From Octopus vulgaris (taxonomy: Eukaryota), in assembly GCA_951406725.2 (NCBI GenBank), contig OX597815.1, positions 70,494,001 to 70,558,000 of the forward strand: DNA of 64,000 bases, given 5' to 3'. Below, in pieces: positions 1 to 64,000 of this stretch. Made by a program: the position numbers and the translations under genes. Each line of letters opens with the position of its first letter. Positions within the stretch are counted from its first letter, which is position 1. The notes under the pieces were generated by a model. It saw only the letters and a list, made by a program, of their open reading frames with translations, was not told where the DNA came from and made no database searches.

Positions 1-406
1 TGAACGTTCCTACATACGAACGTACATACCTATCAGTATACATGCATACACACGCGATGAAATTAGGTCAGGATGTGCATAGGTGCGCATGAGGTTGTGT
101 GTGTGTGTGTGCGCGCCATGGTGTGTATTCAGGTATACACGTACACGCCTAAAGTGGGAGTTACATGCATATATACAAACATATAGATATATAAAGATAT
201 GGAAGTATGCGCGCGCTCATACACCTACAAACATTCACACACTCCATACAAACTTTAACCTCATCCAATTTCTTCGTATCGATTTAGAGACTGCGATATT
301 GAACGCATTTAATATGCACCTAAATAGATAGTTTAAACATTATAGGTGAAAGAGAGGAAGAGGAGAATAGTGAGGTAGGTAGTTTGATGGATAAGTAGAA
401 ACAGAG

Positions 407-410
<4 letters not shown>

Positions 411-445
<35 letters not shown>

Positions 446-549
446 CAAAGGAAGTTGATAATAGAGATGGGGGATAAACAGATAGATAGATAGATAGATA
501 GATGATAGATAGATAGATAGATAGATAGATAGAAAGACAGCCAGCCAGC

Positions 550-609
<60 letters not shown>

Positions 610-622
610 TAGCCAGCCAGCC

Positions 623-700
<78 letters not shown>

Positions 701-768
701 CCAGACAGACAGACAGATAGACAAATAGATAGATAGATAGATATATAGATAGATAGATAGATAAATAA

Positions 769-847
<79 letters not shown>

Positions 848-850
848 TAA
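411..850. repeat. Compound microsatellite (AG)n/(GATA)n/(GACA)n
   Basis: Directly visible tandem repeats; explains ORF 320..724. Confidence 0.95.
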
Positions 851-2472
851 AGGCGATAAAGAAAACAGAGAGAGAGAGACAGACAGACAGAGATAAATGG
901 ATGAGTGAGAAAAGAGAAGAATATTAAGTGGTGTACAAAGGGGGCGAACGAGACACGGGTAGATGTAAGAGAAAGATTTGGATATAAAGGAAATCTATAG
1001 GAGAAGGGTGGTCGAGATAAAGGAACAAAGGAAGAGGGGAGGTAAACAAATCGAGAGAGAAGGAAGAGAGATAAGAAAGAGACGTAAAGAGAAGATAGAG
1101 CAAACAGGAGGAGGAGCGAGAGAGAGACAGAAAGAGAGAGAGAAAGACTGAAAGAGAGAGAGAGAGAGGGAGAGAGAGAGAAAATGTGATTGTGTATTGA
1201 ACATAGGAAATGTGGAAACGCGAGAAATGATGTTTAACAGAGAGGAAGACGAGGGAAAAGGACGGGACAAGAGAAAGAGAAAGAAATACGGCAAAGAGAG
1301 AATGGGAGGCAGAAAAGAGAGTTAGAAGGGGAAGAATGAAGACGGAGAGGGAAGAGAGGGTGTCGGGGAAACGATGAAAAGACAGCGAAAGAGAAAAGAG
1401 AGAAAAAGGGATTAATACAAACACTTCATCAATAAATCAATAGTTTCTATATTGAATGAATAGAGAAAATAAAGATATAAAAACACCTGACATTATTCGT
1501 TTAGCGATAGTAAATCGGTTAAACTGCTCGGTGCAATGTGGCTGACTTACCACAATGGCGGAGAGGAGTGGGGAAGTCAGGTGACTGAAAATATATTGGA
1601 CAACGAGTGATGATGGCGGAGGGAAGAGAAAATCACGGGTGATGGTTTGTAGAAACAGATAAAGGATGTCTAAACAGGAAGAATGCATACATAGATACGT
1701 ACGCGCGCGCACGCACACACACAAACAGTCATAGCAATCTTTCGAAATTTGTACATTTAAAATGGCGGGCAAAGTGAACCATTATATATATAATATGTGT
1801 GTATGTGTGTGTGTCTATGCGCGCGTGTTTGTATGAATGTGTGTATGTATTTTGAAGGGTGTTCATTCATGAATCCCCAAAAGGGACGAAAGCGCTAAAT
1901 ACTCTTTATCCAAATTCTGACTACCTTCTTTTTCTTTATATATATATATATATATATATATATGCTATTAAGTTAGACATGGCCTGGGCCAATAATGGCC
2001 GAAACCTATCAAAGTATCAAAGTATCAAAGTATATGTGTGTGTGTGTGTGTATATTTTACACACGGCTGATTGGCTCGGCGAGTTGATGTGTAAATTGAA
2101 AATTATGTAAAACAAAGGTGATACGTTTAATATTATTAATAAAAATAAAAAATGATATTGATATTAAATGGTTTTAACGGTGGAACTCAAAGTAGATGAA
2201 GCTCTAAATAATAGCATGTAGAAAATTGGATGGAAAAAAGTCGAAGACTGCTCGTAACTGTTTTCTGTCCAACGGTTTTTAACTATTATTCTACATGCTA
2301 TTATTCATGGCTTTAACGATTTCGTTTCATATCTCTCGAAGATTAAAAAATTTATTCTTATAATGTAAATAACAATGTTATTATCAATAAAAGAACAGAA
2401 TTTAAACAACTATTCATTGAAATATAATATATTCACACGATTATCGTGTTTGAGTGCGATGTGTGCGTGTGT

Positions 2473-2532
<60 letters not shown>

Positions 2533-2557
2533 TATTGTGCGTGTATGAGAGAGAGAG

Positions 2558-2600
<43 letters not shown>

Positions 2601-2889
2601 GAGCGAGAGAGAGAGAGTATGCTGTCATGATATTGTATTTTATCCTCTATCTAAAATAAATGACCTTTTTTCACTTGCTTTCGATAAATGACCTTTTTTT
2701 CACTTACTTTCGTTAGCGGTCTACTTGGTTTTAGATATAGTTTTAAAAACATTTGCCAATTCATATTATTATAGCCGGGGTGAAGGGAGGTGTTTCCGCC
2801 TTCACGATATGTTACTTGTGAATAAACAAATTTGTGTTGTGAAGATTTGATATTAAAAATGTTAAATAAAGGTCGCCGGAAATTTGAGA

Positions 2890-3600
2890 TTCATGCAAAG
2901 GGTTTTCAGGCAATTGAGAGGTGTGAAATTTCCCTATAGTTGTTATTGTCTGCTTGGTATTCTTTTTTTTTTTAATTGTTACGGTTAGGATAGCTTGATG
3001 TTACAGGGAATTTGCTGTCTCTTCCAGATGAAAGGGAAAAGATGACGCAATCAGACAATCAGTAATTGCTCAACTTTCTTGAAAATTGCAGCAGGAATGT
3101 TGTCTAGCTCTGGATATATGTCAATCTTCACTTTTCAAATAGCTGTTTGAATTTCAATGAGGGCTTAAGTGTAATCAAGTTCACGGTGAAATGGAAACTG
3201 AGAAATCCAGTCGTTGGTGGCTGCGATGATGTTAGATGAGTGATACAGAATAGTTTGAAATGTTCTATCCAACGCCTAACTACAACAGGTTCATATTTTT
3301 AGACTATCGATCCATCTGATGAATTGAGTTGAGTTAGAGCACGGAGGCGGACCATATATAGTTTTGCTTATGGCATAAAAATTTCTCATATTATATTGAG
3401 CAGAATAACGTTGGATCTCCATCCATTTCATAAAGCCCCACTCGTTTCGGATTTCGTGGAACTTGGTTTGAACTTTGGATTTGAATGTTCAGTATCTTTC
3501 CTTTTTGGCAACTAAAGATGGTTCATTCTTTCGAGTAAGTTGGACTTGCCTTTCTCGGTAGATGACTTCTATAATCTCAGTATCATTTACATCAAACCAG
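2890..3600 (-). mobile_element. Degenerate RTE-clade LINE fragment (linker and N-terminal RT)
   Basis: Manual minus-strand translation gives MRNFYAISKTIYGP, RRWIEHFK, PELDNIPAAIFKK and NYREISHLSIA, matching RTE motifs KxIYGP, RWxEHF, PGxDGIPAEIFK and NYRGISLLSIA; stops and frameshifts present; ends approximate. Confidence 0.75.
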
Positions 3601-3687
3601 TCTTGGTGATGGTGTCTTTAGGCAAATTCGAGAAGCTCTCTTACAAATTTGGTCTTCAATAGCTCTCTGAATTCGTGTGAGAATGGG

Positions 3688-3900
3688 TATGTATGTATGT
3701 ATGTATGTATGTATGTATGTATGTATGTATGTATGTATGTATGTATGTATGTATGTATGTATGCATGTATGTATGTATGTATGTATGTATGTATGTATGT
3801 ATGTATGTATGCATGCATGCATGCATGTATGTATGTATGTATGTATGTATGTATGTGTGTATGTATGTGTGTGTTTGTGTGTGTTTGTGTGTGTGCATGT
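3688..3900. repeat. (TATG)n/(TG)n microsatellite
   Basis: Visible tandem repeat. Confidence 0.95.
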
Positions 3901-4989
3901 ATATATTTATGTATGGATGGATTTCAACATGAAAATTAACGGTGCAATTCATGTAGCATAATACCAGAATGCTTTATAAATATAAACATATTTAAATGTG
4001 AAACAATTATCTCCTACCTTCCATATTTGAAAATGCATACTAAATTTTCAAAGATATGGTTTTTAAATGAAGAATTTTGATATCTGTAGCGTTCCAGTAT
4101 AACATTGTCATTACAGTGTCGTCTATAAGTGTGAGAAAGAGAGAGAGAGAGAGAAAGAAAGAGAGAAAGAGAGGGGAGAGAGAATACTATAACAACCAAT
4201 CTTTAAGCATCTCCTTTCTTAAATCCTCACTATATAACCTTAGGAGGGCTTCAGCGTAAGATTTTTTTAATCTTCAGACTTTATTCTGGGATGATTTCGG
4301 AGTTTTGTGCAAATTTTGGAAGATGCTCGTTGAAAAATGCTTCGAGACAAACACATTGAACCACCGTATTGTACAGTTTTATTACTTGATCTGTTGTCAG
4401 AAGTATATATATACAGGACTTGTGTTACTAAATGTGAACAAGACCTGGCGAAATTTATGTCTTCCTATATCAAGAACTTAAATTTGATAAAATGATGAGC
4501 ACCAATGTTATCGCTGCGGTCTTCATTTATTATTTTTCTTCCTTTTGTTAGTTGGTTTTTCCTTCCTCTCTATGTCACGCTGGAAGAAGGCCGTGGTTGT
4601 GCTGGGAGCGATGAAAAAGGGAGAAAGAGTTTATTATTACAAAAAGAGAGACATTAAATAACTAGTGAGATAAATAAATGAGAGATTGAAAGAGAGGGGG
4701 AGGGAGTGAGAGTGAGAGAAAGAGAGAGAAAAAGGAAGAGAAATAGTCAGCAATTACCAAGCAGTCAGGCCAGCAGACATATATATATAGACGGGGATGG
4801 AAGAACGAGTGAGAATGGAAGAGCTCAGGTAAGGAGGGAGCTAAGGTAAGAGAGGAGAGGTGGAAAAAGTTTAGAATTCTACAATAGAAAGATGGTTGGT
4901 GGATTTAGAGATTTTGTTGTATCTTGAGAGGATCATTAATCCAATAAGAAACACATGCGCTGATTCTAATTCACTTCTTTTACTACTAT

Positions 4990-5043
<54 letters not shown>

Positions 5044-5045
<2 letters not shown>

Positions 5046-6840
5046 AAGACGTCGTACAGTATCCGACATCGTGATGTTGATTGAAGATATTGCGGACCAT
5101 AAGGACCTCAAACGGACAGTACGCAATGTGCGTGGAGTTCCAAGTAATGCCGAGTTTTGCAATACACCTATATTGTAGGGTATTTCTAACGTTTCCAGAA
5201 GTTTTGGGGTTTTTTTCAGGTTGGGTGGTATTGAACCCAATGCTCCGATAACAATAGGTACAACCTTTATGTTTCTCTCTCGTAGCTGTCACATCTTAGC
5301 GACCTCAATTCTCAGGTCTCCATATTTATCAATTTTTTCTCTTTCTTTCCTGATGATATGTTGATTTCCTGGCACTGCCACGTTGATTATTAGGCACTCT
5401 TGTTTGTCCCTCCTAAAGGTTTCTGTATCCGGCTTTCGGTGCTCTAACACCTTGTCTATATGGAAGTCAAAGTCCCAGAGGATTTTTGCCTTCCCCTTTT
5501 CGTCCATTACCTTTTCCGGTGTATGTTGGTATCAAGCACTCGATACCTCGTATCCATACTTTCGGCATATTAAGCCAGTGAAGGTTTTGGGTTACCTTGT
5601 CATATTTGCGCTTGCACTCTTTCTGCGCAAGACTTTCACAAGCACTAACAATGTGACTCACGCTTTCAGTTCTCTTCCTACACATTCTGCAGAGATTCGT
5701 TGCACTTGTGTGGTATATATCCCTTTTCACTGAGTTGGTATTCAATGCCTGATCCTGGGCAGCGATAATTAGGCTTTCAGCCACCTCTATGAGGCTTCTA
5801 GTCTTTTGAGATGTTAGTTTCACGGTGGAACTGACCATGTAATTCCATGCGGAGTAGATTTCTTCTTCCTCGTTGTCTATTCGTGATCAGAATTCATGAG
5901 CACTCTCAAGCCCATTTTTGGTAAATCCTTCTGCATTAGCAGCATACTGTAGCCAGCCGTGTTTGCTGTATACCAAATATTCTACCATGTTTCTTTTTTC
6001 ATTGTTGATGCACACCCTTACGCTAATCAGCCCACGTCCACCTTTGCACCTATTCATGTAGAGCCTGTGTACGTTGACCTTAGGGTGGAGGGCACCATGC
6101 ATTGTCATTGTTTTTCGATAGTGCGATCGAGTTGGTTAATCTCTGCTTGTGTCCATTTCAGGATGGGTGCACTGTAGCGGACTACAGCGACAGCTCATAT
6201 GTTGATGGCTGTCACAAGGTTCCTTGAGTTGAGTTTTGATTTCAAGAGAAGTTTGAGGCGCTTCAAATATACAGTAATAACTTGTCTTTTATTTCTCTGT
6301 GCAAGATATTGTCCATCTCCAGTATCCCAAGATAACTGTACCCACCATCATCCGGGTCTTCCATTCTCTCTCTATGCCCCTACAATCTGCTCTTTTCCAC
6401 CGTTTCAAAGTGAACACCGCACACTTCAAGACACTGAATTTCATCCTTATATCCTTGCTGAACATCTGTACCGTCTCAACCAGCCTCTCCATTTCAGGCT
6501 CTGTTTTTGCGAACAGTTTTAAATCATCTTTGAAGAGAGGGTGATTTAGACGAGGTTCATTCTTTCTCAGCTGATAGTGCGCGTTGACTTTGCGTAGGAC
6601 TACAAAAATTGGGATCAAGGCTATAACAAGTAACAAAGGTGAGTTTCCCTGGAAGATATCTCTTTTGATCGTTACCTCGGCTAAGTGCTGGTTGTTATAG
6701 AGAAGAGGGTTTTTTTTCCAACTAGGCATGTTGTTCTTAATTAGTGCACACATGTTCTTAGCTATTGCACACATGTCGAGTGTTTCCAAAATTCACAAAT
6801 ACGGCAACATGTCGTAAGCCTTTTAAAAGTATATCAAGAC
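5044..6840 (-). mobile_element. R4/Dong-like non-LTR retrotransposon (RT + CCHC + restriction-like endonuclease), 5'-truncated and frameshifted
   Basis: ORF fragments RDIFQGNSPLLLVIAL and FKDDLKLFAK (RT), CRMCRKRTESVSHIVSAC (CCHC), KILWDF..HRKPD..LIINVAVP..KIDKY (RLE); 3' end abuts (TAC)n at 4981-5043. Confidence 0.88.
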
Positions 6841-6909
6841 CATACAGGTGTATCCAAGTTTTTTTAGTACCGTTTATAGTTATCATCATCATCATCATCA
6901 TCATCATTA

Positions 6910-7562
6910 CTATTTTTTCCTTCTTCAAATTTTCTTCCGTTTCTCGCCGAGTGTTTTCCGTACACCTAGGGCAGAGAAGCTCATTCTATACATTCCCAGA
7001 TTACACACGCAAATTCTCAGGTAAAATATGTATTTAAAAATTAATAAATAAATAAATTCATGAATGGGTGTTGTTTTCACAGCGATAATGCTCTTCTAAG
7101 TACATGAGCTGTTCCAATTAATACGATTTTTTGCACTTCCTGTAGGGATGGTAAGCCTGGTATCATTTTCAAATAGGTTTCAGTACCTTTTTTTTTTTAT
7201 CATTCTTAGAGATCCTACAATCACTGGTACTGTAGTCGCCTTGAGATGCCACATTTTTTCAATTTCTATTAGCAAGTCTTTATATTTGCTGATCTTGTCA
7301 AATTCTTTCGCCGCTATATTGTGATCGCAAGGAATACTCATGTCAATTAATAAACACATCTGTTTTGTCTGATCTTTTATAATAATATTCAGTTTATTAG
7401 CTTTTATAGTTTTGTCGGTATGTACGGGGAAGTCCCATAGAATCGATACATTTTCTCCCTCAGTCACAGCTTCAGGATGGTGTTTATACCATTTGTCAGC
7501 GGTTTTGATTTTATAATGCCGACATATTGTCCAATGTAAATACTGGCCGACTCTGTCATGTC
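6910..7562 (-). mobile_element. R4/Dong-like LINE 3' fragment (RLE domain)
   Basis: RHDRVGQYLHW..ILWDFPVHTD..LLIDMSIP..KISKYKDL; bounded by (ATC)n and (TTG)n/(TTA)n. Confidence 0.85.
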
Positions 7563-7574
7563 TTGTTGTTGTTG

Positions 7575-7653
<79 letters not shown>

Positions 7654-7659
7654 ATACAA

Positions 7660-8335
7660 AACAAATTAGACTGTTGGAAAAGAAAAAAATCCTCAGATGC
7701 CAATAACATTCCTAAGTATCCTAGCTGTCCCTAATAACACTGTTTCCTGGAGCTGTACTAAACTTGGTTTTATGCCAATTTCCTCTATCCATCTGTTCTG
7801 ATCTTTAGGTATAGTTCCCAATGCACCTATAACTACTAGGATACATTTTACCCGCATTTTCCATAGTCCCTGTAATTCAATGTCTAGGTGCTGGTACTTT
7901 GCTATTTTTTCTATACCTCTGATATTGATTTTTTTCGTCATTTGGGACTGTAAAGTCAATTATCTAGAACTTTTTATTCTCTTTATCTACTATTACTAAA
8001 TCAGACCTTCTAGCTTCTGTTACTCTGTCAGTCTGAATGTTAAAGTCTCATAACATCTTGCATTTCTTAGTTTCCAGTACTTTGCTAGGTTTATATTCAT
8101 ACCATTTATTAATATGTTCAAATCGTAGCTTTCTACATAACTCCAAGTGGATTGCTCTCCCTAGATTGTCATGTCTTTTCTTGTATTCTTTCTGTGCCAT
8201 TATGCTACATTCACTTATATGAGTGAGTAACGCTTTCCGCTTTTGATTTGCATAACCTACGTTGGGAATCTACTTGGTTGTTGTCTACCTTGGCTTTTAT
8301 TCAATTAGTCATTAATGCTTGATCTTATGCAGCTA
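7660..8335 (-). mobile_element. R4/Dong-like LINE 3' fragment (RLE domain)
   Basis: EKIAKYQHLDIELQGLW..LVVIGALGTIP..VLLGTARILR; bounded on both sides by (TTA)n/(TTG)n. Confidence 0.8.
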
Positions 8336-8362
8336 TTATTATTGTTGTTGTTGTTGTTGTTG

Positions 8363-8409
<47 letters not shown>

Positions 8410-8674
8410 CAACTAGCTAACCATTTAATAATTTAACTAATCGGACTCAATCAGCTAGGTTAGCAAAGTCTTTTCGTTGCCATTTATAGATATAGTATCT
8501 GGAAAACTCGAAGACACACGAACCTGGAGTCGTGAGGAAACGTCATTGATGAAGTCGAGAATAGTAATGAAAGGACTCTTATGACGAACCTTGTTGACTG
8601 AGTGATTGACCAAATGATTACTCAAGCAATCAATTAGTTAACTGATTATGTGGTTAATTAGTTGGTTAACAATG

Positions 8675-8870
8675 GTTTCAGATTTTGGCACTGGGACAGT
8701 AATTTTAGAGAGTGTGATAAGTCGATTATATCAATTCCAGTACTTGACTGGTACTTTATTTTACGGACGTCAAAAAGATAAAAGGCAAAGTCGACCTCAG
8801 CGGGATTTGAGCTCAGATTGTAAAGAACCTGATGAAATGCGCCCAAGCATTTTGCCCAATGGTATCAACT
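8675..8870 (-). mobile_element. tRNA-derived SINE (family with the GTCGACTTTGCCTTTCATCCTTTCGGGGTCGATAAA central domain)
   Basis: Reverse-complement match to the copies at 59443 and 60376. Confidence 0.7.
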
Positions 8871-9472
8871 TACCATCTTAACTAGTTGACAAATAACAAT
8901 TAAAGAAACTATATATATAACCTGTACGTGTGTTTCTTATTGGCATAATAACACTTCCTAGATACAAAGTCTATATGAAGACAGGATTTTACATCAAGAC
9001 ACGAAGCAGATATGGAGTAGAGAAAGCATGTCTTTGATGAGGTCGCGAATGGCGCCGAGGGACTTTGACAAACCTGATTGATTGATTAACCGAACGATTA
9101 ATCAAACGTTTGGTTAGTTAATTGGTTAGCTAGTTAATCAAGACAAATAAAAGAAAAATGAATGAAATGAACTGGAACCGGCGCATATGTTTATTATTGG
9201 CATAATGACCCTCCCAAGATACAACAAAATCTTGTAAAAGCTAATGCAAGAATGGATTTAGAAGTACGGTAAAATAACAGAGAAAGGGTGGCGTTGTAGA
9301 GATCAATAAAAATGGGATATAGGGCATTTTACGATAAAGAGTATACAGAGAGAAAACCAGAGAAAGACAGAGTGAGATAGGGAGATACAGAGAGAGACAA
9401 AGAGAAAGAAAGATCAAGAGACAATGAAGTACACAGAAAGAGCAAGGAAAGTGCTTTGCAAACTAAATATTG

Positions 9473-9685
9473 ATTTCTAATTTTGGCACAAAGCCAGCAA
9501 TTACATGGGAGGGGGTAAGTCGATTAGATCGATCCCAGTATTCAACTGGTACTTTTTAAATCGACCCCGAAAGGATGAAAGGCAAAGTTGACCTCAGCGA
9601 ATTTTGAACTCAGAACATAAAGACGGACGAAATGCCGCTGAGCATTTTGCCCGACTTGCTAATGATTCTGCCAACTCGCCGCCTA
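9473..9685 (-). mobile_element. tRNA-derived SINE, same family
   Basis: TCGACCCCGAAAGGATGAAAGGCAAAGTTGACCTC..GAACTCAGAAC..CTGCCAACTCGCCGCC. Confidence 0.85.
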
Positions 9686-10733
9686 ATTCGCAGACTAAAT
9701 ATTGCCTCTTTTTCTTCAACACTCTTTCGATGCCCCACCATCACTACACACACTACTGCCTTGTTGAGATTCTATAAAATAAAATACACCAGAAAAAATT
9801 GTAGCAGACAGGTGGATCACCATTAAAAGACTATCTGAAATGTCAAAAACATTTCGAGCCGTAATATTACCAGGTGATTCGTACACAAAATAAAGATTGA
9901 AAATATTTTTGAAAACTAGGACAATTATAAGATGTATCTATCACCCCTCACTTCGTATCGCCTCTTTTGTCCCCAGTTTCCACATAAAATTTTTTTCTAG
10001 CGCGCCCCAGGGGGCCATACCGCCTACTTTGAGAACACTGGACTAGGGCACTGAGCCAAAAGGAAAGAAGAGCCGAAAGACAAAGTGAGAGAAGAGAAAA
10101 GGGGTAGAGAAAGAGTGTTCATTAAGAGAAAGCGGGAGAACACATAAGAGGGGCGATTAAGAAGGATAGGGAAGACTAGCGTGAAAGAGATATACAGAAA
10201 ACAACAGAGTGAATGCGTAAAGTGATAATGAAAGGAGAACTAAAGGCAACGGGAGGAAGACTGAGACAGATATAAACATTTTGTCTGAAAGAAAATGTGT
10301 GTGCGTGCGTGTGCGTGAGTGAATGGATAGATGGGTTTGCATTTGTGCTTATACGAGCCTGAGTGTGTTTATATTCATTTATGTTTATGCGTCAGTGCCT
10401 GCTTGTGTACGTACGTGACTATGTTCGTGTGTATGGGTGTGTGCATGTGTTTGTGTGAATATAAGTGTGCGTGTACTGTGTGTATGTGTTTGTAGGTGAG
10501 TGTGCGTTAATGTACAGAGCGCAGCAAAGAAAAAAATCTCGTAGATTCACCATTGTTACAAGATTCAAGAGCAAGCGCAATAAGCAGCAGTCCACAACCT
10601 TGATGGTAATTGAATCAAAATGGTAAAACATTAGCTAAATGAAGACATCATTACGTCTTGCCAAGCCTCCTCAGAGCGACACTGATGGAAGTATAAAATC
10701 TGGAAAGTTTTTTTCTGCTGGAGCTGCCCCCTC

Positions 10734-10986
<253 letters not shown>

Positions 10987-13900
10987 GACTGACGTGATGT
11001 CACATCGGCTCCGCAGGTAATCGCTTTTTACGACCTTTTATTGCTTACATTTTGTTTCAATTTTTGCAGCTTTCGTTTGAGTGTGTTTTCAAGGGAGGAA
11101 CTGACCCCTAGGGGCAGTTTCAAACCTACTTACATTTCTATTTTCTTAGGTTTCCTTGCCATATTTCTAGACAAATGTAGCTAAGGGAAACCATGAGGCC
11201 GACTTCCCGCCTGCTGGAAAAAAACCCCGTTCCGTGTGAACGCACACAGGCCTTAGAAGGCACGAATGCATCTGCTACAATAACCACTGCCTCCACCACT
11301 GCTACCACCACCACCGCCATCACCGCAACCAACACGAATACCGATAACAATTTTGTCACGGCTTTGAAGCCAAAGAAAAAAATAATGCATTTTTCGAAGG
11401 AAGAACTACTTGCCTGTAAAGAAATTTTTACAAAAAATGAAGTCACCTGAAAATCTAAAAAAAAAAAAAAATCATTTGCAAAACACTCAACGCAAAAACA
11501 AAAAGTACATGAAATGGCCATTCAAGAAAATGTGGAAAATGTTTAAGGCCCATATAGGGCCTTTAAAGACTACATAACGAAGGGAAACAGGTTTGCGACG
11601 ATCGAAGATTCGACAGAGAAGAGCGAGCCAAGGACCTCTCCACAAGGTCCTTTCAACATAAAAATCTACTCATGATACCAATATATCTTGGTCGTAGGGT
11701 CACAAAAATAAAAAATAAAAAATGTGCATCCTGAAATTGAAATAAAATGACTCGTGTCTGCCATTTGCTATGACATCGAGGACGAAATCCATATATTGGA
11801 AATCGTTGTCCTGGACCAGCAAAACTGGATTGTCCAGGGAGTCGAAATCTTTGCCCAAATCGATCCAGCAAATTCCGAAAAAAATCCCCATCGAATCCAA
11901 TTGGTGGAGGATTCGAGCTTGCATGTAGCCGTCGAAGGCAGAAAGCCACGTTGCTACGATCGTGGTAGCAAAACACACTTAAAAACTAACTGGCCACTAG
12001 CACAGAAACAACAGCAACAACAACCCGGAGGGTAGGTTGGTCGTCTTGGATGTCGATGGCAGCAATGGGTGTGCTTTTCGAGTCATAGCAGTTTATGCAC
12101 CGTCCTTAACAGGTCGACCAGGTTTCTTTCGACGTCTAGAGGTTTTCCTGGGAACGTCTCGACCTTTACTCTTAGTGGGGGATTGGAACGCTACCCTGGA
12201 CACGCATCTAGACTACGTGGGCAGAGATAGTAATAAGAGGAGATGCAAATGCCTCAAAGACCTGCTCAGACGTTTCCAGATAGTATTTAGATAGAGTATT
12301 CGGTAGGACAGTGGATAAGGATAGTGTAGGTTGTTCACAATTCCATATAGTCAGCTACACAGACCACAAATTTGTGACCAGTACACTTGACTTAGATAAG
12401 ACACATAGGTAGGGTCCCGGTTACTGGAAGCTGAACGCGTCGTTCACGGCACGCCAGGCTAACAAGGAGCGGATTAGCACATTAGTTAAGAGAGCATTGA
12501 CGGGTGCCATCATTAACAACAGATGGTGGTATGCCCTAAAGTAAGCAATTAAAGCAGAATCGGTTAGGTAGAGCAAGGCTCTAGCATTAGACCGAAATAG
12601 AATAGAGGGAGACCTAATTAAGAAATTAGAAGAGGGACCAAGAACTGGCATCGTGTCCAACGTACTGGCAGTGAGGTTGGCCCTCGACTAACACTTCAAC
12701 GTCAAACACGAAGGATGCGTTGTCAGAGCTAGGATGCATGCTCTGAGGAACGAAGGAGTTGGAGCCGCCCGAGAGGCCCGAGTGGCGGAGGCGCAACGAG
12801 GCAACAAAGCCACCATTAGGTCTCTGATAGATGAGCAGGGATGCGAATTACTCGAGCCTGAAAGGATGTGTGATTATTGTCATATGCCAGACTTGTTTGG
12901 AGGATTCTTGACCTCTGTCTACTGCAACTGGCAGCAAAACGGGAGTATCCCCATCTTTGTTAAGCGAGGAGCAGTGGCACTGCTAAAGAAAGATCCAAAC
13001 AAGGGGAACGTCATAGATAATTTCAGGCCCATCACTCTGCTCAACGCAGACTTGAAGATTTTGGCCAAGGTGTTAACTCAGAGGTTGGCGCTTGTCATCG
13101 AGAAATTGGTCGACAAAGCGCAAACGTGCGCCGTGCCGGGTAGGAGTATCCATGACAACTTCCATCTGATGCGCTTCAGCATAGACAGGATAGTTAAAGA
13201 ACCTGGCATGGGTGGGGCACTGATCAATTTGAATCAATCAAAAGCTTTCGATTGGGTAGACCATCACTACTTGGAGGCTGTCCTTAGAGTGGCTGGTTTC
13301 GGTCCCATCTTCCGCGGTTGGATCGCCGCCTTATACAGCGGCATCCGCTCGGTAGTTCGTGTAAATGGACATCTATCCAGACCATTTAACATCATGCGTT
13401 CGGTTCTTCAACGATGCTTCCTCTCGTCGCTTCTGTATGTATTGACTCTTGAACCACCACTGCGGAAGCTGGCTACGCTGATGGGGCATCCCACGAGAGC
13501 TGGCATGCGGGAGGAGCGTATCTGCTTAGGCGGACGACGTTACCGTCATAGTGTCGAGTCACAAGCACATCGACCTGGTCAGCGAGACACTAAAAGAATA
13601 CGAAGCGGTAATGGGAAAAGCCAGTGGGCTTGCGGCTCAGCACCTGGAGAAGCAAGCCCATGCCGTCCAACAGCGTCTCCATCGTGGGACGCTGAACCGA
13701 CGGACCGGTTAAATTGCTCGGAGTCTGGTTCAGTCCGGACCTCCAAATGGAGAAAAACAGGGGCGAGATAACGACTAGGGTTGCCACTCTCACCCAGCAA
13801 TTGGCCGAGAGGAAGCTATCCCTAAAAGGTTTGAGGTGGCGAACGCGTACATCGCATCCGTCATCGATTACTGTCTGACCGTCGTACCTTGTCCCGACTC

Positions 13901-14872
13901 TACCATCACCAAACTGGAACGCATACTCTTCCACTTTTTGTGGAAGAGAAGCGTTCCGCTGGTTAGGCAAACCATTTACTGTCAACACCCGCTAAATGGT
14001 GGGCTAGGCATGCTATGGTTGATGATGCGCACACATGCGCTGAGACTGCGACATCTCCGGCGCTTCATAGACGACGGCGGACAGGTGTGGTCGAAGTTTG
14101 TGCGGTGCGCTTTCCCGCAGCTCGTCTCCTTGGCCGAACTGCTGTCGTGGATCAAACAGAGACTGAGGCTAGGCGAATGGCACCGCGAGTGTCGCGTTGT
14201 TCTCAAGCAACTCTGCCGTCTGGAACCAAACTTGTACGACTTCATTACGACAAAGGCGTTCTATAGAGGATTAGTGTAGGAGAGATGCGACGACGTTCTC
14301 GGGCAGTATCTGGGCATCGACGAGGAACATCTGACCCGCCTATTCAGGACAACTTTCGAACCGGGACCTATGGACAATCACCAAAGATCCCTGGCCTGGC
14401 AGTGCTATCGAGAAGTATTACTCGTTCGACATAAGCTCTACGGGCACAGTTCGAGACACACCGGACTGACTTGCCCGAGATGCGGTGAGAGCGATGAAAC
14501 CGTTCTGCAAGCACTCGTGCAGTGTCCAACCATTTCGGACCTGTGGGCTTATGCTGAACGGCTACTGTCACGTGTGGGACGAGTCCGCCTGTCAGCCGAG
14601 TCTATCGTGACAATTGCTCCGCCACCTTCCTTCAACCGGGAAGGCAAGGCAGTCTTCATCGTACTGGTGGCCATGGTGAAAGAATGTGTGAGGTGGACTC
14701 GAACGAAATGTTTAGAGACAAACACTTACCTCTCTGACCAACCGCTCAACTTTTTTAAGTACCACTTGAAAAGGAAGCTGAGAATGGAGAGGCAAGTTTT
14801 GTCTCGTGAAAGTTTCTATAAAAGCTGGGCGGTGTGTGTGAGTGACAAAACTACTTTGAGCAAGATCCTGTA

Positions 14873-14904
<32 letters not shown>

Positions 14905-15120
14905 CACTTTGCTCTCATGTGTTTATTCCCTCCCTGCCTGAGGTTACCGTAGGCTTTTCTTTCCACGGATAAACCTAATCTTGCTCTTTACACTTTAACA
15001 TTTTTTCTGTGATACACGATCCCTTTTGATCGGAATTTTTTTTCTTTGTTTTCCGAAACGAAAAGCTCCACATTGTATTATGTCCCCTCTGTGTTCGGCC
15101 CTGTGTGCCTAATAAAGAAA
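10987..15120 (+). mobile_element. Tx1/L1-clade LINE, near full length with internal deletions, inserted in (CTAT)n
   Basis: ORF1 relic with degenerate zinc knuckle (PRCYDRGSKTHLKTNWP); APE motifs AVYAP and LLVGDWNATLD; RT NFRPITLLNADLKILAKVL, KAFDWVDH and SA*ADDVT; C-terminal CPRCGESDETVLQALVQCP; AATAAA just before the right (CTAT)n. Confidence 0.9.
12037..14873 (+). pseudogene. Disrupted ORF2 (APE endonuclease, RT, zinc finger) of the Tx1-like LINE
   Basis: ORF pieces 12037-12294, 12734-13771, 13836-14279 and 14370-14873 separated by stops and frameshifts. Confidence 0.85.
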
Positions 15121-15132
15121 CTTATCTATCTC

Positions 15133-15204
<72 letters not shown>

Positions 15205-15546
15205 AAATCTCAGCCGACCCACGAACTAACAGCATACATACCCTGTGTATGTGCGTTCGATTTTATATCTATGTATATGTACAGTATATATATATATATA
15301 TGCAATCCATCAGTATTAGTAGACGACGTCATTCATCTATTTCAGCCTAGTCTCTTTCTCTGTCATGAAGGAACGTTGTTTGGGTGAATGACGTCTACAA
15401 ATACCAACATTTCACATCAACCCGGAGTTTCTTCCATTACAAACAGGGTGTTTCGTGCTTATTATTTGTGTGATTTTTTGCTGCCCTGTAACTGTTTATT
15501 TATTTTTTCCGTGTTAATTGTAAACAAAGGGAAAATACACACATCC

Positions 15547-15690
<144 letters not shown>

Positions 15691-15729
15691 GATGGATGAA
15701 TGGATGGATAGATAGATAGATAGAGAGAT

Positions 15730-15770
<41 letters not shown>

Positions 15771-16515
15771 CATACACACATGTGTATGTACGTATGTATG
15801 TATGTATACATGTATGCATGTACGAATATTCAATTCTACATGTGCGAATGTCAGTACGTGTGTGTGTGCGTGTTTGTTTTTCAGCACGTTTGGCGTATGA
15901 AAGCGTAAACAGAGATTCTTTTGATTAACCATTTAAGGCCAGCTTTTATTCTGATAGGTGGGGTAGGGGAATTTGGTCAGATGATTTCACCTAAATATGT
16001 TACCTAAATATGACTGGTGTTTATTTTATCAACCCTTCTAAATACAAAACAAAAAAATAAAAAAGAAACATAGCCAGCCCTAACCAGAATTGAACTCACT
16101 ATAGCAGGACAAAAGTCTAGCTATTTTCAAATATCAATCCACTTAATTATATTTTCTTTGCTTTTACCACCATTCGTCATTATGCGCGTGCGTCTATATC
16201 TGTGTGTCGGTGTGTGAACATCACATATTATAGATAGAACGAGTTAGACATGTATAAATATAGATTTGGTTTCAGTATATCTATATCTGCTCCACCTCTT
16301 TCTTGCTCTTACTCTTTCTCCCTACCTTGTCTCTATTTCTTCTTTCTTCCCTTCCTCATTTGCTCTTTTACTCCGTTGTGTCTTGTTTCCCTGACGTTTT
16401 GATTTTCAGCCTTTCTCCAACATACACATTCTACGTATCTATATTCGTCTTGCCTTACAGACATCTACACTTTTTACCCACATGCTAAAACCTGGACGTA
16501 TATAGTATATATGTA

Positions 16516-16556
<41 letters not shown>

Positions 16557-16578
16557 GATATCATAATATATATATATA

Positions 16579-16692
<114 letters not shown>

Positions 16693-16697
16693 GTATA

Positions 16698-16780
<83 letters not shown>

Positions 16781-16819
16781 TGTATATATATATATATATA
16801 TATATTTATTTTATTCATT

Positions 16820-16995
16820 TACTTCTTTCGAGCATTTTGACTGCAGCCATGCTGGAGCACCGCTTTTAGTCGAGGAAATCGACCCCAGGACGTATTCTTT
16901 GTAAGCTTAGTACTTATTCTATCGGTATATTTTGCCGAACCGCTATGTTACGGGGACGTAAACACACTAGCATCGGTTGTCAAGCGATGTTGGGA
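16820..16995 (-). mobile_element. 3' part of a second SINE family
   Basis: GACTGCAGCCATGCTGGAGCACCGC..GCCGAACCGCTATGTTACGGGGACGTAAAC, reverse complement of 29830-30005. Confidence 0.75.
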
Positions 16996-17007
16996 CGCGC
17001 ACGCGCG

Positions 17008-17041
<34 letters not shown>

Positions 17042-17148
17042 CATAAATATATTATGCATATATATACAGTATATATATATGTATATATACAGTATATATA
17101 TATGTGTGTGTACAGTATATATACACACACACACATATATATACATAA

Positions 17149-17187
<39 letters not shown>

Positions 17188-17209
17188 TATATATATATGT
17201 ATATATACA

Positions 17210-17252
<43 letters not shown>

Positions 17253-17469
17253 CATGTATGTACATGTGAGTGTGTACACGTATAGTGTCCGTGTATACAT
17301 GCGGATATTCTGTTGTATGTATGTAAGTGTACGCACGTGCGTGTGGGTGTGTGTGTGTTTATATGCATGTTTACACGCGAGTGCGTGTGTATGCTTATAG
17401 GCTTGAAGGCGTATATGTACGCGTGTATATGGGTGTATGTATCCATGTTGGTATGTATGTAATAGAAGT

Positions 17470-18270
17470 CCAAATAATTCAAGGAACCAGATTAAACGCT
17501 CAACAGCTCTGATTTACAACGCATTAGGTCCCCAGACGAAACTGTTGATTTACTGACAATTCTACAACTAAATTTTACCAAACTCCTGACCACCATGCTT
17601 GGTCCTTAACCTCTATACATCCCTTATCTTTATATTTTTTTATATTTTATTACATTTTTATCATGTTTTTTTTTACTTTTTTTACTTTTATTTTTATTTC
17701 TATTTCTATTTTTACTTTATAACCTTATGCCTTTACATTTATTTATATTTCTTTATATTTCTTTATATTCTTTATACCCCCTTTACATCTCCTTATATCT
17801 CTTTATATCTTTATGCTCTACATTTTTATATTTTTCTATACTTACACTTTTTATACATTTTTTTATCCCTCGTCCTGAATTCTCGCCCCTCCATCTTCAC
17901 GTATATACATGTATTTATTTATTTACATTACTTCAACATCCATTTTTCCTCATCCTACATTGAGAGAAGAAAGAGATGGACGCTTCAATTCTATGCTGCT
18001 GCCGCATTATGTCGTACGCGAATGGGAGGATTTGCATCCCCAACCAAGAATTTTTGATGTAACACATGTCCTTGTGGAAGCTGTTGTGCGCGGCTGAAGA
18101 AGGCCACAGACATACATTATGCATTGTTATAAATCTGTCTAATAAAGGCCCGAAACATATGTACCGCTGAATCCTTCGCATCATGTTTTTATTTTGATCA
18201 ATTCACTCCACCACCTACACCACCAAACGGTATACACAGGTGCTTATAATTATCAAGTACTCACCCCGAA
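17470..18270 (+). mobile_element. Probable PLE 3' end / solo pseudo-LTR
   Basis: T-rich TTTATA tract followed by a hammerhead motif and ending in (AT)n, the same layout as the 3' UTR of the 43.5-52 kb PLE; ends approximate. Confidence 0.55.
18090..18167 (+). ncRNA. Type I hammerhead ribozyme motif
   Basis: GCGG-CTGAAGA-aGGCC..(ACAGA/TCTGT)..GGCCc-GAAA-CATATG-TA-CCGC: stem I GCGG/CCGC, canonical core, palindromic stem III ACATATGT, GUA cleavage triplet. Confidence 0.8.
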
Positions 18271-18792
18271 TTTATATATATATATATATATATATGTACA
18301 GTATATATATATATATATACACATACATGTGTGTATATATATATATATACATGTGTGTGTATTTATATACATGTGTGTGTGTGTGTATATATATATCAAT
18401 ATGTATATTGATATTATCATTGTATGAATTATGCATTCTATTCCAATTCGTCAGTAATGTGTAAATTCATACATTGACTACACCATCCCACACCCACACA
18501 TGTATGCACGCTCACAAATCATATACAACCTCTCATATTGAAATACAAGCGCATAGAAAATGAGGCATGCATTCACAAACTTTCACACACATACACCTCT
18601 AAGCGCGTACAACCATATATATCATGGGCATGCGCATACTACTGCTCCACCTCCACTTAGCAGTCACCACCTCGGACGAAAATAAATATTAACGTATGTA
18701 GGACGTACACCACATATAAATAGACTATCAGAAAAAAAACATACAGACACACAGAGGCATAAACTCACACATATGGACACCGATATATGAAT

Positions 18793-18845
<53 letters not shown>

Positions 18846-21099
18846 GTATGTGTGTATAGACACGTCAGTCGCCTCAACTGAATCGTTGATTATAATTTTA
18901 ACCCTAATTATCTCAACAATAAGTAAATAGTTGATCTACACTAAACTGAACCTTCTTGGGCAAAGACGCAATAGATACTACATATATTCAATATTTAGAA
19001 GTGAAACAAAGTCAATATGGCCACGATGAGTAAGGGAAATAATCCAAGAGAATTAAAAGCCGAAAGTGAGAGAAAGGTTGTGATAGTGGTAGTGGGGGTA
19101 TAGCTGATATGAAGATACGGTTGTCTGTCTATTAGAATAGCTAGAGTGAAATTCAATCCCATCGTACGTGATTTTACCACACTTGGTAAGAAGAATCACA
19201 TCCAATACTCAGTAATATAGGTGACGGTAAAATAGGTATTTAATTTGTTCCATACAAGTTGATTGTGGAACATTTTTTGCGAAGTTATTCTCCAAGAGAA
19301 ATGCCATGAAAATCATTTGAGGATTGTTTTATATAGAATTTTTATTACGTTTTTTTTTAATCTACATATATTTCTAGAATAACAATAACGTGTTTGTTGT
19401 TTAGTGAACTGATTGAGCAGCCCAATTACTTAAACTTTGAATCGGTTCTTTTGTGAGGTGAAGTGTATCCATGCATGTATGTACTATTTATCGCTACTCG
19501 ACTGAATAACTGAATCGTTAGAGTCGGGCAAAATACCTTGTGGTTACGGCTTTTTACAGACTGTTCAAATCCCACCAATGTCAACATTGACTTTTATCCT
19601 CCCAAGTTGACAAAAATACAGTACTAGTGTCGAACTGAAAGCGTAGGAGGATGGGAAAAATTGTTGTAAGGCGTATAATTGATTATACTGTAATTTATGC
19701 TTCTCTAACCGCCTCATGAATGCTGCATTTCCTAGAAGAAATTTTACTACAGAAGTAAAAACTATTAAAGTCTATCTATTTTGCGCCGATCTTGTACCTA
19801 AAACTTACTCACCTATTTTGCTTCTTTTAACACAAAAATGACGATGTTTGAACGACGTTTTGAAAGTCTCATGATTTATTAAATCAATAGAGTATCATCA
19901 AAGACTTCGTTTGTGTGTTGTTTGTTGTAGAATCCGTCATGGTATTGTGATGTTGCGTTGGGTGTGCAGATCGGAGAGGGTGACCACATGCGGTGGGAAG
20001 CAAACGTATGTTCAAAGTACGTTAGGTTTAAGGAAGCGGGTGCCCAAACTGTCATGGTCGGAAATAAGATTCACCTGGTTGGGAAACCTTACGCTGAATA
20101 AATAAGCTTAGAAGGTAATTATTTATTCCAAGTGGTTTACCGTATATTTCGCTCGGAGCAAGACAAATATTGCAGGGAGGGAGCGTTATTTATTTATTGC
20201 TATTTTTATTTTATTTTATTTTGAAATTATGCATCCCTAAGAATTTTGCACCCTTGGCAGTTGCCCCTGTCATCTCATCAATGATTCTCCACTGGTTTGT
20301 TACAACAATCATCACACACAATCCGTAACTAGCAGTTGGTTTGGGATCCGATAGATACTTAAATAATTATTATTTATACACTGGACTCGTTCTTTTGTGT
20401 GGTGAGCTGTATCAATCCATAGTTTACCTATTTACAGCTTTAATGAATGGCAGAATTGCTAGAGTACCTTGTGGCAGATAGTAATGACTTTATACAGTCC
20501 CTCGAAATCGTTCATCCTCCTGGGCCGGCAAAAATACAGTACAATTAAATACTGAGGTCAGTTTATGCTTCTAAATGTATCCTAGAAATCAACAGGTTCA
20601 TAATAGAAAGAGGACTGTGCCATCAAGAATTATTCGTTTTATTGTGGACATAGTACGTACATATACGAATTGTCGATTCTTTGGCAAGAATGCAACAAGT
20701 TTTTGCCATAACGGAATTATTGAAAATTTGGGGACTTAAAAGTTTTCCAGATACAATCTCCTGGAAATAAAATATTGAAAACGTGGGGAGGTGAGGAATC
20801 AAAAATTATAACCAAAATTCTGAAGCTATTAAAAAGAAAGACCCGGAAGAAGTGAATTTCAGCAATTCACCTCTAAAATTACCTGGAAATTGTTTTGTTG
20901 AGTAGCGAACAGAACCCCTTGAAAAGCCAATGCCATATACTAAGCACAGATAGATATGCATTTTGTAAATATATAAATGTGTTGATATATGAATCGTTAC
21001 ATAAAAGACTGTATATACATATCCAGAATCATTATGTGCCCAGAGGCCTAATTGCTGTTCCTACGTACCTCCACTCAACGATCCTAGAAAGGTCGCTGA

Positions 21100-22080
21100 A
21101 ATAAAGTACCAGTCAAGAACTAGAGTCAATGTAATCGACTAAGTCCCTCCCTCTAAAATTGCTGGCCCTGTGCCAAAATTTGAAACTGGGGCGGTGCGTT
21201 GCCAGAAAAATTCAAGCGTCAGACAAAATGCTTCGCTGTATTTCCACCGGTTCTTTACGTTCTAAGTTCAAAATCTGTTGAGGTCAACTTTACCGTTCAT
21301 CCTTTCTGAGTCGATAAAATAAAGTACCAGTCAATACTTGGGCTGATGTAATCGATTTAACCTCTCCCTTAAAGTTACTAACATTATACCAAAATTAGAA
21401 AGCAATATTTTAATTATTATTTTTAACGACTGCTGTTTTTAAGGCGACAAGTTTGTAAAATACTTAGAGCGTTGGAAAAAATGCTATTTGTTCCGACTAT
21501 TTACTTTCTCAGTTCAAATTTCACCGATATTAACTTTACCTTTCATCTTTTCTGGGCCGATACAATAAAATACCAGTCAAGTACTGAGTTAATGATATCG
21601 ACAAATCCCTTCTTCTAAAATTGCTGGCCTTGTGCCAAAATTTAAAACTGGGACGGTAGATTAGTTAAATTGTTAGCGTGTCGGACAAAATGCTTCACAG
21701 AATACTTCCGATTCTTTACATTCTGAGTTCAAATTTCGCTGACGTCAACTTTAACTTTTATTTGTTTGGGGTCGATAAAATAAGTACCAGTTGAGCACTG
21801 AGGTCGATATAATTGACTTACTCCTTCCCTGAACTTGCAGGCTTTGCATCGAAATTTGAAATCATCATTATTATCTAAGATACAGACACCTTATACTGTG
21901 GGCATGGAGCGAGGGAGTGCTTTTTCGTTACACGTTCCGACTATTTACATTCTAAGTTCAGATCCTGCGATGATCAACTTTGCTTCGATAAAATAAAGTG
22001 CCAATCAAATACTAAGCTTGAAAATATCGACTTGTACCCTCTCTTCAAAATTTGCTGATCTTGTTTCTAAATCACAATCC
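21100..22080 (+). mobile_element. Head-to-tail cluster of about 4-5 diverged SINE copies
   Basis: Repeated TTCTGAGTTCAAAT..GTCGATAAAATAAGTACCAG..TTGCTGGCCTTGTGCCAAAATTTGAAA blocks. Confidence 0.75.
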
Positions 22081-22949
22081 ATTTTTCAACCAATGAAATA
22101 GAATATCTAGAAAACCTTCAAAGTTGGAATAAAGCCAATTATTTCTATATTACTAAGAAGAACTACGACATCAAACTGGTAATATCTGTAGAATCCAATT
22201 CCATCTGAAAAGACCTAGTTCTATTTCGATTAGTTGATGGTTGAATTGGCTTTAACACTTTCTTCTCTACTCTTAGATATTCCTGAATATTCGAAACCGC
22301 CCATTCGAACAGTTTGATCAGTTTGTCTGGCTATATATTGATCAGTCAAGTTGAATAAGTTCAGTTGTTGACTTTGGTTAATGAAACAGTAGATATAGGT
22401 TCACTCCTAACTGGGTCCAATTTCTAGTTTCGTTATGATTCTCAGTTGAAGAATGCACGACACGTTATTTGCTCTGGAAAATATGTACGCCGAAAAGAAC
22501 TCATTGTGACAGTGGACAATAAGAAATATAACTGTAACTGAAATAGAATACTGTAAGCCGCTAAACAGAGAATAAGAGGAGGAAAACCCAGATTTAGAGA
22601 GAGATCCACGGTACAAATTCTTTCGTTGGATCACGGCTGAGCGGTTTACACCACAGTTCAGGGAAATAGCATCACCCAAAAGTCCCTAGGAGTCGTGATT
22701 TAGGTGGGACCGATTCCATTAGGGTGTCAAGAACTAATGGACGAAACGTTTGATGGAAGTTCTTGCTCTGAATATTTCTCCTGCTGCCCGCTTGCCCTGT
22801 AGCGAGTTCTCACCTTCCGCGACGTTCATACGTTTGTTAAGAATATTTGCAGCGAAACGGAAAGTGAAGTGACTTCAACTGATGAGAATCAGCGTGAGCT
22901 TACGTTCTATGCCACATGTTAGTGACGCATCTTGTACACTCTCAATGGT

Positions 22950-23140
22950 TTCAAATTTTGGTACAAGACCGGCAAATTCAAGAGAGGGGGAAAGTCGATT
23001 ATATTGACTCCAGTGTGCAACTGGAACTTATTTTTCGACTCTAAAAAGGTTGAAAGGAATTTGAACTCAGAACTTAAAGCCGAAAGAAATACTGTAAGGT
23101 ATTTTGTTCGATGCTCTTGCGATTCTGCCAGCTCACCGTC
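22950..23140 (-). mobile_element. tRNA-derived SINE
   Basis: GAATTTGAACTCAGAAC..GATTCTGCCAGCTCACCG. Confidence 0.7.
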
Positions 23141-24529
23141 CTCTTGGTGACACTGAATAACAACGATTTCGTGGCGTACACAACAGTAATAACATACATT
23201 TCTAAAGTGGATCGGACCTGAAAAGGGAACGGCTTCATCAGGCAATAAAAATTGCCCAAGACGACACTCCTACAAAAGGGAAAAGGCAAGCAAAATGCTG
23301 CCATTATCTTTTATCCTTTACTCGATTCAGTCATTGGAGATTACGATTCTGAAAAAAAAAAGGAAAAAAAAAAAGACTTTCAAATTCCACACGACCCTTT
23401 AATTTTTGTTTAAAAACATTGAGATAATGATTTTGGAGAAAACTAAAACAAGAATAAAACGAAACAAAAGTTTTTTCAAAATTTCAATTTTTTTTAATGC
23501 CAATTATTGACGACAATTCCACACTTTCATGCTAAAATAAAAATAAATTATATTGTTATGCTTGGGCCTCACTACATTATTTTCAAAGCAGTTTTACGAC
23601 AGAAAACCAGTTGGTGGTTTCTTTTAACAAGGAACCTATCTAAGCCGGTTAGCATGCAGTTTAAAAACTTAAAATGAAATTAAATTAAATCGACGGGAAA
23701 ATCCGACATTTTCATATAAACAAATGCAAGTAACATAATCAATGTAAAGAACGTATATAAACATGGCATTGTTGGTTGATTTCTTCAGTCACACTTTACA
23801 TCGTATAGAGAGAGGTGGTGAAGGAGAAAGAGTAAAAAGAGTGACAAAGATCATTGACATAAGAAATGCAGGATGAATGTCTTATAACTTTCTGAAAAAT
23901 GCTCATTTTTAAATGAAATTTTGCAGAAATTGGTTTTCGACGTAGTAGAGTGTGATTACCTAGATAAAATTTTAAAAAAAATTAATTGCAAATACACAAA
24001 GGAGAAATTTGTTTCATTGAATTTCATTTTAAGGTAATAAGTATTCAAACATATGGTGTACCTTGGCGGCTAGTTACATTTAGTGGGATATTCAATTCAA
24101 GACAAGGAAGAAGTCGCACAGAATATACATATGTACTTTATTTTCTTTTACTTATTCATTACCAACATCTTAAAATTTATAGTCATAAGTAATCAAGTAT
24201 AGCGGTAATTTCTTTCTTATTAGAAATCGTCAGCATGACCTAATCTAAAGCAACCCTCATCATTCTAATTATTGCATGCATGCCATATTTACTGATATTA
24301 CACGTGATGGCAAAAATATACTTTCAAAGTAACCTGTCCAAATAAAAGAAAGCCGTACACAATTTATATACGATGAAAACGATCGCATTAATGTTGAATA
24401 TAGTAGGTTAAAAAAAAACCCGGTGTGCTTCAGCTGCTATTTTTGAAATACTTTAAGATATTACTAGAAGGTACCATATAAGTAGGGGCCTGTGAACAAG
24501 ACATAATGAAGGAGTTCTGTTAATAATCC

Positions 24530-24700
24530 TTTCTACTACAGGGCCAGAAATTTTGTGGGTGGGGGCTAGTCGATTCCATCGAACCTCCAATATTTAACTG
24601 GTACTTATTTACCGACTCCGAAAGGATGAAAGGCAAAGTCACCCTCGGTAAAATTCATACGCGGAACGTAACGAATAAGAAGAAATTCAGTTAAACGTGC
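24530..24700 (-). mobile_element. tRNA-derived SINE fragment
   Basis: CTGGTACTTATTT..CCGAAAGGATGAAAGGCAAAGTC. Confidence 0.7.
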
Positions 24701-25817
24701 TCACAATTGTGCTTCAAGCTTACTGCCTCAAGTTCTACTAATAATACTAAGGGATTACACCTGCTAGTTTTATGCTCGTTTTATGAACTTATAGGATGTC
24801 AGTGACGTTACTTCCGATTGATTTACTTTCATTAAACTCCATGTTGATTTCCAAATCTCGAAGCAGTCTTATTTTTGTTTTTATTTTTTACTTGTTTCAT
24901 TCATTGGACTGTGGTCATGGTGGGGCACTGCCTTGAATGCTTTAGCCGAATAAATCGACCTCAGTACCTTTTTTAAAGTCTAGTACTTATTGTATCGTTT
25001 TCTGTGTATTTGTCGAGCTGCTAAGTTACGGAGACACAAACAAACCAATACCAGTTGACAAGCGGGACGGACGACAAACAGAAGCACAAAGACACTCAGC
25101 CGCCTATGTTTACTTCTTCGATACTTTTGCACTTCAGTTTCAGTGCTCATTGACTGCGGGAGCGGAGAGAGCTGGTTAGAAAGTGGAATGGCGACGGCAA
25201 GTGAAAGCGACGACGACGACAAGAACAGACAACAACAACCACGACGACGACGACGATGACAACGTCAACAACAACTACAATGATGATGACGGCAACGATA
25301 GCAACAACAACAACAAAGCTAAACTGCGCCAAGTCAGTGGTGTGAGTGGCGTATTTGGTTTGACTCGAAGGAATGAAGGGAAACTCTACATTTCCATATT
25401 AACTGGTTTCTATGTTGCTATTGACCTCTTTCCTAATCAGTATTGATTCCTGTCTTTATTGATCAAGATGCTACAAGAAAGCAATGACTGACCTGTTCAA
25501 ATGGTTCTTTCCCATTACTGTAGGAGAGAGTTTTATATGTTTACATGTATTCCTATCTATTTACATGTATCTATATATTATATATATATGTATTCATATT
25601 TTATCTACATGTATTTATATGTATCATATGTATATGTATTCATATGTATTTATATGTAATACATGTTTTATGTGTTTATGTGTATTTATGTGTATTGTAT
25701 ACATTGGATGTTTTGTATGTATTTATATATGCCGTCTGCAGTAAGCCTTCACTGCTTTTTCATTTTTCTATTTAAACACAGAGTGTGGAAGCTATATCTG
25801 TGCTACATCTACGGAAC

Positions 25818-27160
<1,343 letters not shown>

Positions 27161-27233
27161 CATATACACTTAGAAACATCCACTTATATATATATAAACA
27201 TTTTAGTCAGTTATTAGCATCTCCCTCTGTCTG

Positions 27234-27306
<73 letters not shown>

Positions 27307-27624
27307 TACATACTCATATATGTGTATATATGTGTGTCTGTGTGTGTGTATGTATGTGTGTATTTATGTATGTATATATGTATGAATGTTAGGAACATTT
27401 ACTTGCACACATATATACACGTAAGCGCTAAAGACAAGCCTTACATATCCATACAAACACGAAATATTTTTCACTCTTCGTCATTCCCCTCTTCTTTTTT
27501 ACATTGAAAAAGCTGATATAAACAGATTTTCTGTGATATTTACTCAATTTCCATTTCAAATGTGTGCAGTTATCTTCAATGGAGACAGGCAACGACAGCC
27601 ATTACAATAAATGTACTTGTAAAA

Positions 27625-27710
<86 letters not shown>

Positions 27711-28809
27711 GGAAATTATTGGAAAAATCTCAACAACAATAACAGTAGCAGCAGCAACAGCAACGACGACGACGACAACAACAACAACAACTTACACCAA
27801 CAACATTACAACAATAACAAGCATACGATGATCCCGAGGATTACTAGACAGGACACAAGCGGATAGCTACACTACTTTAGTTAAAACATCGTTTGTTCGT
27901 TTATTAGACTGTAGACTATATACGTTCTAAAGATAATAAGCATACTCTAAACAACATTTAAAAACCTCCGTATAATAGCTTCAACGATGACTTATCTAAT
28001 AGGAAGGCAAATGGAAACAAGATTTTGAGTGTTGGATGATATCAGCACTTGAGCAATAACAGCCTATACAAAAGTGGTCCACATTAGAAATTGTTCGGGA
28101 TATATTCTAATGTAGTAATTCATTGATTACGCAACATTTATCAGCTAGGTGAAGGAATGAGACGATCTGATGAAGCTGTTTCGATGCTGACGATTTGGCA
28201 CGGTTGACTGGGGATTCACTCTGTTTTTGGCGACAATACGTATTTGTTGGCGCTGAAGGGAAACACATACACACATACACTCATTCGCACGCGCGCAGAA
28301 GTATGCACATACAGATATATCGAGAGAGGGAGAGGGGAAGAGAGATACTCAACGTCGAATCAGCAATGTCAAATATGCGGCACTGAAATGGCTGTGCTAA
28401 GATGTTTCATACCACTCCTCCCCACCAGGCAGACATGTACTTACGATTCCTTACTGAAGGAGATATTTATTCTATTTGTTGTCCTATTAAATTACTTTTT
28501 TATTATGCTCTGTATTGGACATGCTGTAGAAACATATTGCGGCGGCGAGGTCGAGTCTGGTTTTTTTTATAAATGCAGTGATATCTCCGTGCATGTTTTT
28601 GGGCTTATTTTGGGCTCTTCAAAGATCCCTCGTATTACTCGTACCTGCCAAATTCTAGAATGACGGAAAGGATTATAGATTTTTCAGTGATAAACATTAA
28701 CTGATTCGGTAAACTTATTGAGTAATTGGAGAATAAAACTTTCCCAGGAGTGTTTTCTGCATGGGGGCACTATCATTATTTAACATAGTGAACATAATTT
28801 AATTGTCTT

Positions 28810-29180
28810 ACTCATTGGACTGCAGTCATGATGGGGCACTGCCTTGACGTGTTTATTTCGAACAAATCGATCTCAGTACTTAAATTATTTTAGAATTTGG
28901 TACTCATGCTTATCTTTCTTTTTTGCTGAATCGTTAAGTTACGGGCTCGTAAACGAACCAACACCGGGTGTCAAGCGGTGGTGGGGACAAACACGTGTGT
29001 GTGTATGTGTGTACGTATACGACGGGCTTCCATAGAGTTTTCATCTACCAGATTCACTCACAAAGTATTGGTCGGGCCGGGACGAGAGCAGCAGACGGTT
29101 GCTTAAGATGCCGCGTAGTGGGACTGAACCCGAAACCACGTAATTGCAAAGCGAGTTTCTTAACCACATTGCCATGCCTG
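28810..29180 (-). mobile_element. SINE, second family (CORE-like)
   Basis: Reverse complement of the 29577-30010 copy. Confidence 0.75.
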
Positions 29181-29576
29181 AACCAACTTGTTTAATTAAT
29201 ATTAATAAAAACAAATTAAAATCGTACTGGTTAAAGATCATACTTATTCTTCACTGCAGGCAGGGATGTCCCAAATACATTACAACCCTTACCTTCCAGG
29301 TAAAGCAATACAAGAGACCTCTAAAACGCTGAGACCCACTACATACGTTTACTGACTGCACCATACACGAATTAGTATTGGGTCTCTAAACCCGTAGGAT
29401 CTCCGAGCTACAGTCTACATTGCATATGACTTAAGACAGCGCTGACTGCTTGTGTCCAGTTCATTTTTATAATTAATTTTTATCTCGGATATGCTTCCTT
29501 TACTCTTCTTAATAATAATAATCAATAATTAAAACTAATGGTATTTTTTAATTAAAAGTTATTGATAAAATTTATT

Positions 29577-29728
29577 AGGCGCAGGTGTAGCTGTGTGGTA
29601 AGAAGCTTGCTTCTCAACCACATGGTTTCCGGGTTCAGACCCACCTTGGGCAAGTGTCTTCTACTATAGCCTCGTGCTGACCAAAGCCTTGTGAATGGAT
29701 TTGGTAGATGGAAACTGAAAGAAGCCCG

Positions 29729-29816
<88 letters not shown>

Positions 29817-30010
29817 TTGTATGTCTGTCCTCCGACCATCACTTGACAACCGATGTTGGTGTGTTTACATCCCCCGTAACTTAGCGGTTCAGCAAAAGAG
29901 ACGGATAAAATAAGTACTACGCTTACAAAGAATAGGTCCTGGTGTCGATTTGTTCGACTAAAGGCGGTGCTCCAGCATGGCCACAGTCAAATGATTGAAA
30001 CAAATAAAAG
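29577..30010 (+). mobile_element. SINE with tRNA-like head, CORE-like CTTGGGCAAGTGTCTT and an internal (AT)/(GT) microsatellite
   Basis: A-box-like TAGCTGTGTGGTAAG, B-box-like GGTTCAGACCC; many related copies in the window. Confidence 0.8.
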
Positions 30011-30310
30011 AATAATTTTTTTCCCAGGTGCGGTATGACCAGCAGTAGTAGTCTGGCAGATTGTTCTATTCGCAATTACGCACGACATGCAGGGTACGAC
30101 CTCGCTGCATGGCATCTTCGGCAAATCACACTTTCTGCAGCATCGGTTAGACCTCTACTTTGTGAATGAATTTAGATGGACGGAAGCCCATTGAGTGGAT
30201 CGCAAAAAAAGTAAAACCTTGTTACACATTGTCATGATGATTCTACCTGGAATATATATCACCTTTATGCAGAAGGCATTCGAGGAGGCTGGTAATTATC
30301 TTTGGTGATG

Positions 30311-30575
30311 CGGAGGCGCGTGGATTAGTGGTTAAGGTTTCGTACTCATGATCGTAAGATTGCGGTTTCGATTCCTGCGCAGGATGATGCGTTCTGTTCT
30401 GGAGCAAAACACTTTATTTTACGTTGTTCCAGTCCACCCAGCTGGCTAAAATGAGTATTTCTGCGACGGACTGATGTTCCATCCAGGTGTTGGGAGTGGG
30501 GGAATATATACACCACAGAAACAACGGAACCGGCTTGACGAGGCTATATGACTCGGGAAGGATCTTTATCCTTAT
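30311..30575 (+). mobile_element. tRNA-derived SINE, third type
   Basis: GGCGCGTGGATTAGTGGTTAAGG..GCGGTTTCGATTCC (A and B boxes). Confidence 0.7.
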
Positions 30576-30924
30576 TTAAATTTCCTTTATGCAGAAGGCA
30601 TTCCTGAAAAAAAAAAACTTTTCCTCTGGCTGGTAATTGTGTTTGACGATGTAAATCTTCATCTTGCTACTGTTGCACGCCATTAGCCACAAAGAATAAT
30701 CTCTAATTCGAGCCTACTCTAAGCAACTAAGAATGCGTGTGGCAACTTGAAGATCCACCCACCACTGGCGGTTGCACGAGCGCGAAAGCCGCGTTGTTAT
30801 CCTGATTCCGTAAACGGTGGCTTTTAACGGGTGTACCATCCTGTGGTACAGAGGATTCGCAATCTAGACTAGGTCTGAAAGTTTACTTCACCATAGTGGG
30901 TTACACCATGGTTCCTCTGCTTTG

Positions 30925-31122
30925 TGGCAGAAGTAGGAAGAAAGAGTGAGAGAAAGTTGTGGTGAAAGAGTACAGCGGGGTTCACCACCCCACCCCGCCG
31001 GAGCCTGGTGGAGCTTAGGCGTTTTTGCTCAATTAACACTCACAATGCCCGGTCTGGGAATCGAAACCGCGTTCTTACGACCGCGAGTCCGCTGCCCTAA
31101 CCACTGGGGCATTGCGCCTCCA
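30925..31122 (-). mobile_element. tRNA-derived SINE related to 38128-38455
   Basis: Reverse complement reads GGAGGCGCAATGCCCCAGTGGTTAGGGCAGCGGACTCGCGG..GGTTTCGATTCCCAGACCGGG. Confidence 0.8.
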
Positions 31123-31760
31123 CTGTTGCTGCTGTTGCTATTGTTGTTGTAGTGTCCAGAGTGGTGTTCTTCATAGGAACAACGTCACAACGCAATGAAC
31201 TGGCGCAGTTGTTAGAGCTTCCCATAAAACTGCTTTGCTATTTTCGTCCGACTCCTTTGCCCGGGGTTCAAGTCCTTCCTGGGCCGACTTCACTTTCACA
31301 ATTGTTAAACAATTACCAGTCCAACTCTAGCATCGATTCCCCATTCTCATTTTTATCCCCTCCCTGTCTGTCTCTCTCTGTTTGGATTCTACCAACAATT
31401 CAAAAAGGTTCGGCCCGGTCATACCAATTCAGTCTACGGGCTACATTACAAATTGCTGTGGAATACTCAGCCACTTACACGTTAAATTTCAAGATAACTT
31501 CACAAATAGAATATTGATTGGGTCGAATAACTGGCTATTCACCATCGAGGTCGACGGAGACCCACTAGTGCTTCGTCATCTCTCTGTCTTACTGCATACA
31601 TATATGTGTAAGCATGATTGTTGTGTATGTATATTTACACACACATATATATCTACATGTGTATATATATATATATCTACACACATATATATATCTACAC
31701 ATATATATATATAGATATATATATATATATATACATGTATATATATATACATGTATATAT

Positions 31761-31913
<153 letters not shown>

Positions 31914-33064
31914 CGTGTAGTAGTAGTAGTAGTAGTAGTGGTAGCAGCCGCAGCAGGAGCAGCAGCAGCGGTACCAGCTGCCGCGGCAGCTGCGTGCTTG
32001 TTTTCAATGGAGGAGTAAATAATCGGTATGGAAACAGAGGAGAAAAAAAAATGTTATAATTCAAGTTGAAAAATGCAAACCGATTCTTTTGTTACAATTC
32101 AGATATGCTGTATGTGTGTTTATGTGTGTGTGTGTGTGTGTGCGCGCGCGAATGTGCGTGCGTGTGTGTGGGTGTGTGTGTGTATGTGTACTTATGTATG
32201 TATGTCCGTATGTACGTTTGTTTTCTTTTTCTCTTTTTAATTAGAGTTACTTACGACTGACCACCTGCTTGGTAGCAAGCTTATGAAGGGAAGTATCTTC
32301 TTTTGTTTATCTTCCTTTAAATCTTAAGAAGGTCTTGCAGATATTTATTGTTCCAGATATCGTGATCTTGTCTAAATTAAGGAATTGCATTCTCCCACCA
32401 AAACAATCCGTTCAGACCGGTTGATACAAATCCTGTTGTTCCAATAATAATAGGTATGAAACTGAAAGTATATCTTGGTGTACTTTATTCCCTCCTGGCT
32501 TGCATCTTTGGTGTCAAGTACCTTCTCAGTGAACTGGTCATGTATGTATGTATGTATGTATGTATGTATGTATGTATGTATGTATGTATGTATGTATGTA
32601 TGTATGTATGTCAGGATGCTCTTAGTGCTGCTGGTAACATGTAACCGAGTACAGCCTGTCGCATGGTCGGGCCGTTAGCTACTAAACTGGAAATCTTAAC
32701 CGAAGGTGCTTGGTTTTCGTTTAGCAGCCTGCAGGACGAAAAGCAAAATCAGTCAGGGCGCGGAGCCATCCAACAGCCGGGATCGAGAGATCCCTAGTCT
32801 TTGTTTAAACATCTCTCTTGGAGAAGGAAGTTCCGAAAGAGCACCCGTGACATTGCGAAACCGAAGATCTTGCTATTGCTTGTTTCTGGATTACTTGGCT
32901 TTGTGAGAGTCTTAGCGGAGTTGTGCAAGCTGTTACGGAATTTAGATATCAGCATGGGCATTGCTGACAGCCATTGTCTTTAATATCTAGGATAGGATAA
33001 TTTGTCAGTGATGGTCATGCTTATTTACGAGTTGACAACAACCATATATTATGTATTGTAAGTA

Positions 33065-33475
33065 TGTCAACCAGTTTTATTTCAAGAACTCTTGCCAATA
33101 GAGAAAGAGCCGGTTTCTAACATAGATCCAAGGTTCCTTCATTGGAATTTCAACATCAACAGGGTATTTTTGTATGTATATGTCAGATTTGTATGTTTTG
33201 TTTAATGTATGTATTCTCATGCATATAGTTACATATCTAGACATGCTCATATATACTTAAATGATAAATTTCTGGAAAATTTTACAGATTTTACAGTTCC
33301 AGTGATGGCTTGAATTTGTTGTCTTCGATTCAGCTTTCTCCTTTTTGGTTTTGAGAAATCTAATTTCTCAAGATTGGTATTTAGGCAGTGTATTACATGT
33401 CCCAGTGGCCAAATAATTACAGGTATAAACCTGAACTTGTAATCTGGATAGAGTAATTGTAGTTGTCAGTAGTTC
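33065..33475 (-). mobile_element. 3' end of an R4-like LINE, same family as 40060-40900, next to (TACA)n
   Basis: High similarity to 40076-40500 (CCGGTTTCTAAC..AGATCCAAGGTTCCTTCA..CCCAGTGGCCAAATAATTACAG). Confidence 0.8.
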
Positions 33476-33900
33476 AGCGTATGTACGTATGTATCTACGT
33501 ATGTATGTATGTATGTATGTATGTATGTATGTATGTATGTATGTATGTATGTATGTATGTATGTAGTACAACATAAGTGCGTATTTATGTCAGTATCAAA
33601 TTGTATAATACGTTGTTGTTTGCGAATCAGTGGCGCGTTTTCCATCTTTGTGAAACCCGAAATTTCATTACTGATTTTAGAGCCCACAGTCACATAGCTA
33701 GGGTGTCCCAAGAAGCCAATAAGAGAGCCATCTCCATCAGGGGGTGGGTAGGTTTGGCTTCTTAGAAATAGCAGCTACATTTCCAAGAAATCACACCCTA
33801 TGACTCTTTACAAGGTTGACTTGGCATAGTTATTTTTCAAAGCACAATAAATATATATATACAGGGTGGACCTACTCTGAATCTATATTTAACGCAACTA

Positions 33901-33949
<49 letters not shown>

Positions 33950-33952
<3 letters not shown>

Positions 33953-34290
33953 GGTGCGATGGGTAAATTGTCACCATTTTATATTTGTAATTCGCGCATG
34001 CGTGTTGTTTGTTTTTGATTTTGTCGACTACACAATATAGTAGGGTCAGTTGGGCACCGTTTGTGAGAAAAAGAGCACCGTGACGCAATTAACTCTGCCA
34101 GAAATTTGGAAACGACATGTTGTATAGCTGGAAGCTCCAATACGAACATTTGAGTGTGTTGGATGTCAATCTGAGAACAGTGCTGAGGATTCAGACGGAG
34201 ATGGATAAATCTATTGGTGATTACGTGAGGTCGGAAAACTCACTCTGCTCGTTCTGATAAGAAAAGAACTCATGAATTTGTTGGTGGAAT

Positions 34291-34292
<2 letters not shown>
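33950..34292 (+). mobile_element. Tc1/mariner-type 5' fragment in (TA)n
   Basis: TA|CAGGGTG terminus followed by degenerate transposase-like sequence. Confidence 0.5.
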
Positions 34293-34362
<70 letters not shown>

Positions 34363-34733
34363 TTAATAAGGGTGAGAGAATTAGATACTAATTTAATAGT
34401 ATATCTATTCAACACCAAGTGGCCCAGTGCTCCGAGAAACCTGGATTATTATAATATTTTGTAATATATTATAATATTTTATACAAAAATAAATATAAGA
34501 GAGTGGTCACTATATGGCTCACTCTAGCACTAGCTAATCCAAAAGGTTTCAACCACAAAAATACTTGTTTCCCATGAAAGTCAGTACGATTGTTAGCTTA
34601 CACGAACAGGGCAAATAAAAAATAACAAAAATACAGATTATTTTGGGACAATTGTTTCGCTATTAATGAATTAAATGTAATTTTATTTACAAAAAAATCC
34701 ACTTGTAGCTCCTCAGCCAAAACTATCTGGATG

Positions 34734-34794
<61 letters not shown>

Positions 34795-34998
34795 TATACA
34801 CACATCCATACATATATATACTTTTATTTGGTTCAGTCATCTTGACTGCGGCCATGCGACGCCAGGAGTTATTCTTTGTAAGTTTAGTACTTATTCTTTC
34901 CGGCTCTTTAACCGAACCGCCAAGTTACGGGGACGTAAACACTCCAACATCGGTTGCCAAGAGATGCTAGGAGGATAAACACAGACACAAGCACACAC

Positions 34999-35047
<49 letters not shown>

Positions 35048-35050
<3 letters not shown>

Positions 35051-35187
35051 GGAGTAAACACATAACTGTGAAACAAGGTGGAAAAAAAGTGTACTCAAAT
35101 ACCAGTGGTAGAGTAATATGCTTTATTTAAAGCAGCAGAAAATTCAACAAAATCTGTTACTCTGAGTTTCACGTTGCTTTAAATAAA

Positions 35188-35188
<1 letters not shown>
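35048..35188 (-). mobile_element. PLE pseudo-LTR remnant with a partial hammerhead and a 14-bp inverted segment, in (AT)n
   Basis: Minus strand GTGAAACTCAGAGTAACAG has the same stem III as the young PLE; CTTTATTTAAAGCA (35121-35134) is inverted at 35175-35188. Confidence 0.55.
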
Positions 35189-35255
<67 letters not shown>

Positions 35256-35548
35256 GCTTGCTTACCAACCACATGGTTCCGGGTTCAGTCCCACGGCGTG
35301 ACATCTTGGACAAGTGTCTTCTACTTTAGCTTCGGGCGGTTCGGCAAAAGAGGCCGATAGAATAAGTACTAGGCTTACAAAGAATAAGTCTTGGGATCGA
35401 CTTGTTCGACTAAAACGTGGTGCTTCAGTATGGCCGCAGTCAAATGACTGAAACAAATAAGATTAAAAGAATAAAAGAATATACAGAGGGTGAGGGTGAA
35501 AGGGAGAAAGAAAGAGAGAGTGAGAGAGAGAGAGACGGGTAAAAAGAA

Positions 35549-35582
<34 letters not shown>

Positions 35583-35933
35583 TCACGTACAACACATATA
35601 GATACATATATACATCGCATGACTGTATTACGAACATTTCATACAATCCTTCCACCCCACCTACACTTGCGACCCTGTGTCTGCGCCATTAAGTGTACTT
35701 ATGAATCAAATGGAACACTGGTTCCAAATATCTCCACATTTCCTCCCACCTTAATCTCTCTCTTTCCCCACTATCTGTTTAATCTCCCGGTCTCTTTCTC
35801 TTCCTCTCTGTCTCTCTCCCCTTCCCGCTCGTCTGATCGTATGTCTATATTTAGTGTATATCTAAGTATGACTATATTTATCAAATGATACAATCTCGAT
35901 CTCTCTCACACTCTCTCCTTCTCAGCCTATCTG

Positions 35934-36060
<127 letters not shown>

Positions 36061-36174
36061 GTCTGTCTGTCTGTCTGTCTACTCCCCTTACCAACATGCC
36101 TATTTATAGTGTTATCATTTAGTGTGAGTGTGTTCTAGCGTATTGGCGTTGACCCTCCAGCGCCCTTAATTATG

Positions 36175-36238
<64 letters not shown>

Positions 36239-36243
<5 letters not shown>

Positions 36244-36630
36244 TATTATAAAAGGCAGATTTTATCTGCCTCCCTTTGGGAGTTATACAAATCTACAATA
36301 TAGGATTTCTTCAATTACAATTTACCTAGCATTTTTGAGAGTACAATGCATCGCGTCATGCCAGGTCCAGTTTTTAAAATTTAAACTCCAATTAAGCAAA
36401 ATTTACAGAAAACTCACATTCTGGTGTGTGTGTCAAATGCTTTTCTTAGTCTGGTTTACACCACACGCAAACGCACACACACAGTGGGCAACGAATAAAA
36501 TGAAAGTAAATAGCGACAGAGTGATTTGAGGAAGACTAAAGTGAAAGTATTCTGTCTATGACGCTGATAGATACAAATGTATGGGAAGCTAAGAGTCAGT
36601 GAAAATGTTCTTGGAAGAGAGTAATTAGTA
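36239..36630 (+). mobile_element. Possible non-autonomous Helitron-like element
   Basis: A|TCTCTTATTATAAAAGGCAG start resembles the 5' ends at 37376 and 42373; no clear 3' CTAG. Confidence 0.35.
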
Positions 36631-36683
36631 ATAAAGTAAACATACACTCATACATACATACATACATACATACATACACACAT

Positions 36684-36714
<31 letters not shown>

Positions 36715-36994
36715 TACACACACACACATACACACACACACACATACATACATACATATACATACATATATACATACATATACATACATACATACACACA
36801 TACACACACACACACAGTATTGAAGCTTGAGAACAATCAGATACATTTGCAACACATCTGTTGAAAATATTATTGTTCACACACATACATATACATATAT
36901 ACATACATACAGACAGACAGATAGACACACACACACACATGATCCAGCATGGCCACAACCTCAAGGCTGAAACATATAAAAGAATAACAGAATA

Positions 36995-37360
36995 TAAATG
37001 TGTGCAAAGTACAAGAAATATTAATGCAGTATATGGGGATTGGACAATAAGCGTAAGGCAGTGTCAATGGTGGTTCCAGAAATCCCGAGCCATAAACTAC
37101 AGCCTAGAAGACGAGCCTCATCCTGAAAGATCTGTAGAACTCGACAAGGACATCCTGAAAACCCTGGTGGAAAAAAATATCATCGTAACTGTTGAGGAAC
37201 TAGCAGAGAAGCTTGATTTGGTCATTCAACCATTCATTGACACCTGTGTGCTATCGGAAAAGTCAGCAAATTGGGTCAATGGGTTCCTCACGAACTTTCC
37301 GAGTCTAATTGCATGCAGAGAGTGAATGTATGCTTTTCTTTGCTGTCATATCTCACCACT
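36995..37360 (+). pseudogene. Mariner transposase N-terminal fragment
   Basis: INAVYG..CQWWFQK..SLEDEPHPERS..TVEELAEKL, then after a frameshift GKVSKLGQWVPHELS (WVPHEL motif). Confidence 0.88.
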
Positions 37361-37375
37361 ACTGCGCTATGTATA

Positions 37376-38006
37376 TCTATATATATAAAACTGTAGTTGT
37401 GTGAGTGTCTGTCCCCTTCGATTTAGATTCCTAACTACTCCCACATTTTGCGGTACAGTTTAACCAAATTCGGGTAGCTTATAGTCGTGATTCATATCGA
37501 GCCCGTCTGAATATTAGCGCGCGTCTACGATGAGTCTACGATTTTAAAAATAATTTAACATCATTTTTTATTCCATTTTAATGCATAATTTTTCGTGTGT
37601 CGATGGCGGCGGAGTTGGCGTCCACGCTCACACCTGCACCTGTGGGGAAGGGAGTGTAAGGAAATCAACGGCGTAATGCGTTGTCAAGGAGAACAGTGTT
37701 CTTTTAGAACAACGACTTCATATTGAAGACACCAAAACAGAAATGGCTAAGAAAGCGTCTACATGAGTCTACGATTTAAAAAAATTTACCATCGTTTTTT
37801 TTCCATTTTAATGCATTTTTTCGCTATTATATAAGGGAAGTAACTCTCTAAAAATGTCTACGATGAGTCATCGATTTTAAAAAAAATTTACCATCATATT
37901 TTTTCCATTTTTAATGCATTTTTTGCTATTTTTTGGCTATAACTCTCTAAAAATGCTTATATAGTTATTTCCTTACAAACCCGAGCAACGCCGGGCGATA
38001 CTGCTA

Positions 38007-38007
<1 letters not shown>
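37376..38007 (+). mobile_element. Non-autonomous Helitron
   Basis: A|TC start; 3' hairpin CCCGAGCAACGCCGGG followed by CTAG|T; three internal GAGTCTACGATTTTAAAA..TTCCATTTTAATGCAT-like subrepeats. Confidence 0.8.
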
Positions 38008-38098
<91 letters not shown>

Positions 38099-38127
38099 CA
38101 TACATTATATGTGCATGTGTGTGTGAG

Positions 38128-38455
38128 GTGCAATGGCCCAGTGGTTAGGGCAGCAGACTCGCGGTAATAGGATCGCGGTTTCGATTCCCAGACTGGGCGT
38201 TGTGAGTCTTTGTTGACCGAAAACACCTAAAGCTCCACGAGTCTCCGGCAGTGGGTGGTGGCGAACCCTGCTGTACTTTCACCACAACTTTCTCTCACTC
38301 TTCTTGTTTCTGTTGTACCCGTGTTTCAGCCTTGTCACGCTGAATCTCCCCGAGAACTACATTAAGAGTACACATGTCTGTGGAGTGCTCAGCCACTTGC
38401 ACGTTAATTTCACGAGCAGACTTGTTCCGTTGATCGGATCAACTGGAACATGACG
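38128..38455 (+). mobile_element. tRNA-derived SINE
   Basis: GGTGCAATGGCCCAGTGGTTAGGG..GCGGTTTCGATTCCCAG (A and B boxes). Confidence 0.8.
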
Positions 38456-38476
38456 ATACACACACACACACATGTA

Positions 38477-38800
<324 letters not shown>

Positions 38801-39105
38801 GTATATATATATATATATACACGCACACACATCATAAGTATTACAGTATCACGGGAACAGGGTATCGACCAGACCAGACTGTCCAATATCGTTATACACT
38901 GCTGATCACAATGCGTTTTCCAACTGTGTCTTCTTTTGAACATCACCCTGCTACCTAAGTTTTATATTAGATATGTATATGTGTATATATATATATTTAT
39001 ATATGTATGTATGCATGTATGTATGTATGTATGTATGTATGTATGTATGTATGTATGTATGTATGTATGTATGTATGTATGTATGTATGTATGTATGTAT
39101 ATGTA

Positions 39106-39151
<46 letters not shown>

Positions 39152-39459
39152 TTTATTATAAGTCTACTCCCACTTTCCCGCGTTGAGCTCTTTACGACTG
39201 TCGTGAACAGTCATATCCACGCTTACGAGTATGTTGAGTTTTACATCAAATCATGTTTGAATTACGTATACGTACATTATATGTACATACATACGTATCT
39301 ATCATTATGTATCATTGTATTTATCTATCAATCTAAGTCGCTTGATATGTGTCTGCCTACCTCTATATTTGTCTAAATTTATCGCTGTCTGTGCACACAC
39401 ACACACACACACACACACCCCCACACACACACACACACACTCACACACACTCACACTCA

Positions 39460-39518
<59 letters not shown>

Positions 39519-39823
39519 TTGCCTCATCTTTGTTTTCCCTCCTTCCATCTTGCTTCATCTACGTTCTCTTTCCCTACACTACACCTCTTTAGCATCCTGT
39601 TCCTCGCTCCATGGACTTGCAATCTTTATAGTCCGATGAATATATTGTATTTTTGGCTTTCTTTTTCCCTCTTCATGTATTTATTTATTTATTTATTTAT
39701 TGGAGAAATAAATAGTCGGGAGGAGTAGCAGTTCTGAATAAATTTTTTTCACAGTATATGTAACCACATACATCTAGACCAAATTACATCGCATATACAA
39801 TACATACATACATATATACATAC

Positions 39824-39988
<165 letters not shown>

Positions 39989-40059
39989 GTATGTATGTAT
40001 GTATATGTATGTATGTATATGTGTGTATGTGTACACATACACACATGCACACACGAATG

Positions 40060-40900
40060 TATATATGTCATTATTCAGTTTATTTCAAGATTTCTTGCCA
40101 ATAAAAAACCGGTTTCTAACCTAGATCCAAGGTTCCTTCACTGGAATTTCAACATTAACAATAGGGCATTTTTGTCTGTCTGTCTGTCTGTCTGTATGTA
40201 TGTATGTATGTATGTATGTATGTATGTGCAGATTTGTATGCTTTATGTATGTATTCTCATGCATATAGTTACATATCTAGACATGCTCATATATATTTAA
40301 ATGATAAACTTCTGGAAAGTTTTACAGATTTTTATAGTTCCAGTGATGGATTGGATTTGTAGTTTTCGAATAAGCTTTCTCCTATCTGGTTTTGAGAAGC
40401 CTTATTTCTCAAGGTTAGTATTTAGGCAGTATGTTACATATCCCAGTGGCCAAATAATTACAGCTATAAACCCGAACTTGTAATCTGGATAGAGTAACTG
40501 CAGATTTTTCAATAGCTCAGCATAGGTGTTCTCTTTTTCACTGATCTTCAGATTTATGTTAACATCCGCTGGGCAGCTAATTTCCACAACTCTGCACAGT
40601 TTCTCTTCTCTATCCCAAATCATTATATCAGGTCTATTGTGCTTACATTTTATTGAGGTCTTCACATGTATATTACACCAGTATTCCTTTTTATTATGAG
40701 TGGCTATGACTTCTACCATATTGCGGGGTTTCATTTCGTTGTCCTCGGGATTATCCTTCCGATGGATCTCATTATAGAGTGTCCTAGGTACAACGTCATG
40801 TCTCATCGGTAGAGAATACCGTGATGACATTTTCGGACAACTGCTTATGATGTGGGTGATACCTTCAGTGTGAACTCCACAAAGTCTGCATCGGTTGTTA
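40060..40900 (-). mobile_element. R4-like LINE 3' part (CCHC + RLE), 5' end abutting (TACA)n
   Basis: CRLCGVHTEGITHIISSC..MRHD..HNRPDIMIWD..VVEISCP..KENTY. Confidence 0.88.
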
Positions 40901-41271
40901 CATGTATGTATGTATGTATGTATGTATGTATGTATGTATGTATGTATGTATGTATGTATGCATGCATGCATGCATGCATGCATGCATGTATGTATGTATG
41001 TATGTATGTATGTCTGTCTGTCTGTATGTATGTATGTATGTATGTATGTATGTATGTATGTATGTATGTATGTATGTATGTATGTATGCATGTATGTATA
41101 TGTATGTATGTATATGTTTTTCTTTTTCTTCATCTGCTTTCTTTACTAGTTCTTTTCTGTAGAAAAGTGCAAGCTCGAAAGGTCAAAATCTCTTCCACTT
41201 TTTCAGAGCGTCAAAATAATACACCCTGTTCTCTCACCTATTTCTGTCTTTTCGTATTGTACAATTTCGAA

Positions 41272-41382
<111 letters not shown>

Positions 41383-41444
41383 CAGACAGACAGACAGGCA
41401 GAGACAGAGAGAGAGAGAGAGAAGCAGACAGACAGATAGACGTA

Positions 41445-41499
<55 letters not shown>

Positions 41500-42152
41500 G
41501 CACACATACTCATATACACACATACATACATATACATGCATGCATGCATACACACACACACACATTTATATATGTATGTGTATTTCCTGTCTGTCTCTCC
41601 CTATATGTATATGTGTGCGTGTGTGTGTCAGTGTGTGTGTGTGCGCGTGTGTGTGTGTGCGTGTGTGCATGTATATGTGTGTGTGCGTACGTGTGTTTGT
41701 GTTGTGTATGTATGTAGGTATATTAAAACGCAAATTAACCTAGAAGCACCTCCGCGTATGTTTAATTAAAGAAATTCCTCCGCAAATAAGTATTCTCAGT
41801 AATTCGTCTCGTCAAACCAGCAACGTTTAAACAGTTAAACAGTTGTTCAATGGTTCCGGGTATCCTGCTGATCCGTGTATGTATCAAGCATATGGTTGGT
41901 ATATTTTACGCGGTGTAATGTTTAGTAAACGAAAATGAAAACAAATGGATAGTTCAAAACATCACAAAACGTGTTTCACTAGCGTGGTTTATTACAAATA
42001 CGATTTTCATTGTGAAACTTAATAGTTAAAGGTTACGTAAATTTCGTATTGTTACATAACCACCCATTCCTTCAGGCGATATTCTGTCGGATATTTTCAG
42101 GTGATACCCCCAAATATGTTGGGTTTATATTAATCAATATATATATAGAGAA

Positions 42153-42360
42153 GGGCGACGAGCTAGCAGAATCCACAGCATGTCGGGTAGGATGCTTAGC
42201 GGCAGTTTGTCAGTTTTTACGTTCTGAATTCAAACATCGCTGACCTGTACTTTGCTTTTTATCCTTTCGGGCTCGATAGAATAAGTACCAGTTGAACACT
42301 GGGGTCGATGTAATCGATTTACCCCTTTACTTGCAGGTCTTATGCCAAAGTTTGGAATCA
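42153..42360 (+). mobile_element. tRNA-derived SINE
   Basis: GGCGACGAGCTAGCAGAA..GTTCTGAATTCAAA..ATAAGTACCAGTTGAACACTGGGGTCG. Confidence 0.8.
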
Positions 42361-42372
42361 TTAATTGATTTA

Positions 42373-43142
42373 TCTCTCTCTATATAAACGGCAGTTTGTC
42401 TGTGCGTGTTTCTGTGTGTCTGTTTTCTCGTACCCTCACTCTGACCACGGCTTTCAACCGATTCTGATGAAACTTGACACACACATAGCCCAATGTCATA
42501 ATTCAAAACTAACGCAGCGAAAATTTTGAAAAGTTCCCCCAGTTCTGAAAAAAAATCGATAAATTCGACATGGGGTCGAGAATGAGAAACCCAAACCACA
42601 GACCGTCTAGGGGACGCAACTCCACCTGTTTTAACTCTCAAAAAAAATTTACCATCATTTTTTTCCCATTTTTTTGCTATTTTTTGGCTATAACTCTCTA
42701 AAAATGCTTTATAGTTATTTCCCTTACAAACCTGAGCAACGCCGGGCGATACTGCTATCTCTCTCTATATAAACGGCAGTTTGTCTGTGCGTGTTTCTGT
42801 GTGTCTGTTTTCTCGTACCCTCACTCTGACCACGGCTTTCAACCGATTCTGATGAAACTTGACACACACATAGCCCAATGTCATAATTCAAAACTAACGC
42901 AGCGAAAATTTTGAAAAGTTCTCCCAGTTCTGAAAAAATCGATAAATTCGACATGGGGTCGAGAATGAGAAACCCAAACCACAGACCGTCTAGGGGACGC
43001 AACTCCACCTGTTTTAACTCTCAAAAAAAATTTACCATCATTTTTTTTTCCATTTTTTTGCTATTTTTTGGCTATAACTCTCTAAAAATGCTTTATAGTT
43101 ATTTCCCTTACAAACCTGAGCAACGCCGGGCGATACTGCTAG
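42373..43142 (+). mobile_element. Two head-to-tail non-autonomous Helitrons (42373-42757 and 42758-43142)
   Basis: Near-identical 385-bp units; A|TC start; 3' CCTGAGCAACGCCGGG hairpin followed by CTAG|T; 3' end shared with 37376-38007. Confidence 0.85.
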
Positions 43143-43672
43143 TATACAAATAAGGCGGCTAGTTGGCAGAATCTTTAGCACGTAGGACAAAATATTTCAC
43201 AACATTTCTTAATTCAAATTACGCCAAGGTCGACTATATTTTCCATTCTTTTGGGAGTCGATAAAATAAGTACTAGCCAAGTTGACTGACCTTCTCTTGC
43301 AGAATTGTTGGCTTTGTGCCAATAATAGAAAGAATTATTTAAATAATTAATTTATATATATAATAGGGAGTGTGTATTTAAGAAACTCGCTTTGCAATCA
43401 CATAATTTCGGGTTTAGTTCCATTGCGCAGCACTTTGAGTAAGTATCTTTTATTTTTGCCCCGGTCTAACCAATGCCTAGTGAGTAAAACTGTGGAAGCA
43501 CGTCGTACATTTTATATATATGTATATTCCGGTTTCTTTTGGGTAACCTCTGGTATATATATATATATATATATTGATAAAACGGTAAGATAACAAAAGA
43601 AAGAAAGAGACCTCAATATTATGTAAATAGAGGAAATTTATCTATACAATATGTTACATTACTCGGTAGTCA

Positions 43673-43735
43673 AGATAAAACTCTGAGTTTCAGATGCCGA
43701 AGTGGAAATCCACAACACCATCTCTTCGGTTATCT
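43673..43735 (-). ncRNA. Hammerhead-like motif of PLE copy A
   Basis: Exact reverse complement of 46924-46986. Confidence 0.6.
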
Positions 43736-43930
43736 GGCTATTTGAAAACGTTATGAAAAAATACCGTTAAAAATGAAGGGAAATTACTCTGTTATAACTC
43801 TGCTTTGCCTGCGTACTTATACATCGCTCGCATTTTTCGTCATAAAAATTATATAAAAATACATAAAAAATATATAAAAATATATAAAAATATATAAAAT
43901 CTTCTTGGGACATAACACAGAAAGCATGTT

Positions 43931-45490
43931 CTATCCGTTTTCTTTAGGGGACCAAAAACGTAACAGAAATTTAGTCACATGTGGGCATGATCCGAAAAGT
44001 TCTGTCCTTGTATTTAGACATGTGGTAGGGTCTAAGCTGCTTTTCCAGATAAGCCATCTCTCCATGTCGCATAAACCGCACCTTCCGCTGCCGTTAGTAT
44101 AGGGCTTACATCTGGCCAAAATCTTCCATTGTATGTTATAATCGACACCTTTATCTCTTAAAGACCAAATATGATTGGATAATTGTGTCGCTTTTCTTTT
44201 GTTCCAGTGCCTAAAGCTCAAAGTGTGGTTATTGAACCTGGTCTTGAAATTACCCTCTGTCAGGCCCACGTATTTCTTCGTCAAAACGGTGTCTTTAGTG
44301 GTTATAGAGTTTACGGTAGCCTCATATATGATGGTCTTGGACATGCAAGCTCCATTTAGCGGGCACAATTCTTTATTCCTGCATGAACAGCTGTTTTCTT
44401 CTTGTGTTTTTTGTATGTTATGATTGATTATGTTTTTAAAATTGGTAGTTGAACTAAAACTAATTTTTAAATTGTGTCTATTGAAGAGTTTCCTATAAGC
44501 ATGGTTAACTGGAAAATGTCTATCTATCAGTGCTAGGAAATATTTACCTATATTGAAGGCCACCTCGGGTGAGTAAGGGGGCGTAAACCAGATGACCTTC
44601 CTATTTCTATTATTCCTTTTCCTTATTGTTGGGCTGGTGATAGGTGTATATTTTATTTTTTCGCTAAAACCACTATCTTTTAAAGCTTTATTATAAACTG
44701 GGGCAACGCTATTGAAGATGTCCTCATTAGATGAGAGGCTAGAAATCCTCTTACTAATATTTTTAACTAAATTTTTGAATACTATAGGGGGATGGCATGA
44801 ACCTACATTAATATAACTTAGTCTATCATTGGGCTTCCTATAAGGCTTATAAATATTATTATTAAGATCTAAGGAAACGTCTAAGAAATTGACAACCGTC
44901 AGGTTAGTGTCTATAGTTATACTAAGTCCGAAGTGTTTCATTAACTGGATAATATCCTTCCTAAAACGATCTTGTGCTGGTCCATTTGTATTAGCTGTTA
45001 AGGCGAGGGCATCATCTTTGTAGATGGCGAAATGTACGTTAGGGAATGTCTTACTGAAGGTATCTAGGAGAAAGAGTCCAATTAGATCACAGATGCCTGC
45101 CCCATCATATGAACCCATGCTCACATCGAAAGCGCCCTCCGTGTCGGTGTTTTTTACCCACTTTGCATTCTCACTGAAAAGTAATGTCTTTCTAGCATGG
45201 AAGATTATATCCTTATCATTGGTACTAATTTCTATGAAGTCACTAGCGAAGATTAGGGCTTTATCTAGCAGTTCTTTAGAGATAGAGGCATAAAAATCAA
45301 CAATATCGAATTGTGTAAACCTCGCTTTTTTCTTATTCTTAATAGCTTTAAACCAGTCTACGACTTCTATACTATTGGACCATTGCACTAGCCTAGTATC
45401 GCTCTTAATTTTCGTATTTATTTTATCTAAAATTTCTTTGCTAATAATCCCTAGTTCTGACTTGGCTGGGTTGATAAGCCTACATTTAGG
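43931..45490 (-). pseudogene. 5'-truncated PLE RT-GIY-YIG ORF (copy A)
   Basis: Open from PKCRLINPAKSELG to WSPKENG; the N-terminus listed in the ORF track is a junction chimera. Confidence 0.9.
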
Positions 45491-45534
45491 GTAAAAAGTG
45501 GGTAAAAAACACCGACACGGAGGGCGCTTTCGAT

Positions 45535-46728
45535 GTGAGCATGGGTTCATATGATGGGGCAGGCATCTGTGATCTAATTGGACTCTTTCTCCTAGATACC
45601 TTCAGTAAGACATTCCCTAACGTACATTTCGCCATCTACAAAGATGATGCCCTCGCCTTAACAGCTAATACAAATGGACCAGCACAAGATCGTTTTAGGA
45701 AGGATATTATCCAGTTAATGAAACACTTCGGACTTAGTATAACTATAGACACTAACCTGACGGTTGTCAATTTCTTAGACGTTTCCTTAGATCTTAATAA
45801 TAATATTTATAAGCCTTATAGGAAGCCCAATGATAGACTAAGTTATATTAATGTAGGTTCATGCCATCCCCCTATAGTATTCAAAAATTTAGTTAAAAAT
45901 ATTAGTAAGAGGATTTCTAGCCTCTCATCTAATGAGGACATCTTCAATAGCGTTGCCCCAGTTTATAATAAAGCTTTAAAAGATAGTGGTTTTAGCGAAA
46001 AAATAAAATATACACCTATCACCAGCCCAACAATAAGGAAAAGGAATAATAGAAATAGGAAGGTCATCTGGTTTACGCCCCCTTACTCACCCGAGGTGGC
46101 CTTCAATATAGGTAAATATTTCCTAGCACTGATAGATAGACATTTTCCAGTTAACCATGCTTATAGGAAACTCTTCAATAGACACAATTTAAAAATTAGT
46201 TTTAGTTCAACTACCAATTTTAAAAACATAATCAATCATAACATACAAAAAACACAAGAAGAAAACAGCTGTTCATGCAGGAATAAAGAATTGTGCCCGC
46301 TAAATGGAGCTTGCATGTCCAAGACCATCATATATGAGGCTACCGTAAACTCTATAACCACTAAAGACACCGTTTTGACGAAGAAATACGTGGGCCTGAC
46401 AGAGGGTAATTTCAAGACCAGGTTCAATAACCACACTTTGAGCTTTAGGCACTGGAACAAAAGAAAAGCGACACAATTATCCAATCATATTTGGTCTTTA
46501 AGAGATAAAGGTGTCGATTATAACATACAATGGAAGATTTTGGCCAGATGTAAGCCCTATACTAACGGCAGCGGAAGGTGCGGTTTATGCGACATGGAGA
46601 GATGGCTTATCTGGAAAAGCAGCTTAGACCCTACCACATGTCTAAATACAAGGACAGAACTTTTCGGATCATGCCCACATGTGACTAAATTTCTGTTACG
46701 TTTTTGGTCCCCTAAAGAAAACGGATAG
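45535..46728 (+). pseudogene. 5'-truncated PLE ORF (copy B)
   Basis: Begins inside RT motif B (SMGSYDGAG); lacks motif A. Confidence 0.9.
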
Positions 46729-46923
46729 AACATGCTTTCTGTGTTATGTCCCAAGAAGATTTTATATATTTTTATATATTTTTATATATTTTTTATGTAT
46801 TTTTATATAATTTTTATGACGAAAAATGCGAGCGATGTATAAGTACGCAGGCAAAGCAGAGTTATAACAGAGTAATTTCCCTTCATTTTTAACGGTATTT
46901 TTTCATAACGTTTTCAAATAGCC

Positions 46924-46986
46924 AGATAACCGAAGAGATGGTGTTGTGGATTTCCACTTCGGCATCTGAAACTCAGAGTTTTATCT
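46924..46986 (+). ncRNA. Hammerhead-like motif of PLE copy B
   Basis: AGATAA-CCGAAGA-GATG..(GTGGA/TCCAC)..CATC-tGAAA-CTCAGAG-TT-TTATCT: stem I AGATAA/TTATCT, stem II GATG/CATC, near-palindromic stem III ACTCAGAGT, GUU triplet. Confidence 0.6.
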
Positions 46987-47191
46987 TGACTACCGAGTAA
47001 TGTAACATATTGTATAGATAAATTTCCTCTATTTACATAATATTGAGGTCTCTTTCTTTCTTTTGTTATCTTACCGTTTTATCAATAAATCACCTCCCGG
47101 ACGACGTTATTCTCAACTAAGAGCTAATACGACCTTTTTGGGATTATCGCCTAACATCGGTTGAGGACTCTCACAAACAAAAGAATCTAAT

Positions 47192-49316
47192 ATGGACGCA
47201 TATCACATAGATTATTCTATGAAAAATATACCGATCCCATCAAAGGATTTTTACTCTAAGAAACTTCTGCAAAAAATTACTGATGTAATTAAGCGTATGA
47301 GATGGAAGGCTTTCTTTTTTGACACAGAAGCGAACACCAAGGAAAACATTTGCTATCGGATAAAATCCAAAAAATTCCCTCCTAGGATTAAAGGCTTGGA
47401 AGATTTCGAAGCGGACCTGCTGAAGATCATGAGCAAAATAAAGTTTCGTAAGTCTTTTAACAATTTCCAACATAAATTGAAGAAAGATATTGATCATATA
47501 AAAGCTCCAAGAAAAAAAGCACTTTTTTCGGATAAAACCAAGAACTTATACCTGGTAGATAACAGCAAATACACACAACTCTTACACAACAGCATCATTA
47601 ATAATTATACTAAAGCTAGGGCACAGACATATAACGAAATTAATAAAGAAGCTAGCGTCATCGCCGCTAAACTTAAATTAGATAAAAAAATAGAAACCCT
47701 CCCCAAAAAGAGGCCTTTATTACTATTAAAGACCACAAAGAAAACTTCCTTTCCAATCCTAAATGTAGGCTTATCAACCCAGCCAAGTCAGAACTAGGGA
47801 TTATTAGCAAAGAAATTTTAGATAAAATAAATACGAAAATTAAGAGCGATACTAGGCTAGTGCAATGGTCCAATAGTATAGAAGTCGTAGACTGGTTTAA
47901 AGCTATTAAGAATAAGAAAAAAGCGAGGTTTACACAATTCGATATTGTTGATTTTTATGCCTCTATCTCTAAAGAACTGCTAGATAAAGCCCTAATCTTC
48001 GCTAGTGACTTCATAGAAATTAGTACCAATGATAAGGATATAATCTTCCATGCTAGAAAGACATTACTTTTCAGTGAGAATGCAAAGTGGGTAAAAAACA
48101 CCGACACGGAGGGCGCTTTCGATGTGAGCATGGGTTCATATGATGGGGCAGGCATCTGTGATCTAATTGGACTCTTTCTCCTAGATACCTTCAGTAAGAC
48201 ATTCCCTAACGTACATTTCGCCATCTACAAAGATGATGCCCTCGCCTTAACAGCTAATACAAATGGACCAGCACAAGATCGTTTTAGGAAGGATATTATC
48301 CAGTTAATGAAACACTTCGGACTTAGTATAACTATAGACACTAACCTGACGGTTGTCAATTTCTTAGACGTTTCCTTAGATCTTAATAATAATATTTATA
48401 AGCCTTATAGGAAGCCCAATGATAGACTAAGTTATATTAATGTAGGTTCATGCCATCCCCCTATAGTATTCAAAAATTTAGTTAAAAATATTAGTAAGAG
48501 GATTTCTAGCCTCTCATCTAATGAGGACATCTTCAATAGCGTTGCCCCAGTTTATAATAAAGCTTTAAAAGATAGTGGTTTTAGCGAAAAATAAAATATA
48601 CACCTATCACCAGCCCAACAATAAGGAAAAGGAATAATAGAAATAGGAAGGTCATCTGGTTTACGCCCCCTTACTCACCCGAGGTGGCCTTCAATATAGG
48701 TAAATATTTCCTAGCACTGATAGATAGACATTTTCCAGTTAACCATGCTTATAGGAAACTCTTCAATAGACACAATTTAAAAATTAGTTTTAGTTCAACT
48801 ACCAATTTTAAAAACATAATCAATCATAACATACAAAAAACACAAGAAGAAAACAGCTGTTCATGCAGGAATAAAGAATTGTGCCCGCTAAATGGAGCTT
48901 GCATGTCCAAGACCATCATATATGAGGCTACCGTAAACTCTATAACCACTAAAGACACCGTTTTGACGAAGAAATACGTGGGCCTGACAGAGGGTAATTT
49001 CAAGACCAGGTTCAATAACCACACTTTGAGCTTTAGGCACTGGAACAAAAGAAAAGCGACACAATTATCCAATCATATTTGGTCTTTAAGAGATAAAGGT
49101 GTCGATTATAACATACAATGGAAGATTTTGGCCAGATGTAAGCCCTATACTAACGGCAGCGGAAGGTGCGGTTTATGCGACATGGAGAGATGGCTTATCT
49201 GGAAAAGCAGCTTAGACCCTACCACATGTCTAAATACAAGGACAGAACTTTTCGGATCATGCCCACATGTGACTAAATTTCTGTTACGTTTTTGGTCCCC
49301 TAAAGAAAACGGATAG
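47192..49316 (+). CDS. PLE reverse transcriptase-GIY-YIG polyprotein, copy C (two net homopolymer frameshifts, near 47705 and 48588)
   Basis: ORFs 47192-47797, 47860-48594 and 48684-49316 join into one protein nearly identical to copy D. Confidence 0.8.
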
Positions 49317-49511
49317 AACATGCTTTCTGTGTTATGTCCCAAGAAGATTTTATATATTTTTATATATTTTTATATATTTTTTATGTATTTTTATATAATT
49401 TTTATGACGAAAAATGCGAGCGATGTATAAGTACGCAGGCAAAGCAGAGTTATAACAGAGTAATTTCCCTTCATTTTTAACGGTATTTTTTCATAACGTT
49501 TTCAAATAGCC

Positions 49512-49574
49512 AGATAACCGAAGAGATGGTGTTGTGGATTTCCACTTCGGCATCTGAAACTCAGAGTTTTATCT
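49512..49574 (+). ncRNA. Hammerhead-like motif of PLE copy C
   Basis: Identical to 46924-46986. Confidence 0.6.
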
Positions 49575-49779
49575 TGACTACCGAGTAATGTAACATATTG
49601 TATAGATAAATTTCCTCTATTTACATAATATTGAGGTCTCTTTCTTTCTTTTGTTATCTTACCGTTTTATCAATAAATCACCTCCCGGACGACGTTATTC
49701 TCAACTAAGAGCTAATACGACCTTTTTGGGATTATCGCCTAACATCGGTTGAGGACTCTCACAAACAAAAGAATCTAAT

Positions 49780-51905
49780 ATGGACGCATATCACATAGAT
49801 TATTCTATGAAAAATATACCGATCCCATCAAAGGATTTTTACTCTAAGAAACTTCTGCAAAAAATTACTGATGTAATTAAGCGTATGAGATGGAAGGCTT
49901 TCTTTTTTGACACAGAAGCGAACACCAAGGAAAACATTTGCTATCGGATAAAATCCAAAAAATTCCCTCCTAGGATTAAAGGCTTGGAAGATTTCGAAGC
50001 GGACCTGCTGAAGATCATGAGCAAAATAAAGTTTCGTAAGTCTTTTAACAATTTCCAACATAAATTGAAGAAAGATATTGATCATATAAAAAGCTCCAAG
50101 AAAAAAGCACTTTTTTCGGATAAAACCAAGAACTTATACCTGGTAGATAACAGCAAATACACACAACTCTTACACAACAGCATCATTAATAATTATACTA
50201 AAGCTAGGGCACAGACATATAACGAAATTAATAAAGAAGCTAGCGTCATCGCCGCTAAACTTAAATTAGATAAAAAAATAGAAACCCTCCCCAAAAAGAG
50301 GCCTTTATTACTATTAAAGACCACAAAGAAAACTTCCTTTCCAATCCTAAATGTAGGCTTATCAACCCAGCCAAGTCAGAACTAGGGATTATTAGCAAAG
50401 AAATTTTAGATAAAATAAATACGAAAATTAAGAGCGATACTAGGCTAGTGCAATGGTCCAATAGTATAGAAGTCGTAGACTGGTTTAAAGCTATTAAGAA
50501 TAAGAAAAAAGCGAGGTTTACACAATTCGATATTGTTGATTTTTATGCCTCTATCTCTAAAGAACTGCTAGATAAAGCCCTAATCTTCGCTAGTGACTTC
50601 ATAGAAATTAGTACCAATGATAAGGATATAATCTTCCATGCTAGAAAGACATTACTTTTCAGTGAGAATGCAAAGTGGGTAAAAAACACCGACACGGAGG
50701 GCGCTTTCGATGTGAGCATGGGTTCATATGATGGGGCAGGCATCTGTGATCTAATTGGACTCTTTCTCCTAGATACCTTCAGTAAGACATTCCCTAACGT
50801 ACATTTCGCCATCTACAAAGATGATGCCCTCGCCTTAACAGCTAATACAAATGGACCAGCACAAGATCGTTTTAGGAAGGATATTATCCAGTTAATGAAA
50901 CACTTCGGACTTAGTATAACTATAGACACTAACCTGACGGTTGTCAATTTCTTAGACGTTTCCTTAGATCTTAATAATAATATTTATAAGCCTTATAGGA
51001 AGCCCAATGATAGACTAAGTTATATTAATGTAGGTTCATGCCATCCCCCTATAGTATTCAAAAATTTAGTTAAAAATATTAGTAAGAGGATTTCTAGCCT
51101 CTCATCTAATGAGGACATCTTCAATAGCGTTGCCCCAGTTTATAATAAAGCTTTAAAAGATAGTGGTTTTAGCGAAAAAATAAAATATACACCTATCACC
51201 AGCCCAACAATAAGGAAAAGGAATAATAGAAATAGGAAGGTCATCTGGTTTACGCCCCCTTACTCACCCGAGGTGGCCTTCAATATAGGTAAATATTTCC
51301 TAGCACTGATAGATAGACATTTTCCAGTTAACCATGCTTATAGGAAACTCTTCAATAGACACAATTTAAAAATTAGTTTTAGTTCAACTACCAATTTTAA
51401 AAACATAATCAATCATAACATACAAAAAACACAAGAAGAAAACAGCTGTTCATGCAGGAATAAAGAATTGTGCCCGCTAAATGGAGCTTGCATGTCCAAG
51501 ACCATCATATATGAGGCTACCGTAAACTCTATAACCACTAAAGACACCGTTTTGACGAAGAAATACGTGGGCCTGACAGAGGGTAATTTCAAGACCAGGT
51601 TCAATAACCACACTTTGAGCTTTAGGCACTGGAACAAAAGAAAAGCGACACAATTATCCAATCATATTTGGTCTTTAAGAGATAAAGGTGTCGATTATAA
51701 CATACAATGGAAGATTTTGGCCAGATGTAAGCCCTATACTAACGGCAGCGGAAGGTGCGGTTTATGCGACATGGAGAGATGGCTTATCTGGAAAAGCAGC
51801 TTAGACCCTACCACATGTCTAAATACAAGGACAGAACTTTTCGGATCATGCCCACATGTGACTAAATTTCTGTTACGTTTTTGGTCCCCTAAAGAAAACG
51901 GATAG
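49780..51905 (+). CDS. PLE reverse transcriptase-GIY-YIG endonuclease (about 708 aa after one -1 frame correction near 50293), copy D
   Basis: N-terminal YSMKNIPIPSK..KRMRWKAFFF; ITIKDHKENF..PKCRLINPAKSELG; RT FDIVDFYASI, MGSYDGAG, IYKDD, NFLDV; linker CSCRNKELCPLNGAC; GIY-YIG IIY..YVGLTEGNFKTRFNNH, CGLCDMER, LNTRTEL, CPH. Confidence 0.88.
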
Positions 51906-52100
51906 AACATGCTTTCTGTGTTATGTCCCAAGAAGATTTTATATATTTTTATATATTTTTATATATTTTTTATGTATTTTTATATAATTTTTATGACGAA
52001 AAATGCGAGCGATGTATAAGTACGCAGGCAAAGCAGAGTTATAACAGAGTAATTTCCCTTCATTTTTAACGGTATTTTTTCATAACGTTTTCAAATAGCC

Positions 52101-52163
52101 AGATAACCGAAGAGATGGTGTTGTGGATTTCCACTTCGGCATCTGAAACTCAGAGTTTTATCT
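52101..52163 (+). ncRNA. Hammerhead-like motif of PLE copy D
   Basis: Identical to 46924-46986. Confidence 0.6.
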
Positions 52164-52192
52164 TGACTACCGAGTAATGTAACATATTGTAT

Positions 52193-52249
<57 letters not shown>

Positions 52250-52251
<2 letters not shown>

Positions 52252-53442
52252 AGAGGTTACCCAAAAGAAACCGGAATTTTACAATATCATCTTATTCACT
52301 TAGTTTTACATGTTTACACTTTTATCGCCTTCAAAGTATTCTCCATTTGAAGCAATGCACCGGACCAAACGCGTTTTCCGTTGTTCGAAGCTGTCCTGCA
52401 ACTTTTGCGAAGTGATGCCTTTTAACGCCTCTGTTGTTTTTTTCTTCACCTCTTTCACATCTACAAAACGTTTTCATTTGAGGATTTTTTCGTTTGGGGG
52501 GAACCAAAAAAAGTTGCAGGGAGAAAGATCGGGTGAAGAGGGAAGAGTGGATAAGCAGGATCATGCCATTTTTGGTCAAAAACTGTTTCACACTCAGAGC
52601 AGTGTGCGCAGGTGCATTGTCGTGATGAGACCACCGCTTTCCACTTTGCCGCAGGTCGTTGCATTTTCGTTTCATCGAGTCCCGCAGACGCTTCAGAACT
52701 TCTAAGTAAAATGTATGGTGAACAGTTTGACCAAGAGGAACAAATTCTGCGCAGACAATTCCTTTCGCATCGATGAAACAAACCAGCATCGTCTTGACAT
52801 TGGACTTCACTTGACGCGTGGTGACATTGAATTCTTCCATTGACTTGAACGCATTCAGTCTTGACTGCTTTTGATCTTCCAAGAGCAAGCGAGGCACAAA
52901 TTTTGCTGCAACTCTCTTCATTCGCAATTCCTCGCTCAAAATTCATTGGTAGAAGCTCTAGAACACATCAGTCATATCAACGAGTTTTTCAATTGTTCGG
53001 TGACGGTCCTCCGAGATAACCTCACGAATTATCGTGATGTCCAGGAGGTCAGCAGTCACCCTAAACGAGGTTGGTCTTCAAGCGACCAGGGATCATTCCT
53101 AAAGCGTGAAAACCACTCGTAAACTTATGTTTGGCTCATGTGTTTTGCGTCCTTGTAAGCTGTTTGATGCATGGCAACTGTTTTGGTCGCCGTTTTCTCC
53201 GCAGAAAACAGAATTTCACGGAAGTACATTGTTCCTTCGTTTCGGCTATCGCAGAAATCGACAAACAGGGAAGAGCACTGCAAAACAAAGATGCACCACG
53301 TGACAGTACGACCTCAGTGGACGACGCGGGTCGGCATACTGATGTCTGAGGATCGCATTAAGTGGCTTCTAGCGCCGGAAGCCTGAACTACGACGGGATG
53401 TCCCTCAGTGAAGGTTTTCGATTATTTTTGGGTACCCCCTCG
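52250..53442 (-). mobile_element. Mariner DNA transposon with a decayed, internally deleted transposase
   Basis: Imperfect TIRs CCAGAGGTTACCCAAAAGAAACC and (reverse complement) CGAGGGGGTACCCAAAAATAATC; TA on both sides; KRVAAKFVPRLL and HHDNAPAHTA motifs. Confidence 0.9.
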
Positions 53443-53901
53443 TATATATATACTAGTGGGAGATATGAAAATTCTACAGAACGAAAAAAATTAAGAGAAG
53501 CAATTTAAGAAAGAAAAGAAGATTTGCCTTTTTAGTTTCATTTTGCTAAGCTATATCACATCCAGTCACAATAATATATCATATGATTTTAAAATTTCCC
53601 TCTGCTAAGCACTTTATATTTTTCTCTTTCTCTCTACCCATCCAACGGACATGTTAACCATATGATTCCCCTCTTCATGACTTTAACATTTCTTTCTTTC
53701 TCTTCACATCTCACTTTCACTAACCACATGAGTGACAGCATAATGCATCGGGTGGTTATCTGCTCTTCTCAGTCACTATCACATTCCCTCTTCCATTCTC
53801 TCTCACTCCATATCCTTCTCCCCTCAAACTATATTATTCTTCTACAAACAGGTAGAGGAATAACAAATTTGTTCAATAAACAAATACTTTTCACTATCAA
53901 C

Positions 53902-54060
<159 letters not shown>

Positions 54061-54624
54061 CTATAGTTTTCAGTAACAAAGCTCATTTCATTTCAGTTCA
54101 GCTGTTTGTTCGAATTTACTTTTTCTTTCTGTTCATGTATCTCTGCTCTGACAATACAAATACTATCTGCTTCTCTCTCTTTTTCTAAATGTAACTGTCT
54201 CTCCTGTCCATCTCTATCTGCCTTTCTTTAACCTCACCACCAGAACATCACCTGCTAAATATTGTATCCTAAACATCTCTGTCTATTTACCTTTCTCTCC
54301 CCGCTCTACAACACGTCGTTAACACTTCTCTCTGCTCCTTTTCTCTCACCATGTTTTTCTCTCACCATGTTTTTCTCTCACCATGTTTTTCTCTCGTCTT
54401 CGGCCCTCCCTTCATCTTATCACGTGATGCATTTGGCCTTAGTGTATTATTATACTCTTCTCTTTTTTCTTCTCTACGCACATTCCTCCTCCTCCTCCTC
54501 CTCTCTCTCTCTCTCTCTCACTTTTACTGTACCTCTCACTTCATCCCCACTTCTCTAACTAAAGTATAACGGGCGAACGAACAAGCAGATTATATATATA
54601 TATATATATATAAATATATATATA

Positions 54625-54980
54625 TAGTCATCCCAAATAATGCGTTTTTTTATACTTCTTTTATTTTTCAAAGTTACGATAAACAAAGTTCTTTTGTAAT
54701 CTAAAATATACTCTCCTTCATTTTCTACAATGCTCCTCCATCTTTCTGGTAGACTTGCAAGGCCTCTCTTCCAAAATTCACTTGTCTGTGACGAAAATTA
54801 CTCCTCCAGTACTGTTCTGACCTCGTCTGATTTTGAAGACTGCGGAATAAATGATAATCAGATGAGGCAATGTCCGGATAATATGTTGGGTGGGGCATCG
54901 GTTCCCATTCAAACTGTTCCAGATCTAGAGTATCCTCCTCGTAATTGAAAAAACTGCATTATTTATGAGATGACCCAATA
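54625..54980 (-). mobile_element. Internally deleted mariner (MITE-like)
   Basis: Imperfect TIRs GTCATCCCAAATAATGCGTTTTT / AAAAAACTGCATTATTTATGAGATGAC; minus-strand FWKRGLASLPERWRSIVENEGEYI matches a mariner C-terminus; sits in (TA)n. Confidence 0.8.
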
Positions 54981-55048
54981 TATATATATATATACGTAAA
55001 TGTCGAACGGTGAAAATAAGTGCTCAGCACCGCAATGTTGGATATAAT

Positions 55049-55117
55049 TTCTTTATTTGTGAATTAAAGCTACCATTAACATGAAACCAATGGTAGCCTT
55101 AATTCACAAATAAAGAA
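55049..55117. repeat. 29-bp inverted repeat (1 mismatch, 11-nt loop)
   Basis: TTCTTTATTTGTGAATTAAAGCTACCATT / AATGGTAGCCTTAATTCACAAATAAAGAA. Confidence 0.85.
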
Positions 55118-55386
55118 TACACACACACACACACACATACGCGCGCGCTTATATGTGTGTCTTTGTGTTTGTTTGCCTCAACCCCGCCTGATAACCGGTG
55201 TTGGTTTGTTTAAGTCTTCGTAGCCTAGCGGTTCGCAAAAGAATACGATCAAATAAATATCAAGCTTAAAAATAAGTGCTTGTGTCGCTTTGTTCGACCA
55301 AAACTCTTCAAAGCGGTGCCCCAGCTTGGCTGCAGTCCAATGATTCAAACAATTAAAAGGTGGAAAAACGAAGGCAATGCTTTGGG

Positions 55387-57135
55387 CACAGGCGTGGCTG
55401 TGTGGTAAGAAGCTTGCATCCCAATCACATGGTTCCGAGTCCTGTCTCACTGCGTAGTACCTTAGGCAAGTGTATTCTACTATAGTCTCAGGTCAACCAA
55501 AGACTTGTGAGTGGAAACTGAAAAAATCCCGTCGTATATATGTAAAAGGATATATCCAGAGCTGGGCGTAAATCTGTGAATCCGTTAATCGTTAATTAAC
55601 TAAGTTAATATTTTCGTTAACGATTTAACTTTTAAGTTAACTTTGAAAATTATTATCAGACTAATTAACTTCCATTACATTTAGCTTCCGTTAACTCAAG
55701 TCCGTTAACCCCAAAGATTTAATAAAATCCGATAAATGTTTAAAAGTTTCTGTTGTGCTTAGTATATTAATACTGTACACGTCATCCTTTTAACCCCGAT
55801 ATAACGCCACTTATTATAAATAGCTTGTAGGACCTCGTTTGGCCCTGCCTGGATTTGAAACCAAATCCACCTGCTTGTTGCTTGCATAGACAGCAGGAAA
55901 TTTCTTTGTCTTGTCAAGAGGGAACAATGATTTATGTATTTCTACTCGATCCGTGACCTCGCTGAGGTGGATGTCAACATAGAAAATATTGACTTCCATG
56001 AAGTGGAAAGAATAAATGGAAGGGTAAAAAGCTGGTAAATATTTCGGTGTGAACGCAAATATTTCGGTGCGAGCGCAAATAACTGTTACGTGGTAGCAGG
56101 GCATGCTAGAAATAGCAGCCAAATCTTTCCTTTTCTGGAAAAAGTTTACGCGAGATTTCGAGGTCACATTCGTTGAAAGCATGCAAAATAACCTGAGAAA
56201 GAAAAAACTCCCTTGGTGGGAAACTTCGAGGTTCCCACCACCCCACCCACCTTTCTTTTCCGGAAAAAAGTGGCTTGCGGCAAGTTTGGAGGTCAAATAC
56301 GTTGTATGCACCCGAGAAAAACTGTGGAAAAAAATTATTTCACACTGAGATACGAAATATTTACCGAAAGAATAAAATCTTGTACCGATTATACCTATAT
56401 TTTAATTAATTCAAATTAATGTTCCTCATTTTGAAAATTGGCAAATTTTTTGTCGGTTACCACTGGGATAATTTTAGTACTAAATCAAACAGGTAAGATG
56501 CATTAAGAATTTCAATTTTAGTGTTTATCCATAATGTTATTGCTTTTACACCTGTTAATTAAATTTACCCGCCCATAAAAGTCAAATTTACTCGGCAAGA
56601 TCAGCTAAAATTACATGACTATAAACCAGTGGTATATAAAGCACTCACCAACAAAATTTCAAATCTGTATGTAAAAAATTCACAAAGTTACAAATAATTT
56701 TCTGAAACTCCTCTCCCCAACACCTCGGAAAACTTTTTGCAACAAATCTTTACATACACTTAATCTACAAAATATAAGCGATTATTTGGTGAAAGTTTCG
56801 TTAAAAAGTATCCATTTTTTTCTGGAAGTTATGAGGCAACAAAGTCGGTCAGGTATTAAACTGTAGTTACGCTTTTTTTTTCCAGTAAAAGTTAACGAAA
56901 TTAACTTTTCGATTAACGGTGCCCACCTCTGGATATATCTAAATGTGTATGTGTGTGTCTGTGTTTGTTCCCGCCACCGCTTGACAACCGATGTTGGCAT
57001 GTTTCCGTCCCTGCAAAAGACACCGTTAGAATATGCACCAAGCTTTAAAACATGTCCTAGGGTCGATTTGTTCGACTAAAACCCTTCACGGCGGTGCCCC
57101 AGCATGGCAGCAGTCAAACGGCTGAAACAAGTAAA
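55387..57135 (+). mobile_element. CORE-like SINE split by the hAT insertion
   Basis: Head at 55387-55545 (GGCGTGGCTGTGTGGTAAGAAGCTTGC); the body resumes after 56940 (CCGCTTGACAACCGATGTTGG). Confidence 0.75.
55557..56931. mobile_element. Non-autonomous hAT-type DNA transposon
   Basis: TIRs CAGAGCTGGGC / GCCCACCTCTG; exact 8-bp TSD GATATATC (55549-55556 and 56932-56939); subterminal GTTAA(C) repeats. Confidence 0.88.
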
Positions 57136-58416
57136 AGATAAAAGATAAGGGGACAAGCTGGCAGACTCGTTAGCACTCAGGACAAAATTAAACTCTGAGT
57201 GGCATTTCGTTCGTCTTTATGCTCTGAGTTCAAATTCTACCGAGGTCGACTTCACTTTTTTCATTCTTTCGAGGTCGATAAAATAAGTACCAGTGGAGCA
57301 CTCTGGTCTATGTAATTGACTTGCAGGCCTTGAACCTTATAACAGACCGAGGTGCCGTTCAGGGGGAATGCTGTGATCGCAGTCATTTTTACGCCATGGA
57401 AATCGATAAACCGGTCTTAAGAATTCTGTCGACTTTGCCTTCCATCCTTTCGGGGTCGATAAATTAAGTACCAGTGAGGCATTGGGGTCGATATACTCGA
57501 CTTAATCCGTTTGTTTGTACCCTCTGTGTTTAGCCCCTTGTGGGTAGTAAAGAAATATATATCTCGACAAAAAATATATTTGAGTATGTGTGTGATTACC
57601 CGTATCAGTTTGATGTATATAGGTGCACACCACACATACACGCATACACACACATACACATAATACGCAGAATTACACAGCAATAATCATACACTCATTT
57701 CAAGCATTAATATACACATACATACACTTATGCGGACGTGCAGAAACACACATATTCCATCCTGATGTCAGAATATGTCACACGCACGCACGCACATACA
57801 CGTTCGAACACATTCACAACACGCGTACTCTTTCCTAGAAAGACACATACATAGATACGTTCAGAACATAAAGACACATTTACAGAGGCAAATGCACATA
57901 CATACAGACGCATACATAGACACACACATTCACAACATACTTATGTACAGAAATTCTCACACATACAAACACGCATTCACAAGATAGACACACAATCCAC
58001 AACATACGCATATATGCTCATATACAAATACGCATTCACGAGATACACATCTACTAAAGCACACACATTTACAGAAATACACACACATACACATTCACAA
58101 AATATACACATACGTTTACAGAACTACACATACATAGACACTGACTCATTTTGCTTTCCTTGTGCCCTTTCGATCGTCTGAGGTCTGTACAAGCTTGTTT
58201 TGTCAAAATGCCTCTCTCATATCTATATTTAAGTCACCCTATTGTCATCTTTACATTGCTACATCACTCTGTCCTCCATAATGCCTTCTATATTTTGTCC
58301 TATGTATCCTCTACTCCTCACCCATTTTATTTTCCTGCCTGCCGAGCAGTTTGCTGCCTTTGTATTTCAGCATGACTGTCCATAATTTTCTTTCTTTCTT
58401 TCTTTCTTTCTTCTTC

Positions 58417-58447
<31 letters not shown>

Positions 58448-58544
58448 TCCTTCTTTCTTTTGGCTTTCAGACAGATTGACAGACAGACAGACTGATAGAC
58501 AGGCAGACACAGAAATAGATATACAGACAGACAGACAGGCAGAA

Positions 58545-59273
<729 letters not shown>

Positions 59274-59442
59274 TGAAAAAAGTCATGAAATATTCTTGTT
59301 TCCAGGAAGCATCCTTTATTTAAATTAACCATCAGCCAAATGAGAGCTTGCATACGGTAAATCATATTGTGTTTCTCATAAAACTGGATTAACTATTCTC
59401 CTTGAGACAATATCTTTTTGCTTTAATATTAGACTTATTTAA

Positions 59443-59810
59443 GGCGGCGAGCTGGCAGAAACGTTAGCCGTTATGTTCTGAGTTCAAATTCCGCCGAGGT
59501 CGACTTTGCCTTTCATCCTTTCGGGGTCGATTAAATAAGTACCGGTTACGCACTGCGGTCGATATAATCGACTTAATTTGTTTGTCTGTCCTTGTTTGTC
59601 CTCTCTGTGTTTAGCCCCTTGTGGGTAGTAAAGAAATAGGTATTTTGTCTGCTGCTACGTTCTGAGTTCAAATTCCGCCGAAGACGACTTTACCTTTCAT
59701 CCTTTCAGGGTCGATAAATTAAGTACCAGTTGCTTAGTGGGTCGATCTAATCGACTGCCCCACCTCCCCAAAAATTTCGGGCCTTATACCTAGAGTAGAA
59801 AAGATTATTA
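59443..59810 (+). mobile_element. Young dimeric tRNA-derived SINE
   Basis: GGCGGCGAGCTGGCAGAA head; the TTCTGAGTTCAAATTCCGCCGA..GACTTT..TTTCATCCTTTC block occurs twice. Confidence 0.85.
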
Positions 59811-59919
59811 AGCTTATTTCACGACTGCGTCGACAAGGGAGTTTCACGATATTCCGTGAGCGCGCGCGTGTGTGTGCGTGTGTGTGCGCGCACACAGAAA
59901 ATTGTATTCTTTCTTACTT

Positions 59920-60300
59920 CAGTCATCGCACTGTAGCCATACTGGGGCACCGTCTGGTAGGGTTTTAGTCGCACAAATCGATTCCAGTTCTGATTTTTTT
60001 AAAGTTTGGTATTTGTTCTACCGTTCTCTTTTGCCGAACCGTTAAGTTATGGGGATGTACACAAACCAACATTAGTTGGTTGAGGGACAAAGACAAATAC
60101 ACACACTTATATATACGTCTGTGCTTGTATATACGGCGGGCTTTTACATAGTTTCTGTCTACCAAATCCATTCATAAGGTACTGGTCAGCCCAGGGCTAC
60201 AGAAGAAAATAGAAAACGCTTGTTCAAAGTACCGTGCAATGGGACTCAACCCGAAACCAGGTGGTTACAAAGCGGGCTATTTAACTATAGAGCTGTGTCT
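59920..60300 (-). mobile_element. CORE-like SINE
   Basis: Reverse complement of the 29577 family. Confidence 0.7.
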
Positions 60301-60375
60301 GCAATATTCCTTCTAAGGTTTTTATGTGTGTCGCCGGTCGAAATGCTTGGTGGTATTTCGTCTGTCGCTACGTTA

Positions 60376-60610
60376 GGCGGCGAGCTGGCAGAACAGTTAG
60401 CACGCCGGGCGAAATGCGTAGCCGTATTTCGTCTGTCGTTACGTTCTGAGTCCAAATTCCGCCGAGGTCGACTTTGTCTTTCATCCTTTCGGGGTCGATA
60501 AATTAAGTACCAGTTACGCACTGGGATCGATATAATCGACTTAATCCGTTTGTCTGTCCTTGTCTGTCCTCTCTGTGTTTAGACCCTTGTTGGTAGTAAA
60601 GAAATAGGTT
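60376..60610 (+). mobile_element. Young tRNA-derived SINE
   Basis: GGCGGCGAGCTGGCAGAACAGTTAGCACGCCGGGCGAAATGCG..GGTCGACTTTGTCTTTCATCCTTTCGGGGTCGATAAATTAAGTACCAG. Confidence 0.85.
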
Positions 60611-62395
60611 TTTATGTGTATATGTGTGCGTGTGTGCGCGCACAGAGAAAGTTTAAATTGTATTGCTTTTCTTTACAAAGTATGTGTGCATCCAGGCGAG
60701 TAACCATCGACCAAATTTCTTCAATTGTAAAAATATAAATTTATTTTTCAAAACTTTGTGCGCATATTTTTCCCTTTCTTAGTTGTAAAACAAACACAGC
60801 TTAGAAGGAACACTGTCTTGGATTGCCGAGGCACATTGTGCCATGAAATACTTCTGTTTGTGTTACACAAGCTCTCTCTCTTCTTCCCCCCTTTCTCTCT
60901 CTCCTCCCTCACTCTCTCAACACTATAATGACACAACTTCGCGTCTTCTTTTCATCTTCGTTGTTTCATGAAACGCCCCAAGACCATATGGAAGAATATA
61001 ACATTTCCCAGGTTCCAGTTAACTATTCAATATATTGGAAAATTGAAACAATTCCTCCATACAGAATATCCGTAATTTCATATTTGAAATCAGAAACTCT
61101 ACAATATCTGCTAAATAGCTGCTGGATATCAGTGTGTCGCAAGGCTCACACTATTTTTTTTTACTCAAAGGCGATGGGTGTTAGAATCGATTGGGTGTCC
61201 GATAAAATGCATTGGGGATATTTCCTCCGACTCTTTACGTTCTGAGTTCAAATCCCGCCGGATCAATTTTTGCCGTTCTTCCCTCTGGGGTCGATAAAAG
61301 AAAGAATCTATCAAGTACTGGTGTTGATGGCATCGACTTACTCACCTTGGTCCTGACTGCTGGCCTTGTGCCTACATCAGGAACAAAAGTAAAATCATTT
61401 TTGGGACTCAAGAACTTTGGAATGGCGGAATCGTTAAAATGTCGGATCAAATGCCTTCCGACATTTATTCTGACTCTAAGTTCTGAGTTCAAATCCTGTC
61501 AAAGTCAGTTGTGACAGGTTTCTTTTGGGATTCGAAGTAATAAAGAACCAGTCAAGCACTGGGGTCGATGTAATCGACTGCTCTTTGTCCCCCTAATGCT
61601 GGCCGTATGCCAATGAAACAACTGCATCGGTAGTATTTCGTTAAGTATTTAAGTGGCCCGACTTCAAATCCTGGCTTTTCATCCTTCCGAGCATCGATAT
61701 ATTAAGAATTATTCAAGTTCATTATACTTTCAGTTTCTCCTGTGCTCTTGAGCAACATTGGGCAATGGTTACCTCCACTGTTTTATGTTGGCTGCGGTTT
61801 TCTCTGCATCCAGTCATACGATATTGGTCTCTTGCATGTCAGTTATGAATGTTCTGCACCATGTAGTTTGAAGTCCCCCCCACTTGCCAGTTCTATGGTT
61901 GACATAATTCTTAGTATCACCATTGTCACTGATAATTACTATCCAAATTGGTGAATTTGTCTCTTGTCTCGATATCTTACTGATTGATATATATCATCGT
62001 GGCTGTTCGAGTACCGGAGTTGATCTAATCGACGGTCTCTTCGTCTTCATGTGCCGTGCTACAGGCATCGACGAAACTGTTCTAGCCAAATGGATAAAAT
62101 GTTCGCTTGGTAATCACGCGTTTCCTGGTTCGATCTTACCACGCGGCATCTTGGGTAAGTGTCTTTACTGAAGCCGCAGATCAACCCAAGTTTTATGTCT
62201 AGGATCTTTTACCTTTTACTTGTTTCATCCTTTGGACTGCGGTCATGCTGGAGCATCGCCTTGGAGGATTTAGTGAAACAAATGGAGCGTCTTAACAACA
62301 ATATCTTTCGACAATTTGTTTCCTCTCCTTTCTTTTCTTGCCATTTATTATTTTCTTTAGATGCATTCAGTGACTATTTATTATTTAATACCAAT

Positions 62396-62612
62396 GGCAG
62401 CAAACTGGTAAAATCGTTAGCACGCTAGATAAAATGCTTAAGCAGCATTTCGTCTGTCTTTACGTTCTGAGTTCGAATTCTGTCGAGGTCGACTTTGCTT
62501 TTCATCCTGTCGGGATCGAAGAAATAGGTACCAGCTGAGCACTGGAGTCGGTGTAATTGACTAGCCACCTCTCCACCCCAAATTCCAGGCTTTGTGCCTA
62601 TAATAGAAAGGA
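62396..62612 (+). mobile_element. tRNA-derived SINE
   Basis: Same family motifs. Confidence 0.8.
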
Positions 62613-64000
62613 TTATTATTATTATGCGTACACACACACACGCACTTGTGTGTGTATGTGGGTGGAAGAAGAAGAAGAAGAAGAATGAATGAATGAATGA
62701 ATGAATTTAGCATTACTTTGATTAAGTGTTAAATTCATTCTTCATTCTCTTTATCGTATATGTTACCCTTCGAAATACCCACTCGCCGGTTTTACAAGCA
62801 GGGTACCTGGAGTTCTTGACACCAGCGGATTTGCAATTTTTCTCAAATTTCAAAGTTCCGGAATGAGAATGTAGACATCCAGAAGTTGCATTAGGGATAC
62901 TCCGAATTTCTACTTTCGGACATTAACAATTCTGCTATTCCACTGACCATAGAAGGCCTTGTAGGGCACTGCCCAAGGATTTATGACGGACGAACTGTAG
63001 ACAAGAACTTCGCTGTGGGCTATCTAAGGAGCTGTCTGCAGCGAAGTTGACTTCCGGTTAAGCGGACTTCTACGAAACAGGAGTTGACTGGCGGCTGTTG
63101 CCCTCATGTGTTTAATTAAATAGATCTTTCACTGACACATTCTGGGTCTCCGGTAATTATTTTGTGCATAGCTTAACTAAAACTATAACTGGTGATCCCA
63201 CAGAAGAACAACAGCTTTTGCTTCGCACATCGAAGTAAACAAGAAATCAAGGAAACATGGCAAGCGACTACACAACAGCACTGAAGCTACCACAATTCTG
63301 GCCGAAGGGGGTTAAGCTATGATTCGTGCAGGCGGAGGCACAATTCAACATACGCAAAATAACTTCAAACCTGTAACGACAGTGTAAATCTTCTCGGGAT
63401 CTTTTGGGGGTGCGAGAAGCAATCACTTTCCGTTGCTTTAATAATCCAGATTCTCTACCAGTCAGAAACAACAAGACGCAAACGTAAATAATATATATCT
63501 ACTTTATTCTCTTATGTGGTAACAGATAATTGGTGTATCTGGCATCCCTTTGGTATAGATATGTCTCAGCTGAACCTTATCGCTGTAAAATAAGAAAGTG
63601 TTCAAATGCAAAACGACACTTGTCAAAGATGGCGTCCGGAGAAAGGAAGATGATGTAGTCTGCAACAATTTGGTTAAAAGCTTTCGGTAAAAGCTGCTGC
63701 TAGAATCAAATTCGGACAGAGAGAATATACGTGTTGTACCTTCGATAGCCATGTCTCAAGTCGCTGCTGACTGCTGCTAGTGGTCAAACGTTCTACGATC
63801 CCCTTGCCTCGGCTAACTGCCACGTAGGCAAAAGGGTTCTTCTTCCGGTGCTTCGCGCATGCGCCGCTGTATAGCGTCACTACAGAGCTCCACCCCAGTG
63901 CGAAGCACGACACAAAATTCCTTGTAGTGACTATAAAACTCAAGGTGGATACCAGATAACCAAATAGCACACAATATAATAAAAATGGCAAAATTTACAA

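What the first reader, a model, noticed from the sequence alone, without database searches (positions are those of the whole stretch)
43526..43572. Inverted, not direct, 30-bp target duplication bracketing the PLE array
Seen: 43526-43555 (ATTCCGGTTTCTTTTGGGTAACCTCTGGTA) is the exact reverse complement of 52248-52277, which is the TA plus left TIR of the old mariner just right of the array. It does not match the mariner's diverged right TIR exactly. Both outward-pointing PLE 3' ends are therefore followed by (AT)n plus the same host 30-mer, and the left copy joins abruptly to a SINE tail. Inference: both cDNA arms were primed from the same side of the target (strand switch or snap-back), which would be a footprint of the poorly understood PLE integration mechanism rather than an ordinary TSD.
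Basis: partly seen in the sequence, partly recalled or inferred. Interest (0 to 1): 0.8.

Follow-up and report, generated by a model that had tools for sequence, protein, structure and literature searches.

The report
Fold-back scar around Penelope-like insertion
A 28-base piece of host DNA stands in mirror image on both sides of a young head-to-head Penelope-like retrotransposon array; it is likely a fold-back repair scar at a TA repeat that likely formed before the element landed in its centre, though one similar site in another animal keeps open a link to how these elements insert.

Summary
In detail: 43526-43555 is the exact reverse complement of 52248-52277. The truly duplicated part is 26-28 bp. 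Contigs from two different samples cross the junction with the SINE-like repeat without a difference, so it is not a read artefact. The array is a Hydra-type Penelope-like element in the canonical layout: partial tandem, inverted 5'-truncated arm, (TA)n target, and a 67-bp tail on the left end only. That tail means the arms were likely primed separately, so same-side priming is not needed. The duplication fits known fold-back repair of a break in self-complementary TA, as described in yeast, in fly and beside L1 insertions. Its timing is unresolved: the empty allele could not be read. The arms show 0 substitutions in 6,032 bases while the junction is shared between samples, which leans towards an older scar. 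One more bracketed site turned up in another animal (1 of 11 two-ended sites; 0 of 242 TA tracts were palindromic), a weak hint of a link to these elements. Real and unusual, but built from known parts.

The parts
43380..43525 (+). Left host flank: dispersed SINE-like repeat (label recalled) ending in an impure TA tail
   Evidence: 73% identity over 115 bases to 29049-29163; identical in contigs of X1 and X15
43526..43553 (-). Inverted copy of the mariner's near terminal repeat (28 bp; the first 2 bases may be host microhomology)
   Evidence: exact reverse complement of 52250-52277
43554..43574 (.). Left (TA)n tract, 21 nt
43569..43635 (-). 67-bp tail, present at the left 3' end and inside the tandem, absent at the right 3' end
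   Evidence: a one-sided tail of about 60 bp also in related insertions L082, L088, L183
43569..45490 (-). Inverted 5'-truncated arm (unit positions 668-2588)
45491..45494 (.). Head-to-head junction: 4 extra bases that form a short local repeat of the start of the right arm
45495..47090 (+). 5'-truncated first tandem copy (unit positions 994-2588)
47091..49678 (+). Full 2,588-bp unit
49512..49574 (+). Type I hammerhead-like motif in the pseudo-LTR (repeated in each arm); C in place of the usual U in the first core motif
   Evidence: pattern scan with closing stem I and stem II; fold z -2.25; no hammerhead hit in Rfam
49679..52200 (+). Last tandem copy, without tail
49780..51905 (+). RT plus C-terminal GIY-YIG reading frame of the last copy, broken once near 50300 (same break in the copy before it)
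52195..52249 (.). Right (TA)n tract, 55 nt
52250..52277 (+). Native near terminal repeat of the old mariner: the template of the mirror copy
   Evidence: it continues into the mariner body
52250..53442 (-). Decayed Tc1/mariner element, far terminal repeat at 53415-53444
   Evidence: PF01359 E 5e-7; terminal repeats differ at 8 of 30

Best explanation
A 28-bp mirror copy of the mariner end sits left of a head-to-head Penelope-like array; it is likely a fold-back repair scar at a broken TA tract, likely formed before the array inserted into the TA at its centre by ordinary priming from both strands. Inferred steps: (1) a break fell in the TA tract between the SINE-like tail and the mariner, possibly an abortive cut by the same TA-targeting GIY-YIG nuclease family; (2) the mariner-side 3' overhang, being self-complementary, folded back and was extended 28 bases; (3) the new end unwound and joined the left flank through a 2-base AT overlap, leaving arm-(TA)n-arm; (4) later the element's protein nicked both strands of the TA, primed one cDNA at the tail start site and one at the tail-less site, and the two truncated 5' ends were joined. 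Shown: the geometry, the one-sided tail, the identity of the arms, and the junction in other samples. Not shown: the order of events and the enzymes.
For: The geometry and size fit fold-back inverted duplications at breaks: mostly about 5-34 bp with 0-5 bp overlap at the far join (PMC11724301), and snap-back within 30 bp often primed by TA/AT (PMC5728401). The tail on one end only marks two reverse-transcription start sites, and a related protein nicks and extends both strands (PMC11167929), so the array needs no special priming. A young related head-to-head insertion has an ordinary direct 9-bp duplication (L082), and 10 of 11 related two-ended sites lack an inverted flank. The arms show 0 substitutions in 6,032 aligned bases, yet the mirror-copy junction is in contigs of two samples from different studies, and weakly in a third. 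If the insertion were as old as an allele at frequency 0.2-0.8, about 2-15 substitutions would be expected at diversity 0.0005-0.002. The variant terminal repeat looks private to the locus: depth over it in X1 is explained by one contig.
Against: The empty allele was not seen; the samples that share the junction may also carry the array. X1 may be the assembly's own source, leaving one firm and one weak independent sample. The age argument assumes an unknown diversity (0 differences in 396 bases allows very low values), a mean allele age, and no gene conversion between arms. Empty TA palindromes, which this model predicts, were found in 0 of 53 window tracts and 0 of 189 tracts in G001. The one other case found (L092) also holds Penelope-like insertions at its centre, and there the flank copies are not clearly older than the element arms (2 of 190 against 0 of 239 substitutions, p 0.2). 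The X1 and X15 contigs run 30 letters past 43545, whereas a plain 31-mer graph holding both copies ends after 10.
Confidence: 0.46

Rival explanations
1. Coupled event: the element's nuclease broke the TA tract, the mariner-side end folded back and joined the left flank, and the TA centre was nicked again and primed on both strands within the same insertion. The mirror copy is then an occasional by-product of PLE integration, as for L1.
For: L1 insertions with inverted duplications of target DNA, one primed by a 2-bp TA/AT hairpin, are described (10.1101/2024.12.14.628481). A second bracketed site, L092, has about 190 bp of flank mirrored around a TA nest with two Penelope-like insertions. One of 8-10 two-ended sites against 0 of 189-242 TA tracts gives Fisher p about 0.04-0.05 (after the fact, one positive).
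Against: Identical arms against a junction shared by samples of different years and studies. It needs an extra nick inside the hairpin. The final sequence is the same as in the best explanation, so nothing in the window favours it directly.
Confidence: 0.28
2. One reading: both cDNAs were primed from the mariner-side strand. Either a first primer-plus-cDNA was clipped 28 bases back and moved to the left end, or the cDNA snapped back and copied through the element end into the flank.
For: Both 3' ends do face the same flank. cDNA snap-back copying of itself or of nearby target DNA is seen for R2 (PMC11371274). The mirror copy begins at an ATT, the motif most often cut by a PLE of another clade (PMC11167929); ATT is common in AT-rich DNA, so this is weak.
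Against: Copy-through would reproduce the right end, which lacks the 67-bp tail that the left end has. The clip-and-move version needs a further cut, a refill and a second priming. Of 11 related two-ended sites, 10 show no such flank.
Confidence: 0.1
3. The common allele holds only one copy of the 28-mer (a small inversion, or a mariner end since altered), and the window is a recombinant or an assembly join through the TA tracts.
For: The contig end seen in X1 and X15 (30 letters past 43545) is what a simulation gives when only the left copy exists and the TA is long. The element junctions themselves were not verified by reads.
Against: Graph simplification can remove such branches (own knowledge). 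X15 shows extra depth over the 28-mer, about that of one more single-copy contig, as expected if the right copy is present. The right copy sits in its native place in the mariner. The array has a fully canonical structure.
Confidence: 0.11
4. The left 28-mer is the leftover end of a separate mariner copy, unrelated to any duplication.
For: Its length is about that of a terminal repeat, and mariners also target TA.
Against: It equals the neighbouring repeat at all positions, although that repeat differs from the element's other end at 8 of 30. No high-copy signal over it in X1, X15 or X4 (a 20-letter match may be too short to be laid).
Confidence: 0.05

Closest known systems
Hydra-clade Penelope-like elements (Craig et al., PMC8557442)
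   Same: Under 3 kb, C-terminal GIY-YIG, RWK, DKT, CxCX5C, CxxC and CxH motifs, (TA)n target, partial tandem plus inverted 5'-truncated copy, tail on one end.
   Different: The tail is 67 bp rather than 30-40; the hammerhead core has one non-standard letter; an inverted host flank is not mentioned in the passages read.
Canonical PLE insertions with inverted pseudo-LTRs (Arkhipova et al., PMC3846280)
   Same: Head-to-head arrangement and optional tail.
   Different: Those carry direct 8-10 bp duplications or none; here any direct duplication is hidden in TA and a mirror copy of one flank is added.
Local fold-back inverted duplications at breaks (yeast PMC11724301; fly SD-MMEJ snap-back PMC5728401)
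   Same: Short inverted copy of break-adjacent DNA, hairpin priming, 2-base overlap at the far join, size under about 34 bp.
   Different: Here a retroelement array lies at the hairpin centre; the break and the polymerase are inferred.
L1 insertions with inverted duplication of target DNA (10.1101/2024.12.14.628481, Fig. 4D,E as described in text)
   Same: Target-primed insertion accompanied by a fold-back duplication, in one case primed by TA/AT.
   Different: In L1 the duplication lies beside the element on one end; here the two copies bracket the element, each next to a 3' end.
R2 snap-back 5' junctions (PMC11371274)
   Same: Inverted copying of cDNA or nearby target during insertion.
   Different: Those are primed by the cDNA end at the 5' junction; here the left arm has its own tail-bearing start.

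Membership tests
Hydra-clade PLE | Single RT frame with C-terminal GIY-YIG nuclease | tested here: met
   YKDD and a GIY-YIG-like motif; PF01541 E 0.009, below Pfam's cut-off; 1,187 relatives, the 120 listed at 44-53% identity. The frame is broken once in both full copies.
Hydra-clade PLE | RWK motif and DKG changed to DKT | tested here: met
   definition
Hydra-clade PLE | CxCX5C linker; CxxC and CxH near the end | tested here: met
   cysteines invariant or nearly so in the alignment
Hydra-clade PLE | Absence of the CCHH motif | not tested
   no alignment to CCHH-bearing references was made
Hydra-clade PLE | Length under 3 kb, insertion into (TA)n | tested here: met
   2,588-bp unit, TA at both ends
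Hydra-clade PLE | Canonical hammerhead ribozyme in the pseudo-LTR | tested here: inconclusive
   hammerhead layout found by pattern with one core change; no Rfam hammerhead hit
Hydra-clade PLE | Phylogenetic placement with named Hydra families | not tested
   no named reference sequences were on hand
Ordinary target-site duplication | Direct repeat of target DNA on both sides | tested here: not met
   the 28-mer is inverted; no direct repeat at the junctions beyond TA
Fold-back (snap-back) templated insertion | Insert is an inverted copy of break-adjacent DNA within about 30 bp | tested here: met
   28 bp directly next to the TA tract
Fold-back (snap-back) templated insertion | Inverted primer repeat and at least 1 bp overlap at the far join | tested here: met
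   TA tract is self-complementary; AT overlap with the host tail. Both are easy to meet by chance in TA-rich DNA.
Fold-back (snap-back) templated insertion | Known pre-break allele and polymerase dependence | not testable with these tools
   no genome held; TA stretch skipped by the read tool
   1 of 11 related two-ended sites; none of this exact family could be paired
   cannot tell filled from empty

The most novel reading that the evidence does not exclude
TA-targeting Penelope-like elements leave a recurrent minority footprint of their own: during insertion one target end folds back on its TA, and the mirror copy becomes the primer for the second cDNA, so that both 3' ends face the same host flank. 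The window (28 bp) and L092 (about 190 bp) would be two cases in unrelated animals, and a genome-wide count would give a first handle on how the second PLE cDNA is primed in vivo.
Probability: 0.3. Interest if true: 0.68.

Novelty: new variant of a known kind. Interest (0 to 1): 0.42.

Why it matters
How Penelope-like elements make their tandem, inverted and tailed insertions is an open question (PMC8557442, PMC11167929). If mirror-image flanks arise during insertion, they record a hairpin intermediate at the target and can be counted in any long-read genome. If they are older scars, they show that TA tracts targeted by these elements are repeatedly broken and repaired by fold-back, which adds short palindromes to the genome. 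One genotyping experiment separates the two. For annotation, such sites would mislead searches for direct duplications and for element boundaries.

Tried and rejected
No whole genome was held, so other insertions of this exact family could not be collected. A scan for the 26-base core in metagenome contigs found 0 matches. Raw-read run X23 gave 0 laid reads although the element end is abundant in the contig runs, so it is no test. Word shares of the runs (0.95, 0.83, 0.74 for X1, X15, X4) were not used to infer presence of the array, because contigs drop variants in high-copy families. The contig-end position was simulated but does not separate filled from palindromic-empty alleles. Rfam gave only AT-repeat chance hits. 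Of 101 related loci, 6 were flagged with inverted arms bracketing the frame, and most were too short to show both flanks. Two of the 11 two-ended sites counted (L180 8940-11169, L092 12886-13202) are PLE-like only by a loose hammerhead pattern, several are nested in other repeats, and the two insertions in the L092 nest were counted as one site. Rejected: a fold-back read artefact for the 30-mer (junction in other samples); an ordinary direct duplication; copy-through of the right end (tail). Earlier-notes look-ups returned nothing for this genome.

Full report
OBSERVATION. Bases 43526-43555 are the exact reverse complement of 52248-52277; the match stops at once outward and runs on inward only through TA. 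The mariner's far terminal repeat differs at 8 of 30 positions. The chance of the 26-base core at a fixed place is about 1e-16. The last TA belongs to the tract and the first AT may belong to the host tail, so 26-28 bp are duplicated.

ANATOMY. From left to right: a SINE-like repeat (label recalled; 73% like 29049-29163), the mirror 28-mer, 21 nt of TA, an inverted 5'-truncated arm (43569-45490), a 4-base junction that repeats nearby letters, a truncated copy (45495-47090), a full 2,588-bp unit, a last copy ending at 52200, 55 nt of TA, and a decayed mariner (PF01359). Against the full unit the other three arms show no substitution in 6,032 aligned bases, only single-base differences in A runs. 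Both full copies share one frame break. [quoted passage not shown] A hammerhead-like motif lies in the pseudo-LTR, with no Rfam hit. The repeat landscape looks like an octopus genome; this is recalled, and no call names the organism.

THE TAIL. The left 3' end has 67 bases that the right end lacks. A tail on one end only is canonical (PMC8557442 passages; PMC3846280) and corresponds to two reverse-transcription start sites; the protein tested there nicks and extends both strands (PMC11167929). Related insertions fetched here also show one-sided tails of about 60 bp. The left arm is therefore likely its own primed cDNA, not a copy of the right end running into the flank. It leaves the array explained by ordinary two-strand priming.

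READS. One lay of four runs on 43150-43950 (runs). Contigs of X1 (sample S1, study P1) and X15 (S9, P8) cover 43150-43545 with 0 differences, 20 aligned letters past the junction; each has 30 more letters in the skipped TA stretch. The X4 contig (S3, P3) ends 6 letters past the junction. X23 gave nothing. So the mirror copy is real and is in at least one sample that cannot be the assembly's source if X1 is. The element junctions were skipped, so filled and empty alleles cannot be told apart. One oddity: a plain 31-mer graph with both copies ends 10 letters past 43545, while a graph with only the left copy ends after 30, as observed. Branch removal during contig building could explain it (own knowledge), and X15 has extra depth over the 28-mer of about one more single-copy contig. 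I keep a one-copy allele or a mis-join as a minor rival.

GENERALITY. No genome was held. I fetched 101 related loci and 1.2 Mb of handle G001, an assembly labelled bacterial that holds animal-like contigs (the stretches were chosen partly by repeat content and partly at even steps). L082 is a young head-to-head relative with a tail and an ordinary direct 9-bp duplication. L092 is a second bracketed site: about 190 bp of host sequence, including a short TA-flanked repeat and 28 bases beyond it, is mirrored around a TA nest that holds a Hydra-type element and a small inverted pseudo-LTR piece. Its two copies differ by 2 substitutions outside the TA and one 31-bp local duplication. The 28 other matches in G001 are at most 75% alike where they cover most of the query, so the copy is likely locus-derived. 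Of 11 two-ended sites (10 in G001, plus L083; the L092 nest counted once; two sites only loosely PLE-like), 1 has an inverted flank. Of 189 TA tracts in G001 and 53 in the window, 0 have inverted arms of 16 bp or more. Fisher p is about 0.04-0.05, after the fact and on one positive. The pattern is thus not the rule, but may be enriched at these elements.

MECHANISM. A break in TA leaves a self-complementary 3' end. Folding back, copying 28 bases and joining the other end by a 2-base overlap gives arm-(TA)n-arm. This matches yeast fold-back duplications, mostly about 5-34 bp with a median 2-bp overlap (PMC11724301 abstract and section 15), and fly snap-back repair (PMC5728401 passages). Inverted duplications beside L1 insertions are also described (10.1101/2024.12.14.628481 passages and section 9). 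The product is the same whether the array came minutes or ages later. For an older scar: identical arms against a junction shared by samples; about 2-15 substitutions would be expected if the array were as old as an allele at frequency 0.2-0.8 and diversity were 0.0005-0.002. This rests on few samples and assumed diversity. For a coupled event: no empty palindromes in 242 tracts, and the second case also holds such elements. I put the older scar at 0.46, the coupled event at 0.28, literal same-side priming at 0.10, a one-copy allele or mis-join at 0.11, and a separate mariner remnant at 0.05.

WHAT IS KNOWN. Papers seen: PMC3846280 parts 1-4 of 5; PMC11167929 parts 1-2 of 4; PMC8557442 passages and section 11; PMC11371274 passages; PMC13282606 passages, nothing relevant; others as cited above. 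No supplements were read. Five searches aimed at inverted flank duplication at such insertions listed no paper whose title or abstract start describes it for PLEs, and the passages read do not mention it. The library lacks most subscription papers, including much of the early Penelope literature, so absence from print is not established. Two earlier AI notes describe head-to-head nuclease-less PLE pairs inside long target duplications; I did not test them.

VERDICT. A real, unusual site made of known parts: a canonical Hydra-type insertion and a fold-back duplication. The bracketing geometry and a second case make it worth one genotyping experiment. Interest 0.42; new variant of a known kind.

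Noticed in passing
L092:7706-12265 (G001:C575): Second site where about 190 bp of host flank is mirrored around a TA nest holding two Penelope-like insertions.
   Followed up: partly
L082:3557-5923: Young head-to-head Hydra-type insertion with 758-bp identical arms, a tail of about 60 bp on one end and a direct 9-bp duplication; a clean control.
   Followed up: yes
window 47700-47720 and 50290-50310: Both full copies share the same frame break in an A run: either a defective source copy moved in trans or a systematic sequencing error.
   Followed up: no
window 43582-43850: Summed contig depth over the element's 3' end reaches about 1e5-2e6, against about 5-40 in the unique flank, which suggests a very abundant pseudo-LTR family; not a copy number. 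A strand-switch joint 43632/43738 occurs in all three contig runs.
   Followed up: no
window 49512-49574: Hammerhead-like motif with C in place of the usual U in the first core motif and a stem III closed by a one-base loop, which would need a dimer to fold (recalled for PLE ribozymes).
   Followed up: partly
L081-L101: Several assemblies filed as bacterial genomes hold animal-type Penelope-like elements; G001 has many repeat-rich animal-like contigs, likely host contamination.
   Followed up: partly
L085:8338-14326 (G002:C27, near the end of a 492-kb contig): A cluster of Hydra-type fragments sits at the end of a long contig of a bacterial assembly, next to terminator-like sequence; likely a chimeric join, not examined.
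   Followed up: no
window 42371-43141: Two tandem copies of a 385-bp repeat ending in a short hairpin and CTAG, Helitron-like (recalled).
   Followed up: no
window 6289-7665 (-), 12692-14873 (+), 40402-41142 (-): Decayed reading frames that look like non-LTR retrotransposon remnants (by eye).
   Followed up: no
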